Source: the human T2T-CHM13v2.0 reference genome, Homo sapiens. From it: 64,000 bases of DNA. The stretch lies in the NCBI RefSeq assembly GCF_009914755.1, contig NC_060928.1. One strand, 5' to 3'. The stretch's first letter is position 1, and each line of letters starts with the position of its first letter. The notes under the pieces are model-generated. The model worked only from the letters and a program-made list of their open reading frames with translations, searched no databases and was not told the DNA's origin. This document shows, piece by piece, positions 1-64,000 of this stretch. The translations under genes were made by a program, and so were the position numbers.

Positions 1-1394
1 AACTACAGAAGTTTCCTATCGAGATGAAAATCCATTTTCAGATTACACTATCTCATCATCTTTGTATCCTTTCAACACTGTCCTTAGCCCAATATCAGAG
101 ATGTTTGGTCCCAGAGATTTTATATTCTATAAATTTCCATTTTCACAGGCACTCTTCCATAAAACCTAAAAGTTTTCCATATGATTCTGGATTTTATTTA
201 TAATTTGGCACCAAAGACATGACAAGAAGTACTAGATCTTCTTGCAGTAGCCCAGCCTAATAAAACACATTTAATACTACACATTACCTTAGGAAAATGT
301 GAAAGTGAGCATTTCTAAGACAATTCTTAGGAGTAGAATTTTAAAGTATGATTTTTAAGAATATAAATAAAGAGTTTTTCATAATTCACAAATGTAATTT
401 TATCATATTAGTGGAACTTAGTTAAATGTATCATAAAACCTGAGGAAATTTGTCTACTTTAATGATAGATAAGCTACTAGCAATAATAATATCTTTAAGA
501 CTCTTTAAATGAAAACACTATTGCCTGTTTCTCAAAGAAATAGAGAATATGGTCGTTAACTCTGAAACTTAGAACAAAATTTCAAGATCATCTCATGAGT
601 GTTTTATTAGCTAAATTAGCCATTAGAGATGTCTAAATGCTTTTTAAATATTTGAAGACTTCATAACTGACTGTTTTAATTTGATTTTAAAAGTTTTGTG
701 AAGATGATAATAGTAATAGTGCTACTGCCTTAACATTGCACATATATTAAATACACTTTACCTTATGTGGACACTAAGTCATGTTATGGGTATCTATGAA
801 TGTTTAAAATGGTTTAATTTTATTATTTAATTTATAGTGCATTAAAATCAGCTACATTCCTAATGTTAAAATTTATAACATTTTTGGAGCCCAAGCATAA
901 TGCTAATGGCATTTCATTATTAATTCCATTAATCCACATCAAAAATCCTATGGAAGGCAAAATTATTTTTTGTTTTTGCCAATGAGAAACTTGAGGCAAA
1001 GAAAGCTTAAATAACTTGCTGAAAGTCAAACTTAGAGCTAAACAGCCGTGCTATAAATAATCTCAACTATATCAGAAAAATAAGTGTGTATGTGTGTGTG
1101 TGCACGTGTGTGTGCATGTAGACAAAGAGAAAGTGCACATACACAAATGATAAAGCAAATGGAATATTAGGAGGTTGAGCTGGGCAAAGAGTATATAAGT
1201 GTTCTTTGTATTATCACTATTTAATTTTTCCGTTTGAAATTATTTCTAAATAAAAATCTTTAAAAAACCTGACCAATTCTGAAATATCTATTTCTTTCCA
1301 TATACATATTTAGAAATGAAAGCTATATTGATACAAAGAAAATCTTATATTTAAAATTTTATGGAAAGAATAAATGCCATATTTTAGATATCAT

Positions 1395-2815
<1,421 letters not shown>

Positions 2816-3103
2816 AAAAAATTTTTATTTCCTGTGCTTGATTTGTTATATTATCACTGGTTATAATGGTTAGCAAACCTGTATTTGTTTAATTAATAAT
2901 GTATTAAACAATAAAAACAATCATTTGATAATTTAATTATTACTGCTTTATTAGTTGCATAAAAAAATAGAACCTTAAATACGGATCAGGATATATCTAT
3001 GGGGTTTTTTTGGTAATTTTATGGGAAGAATTAGTTTAATGTGCCCATTCTGGTTAAAGTCATGAAATCCTACATTTCTCTATAGCTAAATGAAGAATGT
3101 AGA

Positions 3104-3658
3104 ATTTTTTGTGGATACATAATAGTCGAATATATTTATGAGGTACAGTGATATTTTGATATATATATACAATGTGTAATGATCAATTACAGTATTTACA
3201 ATATCCATCACCTCAAACATTTATCATTTGTTTTGGAACATTTCAAATATTCTCTTCTAGCTATTCTGAAATATACTACATATTGTTGTTAACAGTAGTC
3301 ACCCTACTGTGCTATCAAACATTACAACTTATTCCTTCAGTCTACCCATATGTTTATACTCATTAACCAACTTCTCTTCACCCCCACCTCCCTGCCCGGG
3401 CAACCCTTCCGAGTCTCTGGTACCCATCATTCTACTCTCTACCTCCAGAAAATCAACTTTTTTAGCTACCACATATGAATGTTATTTCACTTAACATAAT
3501 GACCTCCAATCACATCTATGTTGCTGCAAACAACAGTGTTTTATTTTTTATAGCCGAATAGTATTCCATTGTGTATATATACCATAGTTTCTTTATCCAT
3601 TTATCCACTGATGAAAAATTAGGTTGATTGTACATCTTGTCTACTGTGAATAATGCTC
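3104..3658 (-). mobile_element. L1MA-type 3' end fragment
   Basis: 'tcttctagctattctgaaatatac', 'gaatagtattccattgtgtatatatacca', 'gtgaataatgct' match antisense L1MA 3'UTR. Confidence 0.8.
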
Positions 3659-5290
3659 CATTTTTTAACACATTTTTAAAACTGATAGGCATTGAAAAAA
3701 ATTCTTTTTCTGATAAATGTCTGTTAGATTTAAATAGTTATATAAAACAGTCCAATGGGTAAAAATGTAAACTATTTGGGAGAAGTAAATTAATGTTTTG
3801 AATTTCCAAATTTTATTTTTTTTCAAATTTTATGTTTCAAACTCCAGTCAAGTCTTTTGTTTTAAATATGAGTGTGGCTTAATAGCTAATCAACTTAAAT
3901 TTGAACAGTCCTCCTGTCTGTATTAAAAGAGTGTTCTCAATTACATACTGAATTAAATAAGAGATAGGAAGATTCTGAGAACTCAAAATTTATAGTTTCA
4001 TTACTCTGAAAAATTAAATCTAAAAATGTGTAAAAATCCACATTAATCATTCAGTTTCAGCACATAAATGTAAATGGCTTGTAACTAAAATTCACTTCAG
4101 ACTGTAAGTAATAATTACCCAGAAACACTGCATAAGCCTCATTAGAGCCTACACTTAATACAAGTGAGGAGCACAAGGGACCTGCACAAATCTGCACAAA
4201 TAAGTGGATTCTAGTATTTAATCAGCATAAAATAGTCACTATAAAGCTTCATTAAGAAGCATTTTCAAAACAGAAATCAGAGAAGATGATCTTGAAAATA
4301 AAATTTGATGTTGAAGTTGACAGTTGCTTTAACAAAATGCAGCTAATTTTTATGCAGCGGTCTTTTCATGTTCGTTTTCTCTATGTAAGAAATTAGTAAG
4401 AAGAAAAAAATAAGGAAGCTGTTGAAAACACCAATGGCATTCAGTATCTTTGTTTGATACACAGGCATTTACAAGTGCCATTAACTTTTTTCAACTTCTC
4501 ATTTTATATGATTCATGCTAGAAAATATTATCTTTCAAGAAGTCACTTTGGTAAACATCTCTAATTCTTACGGAATTGGGGCGCAAATTTTGTTATTAAT
4601 CTTGTAAGCTATATTTCTGATTTTCTACCCAGAGTAAATCAGACAACGTGATACATTTAAAACTGACAAATTGGAAGGCCTGAATTTTAAATTTGGTTGG
4701 GAATTTTCGGTATATTATTAGAAAGATATATTAACCTTGAAGTTTTTTTTTTTAATTTAGAGAACCATCTAAGTAACATAAGGTTTATATTCTTATTAAT
4801 ATCTAAAGAACACATTTGTTTCTATAACACAATAATAATGGATATGTCAGGTTTTAAATTTTATTTTCTATTTTCATACTAGAATATATATATATATAAC
4901 TTTTTAAAAAGCATAGCATTTAAATGAAATTATTAATTGCCTAGTACATACTTCTGCAAGTGCATAAACAAAAACGATACAATTTAATTTTTAAAATGGT
5001 GTTCACTACAACTGAAGTAATCATTTTTGGGGAATATAAGGGTTCTTTTTTATATAGTCCATTAAAAGTCAACAATGTTATGGCTTTCCAGCAACATACT
5101 TAACAGTACTATCCATTTAAATTTAGGTAATTCAAATAGCTAGAATAGTTTGTGAAATCCTGCAAGAAATAAGAACATATTAGAAAGGTAATCAATTGGC
5201 AAAATGCATAAGCTTTGGCCATTTTTAAAAAACATACTCAAAGTTTGGAAGGTAAAAACATTGCATAGTTCCATAAACTGAATACACGAA

Positions 5291-5376
5291 CCTTTATTTA
5301 GAAGGGATATTAAATATCCCTTCTAAATAAAGGGATATGTAAATGAATGACTTAATAAATATAAATAAATGACTGA
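5291..5376. repeat. Perfect 21-bp-arm hairpin (5291-5333) fused to a 57-bp direct copy of 6262-6318
   Basis: cctttatttagaagggatatt-a-aatatcccttctaaataaagg; 5320-5376 matches 6262-6318 at 55/57 positions. Confidence 0.92.
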
Positions 5377-5550
5377 GACTTGGATCATTGGTTTGTTCTA
5401 TACTTTCTGCTATCTCTTAGGCAATTCCCATGAGATTCCATTATCAAAGTGTTGCACTCACGTAGTCTTTTTCAACACAAGCGGGATTTTAGGAGGATTA
5501 AATTTGGTGAAATTTAAATTTATACACTTCTAGAAGTTAAATATGCACTC

Positions 5551-5748
5551 ATGTATACACACATATATAAATATAGATATATGTGAATATACACCTATAT
5601 TTATATAGGTGTATATACATACCTATATATATTCCTCTCTATATATATGGGTATATATTCATATATTCATATTATATATGAATTCAGATATATTCATATA
5701 TTCATATATCTCTCTACATAAATATATGTGTGTATATACATGTATATA
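5551..5748. repeat. TA-rich low-complexity tract with an internal hairpin
   Basis: atatacacctatat-tt-atataggtgtatat at 5587-5616; the two ends of the tract are loosely complementary. Confidence 0.8.
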
Positions 5749-6094
5749 ATAGGTTAGCAAACATTATCTTGTGATGTTTCAGCCATTAGAAAAAAATGAA
5801 ATAAATTATGTCAGAGTACTTACAGGAAAAATCAGTTACATATTTTAATAAAACTGTCTTCTTAAGCCAGTTCCCATACCATTTTGTTCCTGCTAACTTG
5901 CTCTGAATTACTATAATTTCTCCTCAATGTTTATATTTTAGCTTTTGAATAAGAAGTATTATGTGTGTGCATGAATGTATGTGTGCTGGTGTGTTTTAGA
6001 TTCAAATCCCAGTTATGAGACTTGGCCAAGTTAGTTCTGTCCACAACTAACATACTAAAAATGAAGTTAGTGGGACAAAAGATGAGTGTCTAAA

Positions 6095-6262
6095 ACAGAG
6101 GTCACCCACCACTTGCACCAGGATCACCTGGGAAGCTAGAATGTGCAGATGTCTTAGTCCCACCTGGGGCTGAACTAACATCTTTTGAAGAAGGATCTAT
6201 AATCTGCTTTTCAAGAAAGCTATTCTCATTTTCTTAAGCACATTAAAGAGTGTAAATCACTC
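6095..6262. mobile_element. MER5-like hAT-Charlie DNA transposon fossil
   Basis: 'atcacctgggaagctagaatgtgcagat...cccacc...aatctgcttttcaagaa...gcacattaaagagtgtaaatcact' follows the MER5A layout. Confidence 0.6.
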
Positions 6263-6489
6263 TTCCAAATAAAGGGATATGTAAATGAATGACTTAATAC
6301 ATATAAATAAATGACTGAAAACCACATTAAGGTTACTTTTTTAAAAGATGTCTTCAGAAAGATTAGAATCATTGTAGGGAAGAAAGAAATATTTGGAACA
6401 AAGAGTTCAAAGAGCTTCAAGGCAGGACTCAACTTCCTAGTGAAGGGCGGCCTTTTAAATTATTCAGAGTCCAAGCAAGTAGACTAATA

Positions 6490-6538
6490 GTAATATGTTA
6501 AAAGTTCAGCATATGTAATATGTTAAAAGTTCAGCATA
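6490..6538. repeat. 25-bp tandem duplication
   Basis: gtaatatgttaaaagttcagcata(t) x2. Confidence 0.9.
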
Positions 6539-7346
6539 ACTTGATTTTGGACTTTATTTCCTATTACTAGAAGATTTTACATTGGTATGCTGTACTGATG
6601 GGAGGAAAGTGGACCCTTCAGGCTTCGATGGATCAAACATATAATAAAGCACTGGAAACTGGGAAATTTCATGTGTTGCAAGTAACTGAGTGAATATTGT
6701 TGGCTCTTTGAGAACTGACAGAAACCCTAGTGGGATTCTGATAAAACATTCCAATTTACATTTTTACAAAGTCATGACACTTAGATGATACGGATTATTC
6801 TGGGTCAAAGTAAATTATATGAAAATTTAATCATATGTACAAGGCAATGCTGAAAGCAGTTTCAAGAGTATGAATGACGAAGAGAGGGATGATGAGAAAA
6901 CGATGAAGGGAGCGAGAAAAGACAGCAAGTCTCAAGGATTTCTTAAAATCTTAAGAAAATTTGTGTTGATGATATAAAGAAAATGAAAAACATATTGTGA
7001 TAGTGATCAGGCTATTAGAAACATTTCTTAAGCATTAGTATTAACGATGCACTAATTTGTGTAAAACAATTGCAAAGGAATGTCAAGTAAATTATTTCTG
7101 TAATTCAAATAATGTAAACTATTTTAAGCTTTATGATTTTTTGTATATACTTTAAATTCTGGGATACATATGCTGAACGTGTAAGTTTGTTACATGGGTA
7201 TACATGTGCCATGGTGGCTTGCTGCACCTATCAACCTGTCATCTACATTAGGTATTTTTCCTAATGCTATCCCTCCCCTAGTTCCCCACCCCCTGACAGG
7301 CCCCAGTATGTGATGTTCCCCTCCTTGTGACCATGCGTTCTCATTT

Positions 7347-11162
<3,816 letters not shown>

Positions 11163-11222
11163 AATGCTAGCTGGTTATTTTGCCCATTAGTTGATGCAGG
11201 TTCTTTATAGTGTCGGTGGTCT

Positions 11223-12249
11223 TTACAATTTGCTATGTTGTTGCAGTGGCTGGTACCGGTGTTTCCTTTCCATATTTAGTGCTTCCTTCAGGAGCTCTTG
11301 TAAGACATGCTTGGTAGTGACAAAAATCTCTCAGCATTTTCTTGTCTGTAAAGGATTTTATTTCTCCTTTGCTTATGAAGCTTAGTTTGGCTGGCTATAA
11401 AACTCGGGGTTGAAATTTATCTTCTTTAAGAATGTTGAATATTGGCCCCCAGACTCTCTTCTGGCTTGTACAGTTTCTGCAGAGAGATACACTGTTAGTC
11501 TGATGGGCTTCCCTTTGTGGGTAACCTGACCTTTCTCTCTGGCTGCCCTTAACGTTTTTTTCCTTCATTTCAACGTTGATAAATCTGAGGATTATGTGTC
11601 TTGGGATTGCTCTTCTCAGGAGTGTATTTGTAGTGTTCTCTGTATTTCCTGAATTTGAATATTGGGCTGTCTTTCTAGGTTGGAGAAGTTCTCCTGGAAT
11701 ATCCTGAAGAGTGTTTTCCAACTTGGTTCTATTCTCCCCATCACTTTCAGGTACACCAATCAAATGTAAGTTTGGTCTTTTCACACAGTCCCATATTTCT
11801 TTGAGGCTTTATTCATTCCTTTTCATTCTTTTTTCTCTAATCTTGTCTTCACACTTTATTTCATTAAGTTGATCTTCAATCTCTGAAAATCTTTCTTCTG
11901 CTTGATTGATTCAGCGAGTGATACTTGTGTATGCTTCATGAAGTTCTCACGCTGTGTTTTTCAGGTCCATCAGGTCATTTATCTTCTTCTCTAAACTGGT
12001 TATTCTAGTTAGCAATTCCTCTAACCTTTTTTCAAGTTTCTTGGCTTCCTTGCTTTGGGTTAGAACATGCTCCTTTAGCTCAGAAGAGTTTGTTACTACC
12101 CACCTTCTGAAGACTATTCCTGTCAATTCATCAAACTTGTTCTCCGTCCAGTTTTGTTCCCTTGCTGGCAAGTAGTTGTGATCCTTTGGAGGAGAAGAGG
12201 TGTTCTGGTGTTTGGAATTTTCAGCCTTTTGTGCTGGTTTTTCCTTACC
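11223..12249 (-). pseudogene. Disrupted L1 ORF1
   Basis: 'KRPNLHLIGVPESDGEN..KLENTLQDI', 'PRHIILRF', 'REQNWTENKFDELT..ELKEHVLTQ' are L1 ORF1p segments; frameshifted. Confidence 0.88.
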
Positions 12250-13564
12250 TTCGTGGATTTATCTACCTTTGGTCTTTGATGTTGGTCACCTTTAGATGGG
12301 GTTTTTGTGCGGACGTCCTTTTTTTGATCTTGATGCTATTCCTTTCTGTTTGTTAGTTTTCCTTCTCACGGTCAGGCCTCTCTGCTACAGGTCTGCTGGA
12401 GTTTGCTGGAGGCCCACTACAGAACCTGTTTGCCTGGGTATCACCAGCAGAGGCTGCTGAACAGCAAGGATTGTTGCCTGTTCTTCCTCTGGAAGCTTCA
12501 TGCCAGAGGGGCACCCACCCAATACCAGTTGGAGCTCCTGTATGAGGTGTCTATCAACCCCTGCTGGTAGAGTCTCCCAGTCAGGAGGCATGGAGTCAGA
12601 GACCCACTTGAGGAGGCAGTCTGTCCCTTAGCAGAGCTCGAGTGCTGTGCTGGGAGATCCACTGCTGTCTTCGGAGCCAGCAGGCAGGAACATTTAAGTC
12701 TGCTGAAGCAGTGCCCACAGCCAGCCCTTCCCCCAGGTGCTCTGTCCCAGGGAGACGGGAGTTTTATCTATAAGCCCCTGACTGGGGCTGCTGCCTTTCT
12801 TTCAGAGATGCCTTGCCCTGAGAGTAGGAATCTAGGGAGGTAGTCTGGCTGCAATGGCTTTGCAGAGCTGTGGTGGGTCCCACCCCATTTGAACTTCCAG
12901 GTGGCTTTGTTTACATTGTGAGGGGAAAACTGCCTAATCAAGCCTTATTAATGGTGGATGCCCCTCCTCTCACCAAACTCCAGGGTCCCAGGTCAACTTC
13001 CGACTTCTATGCTGGTAGCAAAAATTTCAAGCCGGTGGATCTTAGCTTGCTGGGCTCTGTGGGGGTGGGATCTACTGAGCTAGACCACTTGGCTCCCTGG
13101 CTTCAGCCCCTTTTCCATGGGAGTGAACAATTCTGTCTTGCTGGTTTTCCAGGTGCCACTGGTGTATGAAAAAAAAAACTCCTGCAGGTAGCTCAGTTTC
13201 TGCCCAAACAGCTGCCCAGTTTTGTGCTTGAAACACAGGGCCCTGGTGGTGTAGGCACCCAAGGGAATCTCCTGGTCTGAAGGTTGCAAAGACCATGGGA
13301 AAAGCCTAATATCTGTGCCAGAGTGCACCGTTCCTTATGGCACAGTCCCCTGTGGCTTCCCTTGGCTAGGGGAGGGAGTTCCCTGACTCCTTGTGCTTCC
13401 CAGGTGAGGCAACACCCCACCCTGCTTCAGCTCACCCTCTGTGGGCTGCACCCACTGTCTAACCAGTCCCAATGAGATGAGCCAGGTACCTCAGTTGGAA
13501 ATGCAGAAATCACCCACCTTCTGCGTTGATCTTGCTGGGAGCTGCAGACTGGAGCTGTTCCTAT

Positions 13565-13580
13565 TTGGCCATCTTGCCAG
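13565..13580 (-). promoter_or_regulatory. YY1 site at the start of the L1 internal promoter
   Basis: CAAGATGGCC (gccatcttg on the plus strand) at the canonical position near the L1 5' end. Confidence 0.6.
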
Positions 13581-13911
13581 CCACCTATGATGGTTTTTAG
13601 GTAAACTATTCTGTTACAACTTTCTTTAAATTTGAATATTGATTGTTATTTAACAGTATTAGTATGACCCACACTCTCAATTAGTTGACACTGACCCAAT
13701 TATAGTAAATTCATTGATTTCTAATTCAATAGCTTTAAAAGGAGTGTGAGCCTTGTCTTTATATTTATTTGGAGATAAATATAGAACTAGATATTGTAAA
13801 AGTTTAAGCTTAAAGAAAAAACCCTATTTTACATGTGTACAGTGTAGATAAGACAGATAATGAATGTGGTATTTTCAGCTATATATTCAGAGGTAGGTTT
13901 TGAAAAAGAGC

Positions 13912-15066
<1,155 letters not shown>

Positions 15067-18000
15067 GAGATTAGTAACCCTACTATGATAGCAAAATATA
15101 TAAAATACAGAAAAATCAGAAAGTGTGAAAAATATTTCTTGATAAAAAAGTATAATTGTGTTAATATTAACTACATCACTCAATTTTTAATACTTATTTG
15201 TGCTTCATTAAATCTCTGAAAAATCAATATCTTAATTTATCAAGTATTTATTGTTCTAATACTATGTAACAAACTCTGATAGGTAATATAACTAGAAAGA
15301 TAATTTTAAAAATTATTATCCTGAGAAGCTTATAGTCTAAAAGGTAAAGAAATAGATTATTGTAACCTAATGTCATAATTCTATGGTATGTTCTTATGTA
15401 GCATGCCTTATGAAAATATAAGAAAAGTGAATCTTCTACTCAGGAGTTAGGAAATTCAATGTTATTATACAAATTAAAATCGGAACAAGTGAATTATATT
15501 TCAGAATCTATACACAGGGTATATATAAGTCACATTTAGAGAGTGTGAAATAGAGAAACATTAAAATTCAGATGAGACAATATTTTTTTCCTTTGAGATA
15601 CATTTTAATCCAACTTTTAAAGTGTTGAAGAAAATAGGTCTCTATTAATAGGGAAGTGGCAAAACCAAAACCTCCTGATAGAGTCACCTCCATCTCTACC
15701 GTCATCACCGTTTCTCCATCTTCAGGCTAAGACATCCATAAAAAGCATTTAGAAAAGGCATTAGCTCCTTCGTGTTCAACTGCTACTGCAATGCATGACT
15801 CTACATAGCAACAACTGGTACCAGAAATAGTGCACTCAGAATATGAAACATAAAGTTGGTCCAGTTGGGACCAAAAGTATTTATAATCCAATGATTAGGG
15901 AAAGGGTATGTTCTGTAGTAGACCACAGGTAAAGAATCATATGTAGTCTAACATAGGAGCCAATAAATAGATATTAGAAAAATTCATTAAGTTCGATTAT
16001 CTCACAGGAAAATGACTTTTATTTTCTTATTATTTCCTAAATCACAGATAATTCTATGCTCTTTGATTTTTATTTGTTTGTTTGTCTGCCAGGCCTCTAT
16101 TTTCAAAGTCCTAGTGAAGAAAAAAAATTATTAGGTTGGTATTCTGTTTGATACTCTTAAATCTATCTATGAACTTTATTCTTAAAATTCACAAGTTGGG
16201 TTTAATTTACAAGGCTTTTAATACAAAAAAAAATCCTAATCATCAAACTTTAGAATGCTAATTTAAACAAATAATTATACTTTCATATGAGGAAAAACAT
16301 TTCTCAACACATCTGAGTATCTAATGACTAAATAAATGCCTGTTTATACATAAAATATTTATTTTGAAGAAAAATTTCTAAGGGCATTTTTATTCAGGAA
16401 ACTAAAATGTTACAAATTAATTTATCAAATAATGGGCCTCATATATAAGATGAGAAACAAGTTTCCCAATTGTCTTGTGGAGCAGCATTTTGAATGTTCA
16501 CTAAGAATATTTATTTTATTATATATTTTATATTAACCAAAGCTAATGTTTTTTTTCATTTAGCAACTCCAGCAGTTCCATTTCTAGTTTGAAATTTGAA
16601 ATTACATAAAAGCATAGTTTTGGAATTTTAAAAAATCCTGTTAAAATCCAGAACAGTATTTATTTAGTGTACATTCTTGGGAAAATATTCAAATATTTGT
16701 ATTGCCACATGGCAGTTCTGAACACAGAAGCATAGAGTAACTACCCACCTTCCTCCCCCACCCCCGCCAAATTATCTTATTTGTTTGCTAAAACAGATGA
16801 ATTCTAGCTCTATTTTTGTTTTGGGGAAACTCTCCAAGTAGTCTGTAGAACATGTTTCATAGGCTTTAGCACACCTGAACCAGGTCTTCAAACATGGGAA
16901 TACAGCCAGGAACAAGCCTCAGAAGAAAACTGATGAGAGACTCTGCTATTGGTTTATGGAAAACGGAGCTTAGTGCCAGAAGTCGATGTTTCCTTTTTAT
17001 ATGTATACACTAGAAACCTAAATTTATGAGAGAAAATGCTGGTTTACAGAGAGAAAAGAGATCAAATTTATTCCAATATTTAGGTCTCACTGTTTCTTCC
17101 TCAGCGCTGCTGTTTTCTTATTTAAAATTGTGCTCTTTAAAAATCTGCAGCAGATCAGAGCTGCTTCTTTTAATAAATGGCAAATACATCAATTATCATT
17201 CACTCTTCTTAACTGCTTGCTTTAAAAACACACACTAATATAGAGAATATGAATATAACATGCTGATGTTAGAAAAAAACTAATTCAGACTTAAAGATAC
17301 AAAATTTTGATAAATTGTTATTGTAGTGTCTACCAGTAATAGGATAAGTAAAAATTCAGAAAACTGAATGAATATATGCTTATTTTTGTTTTCATTTTGC
17401 ATAATAGCACTCTCTTGTTTATCATAACATTTATAAATGTACACACATATTCATTGTGGAAGTACTGAAAATGTAAAACATATATAAATAAAAATTAAAC
17501 TGACGTGGCATTTCATCATATGGAATTAATCACCATTATCCATTCATTGTATTCACTTTTAGAACTTTTCCTATGTTTCTATGTGGAACTCTTAGGCTAT
17601 ATGTGTATACTTTGTGTGATTGTGTGCATGTAAGAGTTCTCTATGCCTTATCAGGTTATAGCTACAAAGAAAATTTACAAATGGCAATAACCATAATTTG
17701 ATGAGTTTTTTTTTCTCACCTGCTACTGCTGTAACTCCAAGTCTTCTCAGTTATTTCTTTTCATGTTATCTAACAGCATCTTCAGAAGTATTTCTCATGT
17801 GGTTGACAATATGTCTAGAGAAATTCTCTTTTCATACACAACTGGGTATATCTGTGTATTAGGTTTTCTTCACCTATTCAGATTGCTATTATTCATTATT
17901 ATAGCTCAATTAGTTCCAATTATTCATATTAAATCTTCTTTACAGGCATTGGCTGCATGCTCTTGTCAAGGTTTCCATTTTCCATTTAACTTTCCATGGG

Positions 18001-19029
18001 CATGGCTTCTGTTTTGACTGAGTATTGAATTGCTTTCATGTCATTCTGTCTTTGATATAAAAGTGAAATGATTGGCCTTCTCACATTGCACCACACATTT
18101 CATCTGACACCAAAGAAGTGTTATTTTTTTTTCCAGTCTCATGGAATCTTGTCCAAAAAGCAGGTTTTTCTGATTTCCTGTGTTGTCAGTATAATCTGGT
18201 CTTGGATGTCAGTAGCTTGCCAATATCTCCATTAATTTTGCCACAGTGTACGTGGATATGCATACCTTTGCCTTCACCGAAACCCCCAATGCATTTCCAC
18301 CATGCAGGTGGAATTGGGGTATTCATATATATGCCTAATATATCAAGAAATGTCTGCATTCCAGTGGTGGGCGCAGATTATGCCTATCTTGATATCTACC
18401 AGATTGCACCATGTAAGTCTGTACAATCCTAGGAAAAAATAAACCCTTTCATCAAAATGTTTTGAAAGAACCTATTGCAAGATTCTTTCTATCATTGCAA
18501 TATTTTAACAATTTGAGATTTGTTTTTTAGTTTACCTCAGAATGATGTTTGCCTCTTACTTATTTTAACTTTATAAGAATTAAAATTTATTGATATGTGT
18601 TCATAACTTTTTAAAGTTTTATTTTATGGCAATGTACTCTTATATTGAGGTTTATTAAATACTTTTTTTTTTGATTGCATATTTTGTATTTCTCCCTCTT
18701 ATCCATCTGCCCATCTGTACTTTTATTTGCTGTCTGTTGTAAGGTGGGAATACAGCTTAGTATTCTTTCTCTACATTAAAATTGAAATGGAGAATTCTTC
18801 TAAATATACTGTGATAGAAATTAGGAACTCAGAAGTCAATTTCAAAAGATTTTCTTCAATGAACTCGAAGCCTCTTGAGAAAAACACAGGTAAAATATAA
18901 ATTTACATGAATAGTTAATGGATGCCATATGTGATCATTTCTGTTATTACTATTTTAAATACTTAATATTTACTGAGGTCTTTCTGTGAAGATTTGTTAT
19001 ATCTTTTATTAATCAGACTTAAAGGCTAG

Positions 19030-19990
19030 AAGAAAGATGCAAATATGCCATACAGTTTTCCACCTTGAGAAACTGGTTATATGATATAGCACAGTTAGGG
19101 AATTCTATAGGATGGACTGGTATGGGGAGAAAAAAATTTATGAGTTCAATTTTGGACAGATTGGTTAATATGTCTATAAGACTTCTAAGAAGAGGTGTCC
19201 TGGAGAAGTGTCTTGGAGACCTTAGCAAAGGCAGTGCCACTGGAATGACAAGTCAGAAGTCAGATTAAATTGAATTGAGCACTAAGTTAAAAATTAAGAA
19301 TAAGGGCAGCAAGTACAAACAAATGTTCATAAAAAATGAGAGTGTGAAATAAAAGCTAGGTATGACCTGGACAAAAACAGAAAGTCAAAAAAAGAGTCTT
19401 TTTTGTGTGTTTGAGAAAGAATTTACCATATAACAGCAATGAAAGAAAGAGTACAGTGTAAAAGGACACATGTGTATCCAGGGCCTCTGAAGGAATATAT
19501 AACCAGGCAGCTGAGAGGAAGAAGAGGATGTGATAAAGGCAGAAGATAAGAGTCATTCCATTGAAATAATGAAGAAAGAGGTCCAGATAAATACACATTT
19601 GTTAATTTGATGATGCAAAATTGAAGACCTTTTAACAAGATGACTTACTGTCTTTAATGTGGCTCTGAGGTTATCTGCTAAGGAGCTTGGAGAAAAGTCA
19701 AGAAGGTTGCAAATAGTGATTAAGAAGAATTAGAGAGTAAATTCACAAGGGAAATGGTAATATTGCTGATCAAACCCTAGAAGGCACTATGCTTAGTGAG
19801 TAGAAATTTACATTGGTGCTATTCTTCTAGGCCATGTGATTACTTCCGGCATGACAGCTAGCTTGGATAAGCAGGAGAAAGACACTTAATTTCAATCAAC
19901 ATTGAAGTCTTAAGGGCAGGTGAAATGAAATAGCTGGGGGTTTAAAACTTTGTCAAGAGAATATCAAAAATGATGTCAAGGGGTGTGGGT
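19030..19990 (-). mobile_element. Degraded L2 fragments
   Basis: 'gagttcaattttggaca..ttaatatgtctataagacttctaagaagagg' and purine-rich continuation resemble antisense L2. Confidence 0.5.
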
Positions 19991-20450
19991 GGTAGATAGG
20001 AGAGCTTAGCCTGGCCCCCCAAACGGCTTTTAACATTTACTTTTTTTAAATACACAAATTACATTTTATGAAGAAAAGATTTTTAAAAAGACTTGGCAAA
20101 TTGAAATAGTTAAAAAACACAAGAGAATTGCATAGATAATCTTGTTAAGGTTACCTACAGATGAACAAATTCAGCCAAAATGTCCAGACTCCTCTTAGGA
20201 GAAACTGGAAGAGTGTTTCCCTTTTCTTTAAGAAGGCTCGTGGATGGTTAACTTTGGTGTGATTACTGCTCATCTTTTATAAAATGCTCTAACCTTTCTT
20301 TTGAGAGAATCTTAAAATAGGGAGCAGCGAAAATAGTGCTTTAATTACACTATCTCTTCTTTGCATCTCTTAGCTCATGTTTGAATATATTCTGTGGAAA
20401 ATCAGCTGCATTAAAAAGTATTTGGAATCTTCCCTTACCATACTTCTCTT

Positions 20451-20601
20451 AAATATATATGTTTAAAAAATATATATTTTAAAAAATATATATGCGTATA
20501 TATATACACACACATATATACATATATACACATATATAGTATATATATATATATATACACTAAACATTAGGGCTTTTTTCAGTATATATATATAGTATAT
20601 A
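20451..20601. repeat. TA-rich tract containing a 21-nt foreign insert
   Basis: (TA)n/(CA)n mosaic interrupted by aaacattagggcttttttcag (20562-20582), which matches 23326-23347. Confidence 0.88.
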
Positions 20602-21614
20602 TGTCTCCAGCTATTTAACTCACAACCGTCATACTTAGTCTGCTACTGGAATTGTACATTGCTAAACTAAGGACACCCACTCCTGTCATCTGTGTGAATT
20701 TACATAAGTAATCTCACCCCCATACATACACACACTTCACCATATGAGTTATTTTATTGGTACTTTGTTAATAATGCCAACATTATTTTTATGGTGGTTG
20801 ATACAAATTTGATAAGCATTGAAGTCAGAACTTTCTGCTATAATGTGGAGATAAATTATTGTTCCACTATATATGTATATATAGTATATATACGTATATA
20901 CGTATATATAGTGTATATATAGTATATATAGTGTATATATAGTATATATATGTATATACGTATATATACTATATATACTATACATATACTATATATAGTG
21001 TATATATACTTACATACATATACATATACTATATACACATACATATACATATACTATGTATTCATATATGTATATAGACTATATATACACTATACATACA
21101 CTATATATAGACTATATATAGTTTATGTATACTATATATAGTGTATGTATACAATACATACACTTTATACATATATACATATACATGTATATATGTATAT
21201 ATATATACATGTATACACATGTATACATATACATACACTATATGTATATATATGTATATATACATATACATATAGTGTATGTATACATACATACACATAT
21301 ATACATACATATACATATACTATATATAATATATATATGTATATATAGTGGAACAAGAATTTATCTCCACATTATAGCAGAAAATTCTGGCTTTAATGCT
21401 TATCAAATTTGTTATCAACCACCATAAAAATAATGTTGGCATTATTAACAAAGTACCAATAAAATAACTCAAATGGTGAAGTGTGTGTATGTATGGGGGT
21501 GAGATTACTTGCATAAATTCACACAGATGACAGGAGTGGGTGTCCTTAGTTTAGCAATGTACAATTCCAGTAGCAGACTAAGTATGACGGTTGTGAGTTA
21601 AATAGCTGGAGACA
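20602..21614. repeat. Inverted repeat: arms 20602-20874 and 21341-21614 around a 466-bp TA-based spacer
   Basis: Manual alignment gives 8 substitutions and 1 indel over ~273 bp (~97%). Confidence 0.97.
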
Positions 21615-23635
21615 CCCAAAATGTAAATTTTGAGAGAGCAATAGCAGATGATTGACATGTGAATAAAGAAATGACTAAATACTTTAAACTTTCAAGCCCT
21701 GCAAGAATGTTACACACTGTGATTTTTTTCTGACCCTGGCACTGTAGGAAGAAATGTTACTCTTGCCTTGTAAGATGCCGTGTGAATAGTTGTGAGGCGG
21801 AGCATCCGTCTTGGTTAAGTGCTGTCCAATTACTGTCAGTGATTCCCACTGCTCGCCAGAAAGTGTTGCCTTAATCGTGTTCATTTCAGCAATGCTAAAA
21901 ATACATTTCTTGTGCTATAAAAATGCAGACATTTTTTCTATCAGTAATTTTGGATAATAATGTTTGTTGCAAATTCAAGATGAGGGTAGAAAATTTGCTA
22001 AAAGCCAAGATTCTATAACAAAATTTTGCCTGCCTAATACCCCGTATAAATAAACATAGAACAAGTTGCAAAATAGTGACAAAATTGTTTTAATTGAATT
22101 AAGACATTTTATTTTATAGTGTTTCAAAAAATAAATAACTGACAACATAATGATTACTGCAGGAGGGCAATGTCTTATTTAAAAAAAATAGCAGCAAATA
22201 TATTTTTGCCTGATGCCTGTGGCAGAAAAAATCAAGTTCCCATATCCTAGTAAACAAGAAAATAATTCAAGGCAAAGCAAAATGTAGTGCAAATGAAAAC
22301 CAAAACAAGAATGTATTGTGAGATGAGAACTTTGTAGGGTTTTTTGAGATATAAAACAGGCTGAATAAAACAAATGAAACATCACACCCGTCTGGTACAC
22401 TGTCTAAAGAAACAAAAAACAGTAGAGAAAATGTCACCAAATGTCAAAACTAGAACTCCTACAAAATAAAGCAGAACATTTTCCTAGAGATAAAGACTGC
22501 TACACAAACCTACCAGAACTCTATAAATCAAATTCTCGAAAAAGGGAGACCTCAATAGGCTAGAATGTCAACATTAATAAATAAAAAGAGTCAAATAGAA
22601 CTACCATGTTAGAGTAGTAATGTGAAAAGGAAGAGAAGCGCAACTATTATTTCCAGTTGTCAGGTTTTGCAGCAATATGTTTGTGTGAGTTCTAGAAGGT
22701 GATGGTAGTGAAGAATAGTATAAGGAGGAAAAGGGGAGATATTAGGAAAATAAGTGGGTGCATCAAGAAGAATAGAAAAGGAATCATTGATCTGCAGGTG
22801 TTGCAATTTTGTTGTTAGCATGAGCATAATGTTAACAGCTGCTAGAGATGGAGCCTGATGATATGCTAGCAACTCTGCTGCTTATAAGATTATTTGATCC
22901 TCACAATAACTATTGTAGGAATGTATTGCTATTTTCTTTTAGAGATGAGAATAGTGGATCAAAAGGCATATATTAATTGATCAGCATCACATGGTCACTG
23001 AGTACCTGGAGTATGATTCAAGCCAATACACATTATTTTGAAATATAATGTGTTCATTCATCCTCTTGTATTGTACCTATTCTGCTTTCCATGTTAAACG
23101 CTTAGCAGATAAATCCACATTGCAATTGTGAAAATATGAGTGTGATGCTGGGATTCTTATCAGATAATTAACTATGTAAGGTTAAAAGTTTCCAACTGGA
23201 CAATTTTACCCCAATTGGAACCTATTTGGGTCCCTGAAGAATAACTGACAATTTAGTCATAAATAATTTGACCTCTGGGTGAGGCTGTATAATATTAGCC
23301 GGTGAAACTTTAGAAAATATTTACCAAACATTAGGGCTTTTTTTCAGCTCAGCTGCTGCTAAGCTATTATCCTGACAATAATTAGTGAAAGGTTCAATAG
23401 CTTAAGGCTGCTTCATAATGAAACCATGTCATCTGCACAGAGAGGGATGATTATCTCCTAATTTGTGGAGTTAAAAAGGACTGCATCCAAATTATCTAAA
23501 TCAGTAGCTAAGTTATCCAACTTATTTTCTGCCTCACACGGATCATATTTACAACATAGTCTCATGGGTGACATCACTCATTACATAAAATAATTCTAAA
23601 ATGATAGAGAAGTAGAAGGTCATATCTCCCTAAGG

Positions 23636-23810
23636 TAATAGTTCTCAGTTCAAGCTGTTCATCATAGTTGCTTGCAAACTTAATAAAAATACAGTTTCAG
23701 ATTTATGTCCTTACAATTTCGATTCTGCACAGCTGAGAAGGACCTGGGCATGTCTATGTTTGCAAAACAACTTGATTTTGAGGCATAGGCAAGATGGAAA
23801 ACTATTATTA
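23636..23810. mobile_element. MER5-like hAT fossil
   Basis: 'tagttctca...taaaaataca...gattctg...gacctgggcatgtctatgttt...gaaaacta' follows the MER5 pattern, highly diverged. Confidence 0.4.
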
Positions 23811-24639
23811 AAGGGGGATATAGAATCTTCTGTGTGTTAGATTTAAAGAGGCTGTTGAACTAAACCAACAAATGTTCAACAACAACAAAACTCCAAAGAG
23901 AATCCTGATATACTACCTGAACTGTGTTTCTAGAACAGAATCAATCAAAATACTGGTTGATGAGCACATTTATAGACTGAATTCAAGATTTGTGCACGGG
24001 TGTGCACATTTTTACCTGCATCTTTTTGAAATAGCAGAAAAATATAAAATGTAAATAATTTCACAAAAGTCTTGAAATACAAACTTGAAATCCTGCTAAG
24101 CAAAAGAGAAGACCTTTGAGTGAATATCCCCAAAAGAAATCTGGCGAGTGGTGGAAAGGACTACAATCTCAGAAATTGGGAGCAGAAGATGGTGATTCAG
24201 AAAAGAATTTAGTGAGTGATATGTATGGAACAGTTGTACCAGGCCCTCTCAGAAAGAGGCTGATTGCAGCTTATGTTCCCTCACTAAAGCCAAGACTATT
24301 TTTAAACTGTGAAAGCCCATAACTATTCTAATGAAGTGGAACATCTGTAATGGTTGTGGTTCGCCACGCAAGTGTTTGAGAGGCAATGCCTGGAAAGTGC
24401 CCAGATATCTTCCGGTTGATACAAAGAACAAAGGAGCTCAAATAGCCAAAATGCAAGCTGCTCACATTCACAGCTTCTCAGGCCAAAAATCTGGATATCC
24501 GATTTGATCATGTTTTTTACCCCCCTACTCAATTTATCTGAAAGTTTTGTTAGCTCCGAATGCAAACTTTACATCACATTTATATACTTCTTTCAAATTC
24601 CACAGCTACCATTCCATTCTTTACCAGCATCATCTTCAC

Positions 24640-24950
24640 TTGCCTTACTGCAGTACCTTCCTAGCTGGCCTCGCCATTTTCACTCTTCTTTCATCCCAAT
24701 CTAATCTCCACACAGCTCCTATAATGACATTTTCAAAACATAAATCAGGTCATACTCTTCATTAGCTTAAAGCCCTGCCATAGTTCCTGAATCTTAAAAT
24801 AAAACCAAATTTCTTGCAGTGGGCTGAGACATTGCCTTTCATTTCTTCCCATTTCTCTTAGCTCCTGTCCTCCCTCTTGGGGAAACATTGTTGATTTTTG
24901 TCCTTTTCTGTTGTTCCTAGGTATATGACTCAGGATAGGACATGTCCTCT
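24640..24950 (+). mobile_element. L2 fragment
   Basis: 'caatctaatctccacacagc..ttttcaaaacataaatcaggtcat..gcttaaagccct' is typical of the L2 3' region. Confidence 0.65.
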
Positions 24951-25580
24951 TTTACTATAAATGTGAATAAATGTATATTGGTATTAAAATATATACACCT
25001 GTAAGTAAATATAATAATGTACATAATACTGTTGATGTACTATTACTTGAGAGAAAAGGGTTATCTTTTTAAAAAATTATGGATAAGTATTGCAAGGTCT
25101 TAGACCACAGTAAGTTATTATGGAATGAAACACTTTATATTTTTTTCCTTTTATTTTTCTAGTCTCCATGTTTTATTGATTATGGTCCCTAGAGGAAGAG
25201 CAATATTGAAAGCAAAAAAGGTTTTCTCAACTTGTTCTAAAATATCTATCACTGAAATAAAGGTTAGCAAAGAAAAAAGAAAACAAAATGTAATGCCTTA
25301 ATTAGAAATGTAAAAGTACTAACTCAAGAAAAGTCACACACATTTCCAATGAGTAATAATTATCTGGTATTATACATTATCTCAGACAAATATATTTTTC
25401 TCATATTGAAATAAATATTTATGGAGAAATCCATATCTGCTGTGAACTATGTTTTGACAAAACGATATAATTATTTGTATTCAGGTCTTCCAAAATTTAA
25501 AATTCAGGTGATAGGTACTCAATAGATGGACATTATAGTTCTAGACATACCTGAACAACTGCCATATGCAACAGCAAAAG

Positions 25581-25583
<3 letters not shown>

Positions 25584-25622
<39 letters not shown>

Positions 25623-25657
25623 TATATATGTGTGTGTGTATATATATATATATACAC

Positions 25658-25688
<31 letters not shown>

Positions 25689-25710
25689 TATATATATACA
25701 TACACACATA
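25584..25710. repeat. Compound (TA)n/(CA)n/(TG)n microsatellite, near-palindromic
   Basis: (AT)15 then (CA)4(TA)3(TG)5(TA)8 and further TA/CA units. Confidence 0.95.
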
Positions 25711-25961
25711 CTTTCTAAGGCATACCAAGGGCATCCTAGAAATTGTGTTCAAGACTGAAGGAAATAAATGATTATTTTATATACTAAGTAGACAAGAAGT
25801 TGACACATACAAAGTAAAATAAATTGTGTAATATAACTTTCTTTACCAAATTTACTTTAGTTGAAATCTGACTAAAGAATGGCATAAAACATTAAATAAA
25901 GGGAGGCTTCCTTAAAAATAGCCAATTAGCTATATGAAAATGAAGTTAAAGACTGAAAAAG

Positions 25962-26278
<317 letters not shown>

Positions 26279-26756
26279 CTAATTTTATTGTTTTTCTTCA
26301 AGTTATTATATTGAAAACAGATATCTCAAATATTTGGAACAGTATTTGAAAATTATCTTTATTGCCAGAAAAGTGTCACATTTGCTTGTGGGACTTGTCC
26401 ATTTTATTACTCTGTAGTAACTAAATTGTTAACACCCCTGAAATTCAATGTATCTGACTAGTCAGACTTCAACATTAGAATAGAAAATCATTTTTTCCCT
26501 TTGGATGTGGCAATTATAGAATACTTAGTTGGTATATCAGCTAAGAAGAAAGGCTAATTAACAAATCAAGCATAAATCAATACTTATATTCTATTTATTG
26601 AATGTAGTTTGGTTATGAAAATAGTCATGCTGAAGAACAATGGTAGATGATATTTCCAGCCAAGGTGTAGCTGATTTGGGAAGCTTTCATGAATGGGTCA
26701 AAATTACTACCTTGTGAAGAAACAGGCAGGTTAAAAGGTGTGTTGTGGGGGGAAAC

Positions 26757-27268
26757 ATATATATATTTTACATATATATAATATATTATATATAATATAT
26801 ATTATATAATATATATAATATATTATATATATTATATATATTATATATTTTATATATTTTATATAATATATATAATATATATTATATATAATATATATAA
26901 TATATTATATATATTATTAATATATATTATATAATATATTTAATATATTTATAGTATATATAATATATTATATAATATATTATATATATTATATAATATA
27001 TATTATATATATTATATATATTATTATATATTTAATAATATAAATATCTATGATACATAATATAACATATATTTATAATATATAATATATATTACATATT
27101 ATACATAATATATAATATATATTACATATTATACATAATATATAATATATATTATAGATTATATATTATATGTTATACATAATATATAATATATTATATA
27201 TTATATATTATACATAATGTATAATATATAATATATTATATATTATGTATAATATATAATATAATAAT
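26757..27268. repeat. ~510-bp almost pure A/T low-complexity tract (TATAA/TTATA units)
   Basis: Seen directly; includes ~30-bp higher-order repeats (ataatataatatatattacatattatacat). Confidence 0.95.
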
Positions 27269-27392
27269 AAATAGAGGTTTGATGCATTTAGTTCAGTCTG
27301 GACAGCTATTTTCAGTGAGAGTTGAGTTCATTACAGGCTATTCTGTCATAGTCAAAACCTGTAGTTTCTATTTGGTATGTGTGTAGTATATA

Positions 27393-27434
<42 letters not shown>

Positions 27435-27594
27435 CACACACACACACATATGCATCCCTAATATTAAATATATATACTACACACATACCAAATAGAAACT
27501 ACAGGTTTTGACTATGACAGAATAGCCTGTAATGAACTCAACTCTCACTGAAAATAGCTGTCCAGACTGAACTAAATGCATCAAACCTCTATTT
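27269..27594. repeat. Perfect 124-bp inverted repeat (27269-27392 / 27471-27594) with a 78-bp (CA)/(TA)-rich spacer
   Basis: Base-by-base reverse-complement comparison shows no mismatches. Confidence 0.97.
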
Positions 27595-30500
27595 GAAGGC
27601 ACTGGATAGGATAGGTCAATGCAGCCAGGATTGGAAAGAATAAAATTCCCGGGAAAAGGGAGGCACTAGGAGGACAGCCACATATTCACCATACTTTGTT
27701 TTTCCCTAAGGACATTTGCCAGTTCACAGAGGTATAGGGAATAGAATCCTAAGATTCGGAAAGGAGTAATACTAGGTTAAAGATTCAGGAGTTGGTCTTT
27801 AGAGGGCAAAAGCTCAGGAGATTTGAGAAGCAAAATCTCAGGGATGAAGAAACACCATAGAAGTGAGCTCAGTGTATTACCCTGGAAGCTCCATAGGGGA
27901 GAAAGAATCATAAACGGAAGGATCTATTTTCTTGAGAGTAATTTTGAGGCTCTGTATCAAGAAGGAGAGCTAGCACCTGACATAATTCAGTGAGATGAGG
28001 TGTTTGATACAGCTAGAGCTGTGTTGGGAAACACTACATGTGGCATATATTATGGGGTAGATTGTTTACTGCATCTGTGCACAGGACAACAACATTCTGG
28101 TAACCTAAGAGCTAAGCACCTTTGGCATGCATATTGAACTTTGAACAATGGACAATTTCTGCATGTCAGAGGTAGGCCTTCTTCAAGTAGCTACAATAAA
28201 AGGGGCCATCGCAACATGGAACCTAAGTAGTAGATGACAAGGAGCAGCACAAAATCCCCATGCTGCCAGATCTCCAATCATATGCATGTACACATTTGAA
28301 GATCCCTAGTTATTACTGGGGAAGCTACTTTGAAAGAAGCTACTTTGTGTGATGTGTGTTTATGTATGGATACATACAAATAGCTAGGTTGGAATTCATC
28401 CTATTTTGTTTTTATTACTTATTATTTAAAAATTATTAGTAAAAGTTACTGATTTCAACTCTGGTCAAATGATAACACATAGACATTCTGACCAGATTAC
28501 AAACATGAAAACGTAAAAACCTCAGGTTTCTTCAGAAGTAAAAATAATATAATAAAATAAATAGTCAAACAAATGCAGGCAATACCTATTGCTATTGTTC
28601 TCCAGGAAATCTCCACTAATTTTGAACAAGGAGACATGTGGTTATGATCAAAACCAATAATGGATATCTATAAAAAATCAGCAAAAGAAAAAAACTGACC
28701 TGGTTTAATTCCTCATGGGCAACTGTAACACAAAATCAAAACATAAATAGGTCTGGAAATAATGACAACAAAAATTACTTCTAATCATAAAATTGTAGAG
28801 AAATTCAGATGCCTAAAATTGTAGAAAGCACTGTACATGCATACATTTTCCCAGTGAAAATGTCATTAGTTTCATCACCAAATTCTTTGACTGATCCTTG
28901 CCACCAAAAGACTAAGAATCATTGGTAAAAATGAAATAGCCCTGAACTGGGATTCAGGAAACAAATGTTCTGGTATGAGCAAATTAATTAACCTATACAG
29001 TCCTTTGCTCTCAAGTAAAGAACAAGGAAGTTGAGCTATATGGTCACTATGGAAATTTTCATCTTGGGTAGTCTGATTTTCTTTTTGTTGTTTAAGGATG
29101 ATTGGTTATTCTTGGCAATATCTTCACTCAGAATAGGAAAATGACAAATTCCTTGTTCTACTACACAGCACATGCTTCTTTGTAGCTTCACTGATTTCTG
29201 AAAGAAGAATGGATTAATAGATAACCTTCTGAAATGAAGATTTAGCATGACTTCTGGTGGTTGGTTATTCTTTTTCAGTCATCTATTTTTTTTTCCTGCA
29301 TTTGTGACCTTCCAGGTAATATCTTGAGCATTTTGTAAAGATACTGGCTCTTTCCAAGCTTTTGGGTATCATTGCACTATTCTAGAGGACTATTAAATAG
29401 AGTAATCTTTCATTAACTGGCATTGTTGAGAATTAGCTTGATCCACATGAGTGAAATTAGTTCTGAGTGCACACGCTTTAAGTTTTATGGTATGAGCTTA
29501 TGCAATTGAGCTCTGATTACCTGGTTTAGGTTTGTCTTCTGGATAATGAAGTTTGGTTTAAAATGTTCTAAACTAACTAATATCTTTGTTTGGAGAATTT
29601 TACTTGCCTTAAATGAACAAACAAGTCATAATTTCAAAAGTGACTTTGACTGAAGAAACATAGACAGAATGTCACTTAATACAAATCAAAGAGCTTCATG
29701 ATTGTGAGAAGATTTGCCTTTTAGAGACCTAGATGCTCTTTACTATTATTAGTTCAGCAGAAATCCCATGTATAAGAATACAGATATGGGGAATTTGTTT
29801 CCTTTAAGAAATTTTTTCCTTTTAAAATCATATAAAAGAACAATTTGGTCTAGATCCGGAAAGTAATGAGGGAATTACCCTTGAATAGCTGGTAGTAGGT
29901 AGCATAACTTTACAATCTGTTCACTTTAAATTTCGCATGTAACTGCAGCAGTGGGAGTTGGAACGCAGGTTTAAGGCATAATGAAATTACCATGGAGAGG
30001 GGCCATCTAGCCAACAGAAGTCCAGCTAGAAGTGACAGTTACACTGCTGCCATCCAAAAAGCATGTAAATAATGGCTCTGAAAATCATAGAGAATTTAAC
30101 CATAAATTTTATACAGATTTATATCTTAATGTAAAGGGATGGCATAAAGTAGAACTTTTAGTAGTATCACCTGCTAAAACAAATTCATTCATTTTTTCAT
30201 ATGCATATAAACTCTAGCCCATTTTTAAATCTATGAAACTATAATCTACCTAGGAAATCTACCTGAGATAGAATCATTTTAAAACTGAGCTGATAATCTT
30301 ATTATGTTAGAAAGATTATATAATAGAAAATCAACATTCAAAAATTGAATTTATAGTAAATTATCACTGATATATTTAAGAAACAAGAACTGCATCTGTA
30401 CTAAATGAATCTGTAGTAGACACTTTTAACTTTTACTTTACTAAAATTTTATAAGAATATGTCAAAATATCACATATTCAAATTGTACTTCAAAACTGTT

Positions 30501-30831
30501 ATAAAAATATATAAATGCATTTTTGAATGCCTACTTTTTAATGCTGGATAGGGACATGATGTCGCTATCATTTCAGGAAAATTAATCTTGGACTAATATT
30601 TAGACTATATCTGAGAAAGAAAAAAATCACCAGATAATACTGAAAAAAAAAATCTAAATAATTCTTTTGTAAAAATACAAGCACCTGGTCTCCATACAGA
30701 TGAAATAAAAGAGTGGCAAATGTTAGTCTTCAGACCTAGTCAGAGGCAATAGGGAGGTGCATTGTCGAGAATTTGAAAATAAACTGAGTGAAAATGTGTC
30801 TGCTTCTAAACAATGTCAACGATAAAATATT

Positions 30832-30883
30832 CTTTCCTTTAAAACTAAAATCTTACTTTCCTTTAAAACTAAAATCTTACTTT
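30832..30883. repeat. 24-bp tandem duplication
   Basis: ctttcctttaaaactaaaatctta x2 plus cttt. Confidence 0.9.
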
Positions 30884-31348
30884 TGGTCTAAGTACTAACC
30901 AATTGCTGTTGTTACTGATGGGTTTATTCATATACATGCAGTATTCAAATTAGCATATTTCATTTACGTTTCCTTAATAAGCATTGTGTCTGCAAGAATG
31001 TTAATTCAAAGAACTTCCAGTTATAAAGTCATCTCCCTCTACATGGGGACTCAGCTACACCAGCTTATTTTACGAGACAATTTATAAGAATTTGGAACCC
31101 TTTGAGCTTGCTTCAGGTAGAGTTTGTATTGCAAATCCCTGAGTTATTAGGTATTCCTGCACTGAAAAGCAACAAGTTTGAAATAAGCAAAGGTGGTTCA
31201 GTAATTTTAAAGATGATGAAACAGGATTTGAATTATTTTATTTTTATAATATTTACTTAAATTTTATTAATTTGTATATTTAAAGAAATGATTATGAGAT
31301 TCAGTAAGGCAAAGTTTTCAGTTTTCTTTCTGACCATTGGTTTTCTTT

Positions 31349-31819
<471 letters not shown>

Positions 31820-31987
31820 TAAATGGAGTAGAATCATCAAAAGACTTTCATGTGTTTTGTTTATAGATTGGGAATGTAAAACATAATAAGTAACCTGGAA
31901 TTAGACATCAATTAACTATTTAGGAGGAAAGGAATAGGTATAAAGGATAGTGAGTTTCAGTTTTTGCACAGTTCAATTTGACGTGGT

Positions 31988-34290
31988 TGTATTAGTCTGT
32001 TCTCACACTGCTAATAAAAACATACCTGAGACTGGGTAATTTACAAAGGAAAGAGGTTTAATTGAGTCACAGTTCCACATGGCTGGGGAGGCCTCACAAT
32101 CATGGTGGAAGGTGAAGAAGGAGAAAACGAACGTCGTATATGGCAGCAGGCAAGAGAGGGCATGTGCACATGTCCAGGGAAACTCCCCTTTGTAAAACAA
32201 TCAGACCTCATGAGACTTATTCACTATCACAAGAAAAGCATGGGAAAAACCGGCCCCCATGATTTAATTACCTCCCATCAGGTCCTTCCCACAACATATT
32301 GGGATTATTACAATCTAAGGTGAGATTTGGGTGGGGACACAGAGCCAAACTGTATCATTCCACCCTTGTCCCGTCCCAAATCTCATGTCCTCACATTTCA
32401 AAACCAATCATGCCTTCCTAACAGTCCCCCAAAGTCATAACTCATTTCTGCATTAACTCAAAAGTTCAAAGTCTCATCTGAGACAAGGCAAGTCCCTTCT
32501 GCCTATGAGCTTGTAAAATCAAAAGTAAGTTAGTCGCTTCCTAGATACAATGTGGGTACAGGCATTGGGTAAATACACCTGTTCCAATGGGAGAAATTGG
32601 CCAAAATAAAGGGGCTACAGGCCCCATGCAAGGCCAAAATCCAGCAGGGCAGACAAATCTTAAAGCTCCAAAATGATCTACTTTGACTACATGTCTCATA
32701 TCCAGGTCATGATTATTCAAGAGGTAAGTTCCCATTGCCTCAGGCAGCTCTGCCCCTGTGGCTTTGCAGATACAGCTCCCCTCCTAGCTGCTTTCATGGG
32801 CTGGCACTGTTTACAGCTTTGCCAGGTGCATGGTGCAAGCTGTTGGTGGATCTACCATTCTGGGTCTGGAGGATGGTGGCCCTCTTCTCACAGCTCCACT
32901 AGGCAGTGCCCCAGTGGGGACTCTGTGTGGGGGCTGCCACTCCACATTTCCCTTCCACACTGACCTAGCAGAGGTTCTCCATGAGGGTTCCTCCCCTGCA
33001 GCACTTGTCTGCCTAGACATCCAGGCATTTCCTTGCATTGTCTGAAATCTAGACAGAGGTTCCCAAACCTCAATTCTTGATTTCTGTGCACCAACAGGCT
33101 CAACACCACATGGAAGCTGCCAAGTCTTAGGGTTTGCACCCTCAGAAGCCATGGTCTGAACTGTAACTTGGCCACTTTTAGCCATCACTGGAAGCCTAGG
33201 ACTCAGGGCACCCAGTCCCTAGGCTGCACAGAGCAGGGAGGCCCCAGGTCCAGTCCATAAAACCGTTTTTTCCTCCTAGGCCTCTGGGCTTTTGATGGGA
33301 CAGCCTGCCAGGAAGGTCTCTGACATGCCCTGGGGCCATTTTCCTCATTGTCTCAGCAATTAACGTTTGGTTCCTCGTTACTTATGCAATTTTCTACTGC
33401 AGGCTTGAATTTCTCCTCAGAAAATGGGCTTTTCTTTTCTACTACATTGTCAGGCTGCAAATTTTCTGAACTTTTATGCTCTGTTGCCCTTTTAAACATA
33501 AGTTCCCATTCCAAACCACATATTTGTGAATATATAAAGTTGAATGCTTTTAACAGCACCCAAATCACCTCTCAAACACTTTGCTGCTTAGAAATTTCTC
33601 CCACCAGATACCCCAAATCATCTCTCTTAAGTTCAAAGTTCCACAGAACTCTAGGGCAGGGGCAAAATGCCACCAGTCAGTTGCCAAAATAAAGCAAGAG
33701 TCACCTTTGCTCCAATTCCCAACAAGTTTCTCATCTCCATCTGAGATGAGCAGAATTTGGTCAAAGCCATTCAACAAGTCTGTAGGAAGTTTTGAACTTT
33801 CCTACATCTTCGTGTCTTCTTCTGAGCCCTGAAAACTGTTCCAAACTCTGCTGTTCCCCAGTTTCAAGTCACTTCCAATTTTCAGGTATCTTTACAGCAG
33901 CACCACACTCTACTGGTACCAATTTACTGTAATAATCTGTTCTAATGCTGCTAATAAAGACATACCTGACACTAGGTAATTTATAAAAAAAGAAATGTAC
34001 TTGACTCACAGTTCCACATGGCTAGGGAGGCCTCACAATCATGGTGGAAGGTGAATGAGAAGCTAAGTCATGTCTTGCATGGCACTAGGCAAGAGAGAGC
34101 ATATGCAGAGGAGCCCCGCTTTATAAAAAACTGTCAGATCTCATGAGAATTATCTACTATCATGAGAATAGCACAGGAAAAACCTGCCTTTATGATTCTA
34201 TAACCTCCCAACGAGCTCCTCCCTCAACACATGGGGATTATTACAATTTAAAGTGAGATTTTGATGGGGACACAGAGCCAAACTACATCA
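31988..34290 (-). mobile_element. Complete THE1 (MaLR) element: LTR 31988-32357, internal 32358-33927, LTR 33928-34290
   Basis: Two ~365-bp THE1 LTRs in direct orientation around ~1.57 kb of THE1 internal sequence; 5-bp TSD gtggt/gtagt. Confidence 0.95.
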
Positions 34291-34576
34291 GTAGTGCTGG
34301 CTACTTTAAGCTGAACTAGAGTTTCACATATCCATACATATGAACTTTCACAGGTATGAATCTGTGTATACATATATATTATAGCACTTATTGTTGGTAA
34401 GATGTTGATTTTTCTTTAAATATTGTGAATCCCTGGTACCTAACTCAGAACATGGTACATAGCAGACACCCAAAGGCACTGAAAGATTCAGCACATGTTC
34501 CTCAATTCAGACTTGAGAACAGGTGGGCTGTTAGGGCCAGAGATGTGTATTTTGAAATCAGATTGCTCCTTTCTCA

Positions 34577-35123
34577 TGATGGTTGACCAAGAGTGCCTTA
34601 ACTCTGATTGACCAAACTTTAGACAGGCTTCTTCTTTTCTCTAAAATCTCAACATCCCTTCCCTTAGATCATTTACTTTAGAAAACTTTTATTGAAAATT
34701 ATTTATCTGCCTTTTTGAGATGTTAATCTTTTGTGAAAGACTTGTCAGTTTTACATCCCAGTACAGTCTATTCCAAGGGCTTGGAAGTCATTCTTTTGAA
34801 AGGTAAGCATAAAGGAAGATAGTATCCCTATCTCTCAGTATTTATTGGAGGGTAGAAGTCTAATTTAGGTGGCATTCTTTAAAAAAGTTATAAAACTACC
34901 ACCTGTCATGAAAATAAGAGGAAGTTTACTTTTCTTTGGATAAGGGTAATTAGCAACACAGATGGCCTCTGATCCTCCCAACTCCAGCTCTTAAAATCTC
35001 TGTAGCTATTTGTTTTGAAGGAACTTAGTTCAGACTCTGTTGTTTCTTCTTCCTTATTGCAATAGCCTTGAATGAAGGTTTCCTTACCTTTTAATTTTAC
35101 CTACTGTAATTTGCACTTTGACA
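34577..35123 (+). mobile_element. ERV1 solo LTR (MER34/MER39-like)
   Basis: TG...CA ends; 'ttgaccaaactttagacaggct', 'ttattgcaatagccttgaat', ends 'ctttgaca'. Confidence 0.5.
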
Positions 35124-35186
35124 GCCTTTACATGTATTCTAGCTTATTTCTTTTCTGCTATCCTCCACATTTTCTCCATGGTTAGA

Positions 35187-36060
35187 TGTAGGGAGACCCC
35201 CTGAAACTATGGCTACAGAATAAAAGATGAAATGCTCCTGATTATTGTAAGTACAAAACTGCATGCAGGATAGTGTAAAGACAATGCCAGGTTGGACTGC
35301 CAGAATGAGCCAACAGTCCGTGATGTGATTTCCCCTGCAGAGAACCTATGAAGGGATGTGCAGTGGGAGGTTTCACATCACCAAGATTCCTATCCCAGAA
35401 AAGCAGATGTTCATAGCTCTGGGAATGGAATGCGACCCTTGTGAAGAGCCTATAAATGGACGCATGGGGGACACCTGTCCATACGGATAAGATAGGGCTA
35501 TAAACACCCTCATCTTGCCACAGGGCTCTTCTAGGCCTCTTTAGGGTTAAGGCATACTCCCTTCTGAGAATTTCTGGTCTAACCGGTTGTCTAGCTTCAC
35601 ATCCTGTTTCTATGGATTGTTTGTAACCAGCTTTTGCTGCAACTGTTACTGCTGATTAATATCTTGCTAATCATAGGTTATGGAAAGATTGTGTTTCTGT
35701 TTTAAGGCTCTGTTAGAAATTACTGACACACACACTACATTGTAAATTCTTATCTCTGTATACTATACTTCCACATACAAATATTATGTTAAAGAATTAC
35801 TTCATCCCCATGTGACCATGTCACCTCATAATCAAATGACCCTAAATCCCTCACTAACCTACCCCCGCCCTCACTAAACTTAATAATAAATGCTGGTATA
35901 TCCAGTGCATTGGCAGCATTGCGGGACCAGAAGGCGGTGACCCCCCTGGACCCAGCTTTCACTATCTTGTGTGTGTCTATTATTTCTTAACCTGCTGATC
36001 TGTCTGGGAACAAAGAGAGAGCCCCGTTGCATTGCGGGCTGCTGGCCAGATCCCACAATA
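35187..36060 (+). mobile_element. ERVK (class II) LTR, ~874 bp; best recalled match MER11D/HML-7
   Basis: Starts TGTAGGGAGACCCCCTGAAAC; AATAAA near 35885; immediately followed by a Lys-type PBS; 6-bp TSD. Confidence 0.82.
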
Positions 36061-36062
36061 TC

Positions 36063-36074
36063 TGGTGCCCAACG
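36063..36074 (+). other. Truncated retroviral primer-binding site (tRNA-Lys type)
   Basis: TGGTGCCCAACG, 2 nt after the LTR end, versus the Lys1,2 PBS TGGCGCCCAACG. Confidence 0.8.
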
Positions 36075-36460
36075 AAATTCTCAGAAGGGAGTATGCCTTA
36101 ACCCTAAAGAGGCCCAGAAGAGCCGTGGCAAGATGAGGGTGTTTATAGCCCTATCTTATCCATATGGACAGGCGCCCCCATGCGTCTGTTTATAGGGTCT
36201 CCACAAGGGTCGCATTCCATTCCCAGAGCTATGAACATCTGCTTTTCTGGGATAGGAATCTTGGTGATGTGAAACCTCCCTGACTGCACGTCCCTTCATA
36301 GACTCTCTGCAGGGGGAAGCACATCATGCACTGTTGGCTCATTCTGGCAGTCCAACCTGGCATTGTCTTTATAAAATCCTGCATGCAATTTTGTATTTAC
36401 AATAATCAGGAGCATTTTATCTTTTATTCCATAGCAATAGTTTCAGGGGGTCTCCCTACA
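36074..36460 (-). mobile_element. Inverted copy of the first ~388 bp (U3) of the same ERVK LTR
   Basis: Reverse complement of 35187-35574 (~93% by eye); ends ...tctccctaca followed by gttaga. Confidence 0.95.
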
Positions 36461-36625
36461 GTTAGACGCATCCTAGTACTCATCTTCAGCTTGGATTTTA
36501 CTTCCTTAAGGATATTCTCTGACTATCTCACTAAAGAAGACTATCCCAATTAGTACCTATCTCATTACCTGGGTTTCTTTCTCTAGTTATATAAAGACAT
36601 ACTGCTAGTTTGTTATGCAGTTAAG

Positions 36626-36626
<1 letters not shown>

Positions 36627-36672
<46 letters not shown>
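36627..36672. repeat. (TG)23 microsatellite
   Basis: Seen directly. Confidence 0.97.
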
Positions 36673-36677
<5 letters not shown>

Positions 36678-38807
36678 GAGAGAGCATGTGTGTTGTGTGT
36701 ACATCACTGACACTATTTAAAAACACATAGCACAAACAGCACATCTTTGAGTGTTTATGCTTGGTTACTCGGTTCACTTAGACTATCTCTGTTATGTGAT
36801 GACTTTCGTAAAATTTATCATAAGATAAAATTTATAAAAGAAAAACTCATGATCATTGCTGCTTCTCAGAAAGAAAATATGTCTTTTCTAGATATATACT
36901 TGGTATACACATACTATTTCTCTGTACTGAATACCTCACTATAGAGCATGGCTTGATATTGATGGAAGATTGAAAAAATTTCTGAGGAGGATAAAATATA
37001 AAAGCCTCTCATTAAATTCTCCCACATTTATTTTCAGTATTTGCTTATATCATATGCACATTGACTCTACAGATACTGTTCTATAACAGCACCTAAAACA
37101 ACAAGGGTCTTAGAGATGACCAGACTGAGCTACATAAACATTGATCTATATATATGGTAGCTAGAATCAGAACAAAGATTTTTCTGAGTTTCAGACAGGA
37201 CTATCATGCAAATGTGGCTTCATTACCAGGAAAATATTATGAATTATAATACTCCCTACCATTGAACCTCTTGCCTTCTCTTTAGCTTTTCTATTCTGTC
37301 AGTGGCTCAAGTAAAAAACAAAACATGTCTCTTTTCAATTTCCCTTTCAGTCAATTCTGTGAAACTGAGAAGAGAGGCGAAAAAAGCAACAACAACAAAA
37401 AAAATGTAGCATGTTTTGATAGGCCTCCTTAGAATGAACATGGCACCTGTCTAATTATAAGATACTGAAAAATAAGAATCTTTAAACAGACATCTGCCCC
37501 ATCTGCCCTTGTCAACCATCTTCAGTCTTTTCTGTTGTGCTGAGAAGAAAGTAAAACTTCATGAATGCGACCTTAATGGATTTGGAATTTGTAAGATTAA
37601 GGCATAAGCACAGCTATTTTAAATTGTTGCATGATTTAAATTATATAGGATCTTATATGAATATGAATAAATAGAATGTAGTTAATGATTTACATTTTCA
37701 AATAAAAGACTTTTTGTATATCATTATTATTACTTTTGGTCAATAATATTGTTATTTTAGGGTAAAAGAGAGACATATTTAAACAATTACCTATTAAACC
37801 AATAACTTTTAATAAAATATATGTCTAATACTAAATATATATTTTATCCTATTTTTAGTCTTTTTATATATTTAATTACATTTTCAAGTAATATAGCTTA
37901 GTGGAATATTTTCCACTAATAAATATAAATTATATATTCGAATCTTTAAGGTTTTTCTATGTGTAATTTTCTTTAGCAATTTTTTGGTCATATTTTGTGC
38001 TTGCAATAATTCTTAAAATTTGTAGCATAAAGCAAATACATGAATAAACAAATGGTTTAAAAATGAAAATGAGTAAAAAATTGCACTCAAATTCATTTCT
38101 CTAATCCTTAAATATTAAGAACAAAATATTATTATCACCAATGTTAGTTGAGTTTCTCTAATATCAAGTCCATTTAACACCAAATAAATTTACATTTATT
38201 ACAAAGAGTTTCTGTTTTCAACTTTTAAAAAAATACAGGCAGTTCTTTGCAGCTTGAGAACATAATTGGAGGGCACAACTTAGAAAAGATAAAACAAAAT
38301 CAGTACTCTCAAGAAATTTACTGTGAAATTACAAGTATTAATCAAAAGCTGAGACTATCCTATCATTTGTTTGAATGATCCAACTAGGATCCACAATAAT
38401 TATTAGGTCTGCTAGACCAACAGAATATTATGTTGTTCTACTTTGACAATAGGAATTTTATTACTTCGTGCATATACAACTACAGTATGAATGTGCTTCT
38501 TCATTATAGAACAGTATTTCTTTTTAATCTTATTGAAAACATATCTTAAAGTCCATCTAATCTGATCTTGTTTCTTCCATTCGCATTTGTTCACACCAGA
38601 AACTTAAGTCTCACTAGTCTTCTACTTCTTCATTTACTTCTCTACTTTTAATTTTTTTCAAATTTTTTTTCTCTTCATTGCCATCTCTTTAGTCTAAAAT
38701 AGTGTAATCTCTTACAAAGACTTCTGCCAAATCCTCCTATCTTGCCTCTCTATACCTATTTTTTCCATTCTACTTTCTTAACCAAATTAGAGTGTGTATG
38801 TATATAT

Positions 38808-39228
38808 TTGAAGGATAAATGAATAAACAAATGTGGTATATATATCTGCAATGAACTATTACTGAAATAAACAGGAATAAAATTCTGTTACCTGCTATAA
38901 TATGGATGCATCTCAAAGACATTATGCTAAGTAGAATAAACCAGAAGCAAAAGGACAAATATTGTATGATTTCACTTACATAAGAAACCTAGAATAGTTA
39001 AATTCATAGAAAAAGAAAGTAGAATAATAGTTACCAGGAACTGGGGAGGAGAAGAGAATGAGGAATTATTGTGTAATGGATACAGAGTTTGAGTTTGGGA
39101 TGATGAAATACTTATAGAAATGAATGGTGGTGGTAGTTGCACAAATGTGAAAGTATTTAATGCCACTGAATGGTACACTGAAAGTGGTTAAAATACTAAA
39201 TTGTTTGCTATGTGTATTTAACAAAAAA
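38808..39228 (+). mobile_element. L1MB-type 3' end
   Basis: 'gaataaacaaatgtggtatata', 'gacattatgctaagt', 'aaggacaaatattgtatgatttcactta', 'ttaatgccactgaatggtacact'. Confidence 0.85.
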
Positions 39229-39574
39229 GTGATGTAAATGTAATTTTAATAGAAAGACATTCTTGTCATCTCAATAAATTCCTATGCCTATTTATATGAT
39301 TGCTAATAGCAACCTTGGAAATTTCTGCACTCTCCTCCACACATGCATGAATCCAACACAAAGAGCCCTGACTTTCATCATAATTGTCCAACATCAAATT
39401 TTCCATGACACACTTACATGATGCAAGGTATTCCAAAATATGTGCATTAAATGTTGGTTAATATTTTCAAAGTCATGCTTATGTATCTGAGATATTATAT
39501 AATACTATTTAACTCAGGATACAAATAATATCAGTCATAGTACACATTTAAGACTGAATTTCTCTCAGTAATTC

Positions 39575-40393
39575 TTTTTTATTTCTAAATTAATTGGCAA
39601 GTTATAATTGTATTATATTTATGGAATACAATATGATGTTTTGATCTATGTATATGATGTCGAGTGATTAAATCAAGCTAATTAACCTATTCATTACCTC
39701 ACTTGATATTTTGGTGGTGATACATTTGAAGGTTACTCTCTTAGTTATTTTGAAATATACATTATGAACTATTATTAAGTATTGCTGTGCAATAGATCTC
39801 AAAACTACACAATCAAATACTATTCTGCCTTTAAAAATAACAAAATTCTATCATTTGGGACAACATGATGAATCTAAAAGACATTATGCCAAGTGAAATA
39901 AGCCAGGTACAGAAAAACAGATACTGCATGATCTCACTTACATGTAAATCTAAAAAAAAATTGAATTCATAGAAATAGAAAGTAGAACCATCATTCTGAG
40001 CAAACTATCTTAAGGACAGAAAACCAAACACCGCATGTTCTCACTCATAGGTGGGAACTGAAACAATGAGAACACATGGACACAGGGTGGGGAACATCAC
40101 ACACTGGGGCCTGTCATGGAGTGGGGGGAGGGGGGAGGGATAGCGTTAGGAGATATACCTAATGTAAATGATGAGTTAACGGGTGCAGCACACCAACATG
40201 GCACATTTATACATATGTAACAAACCTGCACGTTGTGCATATGTACCCTAGAGCTTAAAGTAAAATAATAATAATAATAAAGAAGAAAGTAGAATGACAG
40301 TTACCACCAGATGGGAGTAGGGGAGCAAGGGAATGAGGAGTTATTGGTCAAAGAGTAAAAAGTGTTGCCTGGACAGTAGAAATAAGTTACGAG
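39575..40393 (-). mobile_element. 5'-inverted (twin-primed) L1MA: 3' tail on minus (39575-39800), upstream segment on plus (~39805-40393)
   Basis: Plus piece ends '..gaaataagtt'; minus piece starts 'gagatctattgcacagc', the next bases in the L1MA consensus; candidate TSD ca(g/a)taattctt. Confidence 0.72.
39988..40283 (+). mobile_element. 5'-truncated L1PA (L1PA4-6-like) 3' end nested in the L1MA
   Basis: L1PA 3'UTR with G-tract and (AAT)n tail; perfect TSD agaaagtagaa at 39977-39987 and 40284-40294. Confidence 0.93.
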
Positions 40394-40662
40394 TTATATT
40401 TCCAATAATTCTTGAATATCTTAGGAGACTTTAAAATCTTCAGTGGAAAATAAGATATGAGAAAAGAATATAAATTTAAGTATGAATGGATGTTGACATT
40501 GTCCTACTAACTGTGGGACATGTTGAATCAAGCAAATTGTATGTACCAGAGGACTAGAACAGGAAAACAAAAACTGCATTTAAGAAGAAAAGCTTGAGGA
40601 CATTAGCATGGTATATAGAAGAGAAGTGACTTCTTGCTTGCCCGGTGTTTCCTTCATTTGTC

Positions 40663-41151
40663 CTGTAAATCTGTTTGTTTTTACTGTGTAACAAACTGCC
40701 TCAACAGTTAGTGGCTTGAAACAACAATCATTTATTTAGCTTCCAATTCTGTGAGTCAACAATTTGGGTTTGACTTCGGTGGTAATTCTTCTTAGTGAGT
40801 CTCAGCTGGATCCATTCATGCATCTATAGTTAGTCATTGGTGTAGCTCAGGGATGTCTGGTGTTTATAACCTCAGATGTGATAGCTTTCCTTTATTTCAT
40901 GTGGTCAGTTATCCTCCAACAGGTTAGCCTGTATTTGCCCACAAGGTGGTGGCAAAATTTAAGCATACTGAGATTCTTGAGACCCAGGTTATGGCTGGCA
41001 CAAGACCATTTCTACCACGTCCTACTGGGGGAAAGAATATTTTAAAGAATCGCATAAATAGAGAGATAGCCTCTACATTTTAATGGAAAGAGCTTCAAAG
41101 TCTCATTTCAAGAAAGATGGTAAAGCATGTGAACATTTTTGCAATTTGTCA
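40663..41151 (-). mobile_element. MLT1-family MaLR LTR
   Basis: 'ctgtgtaacaaactgcctcaacagttagtggcttgaaacaacaatcatttattta..ttctgtgagtca' is the antisense MLT1 end. Confidence 0.75.
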
Positions 41152-41513
41152 TACTCTGTAAGACAAGTATTAAAGTTTGATTTATGTGAAGCTAAACAAG
41201 ACATGGTCTTTGCATTCCAGAAGCCCTATAATATTAGAAAATGGTGCATGTTGTAGAAACTGGGGTGACAAAGATGAAATAAGAATGTATATAAAACTAA
41301 ATATTGTCACAGCATTAGAGACTATCTTCTGAAGTAGACATAATTTTATCTAGGGCCTTGACTTATGAGAATTGCTGTAGAAATACTGTGCTGATCTGTA
41401 ATAATTTCTACTATTTTGTCAATTCTAAAACTTAGAGAGTGGCTTCAGTGCTGAAAAGAATGGTCTATAATCATAGTTTTGTGACAATAACAGTAATAAA
41501 AAAGATAAGTATG

Positions 41514-41889
41514 TGTATTAGTCCATTCTCACACTGCTAATAAAGACATACCCAAGACTGGGTAATTTATAAAGGAAAGAGGTTTAATTGACTCACAGTT
41601 CAGTATGGCTAGGGAGGCCTCTGGAAACTTATAATCATGGTGCAAGGGTAAGCAAACGTGTCCTTCTTCACATGGCGGCAGGAAGAAGAATGAGTGCCCA
41701 GTGAAGAGGGGAGTCCCTTATAAAACCATCAGATCTTGTGAGAACTAACTCACTCTGATGAGAACAGGATGGGGGAAACCACGCCTAATGATTCAATGAT
41801 TTCCACCTGGTCCCTCATACAGCACTTGGGGATTATGGGAACTAAAATTCAAGATGGGATTTTGGTGGGGACACAGCCAAATCATATCA
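41514..41889 (-). mobile_element. THE1 (THE1C/D-like) solo LTR
   Basis: tgtattagtccattctcacactgct...ggggacacagccaaatcatatca; TSD gtatg/gcatg. Confidence 0.92.
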
Positions 41890-42775
41890 GCATGTTTCTA
41901 AAAAATGATTAAAGCTGTTTCAAAATTACACCTGCACAGTTATTCACTTCTATACATATTGTGAACATAAAAAATTTCAAGGAGAGAAAGCAGTTCATTG
42001 AATTAAAGAAAAAATGGGAAAGGTTAAATGAGCTCCTTTTTTTCCATTGAATATGTTGTGTGGGGAAAAGATTATGCTGAATAGCTACCACTAGAATTTA
42101 ACAGAATGAATAAGCAATAGAAATGGCTTGTGAAATATTTTGAATAGTCCTCATAGTTTAAAATTATAGCTTCAAAATTAAGAATGAAGTAATGACATAA
42201 ACTGTGTTATTCTTGTAGCAGATGTTGAGATTTTCCCTGGGTGAAAATTTGAAAAAAAATTGTCTTTGGAATACCAAGTTCCTTACCACATAACCTTGCT
42301 TAACTTCAAGAATGCAGTGGCTGTTACCGAGAAATTCTTATTTCAATCAAAACCTGCAGTTTAAAACTGTCTATTATTAGTTGGTAATTTGTTACTCCAT
42401 AGCTTTGTTATGTGTTTGCTTCCTTGTTTAGTTTCTGAAGATATATAATAAAACATATCTTGCCTGCAAAATAAACTTGAGATATAAGATAAATTATTAG
42501 GGAGTTGTAGTCTTTTCACTGAGGGATAACATGGCACAGCTGAGGGATCCATGCCATATTTCAGTTCATGTTGTAGAGTTAAATAATCTTCAAAATAGGA
42601 AATATATTCCTGAGAGTTCGTAAAGTTTTTAAGGGCTAGGTGCATTCAGCCAGCTAGTTTTGAGGGAACTGATTTCCACAGTCTTAACTTCAATGCATTT
42701 TTTTTTTAATTGAGAAGCTGCCTCAGAATTTCTTGGGCTCAAAATATCCTCTATCTAATTATATCAAAACAGGAG

Positions 42776-43100
42776 TGTTAGTCAATGTTTTCTAACTTAT
42801 GTGGTAGCAAATGACAACTCCCAAATTTAGGTACCTTACAACAAAAGTGTATTTGGTACTCAAGTCGCACATTGGGTGCTGAATAGCTATGGTTCAGCTC
42901 CAGGCTACAGGTCAGCTTCAAATCTTCTAAGAAAAGTGTCTTCTTATTTTTGAGATGCAGGCTAAAGAGCAGTAACCTATTTGGGACCTAAGAGAGGGAG
43001 AAAGTAAGCAAGTGAGTGGAATTGTACGGAATGTTTCTCAAAGTCCCAGTGTGGTCCTGTCACCTACAGTAATATTTCCTTGGCCAAAAAGGAAATATTT
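42776..43100 (-). mobile_element. Old MLT1-like LTR fragment
   Basis: 'caactcccaaatttaggtaccttacaacaaaagtgtatt' and 'ttccttggccaaa'. Confidence 0.45.
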
Positions 43101-43809
43101 TTAAGCCTTAAAATAAGGAAAATAGGTAGGCTTCTATATGAATACCGTGATTCACACGCAAACAGGAAAAGATGTCTCATCCTCTCATTGGAGACAAAAA
43201 TAGAATATGACACAGATGTCAAACTCCTCACTCATCTCCAATTTTACCGTGTTTCATGCCCCAGGACATAAAAACCTCTCAGGAACAAAATAAGCGAGTA
43301 TTTTAGATTATGATATTTGCATGTGGAAGCATCCTTAATTAATTAATGAAGCCATTTGGATTCCACAGGACTGTCAGTTTTCTCTCTCTTATTCCTTTTA
43401 CTATTCTTATTCTTATTATTGGCTCATATTGAAATGTTATGTATTCAAAACAAAAAATACAGTTTAAGTATTGAGCCTGATTTTTTAAAAATAATAACGA
43501 ATATTTTTCAGATACAGACATTTTTATAAGATTTGTACATAAGCAATTTCAAATTCGTTGTGAAATATGCAATAAGGTCATTCAAACTTATTTTCAGAAA
43601 TCATATTGTGGTGTGGGTCACAATATGTAAATTGTATTGTGCCCAGTTATAACTAAATCCTCTTCTTATTTCATCTTATAAAATATTTAGTATGTCTAAG
43701 TCATAGTAACAGAAAACTAAATATACTTCAACTTATGTTAAAAATTTCAAATGTCAGCTCAATAATGTGTAAGGTGGTATATAATATAAAATTATTTCAA
43801 GGAGGTGTG

Positions 43810-46020
43810 CCACTAATTAAATGATTGTCTCTCATTTCCATGCCCTTTCTTTTATACCTTCTTTTGTAATGCAGAAACTGAGGTGCCATACCTGCATTTC
43901 TTCTTGGTTAGCAGACTTCTTATTGAGCTCTGCCAAAAAGAAATGCAAGAAAATGACTGCAAGGCATGAAGCTGTAAAAGGTACTTGCTTCTTCTTGTTT
44001 TGTGCCACCTTAGCAATTGTTTTTCCCTTCCCAGCAGTAATTGGTTTTAGTCTCCAGATTCCAGAATATATTGATACAGATGCACTTACCATGGATTCCG
44101 GATTTAATGAGTTAGTGCAACTAACTCATTTGTTAACCTGAAACTGCCTATAACACTTTACTTGTTTAATTGATTTAAACTTGAATTTACAATGATGGAA
44201 ATATTATAACAGATTCAAAGGCTTAGGAAGAAAGAAATACTGGAGTGCATTTATCATTGTATGACCTGCAGGCCATCCTCCATTACATCACTAATAGGGT
44301 CTAGAAGATACTCCACTCACTCTAAGACATTGATAAATTCATTAGTGAAGGGAATATCAGAATACATGAAAAGCTCTGTGGTGGCAGTACTCTGTAGGCT
44401 GAGTATGACTGGGGAATGCTGCCATTAAGATGGCTTCTCTAATTTAGTAGGGATGATATAATTACAGAGCAGTGAGGTTGAAGTTTTAGAATTTAACCAT
44501 TATAGACAAGGTATCACATTTCCATAGTGTGCAGCAAGCACACAATAGTGTCAGATTGTTTTGATATACTGGGATTCTTGCTAGTGGTGAATTGCTTATG
44601 GTGTCCCTAGAAATAAAACAGATAGCCTACTCAAATATTTCTTACTTTCTATAACAGGAAAAACTGGAGGCCCGGTGGCCACTCAACTTGAGTCATCAAA
44701 GGAGTTGTCAAATGTCGAAGGAGAGTCATAGTCGCTCACCATGTGTCAGTTCATAGATTTGAGCTTTTTTTCTTGAAGAAGAAATCAAATCCCCTTAACA
44801 TTCAGGTTCCATTACATGATGCAGTCTTTTCTTTGGACCAGTGATTACATGAGCAGTTTTCCTTTTTTCTTTTTCTCACCAAATGCATGGGTATAGGAAA
44901 CCAGAAATGAAAGGTGAATTGGCAACTTTCACTATTATTCCTCATGAGTTACTCAAAAATTTTTATGTTTCTAATCTTGAAAATTTGGAATTTGGTGATC
45001 TGGAAGTCTTAGCTCCAAATGAAATAATTTACAGTTTCATAAAATTGAATATTTAGATAAATACCTGGTTCTGTTGGGATCTCATGCCATTGTTTTTATA
45101 AGAAGATACAATATTATTATATTGGTTGTGGTTATTACCAAGGGGAAAGGGGTTTCCACTATACAATGGTGACATGGAAGACATTTTTGGACAAGGTGAC
45201 TTTCTGGTGTGTGTCCTTGTTCCCTCATGTCTAATTGTAATAGTTTAAGGAAAATCACAATGACTAAAAAGGCTGGACCACTGAGTACACTGACTCTTAG
45301 GAGTGAAATTTTAGGTTACTCAAACAAGTAAAAATTTCAACCACTGAGGCTATGGCTGAGAATAAAATGAGCATGGAATGGAAACAATAAAGTCATAACT
45401 GCACATTCATGGATAGTTACAGAGTTGAAGCACTTACACATACTGTCTTCCTTATTAAATGTGATGTGTGTGCATTTATTTTTCCTTTCTTCTAATTTCT
45501 TATTGTTTTACATAAAGATTATTAATGGTAATTAACTTAGCAATTTAGTCATTAGCTTAAGGAATATTAGAATTGAGCTGGAATTCAATTTGAGGAGGAA
45601 TTAACGTCACCCAAAATTGGGCAGCATGGTTGTTGAAATGTTGTGATCCCTTTTGGGGGAAGAGAGTAAAACTATTTCTAGTTATATGTGTTTACTTTTT
45701 GGTATGGAGGTTTATATATGTATGGAGCATATGTACGGATGCTGATTAGGAATAGGAGTGGACTGTGAGGCTGAGTTTAAATCCACATTTCTTTTTTGAC
45801 TGCTGACTTCCTGTTAGTTTCTACCAATAGGAAATGCAAGATAAATAGTAGACAGCAGGAGGGAGAGGAAGAGACAAAGTCCTTCCCATTTCTTCCATTA
45901 TCACCTCAACAACTGCTTTTCACATTAGCTGAGGCAACAGGTTTCAGTTTCCAGCATCTTCCAATATTCCCAGATCCAGCCTCATTATCCTTCTTAGAGA
46001 TACCAGTGAAAGCTGAGTAG
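43810..46020 (+). mobile_element. Ancient ERVL relic: internal fragments between two related LTR-like pieces (LTR33/LTR16-like)
   Basis: 43890-43970 resembles 45790-45870; ERVL gag-like 'ttcaaaggcttagg..ctggagtg..aaagctctgtggtggc'; PPT-like 'aggagtggactg' at ~45765-45776. Confidence 0.5.
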
Positions 46021-46395
46021 TAGGCTGTATTCAGAGATTTTAATCCCAGCTCTTTAGGGCACCTCATTTTGGACTAGTGACAAAGCGTTGGTAGATGAAC
46101 ACTAGCCTGCACATCATACATTGAGTAACACCAACCCCTAGTACTCGTGAACATGATCACCTTAAGCAGCATTTCGTTCTTGTCTTTAGGCTTTAGCAGG
46201 AACAAGGGTATCTTACTTCTTGCTCCCTTCTTGTTCCTTTTCTTTTAATCAGGTTTATGTTTACAGCTGTCCCACCCACCCCAGGTGAAACAAGCTTAAC
46301 AACCACATAACACATCTTTGGTAGTCTCTAAAATGGTTCATAATTGTGTAACTTTCTCCTACATTGTATCAAAATTGTCTGTGTAGATTAGAGAA

Positions 46396-46806
46396 TGTGG
46401 TGAAAGTGATGACATGTCACTTCTGAAAACTCATCCTGGTTTCTTTCTCAGTCTCTTAGATCATGCACTCTGGGGAAAGCCAGTTGTTATCCTATGAGCT
46501 GCTCTTTGGAGACTTTCACTGGGCAAGGCTTTGAGGCTTTCAGTCAACATTGAGCAAGGAACTGTGGCCTTCTGCCAAAAGTCTTGTGAATGAGCCATTT
46601 TGTTAGGTTATCCATCTGCCCCTGTCAAGCCTTCACATAACTGCAACCCCAGCCGGCACCTTGACTGCAACCTCTTGAGAGACCCTTAGCTAGTACTAGC
46701 CAGCTAAGCTGGATTCTTGACCATCAGAAACTGTGGAATAGAATAAATTTTTGCTTTCTTAAGAATGCTAAGTACTGGGGTAAATTGTTACACAGCAATA
46801 AATACA
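46396..46806 (+). mobile_element. MLT1 (E/F-like) LTR
   Basis: 'ctctggggaaagccag', 'caagccttca..gcaaccccagccggcaccttgactgcaacctc', 'ttgttacacagcaata'. Confidence 0.8.
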
Positions 46807-47374
46807 TTGTATGTCTTCTACCTGTGAAATTGAATTTCAGTTTTCAAAATGTGCCCGCTAAGCAAAATAGTATGACATTGTATAGAGTTTAAGAATGTAA
46901 AGTAATTGCATTTACTTTAAATTTGCCTCCTCTCTCTCTCTCTCTTTCTCTTTCTCACTCTCCTCTTAGGAGGAGGTGTTAGAGTAGTAGATCCAAAGAA
47001 AAGGGACCCTCTAAAGTTCTAAATTACCATGATATGTTATTAAAAACATTAAGTATATATTATGTCCAGCTTTCTGAAATTAATAGGAAGAGTTTGTTTC
47101 TATTTAAGCAATAAAAGAGGCTGAATTTTAAAAACCGAATGTATTTTGAATTATAAAAAGCCATCTAGGAGCATAGGTACTATGGGTTCTCATATCTTCT
47201 ATTCTTTAGATTTATACTTTTCTGCTTTTCTAGTCTATAACTTCCTACAAATAATATTCTCAATGTGAATGTTATGTTGCTTCCTTAAATTCTAAATGAA
47301 TCTCTTCCATTTCCTTAAATTATAAATGTTCTTTCAGTTACTTAAATTCATATTCAAGAGTTGTCTGAATTGTA

Positions 47375-47785
47375 TGTATTAGGCCATTCTCACATCACTA
47401 TAAAGAAATACTGAGACCGGAATTTATTTTTTTTAAAAGAGGTTCAGTTGGCTCACAGCCATCCAGGCTGCACAGGAAGAATAGTGCCAGCACCTGCTTC
47501 TGGAGAGGCCCCAGGAAGCTTCCAATCATGATGGAAGGTGAAGGGTGAGAAGGCATCTCACATGGAGGGGGCAGGAACAAGGGAGGGGGAGGTACACAGT
47601 CTTCTACACAACCAGATGTCGTGACAACTCAGAGTGAGAGCTCACTTTTCACCAAAGGGATGACCCATTCCATTCATTAGGGATCCACCCTTATGACCCA
47701 GACACCACCCACCAGGTCCTACTTTCAACACTGGGGGTTACATTTTAATGTGAGATTTGGCAGGACACATATCCAAACTTTATCA
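47375..47785 (-). mobile_element. MST (MSTB-like) solo LTR
   Basis: tgtattaggccattctcacatcactataaagaaata...gagatttggcaggacacatatccaaactttatca. Confidence 0.88.
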
Positions 47786-48927
47786 CTTTACTTGCTCCTT
47801 TTTTTTTTTTTTTCAATATTGTTTTCTTCATTGTGAGGAAACACAACAATTCTCTTCTCTCAGCTGAAGTTTCTTAGTTAAAAATCCAAAGTTTTCACAT
47901 TTGTGTCTTTGATTTTCTAGTCTTTTCTGAAATTGTTACCAGCTTTGGGCCATAAGCTTTAACACTGTACTAAGATTTTCAACAAAAAGATTTTAAAAAG
48001 TACTTTCATATATATCATAAATATCAAATATATATGTTTTATATATAATATATCATATAAATATATATTATATATGTATATGTGTGTAATAATCAGAAGA
48101 AATTGAACAAGAATAGATTTTTACCTTGGTTGACATTATTACAAGTACTAAGACATGCTCTGTGCCTCTGTGCCTGCTACTTCCAGAGTCCCAGTTCATA
48201 GAGGTGGTATAATTTCTTATGCATAAAATGTTTTGTCTAAGAAAAAGCTCATTTGTTTGAATACGTTTCCCCCTTTTACTATGTTTCCCATTTTGGAGAA
48301 TAATTATGTCTCAATATTATCATTAATTAGTAACTTTACTCACCTATTTGACAGTTATTTACTAGGTTAAATTCCCATATCATCTACAATATGGGCAACA
48401 CTGCTTTGAATGCCAAAAAAAAAAAAAAAAAACTCCTCTTAAGAGAGGCTTGCATTTCAATTAAAGGAATAAGGTATGCATCTAAGTAACTACGGGTATT
48501 ACCATTATTTTATTATTCAATAGAATATATTTTGATAAATTATGGCCCTAAACTTACTAGATGTATTCAATAAAATCATTTATTGTTAATAACAAATATG
48601 TAACCACGTTAACACTTTGGTAAGATTATTAATTTCTCTGAGACATACCCAGAGTTCTAACTTTCAACACTATAAATGTGTAGTAATAAATTAGTTTGAC
48701 AAAGAAGAAGAATTTGATACTCTTCTCTGGAACACTTTTTTTTTTTAAGTGATCTCAATCTCTTCGCCTCCATCCCTTTGTCTTTCTCTGTCTCTCTCCT
48801 TGTCTGTCTTTTTTCCTGTCTGTATTTGAGGATTTTCTCTGTCTAAACATTCTAAAATATTGAGGTTGAAAATTCTTTGGTTCTTCTGCTAATCCTGCAG
48901 TTCATTTTTATGAGTTTACTTAAACGA

Positions 48928-49142
48928 ATATATATATACATTTGTTATAATATTTATATATTATATATTTATATATTATATACATATATTTGTATACTAT
49001 ATATTTGTTTTATATATAATATATTATGTAAATATATATTATATATGTATATGTATATATGTATATGTATATATATAATATATGTATATGTATATATATT
49101 ATATATGGGTATGTATATGTGTGTGTATGTGCATATATATAT
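48928..49142. repeat. TA-rich low-complexity tract
   Basis: Seen directly. Confidence 0.9.
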
Positions 49143-49393
49143 GATTGGGAAGGAAAGGGTTGTTTGCAGAAAGGGAGGAAATTACCTTTAAGTGTGGTTT
49201 TGGGAATGATTAATGGAGCTCAATAAAGTATAGAAAAATCATACATTATTTGAGAAAAGAGTTTTAGATTTGTAAGAAGAGTTAATAGGACTAAAAGGTA
49301 CCATATGATTTAGTTCATGTGACATTGTGTAAGAGAAAATTCTATAGGACAAAAAGTCAGTATTTTCCAAGGCATAGTGGTGAGAAGCAGTGA

Positions 49394-49732
<339 letters not shown>

Positions 49733-50415
49733 AAGGGGGTAATTTTTGAGGTGATGTTCTCTATCTTGATTTAGGTAGTGGTTTCGTGACTATATATGTT
49801 TGTTAAAAAATCACAGGATTGAACGTTACAAAATATGTCACCTGATATGTTATACTATATGTGTGTGTGTGTGTAGACACAAATTATATATACAAATTAT
49901 ATATGAAGAGATAGAGAGGAGAAACAGTGAAAGACAGAGATATTAAAGGGATTCTGATAGTATTAATACCTAGAAATGCTAAATTCTGGCATGGCAATCA
50001 TCCTCCTCTTTCTAAAATAGCTTAAGGTGGATTTATTTAAAAATGGATAATTATAAAGGAAAGGAATTAAATACTGTATTTTAGTTAGACTTGTATCCCA
50101 AGTCGTGAAAAGCAAATAACATTCATGCTTGAACAGACTGCTATTCTGAAGCTTCAGACCAGAGAGGCCTATCTTTTTCCTGCTTTAACAAAGCCGAACA
50201 TAAAGACTGTCTGGAAGAGAAGATAACTTTATCCATGCAGGGAGAGGCATCATTCAAGTTAACCAGTTAGATCCTACAAGAGGAAGTAAAAGAGCAGAAT
50301 GGAGTCCTACATCCATTTTAATAACTAGTTAAAGTACAATGAATTGCTTACCCAACTAGTGAATGTGGCTGAACATTATTGTTCCTGAGACTGACTTCTT
50401 AGCCATTTATTTTAC

Positions 50416-50627
50416 TTCCTGGGCTCAAATGAAGTTCCTGCCTCAGCCTCTCGAGTATCTAGGACTACAGGCATGCATCCTGACATCCAGTTAATTTAAA
50501 AAAAAAAAAAAATGTGTAGAGGCAGGTCTCACTACGTTTCCTAGGCTGGTCTTGAACTCCTGGCTTCAAGCAATCCTCCCACCTCAGCCTCCCAAAGTGC
50601 TAGGATTACAGGCCACCATGCCAGGAC
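50416..50627 (-). mobile_element. AluJ fragment
   Basis: 'ctgggctcaa', 'gtctcactacgtttcctaggctggtcttgaactcctggcttcaagcaatcctcccacctcagcc'. Confidence 0.85.
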
Positions 50628-51760
50628 AATCATTTCTTTTTTTGTTTCTTGCTATACAGCTGATGGTGAAATATGGTTGATAATCAAAGATTTGTAGGCT
50701 TAAGGCCATGAGTTAAAATAAAAAAAAAAAAGTTCTAGTAACCTTCTGATCTTTACTTCAGCTGTTCTTATTTGTCTATAGAGAATTGAGTCACACGAAC
50801 ATCATTAAACTCTGATATTTTCTATAAGCTCAACTGTTTAGATGTGAATTGTCACTTTTTTCAGATGATCCTCATTGGATCTAAGAAAAAATCTAGAAAA
50901 GTAGATCCTATACATTTCTCAGTTGTAAAAGTTTATTTACGGGGCAATCTAGCATACATTGCACCAGAAATGCACTGATGGGATCATAGACTATCATTCA
51001 GCATTCTGGGGAATGTTATCTTTTGAAAGGTCATTCAATATAAGAAAGGTTTCTTTGCTGAAATTCTATCTCCAACACATTAATTTTGTGAATTTGATCA
51101 AGTTACTTAATCACTTTCAGCTTCAAGTTCATCATTTGCAAACAAATTAATACCTATTTCTTAGGAATGTTTTGTGAATTGACAATAGTAAATGCAAAAT
51201 ACCTATTATAATAAATAGCATAGAGTCGAATAGAAGATACCTTCATTTAACTACACTTCACTCAGCTGAGTGTCTAGGAGCTATGTGCACTTTCCCCTCT
51301 ATAAATAATGATAAATATTTTTTTAAAAAAATCATTAAATAAATATGTTTGCTAGTATGATTTTTTTCTAGTATGCCCTAGCACTGTTGTTCCCTTTAGG
51401 GTAGCTACTTGATTATCAAGAGTCCATTGTGCTTGCTTAAAATATTTCTTTTTCTTTTATTTATTATCATTACATAGCTGAATTGATGAAAGTAGAACAA
51501 AAAACAACCTAGGTAAAAGAAATAGTAATTAATATTAAAACTAAATTAAATATATTGGAAAGATTTGGTAAAGATGAATCACTAAAAATGTCAAATTAGA
51601 GGTAGGTGAGGCATTTAAAAAAGATAAGATACTAAAATTTGATTTTTCTAGATGGCATCTACATTGACATTCCCATCTGAAGAAATTGCCCATCATATAT
51701 TAAATGTGTGATTTATGAAAGAAAGAGATGTGAAAGAGATGTCTATTGGTGTATGCCTAA

Positions 51761-52258
51761 TATAGGAGAGGAAATATCTCTTTTCTTACCCATTGCTAAG
51801 TTCATGGCTGAGGCACCCATAACAAAAGACAGATAAGCAAGAAGAAAGTATAAAAATCTGCTTAATGTAAGTTTTATGTGACACAGGAGCCTGCAAAAAT
51901 GAAGATCCAAAGAAACAGAAAAACCTATACATTTTTGTGCTTGGATTTAATGAAGAATGGACAATCTTGGAGAAGTATGACCTAATATTAACAAACTGGG
52001 GGGAACTTACCAAAGCCTGTTTGCTCATATTTTTCTCTGTGTCCCTGTGTCTTCAGAGACAATGACAATCCTCTGGGTATAGGGAGAGAACAGAAGTGAG
52101 GGTGTTATGACCTACTTCAGGTGAAGGTTAGCCAGATTTTATGGCTTGTTTTAGACGGGGGAGAGGGAAGGGGAAGGTGAGAGTGATCTTCCTGCTTCTA
52201 CTCTTTTTCCAAATGTGATGGTGCCCTATTTTAGGGCAGTGTGTTCTGAATCCAGTCA
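51761..52258 (-). mobile_element. ERV1 (MER4-group) solo LTR
   Basis: Minus strand starts tgactggattcagaacacactgccctaaaatagggcacc; 'taacaaaagacagataagcaagaagaaa' is typical of this group. Confidence 0.6.
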
Positions 52259-53522
52259 ATATTAAAAGAGGCATCCTTGACTTTATATCAACTATTTGGA
52301 GAAAAAAATATATAACTATATGATTTAAATTAAAATAGACACCCATTAAAGTATGAAATTATTTCATAAACTCAACAAATTTTACCTTATTATTCTCTCC
52401 TTTAGTTGGTTTTTCCTAAACAAATATGTGGTTTCATCAGAAAACTTTAATACCTCATATTAAACAAAATAACATAAAATGAAGGAAAATAAAATGAATC
52501 AGTAAAGGTAAATAAGAAAACTTAAAAACTTGGAAAAAATAGAAATGTATCACTAAGACATTTCATGCTGAGAAAAGGAAGTTAAAGTTTCAACGCACGT
52601 CTAGGGGATAACTGAGAAGATGGAAATTGTGTTTATAATGATGTGACATCCAGGGATGGGTTCCAGGCTGAGCATTCCTCAAAGGACCTGGTGAGATTGC
52701 CAGAGGTAAAGCACTCTTTGACATATGCCAAAAGTTTAAATATTACATGCCTGGGAGAAGAGAAAAAAAATGCTGCAATCATTCAAGTAAAATTCCAACT
52801 GCCTCCCTAGTTGGCTTGTGTGTATTTGGAATAGATATCAAATAAATCATTTCTCTCCTTCACAGCAAGTGGGAAGGTTGATATATCCTGCTCAGATTCA
52901 AGGCTAGCCCTGTGAAAAGGTGCAAGAAACTGTTCAGGTAAAGTGATGTGTGGAATATGGATTATTTTCACCTGGCCTAATAACATCTCTTAAAATATGT
53001 GTGTATGTGTGTGTATGTGGTTACCAAAATTTCCACCTTTGTCATTGAAAGCCTTTGGATTAAAACATGATTTTTTTAATTTCAAATAGAAAATTGACAA
53101 AGTTTAAAAAATTTGCCAGCATCCATATTGCAGTGTATCTCATGAAATGCTGGCACATGTTTTTGTAAGTTTGGTGGTTGGAGGGGGTGTAATTTAGCAG
53201 TAACTACAAACATTTAACATAAAAACATTATTTTGTATGAAATTTTTTTTCATGGTTCTCATATTATACAATACCCTCATACACATTGTGAAATGAAGTA
53301 TGTAGCAATATGTTTATTGCTTACAAGTCCAAAAGAAGCTGTAAACAACCTAAATGTTCATCAGTAACAAAAGGTTAAATAAATCAATGCAAACGTAAAT
53401 AATGCAGGAAGTTTTTTAAAAAATAAGATATATTCACATATGATTATTGAATAAATATTCCCAAGGTAAATTAAGTGAGATAAAAGAACAGAATGAACAG
53501 TATCTTTGTTCTATATAAATAT

Positions 53523-53890
53523 TGATATGGTTTGTCTGTGTCCCCACCAAAATCTCATCTTGAATTGTAACTCTCACAATTCCCATGTGTTCTGGAAGGG
53601 ACCAGTAGGAGGTAATTGAATTTTGGGGGTGGGTCTTTTCTGCACTGTTATCATGATAGCGAATGAGTATCATGAGATCTGATGGTTTTAAAAATGGGAG
53701 TTTCCCTGCTCAAGCTCTCTCTTTGCCTACTGCCATCTATATAAGATGTGACTTGCTCCTCCTTGCCTTCCGCCATGATTTTGAGGCCTCCCCAGCCATG
53801 TGGAACTGTAAGTCCATTAAACCTCTTTCCTTTGTAAATTGCCCAGTCTCTGGTGTGTCTTTATCAGCAGTGTGAAAACATACTAATACA
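53523..53890 (+). mobile_element. THE1B-like solo LTR
   Basis: tgatatggtttg...gaaaacatactaataca with perfect 5-bp TSD AATAT; lies within old L1ME-like sequence. Confidence 0.95.
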
Positions 53891-54249
53891 AATATACTTG
53901 CAGTCATGCAATTATAGAAACATTAATTAGAGCTAGTTGTCTATCTAGATATATTTCACATGTGCATAGAAATTTCTCAATGAATACAAAGAAACTGTTC
54001 TTACTGAATATAGAGGGTTAAGTAGGATGATTAATTTCACACTTCATATATACCATTCTATATAATATGGCTCTTAAGAATCATGTGGATGTAATAGTGA
54101 ACACTCCCTCCCCATTCTTGTTTTTCATAATGTTACTACCATTTAATTCTTTGTGCTACCAGAACTAATCCTATATGCCCTTCTTATTTGTTTACATCGA
54201 TAACCATAAGAAGCCCAAGACTCCCAGGACACCACTCATTCCTTAGATT

Positions 54250-55320
54250 CCTATCCCAAACACTTCTAATTGGCCTCATCTTCCATTTCTTTCTAAAGAC
54301 TAAAATATTCTAATGGTACCCTGCAATTCACAGTCCACAATGAGCAAATTCTCCTTTGTCTTCTGTAATTGTTTCATCATTTGGTTCTTCAACCTGAAAT
54401 CTGTTTCTCCTATGAGCACTGCTTCCCCTGTAACCCTGTCACAGGGTAGCCAGAAGAGGGTTCCATATCCTCCTTGTTTCTCATTTCCATTTCCAGGCAC
54501 TCAGATCTAGGTCTCTTGTCTTCAAACTATATCTATACTCTCCTTCCTTGGTGCCATCTTCTACTGATGATTCATTCACTCCTGTTCTTTAAGATTTTAT
54601 TACCTGTCCCACTGCCATTCTATAGCATTACTGCTTTTGTAATTAGTGGCAATTTAATTTCCATGTAAAAATTAATTTTAATATTTTAATGTATGTCCTT
54701 TCACTTCCTATACTCCAATAACGTGTCACCAACCTACCTCAATCACTCTCGTCCCTTTTCACTTGAAATAACCAAAATCCCTGCAGCATTTTCCTTCACT
54801 TTTTCACCTCCACCTCCCTTCTCAGCTCATTCCCAGTACTCTGACAATTCTTTCCCCCATTGCTACATATAATTCACTGCTCATATAACTTGATTGCCTA
54901 TACCCACCTCAAATGGTCATTTCTCTAATGACAAATTAATGAGTCCTTGTTTTTTTTTTAGTTATAGTCACTTCCTTGCTATCCTTAAACTTTCTTTCTG
55001 TTTTATAACTTCATTGTACTTAACTTGCTAAAATGCCAAAACTAATAAAATCCAACTGTCCAACTATGTTTGCCTGCACAGTCAAATATGACTGGGAAAA
55101 ATGCATACAAGGAACAACAGCTTACTACAACAATGTTACATTTGTAACCACCCACCTTAGTGCTGCTTAGCATTCTTAAGCAATTCTTTAGCTCATTCAT
55201 TTGCTCACTTGCTTCATAACTTCTCCCTTTTTATTAAACTTCCAATATCTTCCTGTATCCTTACTCTTATCTGATGATCTTTATTTTTATTTCCAAGAAA
55301 AAAGAAGCAATCAGCAAAGA
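54250..55320 (+). mobile_element. Degraded L2 internal region
   Basis: Pyrimidine-rich strand; 'gcactgcttcccctg', 'tatttccaagaaaaaagaagcaatcag' resemble L2 ORF2; likely continues at 57190. Confidence 0.5.
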
Positions 55321-55335
55321 GTGTTAGCATGACAT

Positions 55336-56913
55336 TGTCACAGGACCTAGGTTGTCACTTCACCTGCCTAAAACCTCTGTGGCCAGTGGTGCTTTTGCCT
55401 GAGTTTTGCTTGGGCCAACTGGGCATATACTGCCCACTTGGCCTGGCAAGCTGCACTAGGCTTGTGCTACCAGCCTAGATCCCATGCCTGCCAAGGGCAA
55501 GTCTGGTGCAGAGCGGAGAGGGGTATATGAGTGAGCAAGCACAGGATCCAGCTACTGCACACAGCCAGGCATGCTGGCTGTGGCAGGGTGGTCAGCTATA
55601 CGTGCCGTCAGAGACACCAGCTCCCTGAGAGGCTGTGGCTGGACCAGACATACCAGAAGCAGCTTCCACTATGCACTGGGGAACATGGTGGCATCTGGAA
55701 GCTTGAAGATGCCAGGAACCACAGAGCCCCAAAGAGGGTGTCATAGTCTTGGCTTGAGGAACTCCTAGTCTGGGCTCCCTGAAGGGCCGCAGCTCTTCTC
55801 TCTCTTTCTTCTCTCCTTCTCGTCACCCGCAAGGTGGAAAGTGGGGGGTGTGTTTTAGTCCTGTTTGTGTTAGAGCTCTTTCAGTCCCACCATTCAGCAG
55901 GTCCCAAATTCTTGTCCCATGTCCAGGAAGAATGAGGTACATGGACTACTGGAGGGTGAGCAAGGTGAAGAGGTGCTTTATTGAGTGACAGTGTGGCTCT
56001 CAGGTGACCCAGAGTGGGTGACTCCTAACCACAGGCAGGTCATCCTGACATCTCTGCAGAACTCAGCAGAGAGGAGACCCAGAGTGGATAGTTCTGTCCA
56101 CAGGCAGGTCATCCTGATGAGTGTACAGCTCTCAGCAGAAAGGAGACCCACAGTGGGTAGCTCTTCTCTGCAGGCAGGTCATCCCATTTGTCTGTTGGAG
56201 TCTGGCTGAGTCCAGGGTGTTTATGAGCTTCAGAGGGGAGGCAGTCTGGGCTCATTGGTCCAGGGGCACCCATGGGCAGGCCTGGATAAAGCACCATAAG
56301 TTCTCTCTCTGATCCATGAAACTGGCAGTCAGGCCCCCAGGCTTCAGGCCATCCCTGGCTTAAATGTGGAATTTCACCAGGGACCCACCCATTTCTGCCC
56401 AGGAGCCTGTCTGCCTCCTGCTGCATTCATGGCACCTGGGATCTTCATGACTAGGGGCACCTGCAGGCCCATGCTGAGCTACCCTCAACCCCTCCTTGGC
56501 CTTCCTCTCACGCTTGTCAGCATCCAAAATCTAGAGGAGGCCAAGGTGGCCAAAGGCATCCCGAGCATGTGTACACATCCTGAGCATGTGTACACCCAGC
56601 TGGGTCGTGACAGTGCTCAGGCTCGGCCACAACTTTGCTGCAAAATCAGAGCAGGTGCCTGGAGTGGGGAGAGGCCAAGCAGCTGGAGCAGGCATTTCCA
56701 AGCCTGTGGGGGCTTCCTGGGTCCCTGCAACTGGGTGGTTGAAGTTGTGCTTGGGAGGGCAGGCCTCTCATCCCACCAGTTTGGAAGGGGGTGGGACTCC
56801 CTCCTGTTTCCAGCTCCCACTGACTCCACAGAGGGAGCAGCCCCAGCCACACCTCGCCTGCTGCAGCCGTTGTCTTTGCAGCAGCCACTCCAGACAGGCC
56901 ACTGCTGCCATCA
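55336..56913 (-). mobile_element. MER52-family ERV1 LTR (~1.58 kb) with internal ~60-bp tandem repeats
   Basis: Minus strand starts tgatggcagcagtggcctgtctggagtggctgctgc; GC-rich; three 'caggcaggtcatcc..ggagaccc..gtgg' units at ~56000-56185. Confidence 0.85.
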
Positions 56914-57189
56914 CTGACACCATACAATTTGGTACAGCTTCATATGTTGCCACACAAAAAAGATGAAGGAATGATTCAGTTGCTCTTTCTGGACATTACA
57001 TTTAGATTTGTCTGGGAGAGTTCCACTTATTCTCGAGGGGGTGGTGGTTTGTATAATAACTAGTTTGTCTCACCTGCTTGGGAATAAAAACAATAATTAA
57101 TAATATTGGTGATTATGTTAGGATGTTAAGATTTTAATTCTTCAGCTCTTACTCTTTTTTTAAATTTACTTCAACCAAGTTTTGTTTCC

Positions 57190-57420
57190 ACCAATCTACC
57201 CAAGTAATGATTTCTACATTGTTACATTCAGTAATCAGTTCTTAGGCTACATCTTACTGGACCTATCAGCATCATTTGAGAGGGTTGATCACGTCCCTCT
57301 TCTTGAAACTTATTCCTTGCTCATCAGTGGGGACACCACTATTATTCTGTTTTTCTTCCCTCTCATTGGCTTCTGTTTTTCAATTTCCTTGGAGAGTTCC
57401 TCCACTTCTCTCTGACAATT
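57190..57420 (+). mobile_element. L2 reverse-transcriptase fragment
   Basis: Translation 'ILLDLSASFERVDHVPLLET' matches the L2/CR1 RT motif LLDLSAAFDTVDH. Confidence 0.8.
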
Positions 57421-57471
57421 AAAATCAGTGTTTGCTGAGATTAGACATTTTTTTCTTCTCTGTTTAGATGG

Positions 57472-57985
57472 TGTGGTAGATTGATTGTAAAATTCCTCTC
57501 AATTTATTTTTCAACCTTAAGCTATGCATGTGTAGTGTGAGGCTGTGGTTCCTGCCATCAAATGATGTAGTCTATTTCCCATTCCTTTTAGTCTGGGTTT
57601 TCTCTAACAGGATGAGACAGAAGTACTACTTTGCCAGTTTTCAGTCTAGGCCTCAAGGGACCTTGCATACTTCCACTTTCTCTTTGGGAACACAAAGATC
57701 ATCATGTGAACAAAGCTGGTTTAGTATATTAAACAAAGAAAAAAAACATGGTTCAATTATATCTGTGATCTCAAATGAGAGCCAAACAATTGTCAGATAT
57801 GCAAAAGAAGGCAACTTAAAATACTCAGTCCCCAGAACACCAAGGAGTTGACCTATAAACAAACACAGCCAACATCAATTAAGCCTAATTTACATTAGCA
57901 GAACTGCCAAAGTGACCTATGGATATGAGATCTATGTCTATAATATGCATGTATTTTTAAGCCACCAAGTTAAGTAGCAATTATT
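57472..57985 (+). mobile_element. MLT1-family LTR
   Basis: Starts tgtggtagattgatt; 'ccagttttcagtctaggcctcaag'; ends near 'ttttaagccac'. Confidence 0.7.
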
Positions 57986-59233
57986 TTAATTATTTACATG
58001 TGAAGAAACAGAGTAGTATGGCCAAATCATTCAAACTTTTAGACTCCTAGGAGAATAGGAACAAATTATCTGCCTGCAATAATTCTTTTTTTTAAAGAGC
58101 CATGAGATAACTAGAGAGGTTTCGCTCTGCCAGTTTCTACAACTTTTTTAACCAAGAAGGTTAAGAAAGAGATAAAAACGGTTTGGGGCCACTGGAGATT
58201 AAAGCTCAATAATAAGATTTAAAGGCCTTGTGAACTGAAACTGAGATATCTCATCCTTTGCAATTCAAAGTTTGCCTTCTAGAGAGCCTAGGGAATTTAT
58301 AAAAACAGAGTAAAATAAATTCAAAAGTTATGTCAATAAGCAGAAAATGAAGAGAAGAATAAAAGTTATCTGAGTACTAATTTTATCAGAAAAAAAGTGA
58401 CTATATAGGAAATAGAAACAGTAATAGGTCATTGACACAATAAATACGTATGATATCTTTTTACCTCCCAAATTTCCTTTTTTTTAAAAAAATTCTATAC
58501 TACTGTACTAAAATTATTTTAATTATTTTGCATAACATATATAGAAAAATAGATGCTGTCTTAATAACTGAATGAGGTTTTTTTTTAAAATGAGTTTGCT
58601 TTAAACTTCTTTTTCTAGTTTTATATAAAATATAAGAATTTATTTAATGGATCTTATTACCTAATAAATTAGCGTAATACTCATATCAGTAAATACTTAT
58701 TTGTATAACATTAGTTAACATGTAGGAGAAAACATGGCTCTAAAGGAAGAGGGCTTGAGATTTTGAAGCAGATTAGAAGACAGAAAAGTCTAGAGGTTGA
58801 ATAATATTGGAGTCAAGAAGTTATGCTGTGATGCAGGTAGATATTACAAAAATGGGTATCTGACCCACTGACAGAAAGAGAGAGGTGCCAAAGATCAAGT
58901 TAATATAAAGCAATTACTTAACTTCCATATTAGCAGCAAATTAGTAATCTCAAGCCTCCATCATTAATACTAATTTCAATAATAAACACTATACTGTGTT
59001 CTTGAGCACACTAAAAAAGTAGAGAGTAATAACTGGGATGATAAAAGGAAGATAATATTTCATAGAACTCTGCCACCTCAGAGGTGGTTAATATTTTCCA
59101 TGATGGTTTTAACAAACTGTGTGGATAAGATTTGTGTTTCTCTCATTCTTCTCAAATAAGGAAGCCATATACAAAATTTCTATCATTCAAAAGATTGTAT
59201 GTCAAATATAGCACCGGAAACATCTTTATTTGA

Positions 59234-59620
<387 letters not shown>

Positions 59621-60449
59621 GAGATGATGTTTTGATAGCAAGACAAAAAAACTTGAATTAGGTAAACTATTTTCTCAATCTAGTGTGGTCTGGCTTTATA
59701 ACAATATATCAGTGAATTCTCTCTGTTAACAGAATTTGGTTTGCTGATGACACAGATGTGTGATATAACATTAACAAAGACATTTGGGAATTATTCTTGT
59801 TTTTAGTAATTTTGTAAGTTGATAGTGAGCGCTGAAAGCTGTGGTCTGCACTTTGATATAATATTTTGCCATTCTATCTAGGAATAAACTCAGTCTTTTC
59901 TGACTGCGTTAGCACTGGTATGTTCATTTAAATTTAAGATGTTCTCAAATCAAACAAGCATCTAAACAGCAGTAAAATCCAACCATAAAAAGTGAATTCC
60001 CTGACTGACAAAACCAAAGCAACTGTGACATCTGAAGGGAACACATGTCCTTAGATCATTGATGACTTTCACTTCAAAATGCTGATTTTTCAGTGTCACG
60101 ATAAGTCTATCTAAAATAAAATATTACCCAAAGGATGTTTCCATAGTTTTATTCTCTATGTTATATTAGTTTCCTTCCTTTTTTCTTTTAATAAAATGGA
60201 TCATCAAAGGACTAACTCAGAGAGAAATAAGAAGAAAAGCACTTGAATCTAATATTTCCATGGGTTTTAAAAACAGGCTTAGACTTTGATCATTTCTCAT
60301 TAGATCAAAGAGTATTTGGTACCCTTTGAATGGAAATGTATTGTAGTACATATCAAATTTAATTCACAAGTTCATTACAGTAAAATGAAAGAAAAAAATC
60401 CACTTTTACTGTGGAATAAATGCATTTATATAAAAGAAGCACAGATCTC

Positions 60450-60482
<33 letters not shown>

Positions 60483-61157
60483 TACATATTCCAATTTAAA
60501 AGTCTTTAATCACTGCTTTTGGGTAAACAAACATCATACATTATGAGAAATTAGAAAATGAAATATACAGTAGAATTTAACACTAAGTAAACGTGATAGT
60601 AGTCATTCTTCTATGGCAATGTAGGTACATTCACATTTTAGTTGATTTACCATGGAGGTCTGTGTTATTTAATTTAGTGTCTAATTATTTCTCATAATGT
60701 AATGAATGCTGTGAAGTGTCCATACATGGGTACAACTTGAATTTTTAGCTCACAATGTGAAGCAGCATGTATGTTATTTCTCTCCTGTGTCTAGGATGCG
60801 TGTATAACAACAAAATATTCAGGTTCAGTAGTGAAACAAGAAATCGGGATTCTTTATTTATACAATTCCATACACCCATTTCATTAGAAACACATGGATA
60901 TTTGTGGCCATATTTAAATCCTCCTTTAAGCTATTGATGGAGAGCCGTTTAGATATAGTATAGCAGTTTAGATGTAGTTTATCTATACCATCTCTTATTG
61001 ATAATCTATTGGCCATCGGGTTGCCAGTGATGGTTTACCTTAGGTATTTTGCTTTAGTAAATAATATTCACTAATAAATATATTTATTGGGATTTTTTTT
61101 GTCCCAGTGCATTAGAATTTTGCTTTATGGCCTTTTTAGGGATCCTCCTAGTAGACT

Positions 61158-61298
61158 CTGTGTGTGTGTGTGTGTGTGTTTGTGTGTGTGTGTTATACAG
61201 TATATATAGTAAAGTATACATATATAACATAATATATATAATATTTTGTGTATATATACACACACACATGTGTGTGTGTATGTAGATATACATATATA

Positions 61299-61334
<36 letters not shown>

Positions 61335-61335
61335 G
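61158..61335. repeat. Compound (TG)n/(TA)n/(CA)n microsatellite containing a perfect 26-bp palindrome
   Basis: atacacacacaca|tgtgtgtgtgtat at 61256-61281. Confidence 0.92.
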
Positions 61336-62057
61336 TATGTGTATGGCCAAGTGCTACAAGTGCCACTAAAGACCCATAGTTGATTTTTTTCCCTTTGTCT
61401 GTTTAGACATTGGTAATTTAGAATGGCTTTAACACTAATTGAAAAGAGACAATAATGTCATCTATTGCTTTGTTGATTTAATTTATTTAAAGGTAACTTC
61501 GATGTTTATTATTGTTGTGACATTTAACTTGATTTGTATTACTGTCTTTAAAACTTTTAGAGAAATTTAAACATTCTTCTTCTTTCTTCTAATCCATTTT
61601 TATTCATATCTAGGTATTATTTTTCTGTGGGGTGATCTTTTAGTATATTACTATCATTATGTTTTAACCCTACAATTTACTAACAGAAGATGATGAACTG
61701 TATGTGGCCTCATTGCTTCTATTAACATGATTAAGTTAATATTTCTGCCTGCCTTACATTTTCTACTACACTAAGAGAAATAGAAACACACATAAACAGA
61801 TAATATGTATTTTATAGACAGTTGTCAAAAATATTGGAAACAATTAGAAATAAAACAATGATCAAGAACAAACCTATGATCCAAAACTCAAAAAAGCGTT
61901 GGAACAAATGTAGAGAAATTGGAAGACCCCTTACATGTTGTTTTGCAGCATGTGAAATGGTGTGACTACTCTGAAAAACAGTTTGGCAATTCCTTAAAAT
62001 GTTAAACACAGAGTTACCATATGACCTAGCTATTTTACTCTTAAAGGAATACCTAAG

Positions 62058-62420
62058 ATTGAGTAATTGATAAAGAAAAGAGATTTATTTTGGCTCATTG
62101 TTCTGCAGACTGTATAAGCATGAGAGCAGCTTTGGCTTGGCTTCAGTTGAGGGCCGCAGGAAGCTTATAATCATGGCAGAAAGGGAAAGAGGAGCAGGCA
62201 CATCACATGCCAATAGACTGAGCAAGAAGTGGACAGGAGGAGGTGCCAGGCTCCTTTAAACAATCAACTTTCAAGTAGACTAACAGAGCAAGAGCTCACT
62301 CATCACCAAGGAGATGGTGCTAAGCCACTCGTGAAGGATCCGCCCCCATGATCTGACACCTGTCACCAGGCCCCAACTCCAACATTGAGATTTGCAGTAA
62401 ACAAACATCCAAACCATATC
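62058..62420 (-). mobile_element. MST (MSTB-like) LTR
   Basis: 'aagaaaagagatttattttggctca..aggaagctta..atcatggcaga..aaacatccaaaccatatc'. Confidence 0.85.
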
Positions 62421-62806
62421 GTACATGAATGTTCACAGAATTATTCACAATACCAAAACTGGAAGAAACCCAAATGTCCATCAATTGTTGAATAATTAAA
62501 CAAAATGCAGTGTCTCTATGCCATGTAAGATTGTCAATTATAAGAAAGAAGTGCTAATACATGCTACAACATGAATAAACCTAAAAATATTATAAATTAA
62601 GGGTGTCACAAAGGAGCACCTATTTTATGAGTTCATTTATGTGAATAGTCTAAAATAGGCAAATCTATAGACAGCAAGTATATTCATGCTTGGCTAAGGC
62701 TGGGAGATAAGGATGTGGAAGGTATTTGGGAGTGAATGCTAAAGTCTATGAGGTTTCTTTTTGAGGTGGTGAAAATGTTCTAATATTAGACTATGTAGTT
62801 ACACAA

Positions 62807-63205
62807 TATTTTGTAGTCACCCTGTGGATGTCAGGATAAACCTCCCACCAAAAATCGGATTGTGTGTCAAGACTGATGATGCAACATGCACTAGGAATAT
62901 ATGGAAAACCTTACTACTCATATTATCGGACTTTCCAGAGAGAGCAGGGCTGGCACAAAGCAGTCCAGATCATAAAAAGTGAAAAGAGACAGGTGGCTTT
63001 GGCTTTTATTGTGGCTAGGAAGCAGGGCCAGCATGAAGGTTCTTGATCATGGGACAGGGTTTGCACGGTTGAACTATGAACAAGCTGAGGGAGAGAGAGT
63101 GAGGAATTTCTTATACCCAGATATGGGGCAAAAGAGGAAGGGAGAAAAGGAAAACAGTGATTAAAAGCTTAAGATATCTGAAATGGAGTCTTCCTCTTTA
63201 TTACA
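62807..63205 (-). mobile_element. Solo LTR (LTR47-like, ERVL)
   Basis: Minus strand starts tgtaataaagaggaagactccattt; perfect 5-bp TSD CACAA at 62802-62806 and 63206-63210. Confidence 0.75.
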
Positions 63206-63304
63206 CACAACCCAGTAAACATAATAAAAACCGTTGAATTATACATTTTAAATGGGTACCTTTTATAAATATGCATGTTATGGCTGATTAAAGCTATTTA
63301 AATG

Positions 63305-63950
63305 AAAACCTGACAAATGGAAAATGTTGGTTACAATGTGGCGCAAACAGAAATATCATATATTACTGATAGGAATATTTAATGGTAAAACCACTTTGGA
63401 AAATGTTTTTGACATTTACTTTAACTATCAGTTACCAGTTTAGCAAGCAATGCTACTTTTAGATATTTTAATCTATGAAGAATAATTACTGTTTTCTATC
63501 AAAAGCTCTTGCAAGACTGTTAATAGAAGTTTTATACATAATAAACAAAAAGTTCAAATAACCCATCCACAGAAGAATACATACCTAAGTTGTGGTATGT
63601 GGGTGCAATGGAATGCCACTTGGCCGTAAAATGGAACAGAATACTGCTACCTACAACAGTGAAACAATCTCATAGGTATTATGCTGCTTTAAAGGAGCTA
63701 GACACAAAAGAGTTGTAAGATTAAATTTCTATTACATTCTCAAACTGGCAAAACTAATCCATAGTGAAAAAAAAAAAGTGGTTGCCTCTTTTATAGGGAT
63801 GGGCCCATTAGGGCCATAAGAGAAGTGTTCTGGGTTAAGAAAAATGTTCTATAGCTTGCTAGGTCTTTGGGTTAAATCAGTGTATTTATTTGTCAAAATT
63901 ATATGGCTTAGATATGTGAAATTTAATGTACATCGCTTTTACCTCAAAAG
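63305..63950 (+). mobile_element. L1MC/L1MD-type 3' fragment
   Basis: 'aatggtaaaaccactttggaaaa', 'ggcaaaactaatccatagtga', 'gtatttatttgtcaaaa'. Confidence 0.7.
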
Positions 63951-64000
63951 AGACTATGAAATCCTAGTAATGAAGTTGGGGAACTTGGAGTTGGAGTAGA

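What the first reader, a model, noticed from the sequence alone, without database searches (positions are those of the whole stretch)
35181..36466. ERVK 'U3-to-U3' integrant: LTR + PBS folded back into an inverted U3, flanked by a single 6-bp TSD
Seen: GTTAGA | TGTAGGGAGA...full LTR (35187-36060) - TC - PBS TGGTGCCCAACG - inverted LTR nt ~388 to 1 ...TCTCCCTACA | GTTAGA. The 1,274-bp unit has ~388-bp terminal inverted repeats, TG...CA ends and a perfect 6-bp direct repeat. Established: plus-strand strong-stop DNA is U3-R-U5-PBS, betaretrovirus-like integrases make 6-bp TSDs, and a solo LTR formed by recombination does not retain a PBS. Inference: strong-stop DNA mis-primed on U3 instead of making the second strand transfer (1-nt G overlap at 36074), giving a mini-DNA with two U3 attachment ends that integrase inserted. 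Arm divergence of ~7%, including reciprocal CpG decay, fits both arms being as old as the insertion. It would be a fossil aberrant reverse-transcription product that mimics a TIR transposon.
Basis: partly seen in the sequence, partly recalled or inferred. Interest (0 to 1): 0.78.

Follow-up and report, generated by a model that had tools for sequence, protein, structure and literature searches.

The report
Retroviral LTR folded back, integrated once
A 1.27-kb fossil of an ancient HERV-K(HML7) retrovirus consists of one LTR, 12 bases of its tRNA primer site and an inverted copy of the LTR's first 388 bases, and looks like a botched reverse-transcription product that the viral integrase still inserted into the genome.

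Summary
GTTAGA | 874-bp LTR | TC | 12 nt of a tRNA-Lys primer-binding site (PBS) | inverted LTR nt 388-1 | GTTAGA. The LTR is MER11D of HERV-K(HML7). A 2021 survey lists this locus only as a plain solitary LTR.

Both outer ends are U3 nt 1, and the 6-bp duplication matches the family norm. So one integrase event inserted a DNA with two U3 ends.

New here: of 24 ERVK LTR-PBS junctions examined, 4 leave the normal sequence at PBS nt 9-12, and two of those are further mini-integrants with their own 6-bp duplications. PBS nt 11/12 is the acceptor-stem/T-stem boundary of tRNA-Lys(CTT). This points to plus-strand strong-stop DNA that stopped early on the tRNA and then primed elsewhere.

The arms differ by 6.2%, within the 1.8-8.0% range of true HML7 LTR pairs.

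Weak points:
- The tree does not recover the arms as sisters, though it does not reject that either.
- No empty site could be examined.
- End joining of two viral DNA pieces before integration is not excluded.

No other such unit was found in partial genome scans, and no description was found in nine literature searches.

The parts
35181..35186 (.). Left copy of the 6-bp target-site duplication, GTTAGA.
   Evidence: It is identical to 36461-36466. Family copies show 6-bp duplications (18 of 29 perfect).
35187..36060 (+). Complete 874-bp MER11D LTR of HERV-K(HML7), U3-R-U5. It starts TGTAGGGAGACC and ends GATCCCACAATA.
   Evidence: Most of the 40 genomic copies scored match query 1-874 at 91-94% identity. 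The locus-level BLAST gave 1-874 for 24 of 29 copies. The locus is listed as an HML7 solitary LTR, hg38 chr4:160364606-160365479 (+), in Suppl. S1 of PMC8156875.
35187..35574 (+). Left arm of the inverted repeat, LTR nt 1-388 (within U3).
36061..36062 (+). TC dinucleotide between U5 and the PBS, as in normal proviruses of the family.
   Evidence: The same TC is present in 9 of the 10 other HML7 5' LTR junctions; L043 reads TT.
36063..36074 (+). First 12 nt of the tRNA-Lys(CTT) primer-binding site, TGGTGCCCAACG. The G at 36074 could equally belong to the inverted arm.
   Evidence: The normal family junction continues ...CCCAACGTGGCC TTCTTTGTTCC. The tRNA-Lys(ctt) 3' end was read from L083: PBS nt 1-11 copy CCA, the discriminator and the acceptor strand, and nt 12 is the first T-stem base.
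36074..36460 (-). Right arm: LTR nt 388 to 1 in inverted orientation, ending in ...TCTCCCTACA (U3 nt 1) at the outer edge.
   Evidence: 92.8% identity over 390 columns. Homology stops exactly at nt 388.
36461..36466 (.). Right copy of the 6-bp target-site duplication, GTTAGA.

Best explanation
This is a single germ-line integration of an aberrant reverse-transcription product of a HERV-K(HML7) virus.

**Proposed steps**
1. Plus-strand strong-stop DNA (U3-R-U5-TC-PBS) began copying the tRNA-Lys(CTT) primer.
2. It stopped after 11-12 nt, having copied CCA, the discriminator and the acceptor-stem strand, at the foot of the T stem.
3. Its free 3' end did not pair with the PBS complement on minus-strand DNA. 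With 0-1 nt of overlap it was extended on a plus-sense U3 strand, entering at nt 388 and running off at that strand's 5' end (U3 nt 1).
4. The partner was most simply a second nascent plus strand whose own 3' end lay at nt 388. That strand was extended in turn on the strong-stop DNA. Mutual extension gives a blunt duplex of about 1.28 kb with a U3 attachment site at both ends.
5. Integrase processed both ends and inserted them in concert with the family's usual 6-bp stagger.

**Shown:** the structure, the two U3 termini, the 6-bp duplication, the truncated PBS, the recurrence of breaks at PBS nt 9-12, and the tRNA position of that break.

**Inferred:** that the break is a polymerase stop, that reverse transcriptase made the joint, and the identity of the partner strand.
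For: 1. Both outer ends are U3 nt 1 (TGTAGG... / ...CCTACA), flanked by a perfect direct GTTAGA. The inverted copy does not run on into inverted flank, as a genomic fold-back duplication would.
2. The family integrates with 6-bp duplications: 18 of 29 copies are perfect, and 5 of the other 11 are 3' LTRs abutting a polypurine tract. The mismatched-locus control gave 4 of 812.
3. The inner junction is U5-TC-PBS nt 1-12. PBS bases next to U5 are what a plus strand copying the tRNA makes. A partial minus-strand copy of the RNA PBS would keep the far end instead (inference from the standard scheme; PMC6088434 passages).
4. Breaks recur at the same place. Of the 30 loci returned by the U5-end+PBS pattern, 24 are real ERVK LTR-PBS junctions. 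Twenty continue normally and 4 break at PBS nt 9-12:
   - this locus
   - L042, C3:55283060-55284001: GTTCAT|LTR|TC|PBS 11 nt|LTR nt 815-874|GTTCAT
   - L047, C5:164860545-164861649, another ERVK family: GCCATG|LTR|TC|PBS 12 nt|16-nt tail ending GATA|GCCATG
   - L044, the 4q25 provirus: PBS nt 9-11 joined to an internal position
5. PBS nt 11/12 is the acceptor/T-stem boundary of tRNA-Lys(ctt) (ARAGORN, sequence).
6. Arm divergence is 6.2% (3.9% outside CpG columns). That lies within the 1.8-8.0% of six true HML7 5'/3' LTR pairs over the same columns, as expected if the arms were alike at insertion.
7. All 12 non-CpG differences between the arms are states that are rare elsewhere, held by 0-4 of the 40 other rows, on one arm or the other.
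8. Precedents: premature and deferred second-strand transfers give defective HIV-1 proviruses (PMC12657518 passages). HIV-1 RT can prime from 2-nt 3' overlaps (PMC3035444, start of abstract in the listing).
Against: - The arms are not recovered as sisters in the ML tree, whereas 4 of 6 true LTR pairs are.
- With CpG columns masked the arms sit in one unresolved 15-leaf group, and no rare non-CpG state is shared by both.
- The rare states they do share (T131, G167, A320) did not appear among the non-CpG columns, so they appear to lie in CpG-affected columns.
- Sisterhood is therefore not shown, only not rejected (p-AU 0.31 and 0.37).
- The overlap at the joint is only 0-1 nt, less than the 2 nt of the published clamp activity.
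- The break of L044 lies at nt 9-11 rather than 11-12.
- The search pattern required PBS nt 1-11, so breaks earlier in the PBS could not be seen.
- No modified base is known to me at tRNA position 65-66 (recalled), so the stop is ascribed to structure only.
- No empty site or orthologue was examined.
- The unit is unique in the scans made.
Confidence: 0.72

Rival explanations
1. Host end joining before integration. Two incomplete viral DNAs were ligated head to head by non-homologous or microhomology-mediated end joining: one ending at the strong-stop end (U5-TC-PBS nt 12), the other broken at U3 nt 388. Integrase then inserted the chimera through its two U3 ends.
For: A joint with 0-1 nt overlap is as typical of end joining as of polymerase switching. 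The strong-stop intermediate has a natural DNA end at the PBS, so the recurrence at PBS nt 11-12 does not exclude it. The outer structure (two U3 ends, 6-bp duplication) is explained equally well.
Against: It needs two separate viral DNA molecules, each with a finished duplex U3 end, and a re-formed integrase complex on the chimera. A natural strong-stop end would more often carry 18 nt of PBS, yet three independent elements stop at nt 11-12. The second break at U3 nt 388 has no evident cause. These points are inference; no test here separates the two routes.
Confidence: 0.13
2. Strict self-priming. One strong-stop strand folded back on its own U3, copied itself into a hairpin with a 388-bp stem and a loop of about 500 nt, and that hairpin was integrated.
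For: It needs only one molecule. [quoted passage not shown] The product has the observed sequence order.
Against: A hairpin has a single duplex terminus. A clean 6-bp direct duplication is the mark of concerted joining of two ends, so a second-strand synthesis step with no obvious primer would be needed, or single-end joining followed by unusually precise host repair. This is inference from the integration mechanism and was not tested here.
Confidence: 0.08
3. Not a single event. Either two independent HML7 insertions in opposite orientation were followed by a deletion, or a normal provirus was rearranged after insertion (inversion plus deletion), with the matching hexamers arising by chance.
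For: The ML tree does not join the arms and puts the right arm with L009/L029 at 87/91, unstarred. The arms are no closer to each other (6.2%) than random pairs of family copies (median 6.2%).
Against: - The outer flanks would have to match by chance (1 in 4096; control 4 of 812).
- A post-insertional inversion would need breakpoints exactly at both edges of an LTR that has no terminal inverted repeat (its ends are TGTAGG... and ...GCAATA).
- The inverted copy stops exactly at U3 nt 1 instead of continuing into inverted flank.
- The apparent separation in the tree rests on CpG columns. With these masked the arms fall in one unresolved group, and every remaining difference is a state held by at most 4 of the 40 other rows.
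- The inner break coincides with the PBS nt 11-12 breaks of other elements.
Confidence: 0.05

Closest known systems
Premature and deferred (aberrant) second-strand transfer in HIV-1 defective proviruses (PMC12657518; passages read)
   Same: In both, plus-strand strong-stop DNA fails to make the normal PBS-to-PBS transfer and its 3' end is extended elsewhere, and the faulty product is still integrated. One junction lies at or next to the PBS. The HML7 4q25 provirus (L044/L061) is a direct counterpart.
   Different: In those proviruses the acceptor is minus-strand DNA further along, in direct orientation, which gives a deletion provirus with one U3 end and one U5 end. Here the acceptor is plus-sense U3. 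The product is inverted, has no internal genes and carries two U3 ends. The term 'inver' occurs 0 times in that paper.
[quoted passage not shown]
   Same: A strong-stop DNA 3' end primes on a strand of the same sense instead of transferring, which gives a fold-back product.
   Different: That reaction involves the minus strand and is driven by a hairpin. It is described as a dead end and was not detected in endogenous reactions with particles. Here the plus strand is involved, there is almost no complementarity, and the product was integrated and inherited.
Solitary LTR formed by LTR-LTR recombination (how PMC8156875 Suppl. S1 files this locus)
   Same: One complete MER11D LTR flanked by a 6-bp duplication, with no viral genes.
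   Different: A recombinational solo LTR retains neither TC plus PBS nor an inverted U3. The duplication here flanks the 1,274-bp unit, not the 874-bp LTR.
L1 twin priming (5'-inverted L1 insertions; PMC2837659, start of abstract seen in the listing)
   Same: An inverted and truncated retroelement copy flanked by one target-site duplication, produced when a second 3' end primes during reverse transcription.
   Different: Twin priming is target-primed reverse transcription on chromosomal nicks by a non-LTR element. Here the product was made before integration and inserted by a retroviral integrase.
Copy-back / snap-back defective genomes of RNA viruses (PMC6140465, start of abstract seen in the listing)
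   Same: The polymerase leaves its template and copies back along a strand of the same sense, which creates complementary termini.
   Different: Those are RNA replicons made by RNA polymerases and are not integrated.
TIR DNA transposons
   Same: Terminal inverted repeats (388 bp), TG...CA tips and a short target-site duplication.
   Different: The arms are LTR U3 sequence and there is no transposase. No second copy with this architecture was seen in three scans: 0 of the 29 other LTR loci, 0 of the 10 other HML7 PBS junctions, and no other head-out pair among the 100 of 206 termini listed.

Membership tests
HERV-K(HML7) / MER11D LTR | LTR sequence belongs to the MER11D family. | tested here: met
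   91-94% identity to the 40 genomic copies scored. Proviruses that carry this LTR match the HML7 locus table of PMC8156875 (4q25, 5q22.3, 6q22.31, 11p12, 11q14.3). This locus is itself listed as an HML7 solitary LTR. The 874-bp length equals the 897-bp reference minus the recurrent 23-bp deletion described there.
HERV-K(HML7) / MER11D LTR | tRNA-Lys primer-binding site 2 nt after the LTR. | tested here: met
   TC plus TGGTGCCCAACG matches nt 1-12 of the family PBS and the 3' end of tRNA-Lys(ctt). Only 12 of 18 nt are present.
HERV-K(HML7) / MER11D LTR | 6-bp target-site duplication. | tested here: met
   GTTAGA on both sides. 18 of 29 family copies have a perfect 6/6 match.
Solitary LTR by recombination | A single LTR directly flanked by the duplication, with no other viral sequence. 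| tested here: not met
   TC, 12 nt of PBS and 387 nt of inverted U3 lie between the LTR and the right-hand GTTAGA.
Autointegration product | The inner junction joins an LTR terminus to an internal viral target, with duplication of viral target bases. | tested here: not met
   The inner junction joins PBS nt 12 to U3 nt 388. Neither is an LTR terminus, and no viral bases are duplicated there. That such products are circular is recalled knowledge.
Aberrant plus-strand (second-strand) transfer product | [quoted passage not shown] | tested here: met
   The break lies after PBS nt 11-12. It recurs in 4 of 24 ERVK junctions.
Aberrant plus-strand (second-strand) transfer product | Acceptor is minus-strand DNA, giving a direct-orientation deletion provirus (as described in PMC12657518). 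| tested here: not met
   The acceptor sequence is inverted U3, meaning a plus-sense template. The unit works like this class but is a different outcome.
TIR DNA transposon | A family of copies sharing the TIR architecture, and/or a transposase. | tested here: not met
   It is unique in the scans made. The arms are LTR sequence.

The most novel reading that the evidence does not exclude
ERVK-type retroviruses primed by tRNA-Lys(CTT) had a discrete weak point in vivo. Plus-strand strong-stop synthesis often stalled after copying the acceptor-stem strand of the primer (PBS nt 11-12). The stalled 3' end then paired with whatever other nascent 3' end was in the core:
- another plus strand, giving this U3-to-U3 unit
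- a young minus-strand strong-stop DNA, giving LTR-PBS-U5-tail mini-integrants such as L042 and L047
- the growing minus strand, giving deletion proviruses such as 4q25

The genome would then hold a small, so far unrecognised class of 'strong-stop mini-integrants' that are at present filed as solo LTRs. This locus would be natural proof that a retroviral integrase carries out concerted integration of two U3 ends in the germ line.
Probability: 0.45. Interest if true: 0.65.

Novelty: new variant of a known kind. Interest (0 to 1): 0.55.

Why it matters
Errors of reverse transcription are usually studied in cell culture or in HIV-1 reservoirs. Here a tens-of-millions-of-years-old product is preserved with both junctions intact. 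It shows three things:
- A DNA with two U3 ends can be integrated in concert in vivo.
- Elements annotated as solo LTRs can be something else, which matters for estimates of recombinational deletion and for dating.
- ERVK families using tRNA-Lys(CTT) share a breakpoint at the acceptor/T-stem boundary of the primer. That gives a concrete, testable pause site for plus-strand strong-stop synthesis.

The unit is also a natural 388-bp inverted repeat with a 499-bp spacer that has stayed stable in a primate genome. No effect on host genes is expected, since none is annotated within 100 kb.

Tried and rejected
Trees on LTR nt 1-388 with 29, then 40, other rows. The family is star-like, the arms are not sisters, and the AU test does not reject sisterhood (p 0.316, 0.314, 0.373). 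The result is inconclusive. It counts mildly against, because 4 of 6 true LTR pairs did cluster.
2. **Substitute empty site from paralogs.** The left flank (34787 to about 35124) belongs to an old repeat with copies about 70% identical, but all 11 paralogs examined stop 21-88 nt before the insertion point. The right flank has no paralog. No empty-site test was possible, and no primate genomes are held.
3. **L047 as a second LTR-PBS-inverted-LTR unit.** Rejected: the inverted match downstream is an Alu. L047 proved to be a different kind of mini-integrant.
4. **Autointegration.** Rejected: the inner junction is not at an LTR terminus.
5. **Genomic fold-back duplication.** Rejected: the inverted copy ends exactly at U3 nt 1 and is followed by a direct repeat of the flank, not an inverted one.
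6. **Genome-wide listing of LTR 5' termini.** It showed only 100 of 206 matches, all exact, on C1 to C19. The other 106 were not seen, so uniqueness is not established.
7. **Literature.** Nine answered searches found no description of an integrated LTR-PBS-inverted-U3 unit. One search was swamped by unrelated uses of 'snap-back'. Subscription journals and the older retrovirology literature are largely outside the library, so an earlier description cannot be excluded.
8. **ORFs on the 11p12 provirus.** Listed only. Not needed once the family was named from the paper.
Full report
**1. What is there**

Reading the window gives, on the + strand:
- GTTAGA (35181-35186)
- an LTR from TGTAGGGAGACC (35187) to GATCCCACAATA (36060)
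- TC (36061-36062)
- TGGTGCCCAACG (36063-36074)
- the reverse complement of 35187-35574 (36074-36460), ending TCTCCCTACA
- GTTAGA again (36461-36466)

The repeat finder reports the inverted repeat as four collinear blocks, 91-96% complementary. A global alignment shows that homology ends exactly at LTR nt 388. The unit is 1,274 bp, with arms of 388 and 387 nt and 499 nt between them.

**2. Family**

The host genome could be searched. Of 236 first-look candidates, 40 were scored. All are full or nearly full copies at 91-94% identity, and most match query positions 1-874, so the LTR boundary is right.

Solo copies carry 6-bp duplications: 18 of 29 are perfect, and 5 of the other 11 are 3' LTRs abutting a polypurine tract. 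Pairing flanks from different loci gave 4 identical hexamers of 812.

Proviruses with this LTR lie at the positions tabulated for HERV-K(HML7) (MER11D-HERVK11D-MER11D) in PMC8156875 (passages). The reference LTR there is 897 bp with a recurrent 23-bp deletion, which gives 874.

That paper's Supplementary S1 lists our locus only as a solitary LTR, hg38 chr4:160364606-160365479 (+), 874 bp. Its text contains none of 'inverted', 'hairpin', 'primer binding', 'target site' or 'strong-stop'. The published annotation therefore misses the PBS and the inverted arm.

**3. One event or several**

Both outer tips are U3 nt 1, and the flanks repeat directly. This excludes three alternatives:
- A genomic fold-back duplication would carry on into inverted flank.
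- An inversion of a 3' LTR would need breakpoints exactly at both LTR edges. This LTR has no terminal inverted repeat (TGTAGG... and ...GCAATA).
- Two independent insertions would need a chance hexamer match.

Autointegration is also excluded, because the inner junction (PBS nt 12 to U3 nt 388) is not at an LTR tip.

The only simple reading is concerted integration of a linear DNA with two U3 ends.

**4.

On nt 1-388 with 29 other copies the tree is star-like and the arms are not sisters. Holding them together costs 7.7 log-likelihood units, p-AU 0.316.

As a control I added six true 5'/3' LTR pairs:
- Four pairs cluster (11p12, 6q22.31, 5q22.3, 11q14.3).
- Two do not (4q25, 6p12.3).
- The arms do not (p-AU 0.314).

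So the test has some power, and this result counts mildly against sisterhood.

With the 79 CpG-affected columns masked:
- The arms fall in one unresolved 15-leaf group (p-AU 0.373).
- All 12 remaining substitutions are states held by 0-4 of the 40 other rows, 8 on the left arm and 4 on the right.
- No rare non-CpG state is shared by both arms.

The earlier separation thus rested on recurrent CpG changes. The data neither show nor reject sisterhood.

Distances agree with that:

| Comparison | All columns | Non-CpG columns |
|---|---|---|
| The two arms | 6.2% | 3.9% |
| Six true LTR pairs | 1.8-8.0% | 1.3-6.1% |
| Random pairs of copies (median) | 6.2% | 3.9% |

The family expanded so fast that age-matched sisters and non-sisters look alike. 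The arm divergence does fit arms as old as the insertion and shows no later homogenisation.

**5. New evidence on mechanism**

I scanned the genome for the family's U5 end plus PBS nt 1-11. It gave 350 matches at up to 2 mismatches, against 104 for the reversed control. The 30 best became loci, and 35 matches had at most 1 mismatch.

Twenty-four of the 30 are real ERVK LTR-PBS junctions, and 11 of those are HML7. Twenty continue with the normal PBS and leader. Four do not:
- **Ours.**
- **L042** (C3:55283060-55284001, − strand): GTTCAT | LTR | TC | PBS nt 1-11 | LTR nt 815-874 in direct orientation | GTTCAT.
- **L047** (C5:164860545-164861649, − strand; a different ERVK family): GCCATG | LTR | TC | PBS nt 1-12 | 16 nt ending GATA like that family's U5 end | GCCATG.
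- **L044**, the published 4q25 provirus: PBS nt 9-11 is joined directly to an internal position about 2.7 kb further along the 11p12 copy used as a ruler.

The overlap at the joints is 0-1 nt.

The pattern demanded PBS nt 1-11, so earlier breaks could not be seen. Nothing constrained later ones, yet they all fall within 3-4 nt.

I then read a tRNA-Lys(ctt) gene (ARAGORN, sequence). Its 3' end reads T stem CCCAC, acceptor strand GTTGGGC, discriminator G. So PBS nt 1-11 copy CCA, the discriminator and the whole acceptor strand, and nt 12 is the first T-stem base. The recurrent break sits at that boundary.

**6. Model**

I propose that strong-stop synthesis halted at the foot of the T stem. This is inferred; no modified base is known to me at that position (recalled). 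The 11-12-nt PBS copy transferred poorly, and the free 3' end was extended on another strand.

In our element that strand was plus-sense U3, entered at nt 388 and copied to its 5' end. This explains why the arm stops exactly at U3 nt 1.

A duplex with two ends follows most simply if the partner was a second nascent plus strand ending at nt 388 that was extended in turn. The same scheme covers the other cases:
- Partner is a short minus-strand strong-stop DNA: gives L042 and L047.
- Partner is the growing minus strand: gives L044.

Precedents:
- HIV-1 RT primes from 2-nt 3' overlaps (PMC3035444, start of abstract in the listing).
- Premature and deferred second-strand transfers shape defective HIV-1 proviruses (PMC12657518 passages).
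- A two-genome template switch of strong-stop DNA has been proposed for asymmetric LTRs (PMC9278108 passages).

What the sequence cannot decide is whether the joint was made by reverse transcriptase or by host end joining. A strictly intramolecular hairpin fits a concerted 6-bp duplication less well.

**7. Is it unique, and is it known**

No other inverted LTR piece was found:
- none lies within 1.5 kb of the 29 other LTR loci
- none of the 10 other HML7 PBS junctions, nor of the 19 other loci, has an inverted repeat bracketing the PBS
- among the 100 of 206 LTR 5' termini listed, only this locus forms a head-out pair within 2 kb

The other 106 termini were not seen.

Nine answered literature searches found no description of such an integrant. 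The library lacks most subscription and older retrovirology papers, so an earlier report cannot be ruled out.

**8. Verdict**

The feature is real and was mis-annotated as a solo LTR. It is best explained as a fossil of an aberrant plus-strand transfer product that integrase inserted through two U3 ends. It is a new variant of a known kind of error, of moderate interest. Its value rises if the PBS nt 11-12 breakpoint class holds up in a full survey.

Not done: orthologue and empty-site comparison, a complete genome scan, and any biochemical test.

Noticed in passing
L042/L062 = G000:C3:55283060-55284001 (− strand): An HML7 mini-integrant: GTTCAT | full MER11D LTR | TC | PBS nt 1-11 | last ~57-60 nt of the LTR (nt 815-874) in direct orientation | GTTCAT. 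It would look like a solo LTR in annotation but keeps a PBS and a U5 tail inside one 6-bp duplication.
   Followed up: partly
L047/L078 = G000:C5:164860545-164861649 (− strand): In a different ERVK-type family (LTR starts TGTTGCAGG and ends CCCCCGATA; family not named here): GCCATG | LTR | TC | PBS nt 1-12 | 16-nt tail AAATCAGGGTCTGATA | GCCATG. The tail resembles a shortened U5 end, but that is not proven. The LTR start rests on where BLAST homology to related LTRs begins.
   Followed up: partly
L044/L061 = G000:C4:113157000-113162500 (published HML7 locus 4q25): In this provirus the 5' LTR-TC-PBS nt 1-9/11 is joined directly to an internal position (about 4266 on the 11p12 copy used as ruler), in direct orientation. 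That fits a mis-targeted plus-strand transfer.
   Followed up: partly
LTR 3' ends of L002-L030 and window 36055-36060: The MER11D LTR ends in ...GCAATA (TA) next to the duplication in 27 of 29 copies, not in the near-universal CA. The two exceptions have truncated alignments. The U3 tip is the canonical ...CCTACA. The second ERVK family seen (L047, L048, L054, L058) likewise ends in ...GATA.
   Followed up: no
L006 = G000:C14:64744979-64746053; also G000:C10:52430811-52430901 beside C10:52429920-52430792: Tandem partial duplications of the LTR start: nt 1-205 (C14) or nt 1-91 (C10) sit directly upstream of a full LTR in the same orientation. They could be nested insertions or other replication errors.
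   Followed up: no
G000:C18:14959413 and 14960850; G000:C19:45882281 and 45882885; five − strand termini in C19:45.53-45.99 Mb: Same-orientation LTR 5' termini lie only 1,437 and 604 bp apart, and a run of − strand copies on C19 suggests a duplicated block.
   Followed up: no
L002/L064 = G000:C4:163606501-163607376 (108 kb upstream of the element, outside the window): The best-matching copy (94%) is a 3' proviral fragment (about 440 bp of internal sequence, the PPT and the 3' LTR). It is evidently the '4q32.1 (−)' HML7 locus of PMC8156875. It alone shares the rare G at LTR nt 167 with both arms.
   Followed up: partly
window 34787-35124: An old interspersed repeat (copies about 70% identical across the genome) ends 21-88 nt before the insertion point.
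   Followed up: partly
window 36627-36672: A (TG)n microsatellite lies 160 bp downstream of the element.
   Followed up: no
window 35523-35765: NCBI's soft-mask covers only 243 bp of the 1,274-bp unit, so the mask gives no hint of the LTR or of the inverted arm (hub note compared).
   Followed up: no
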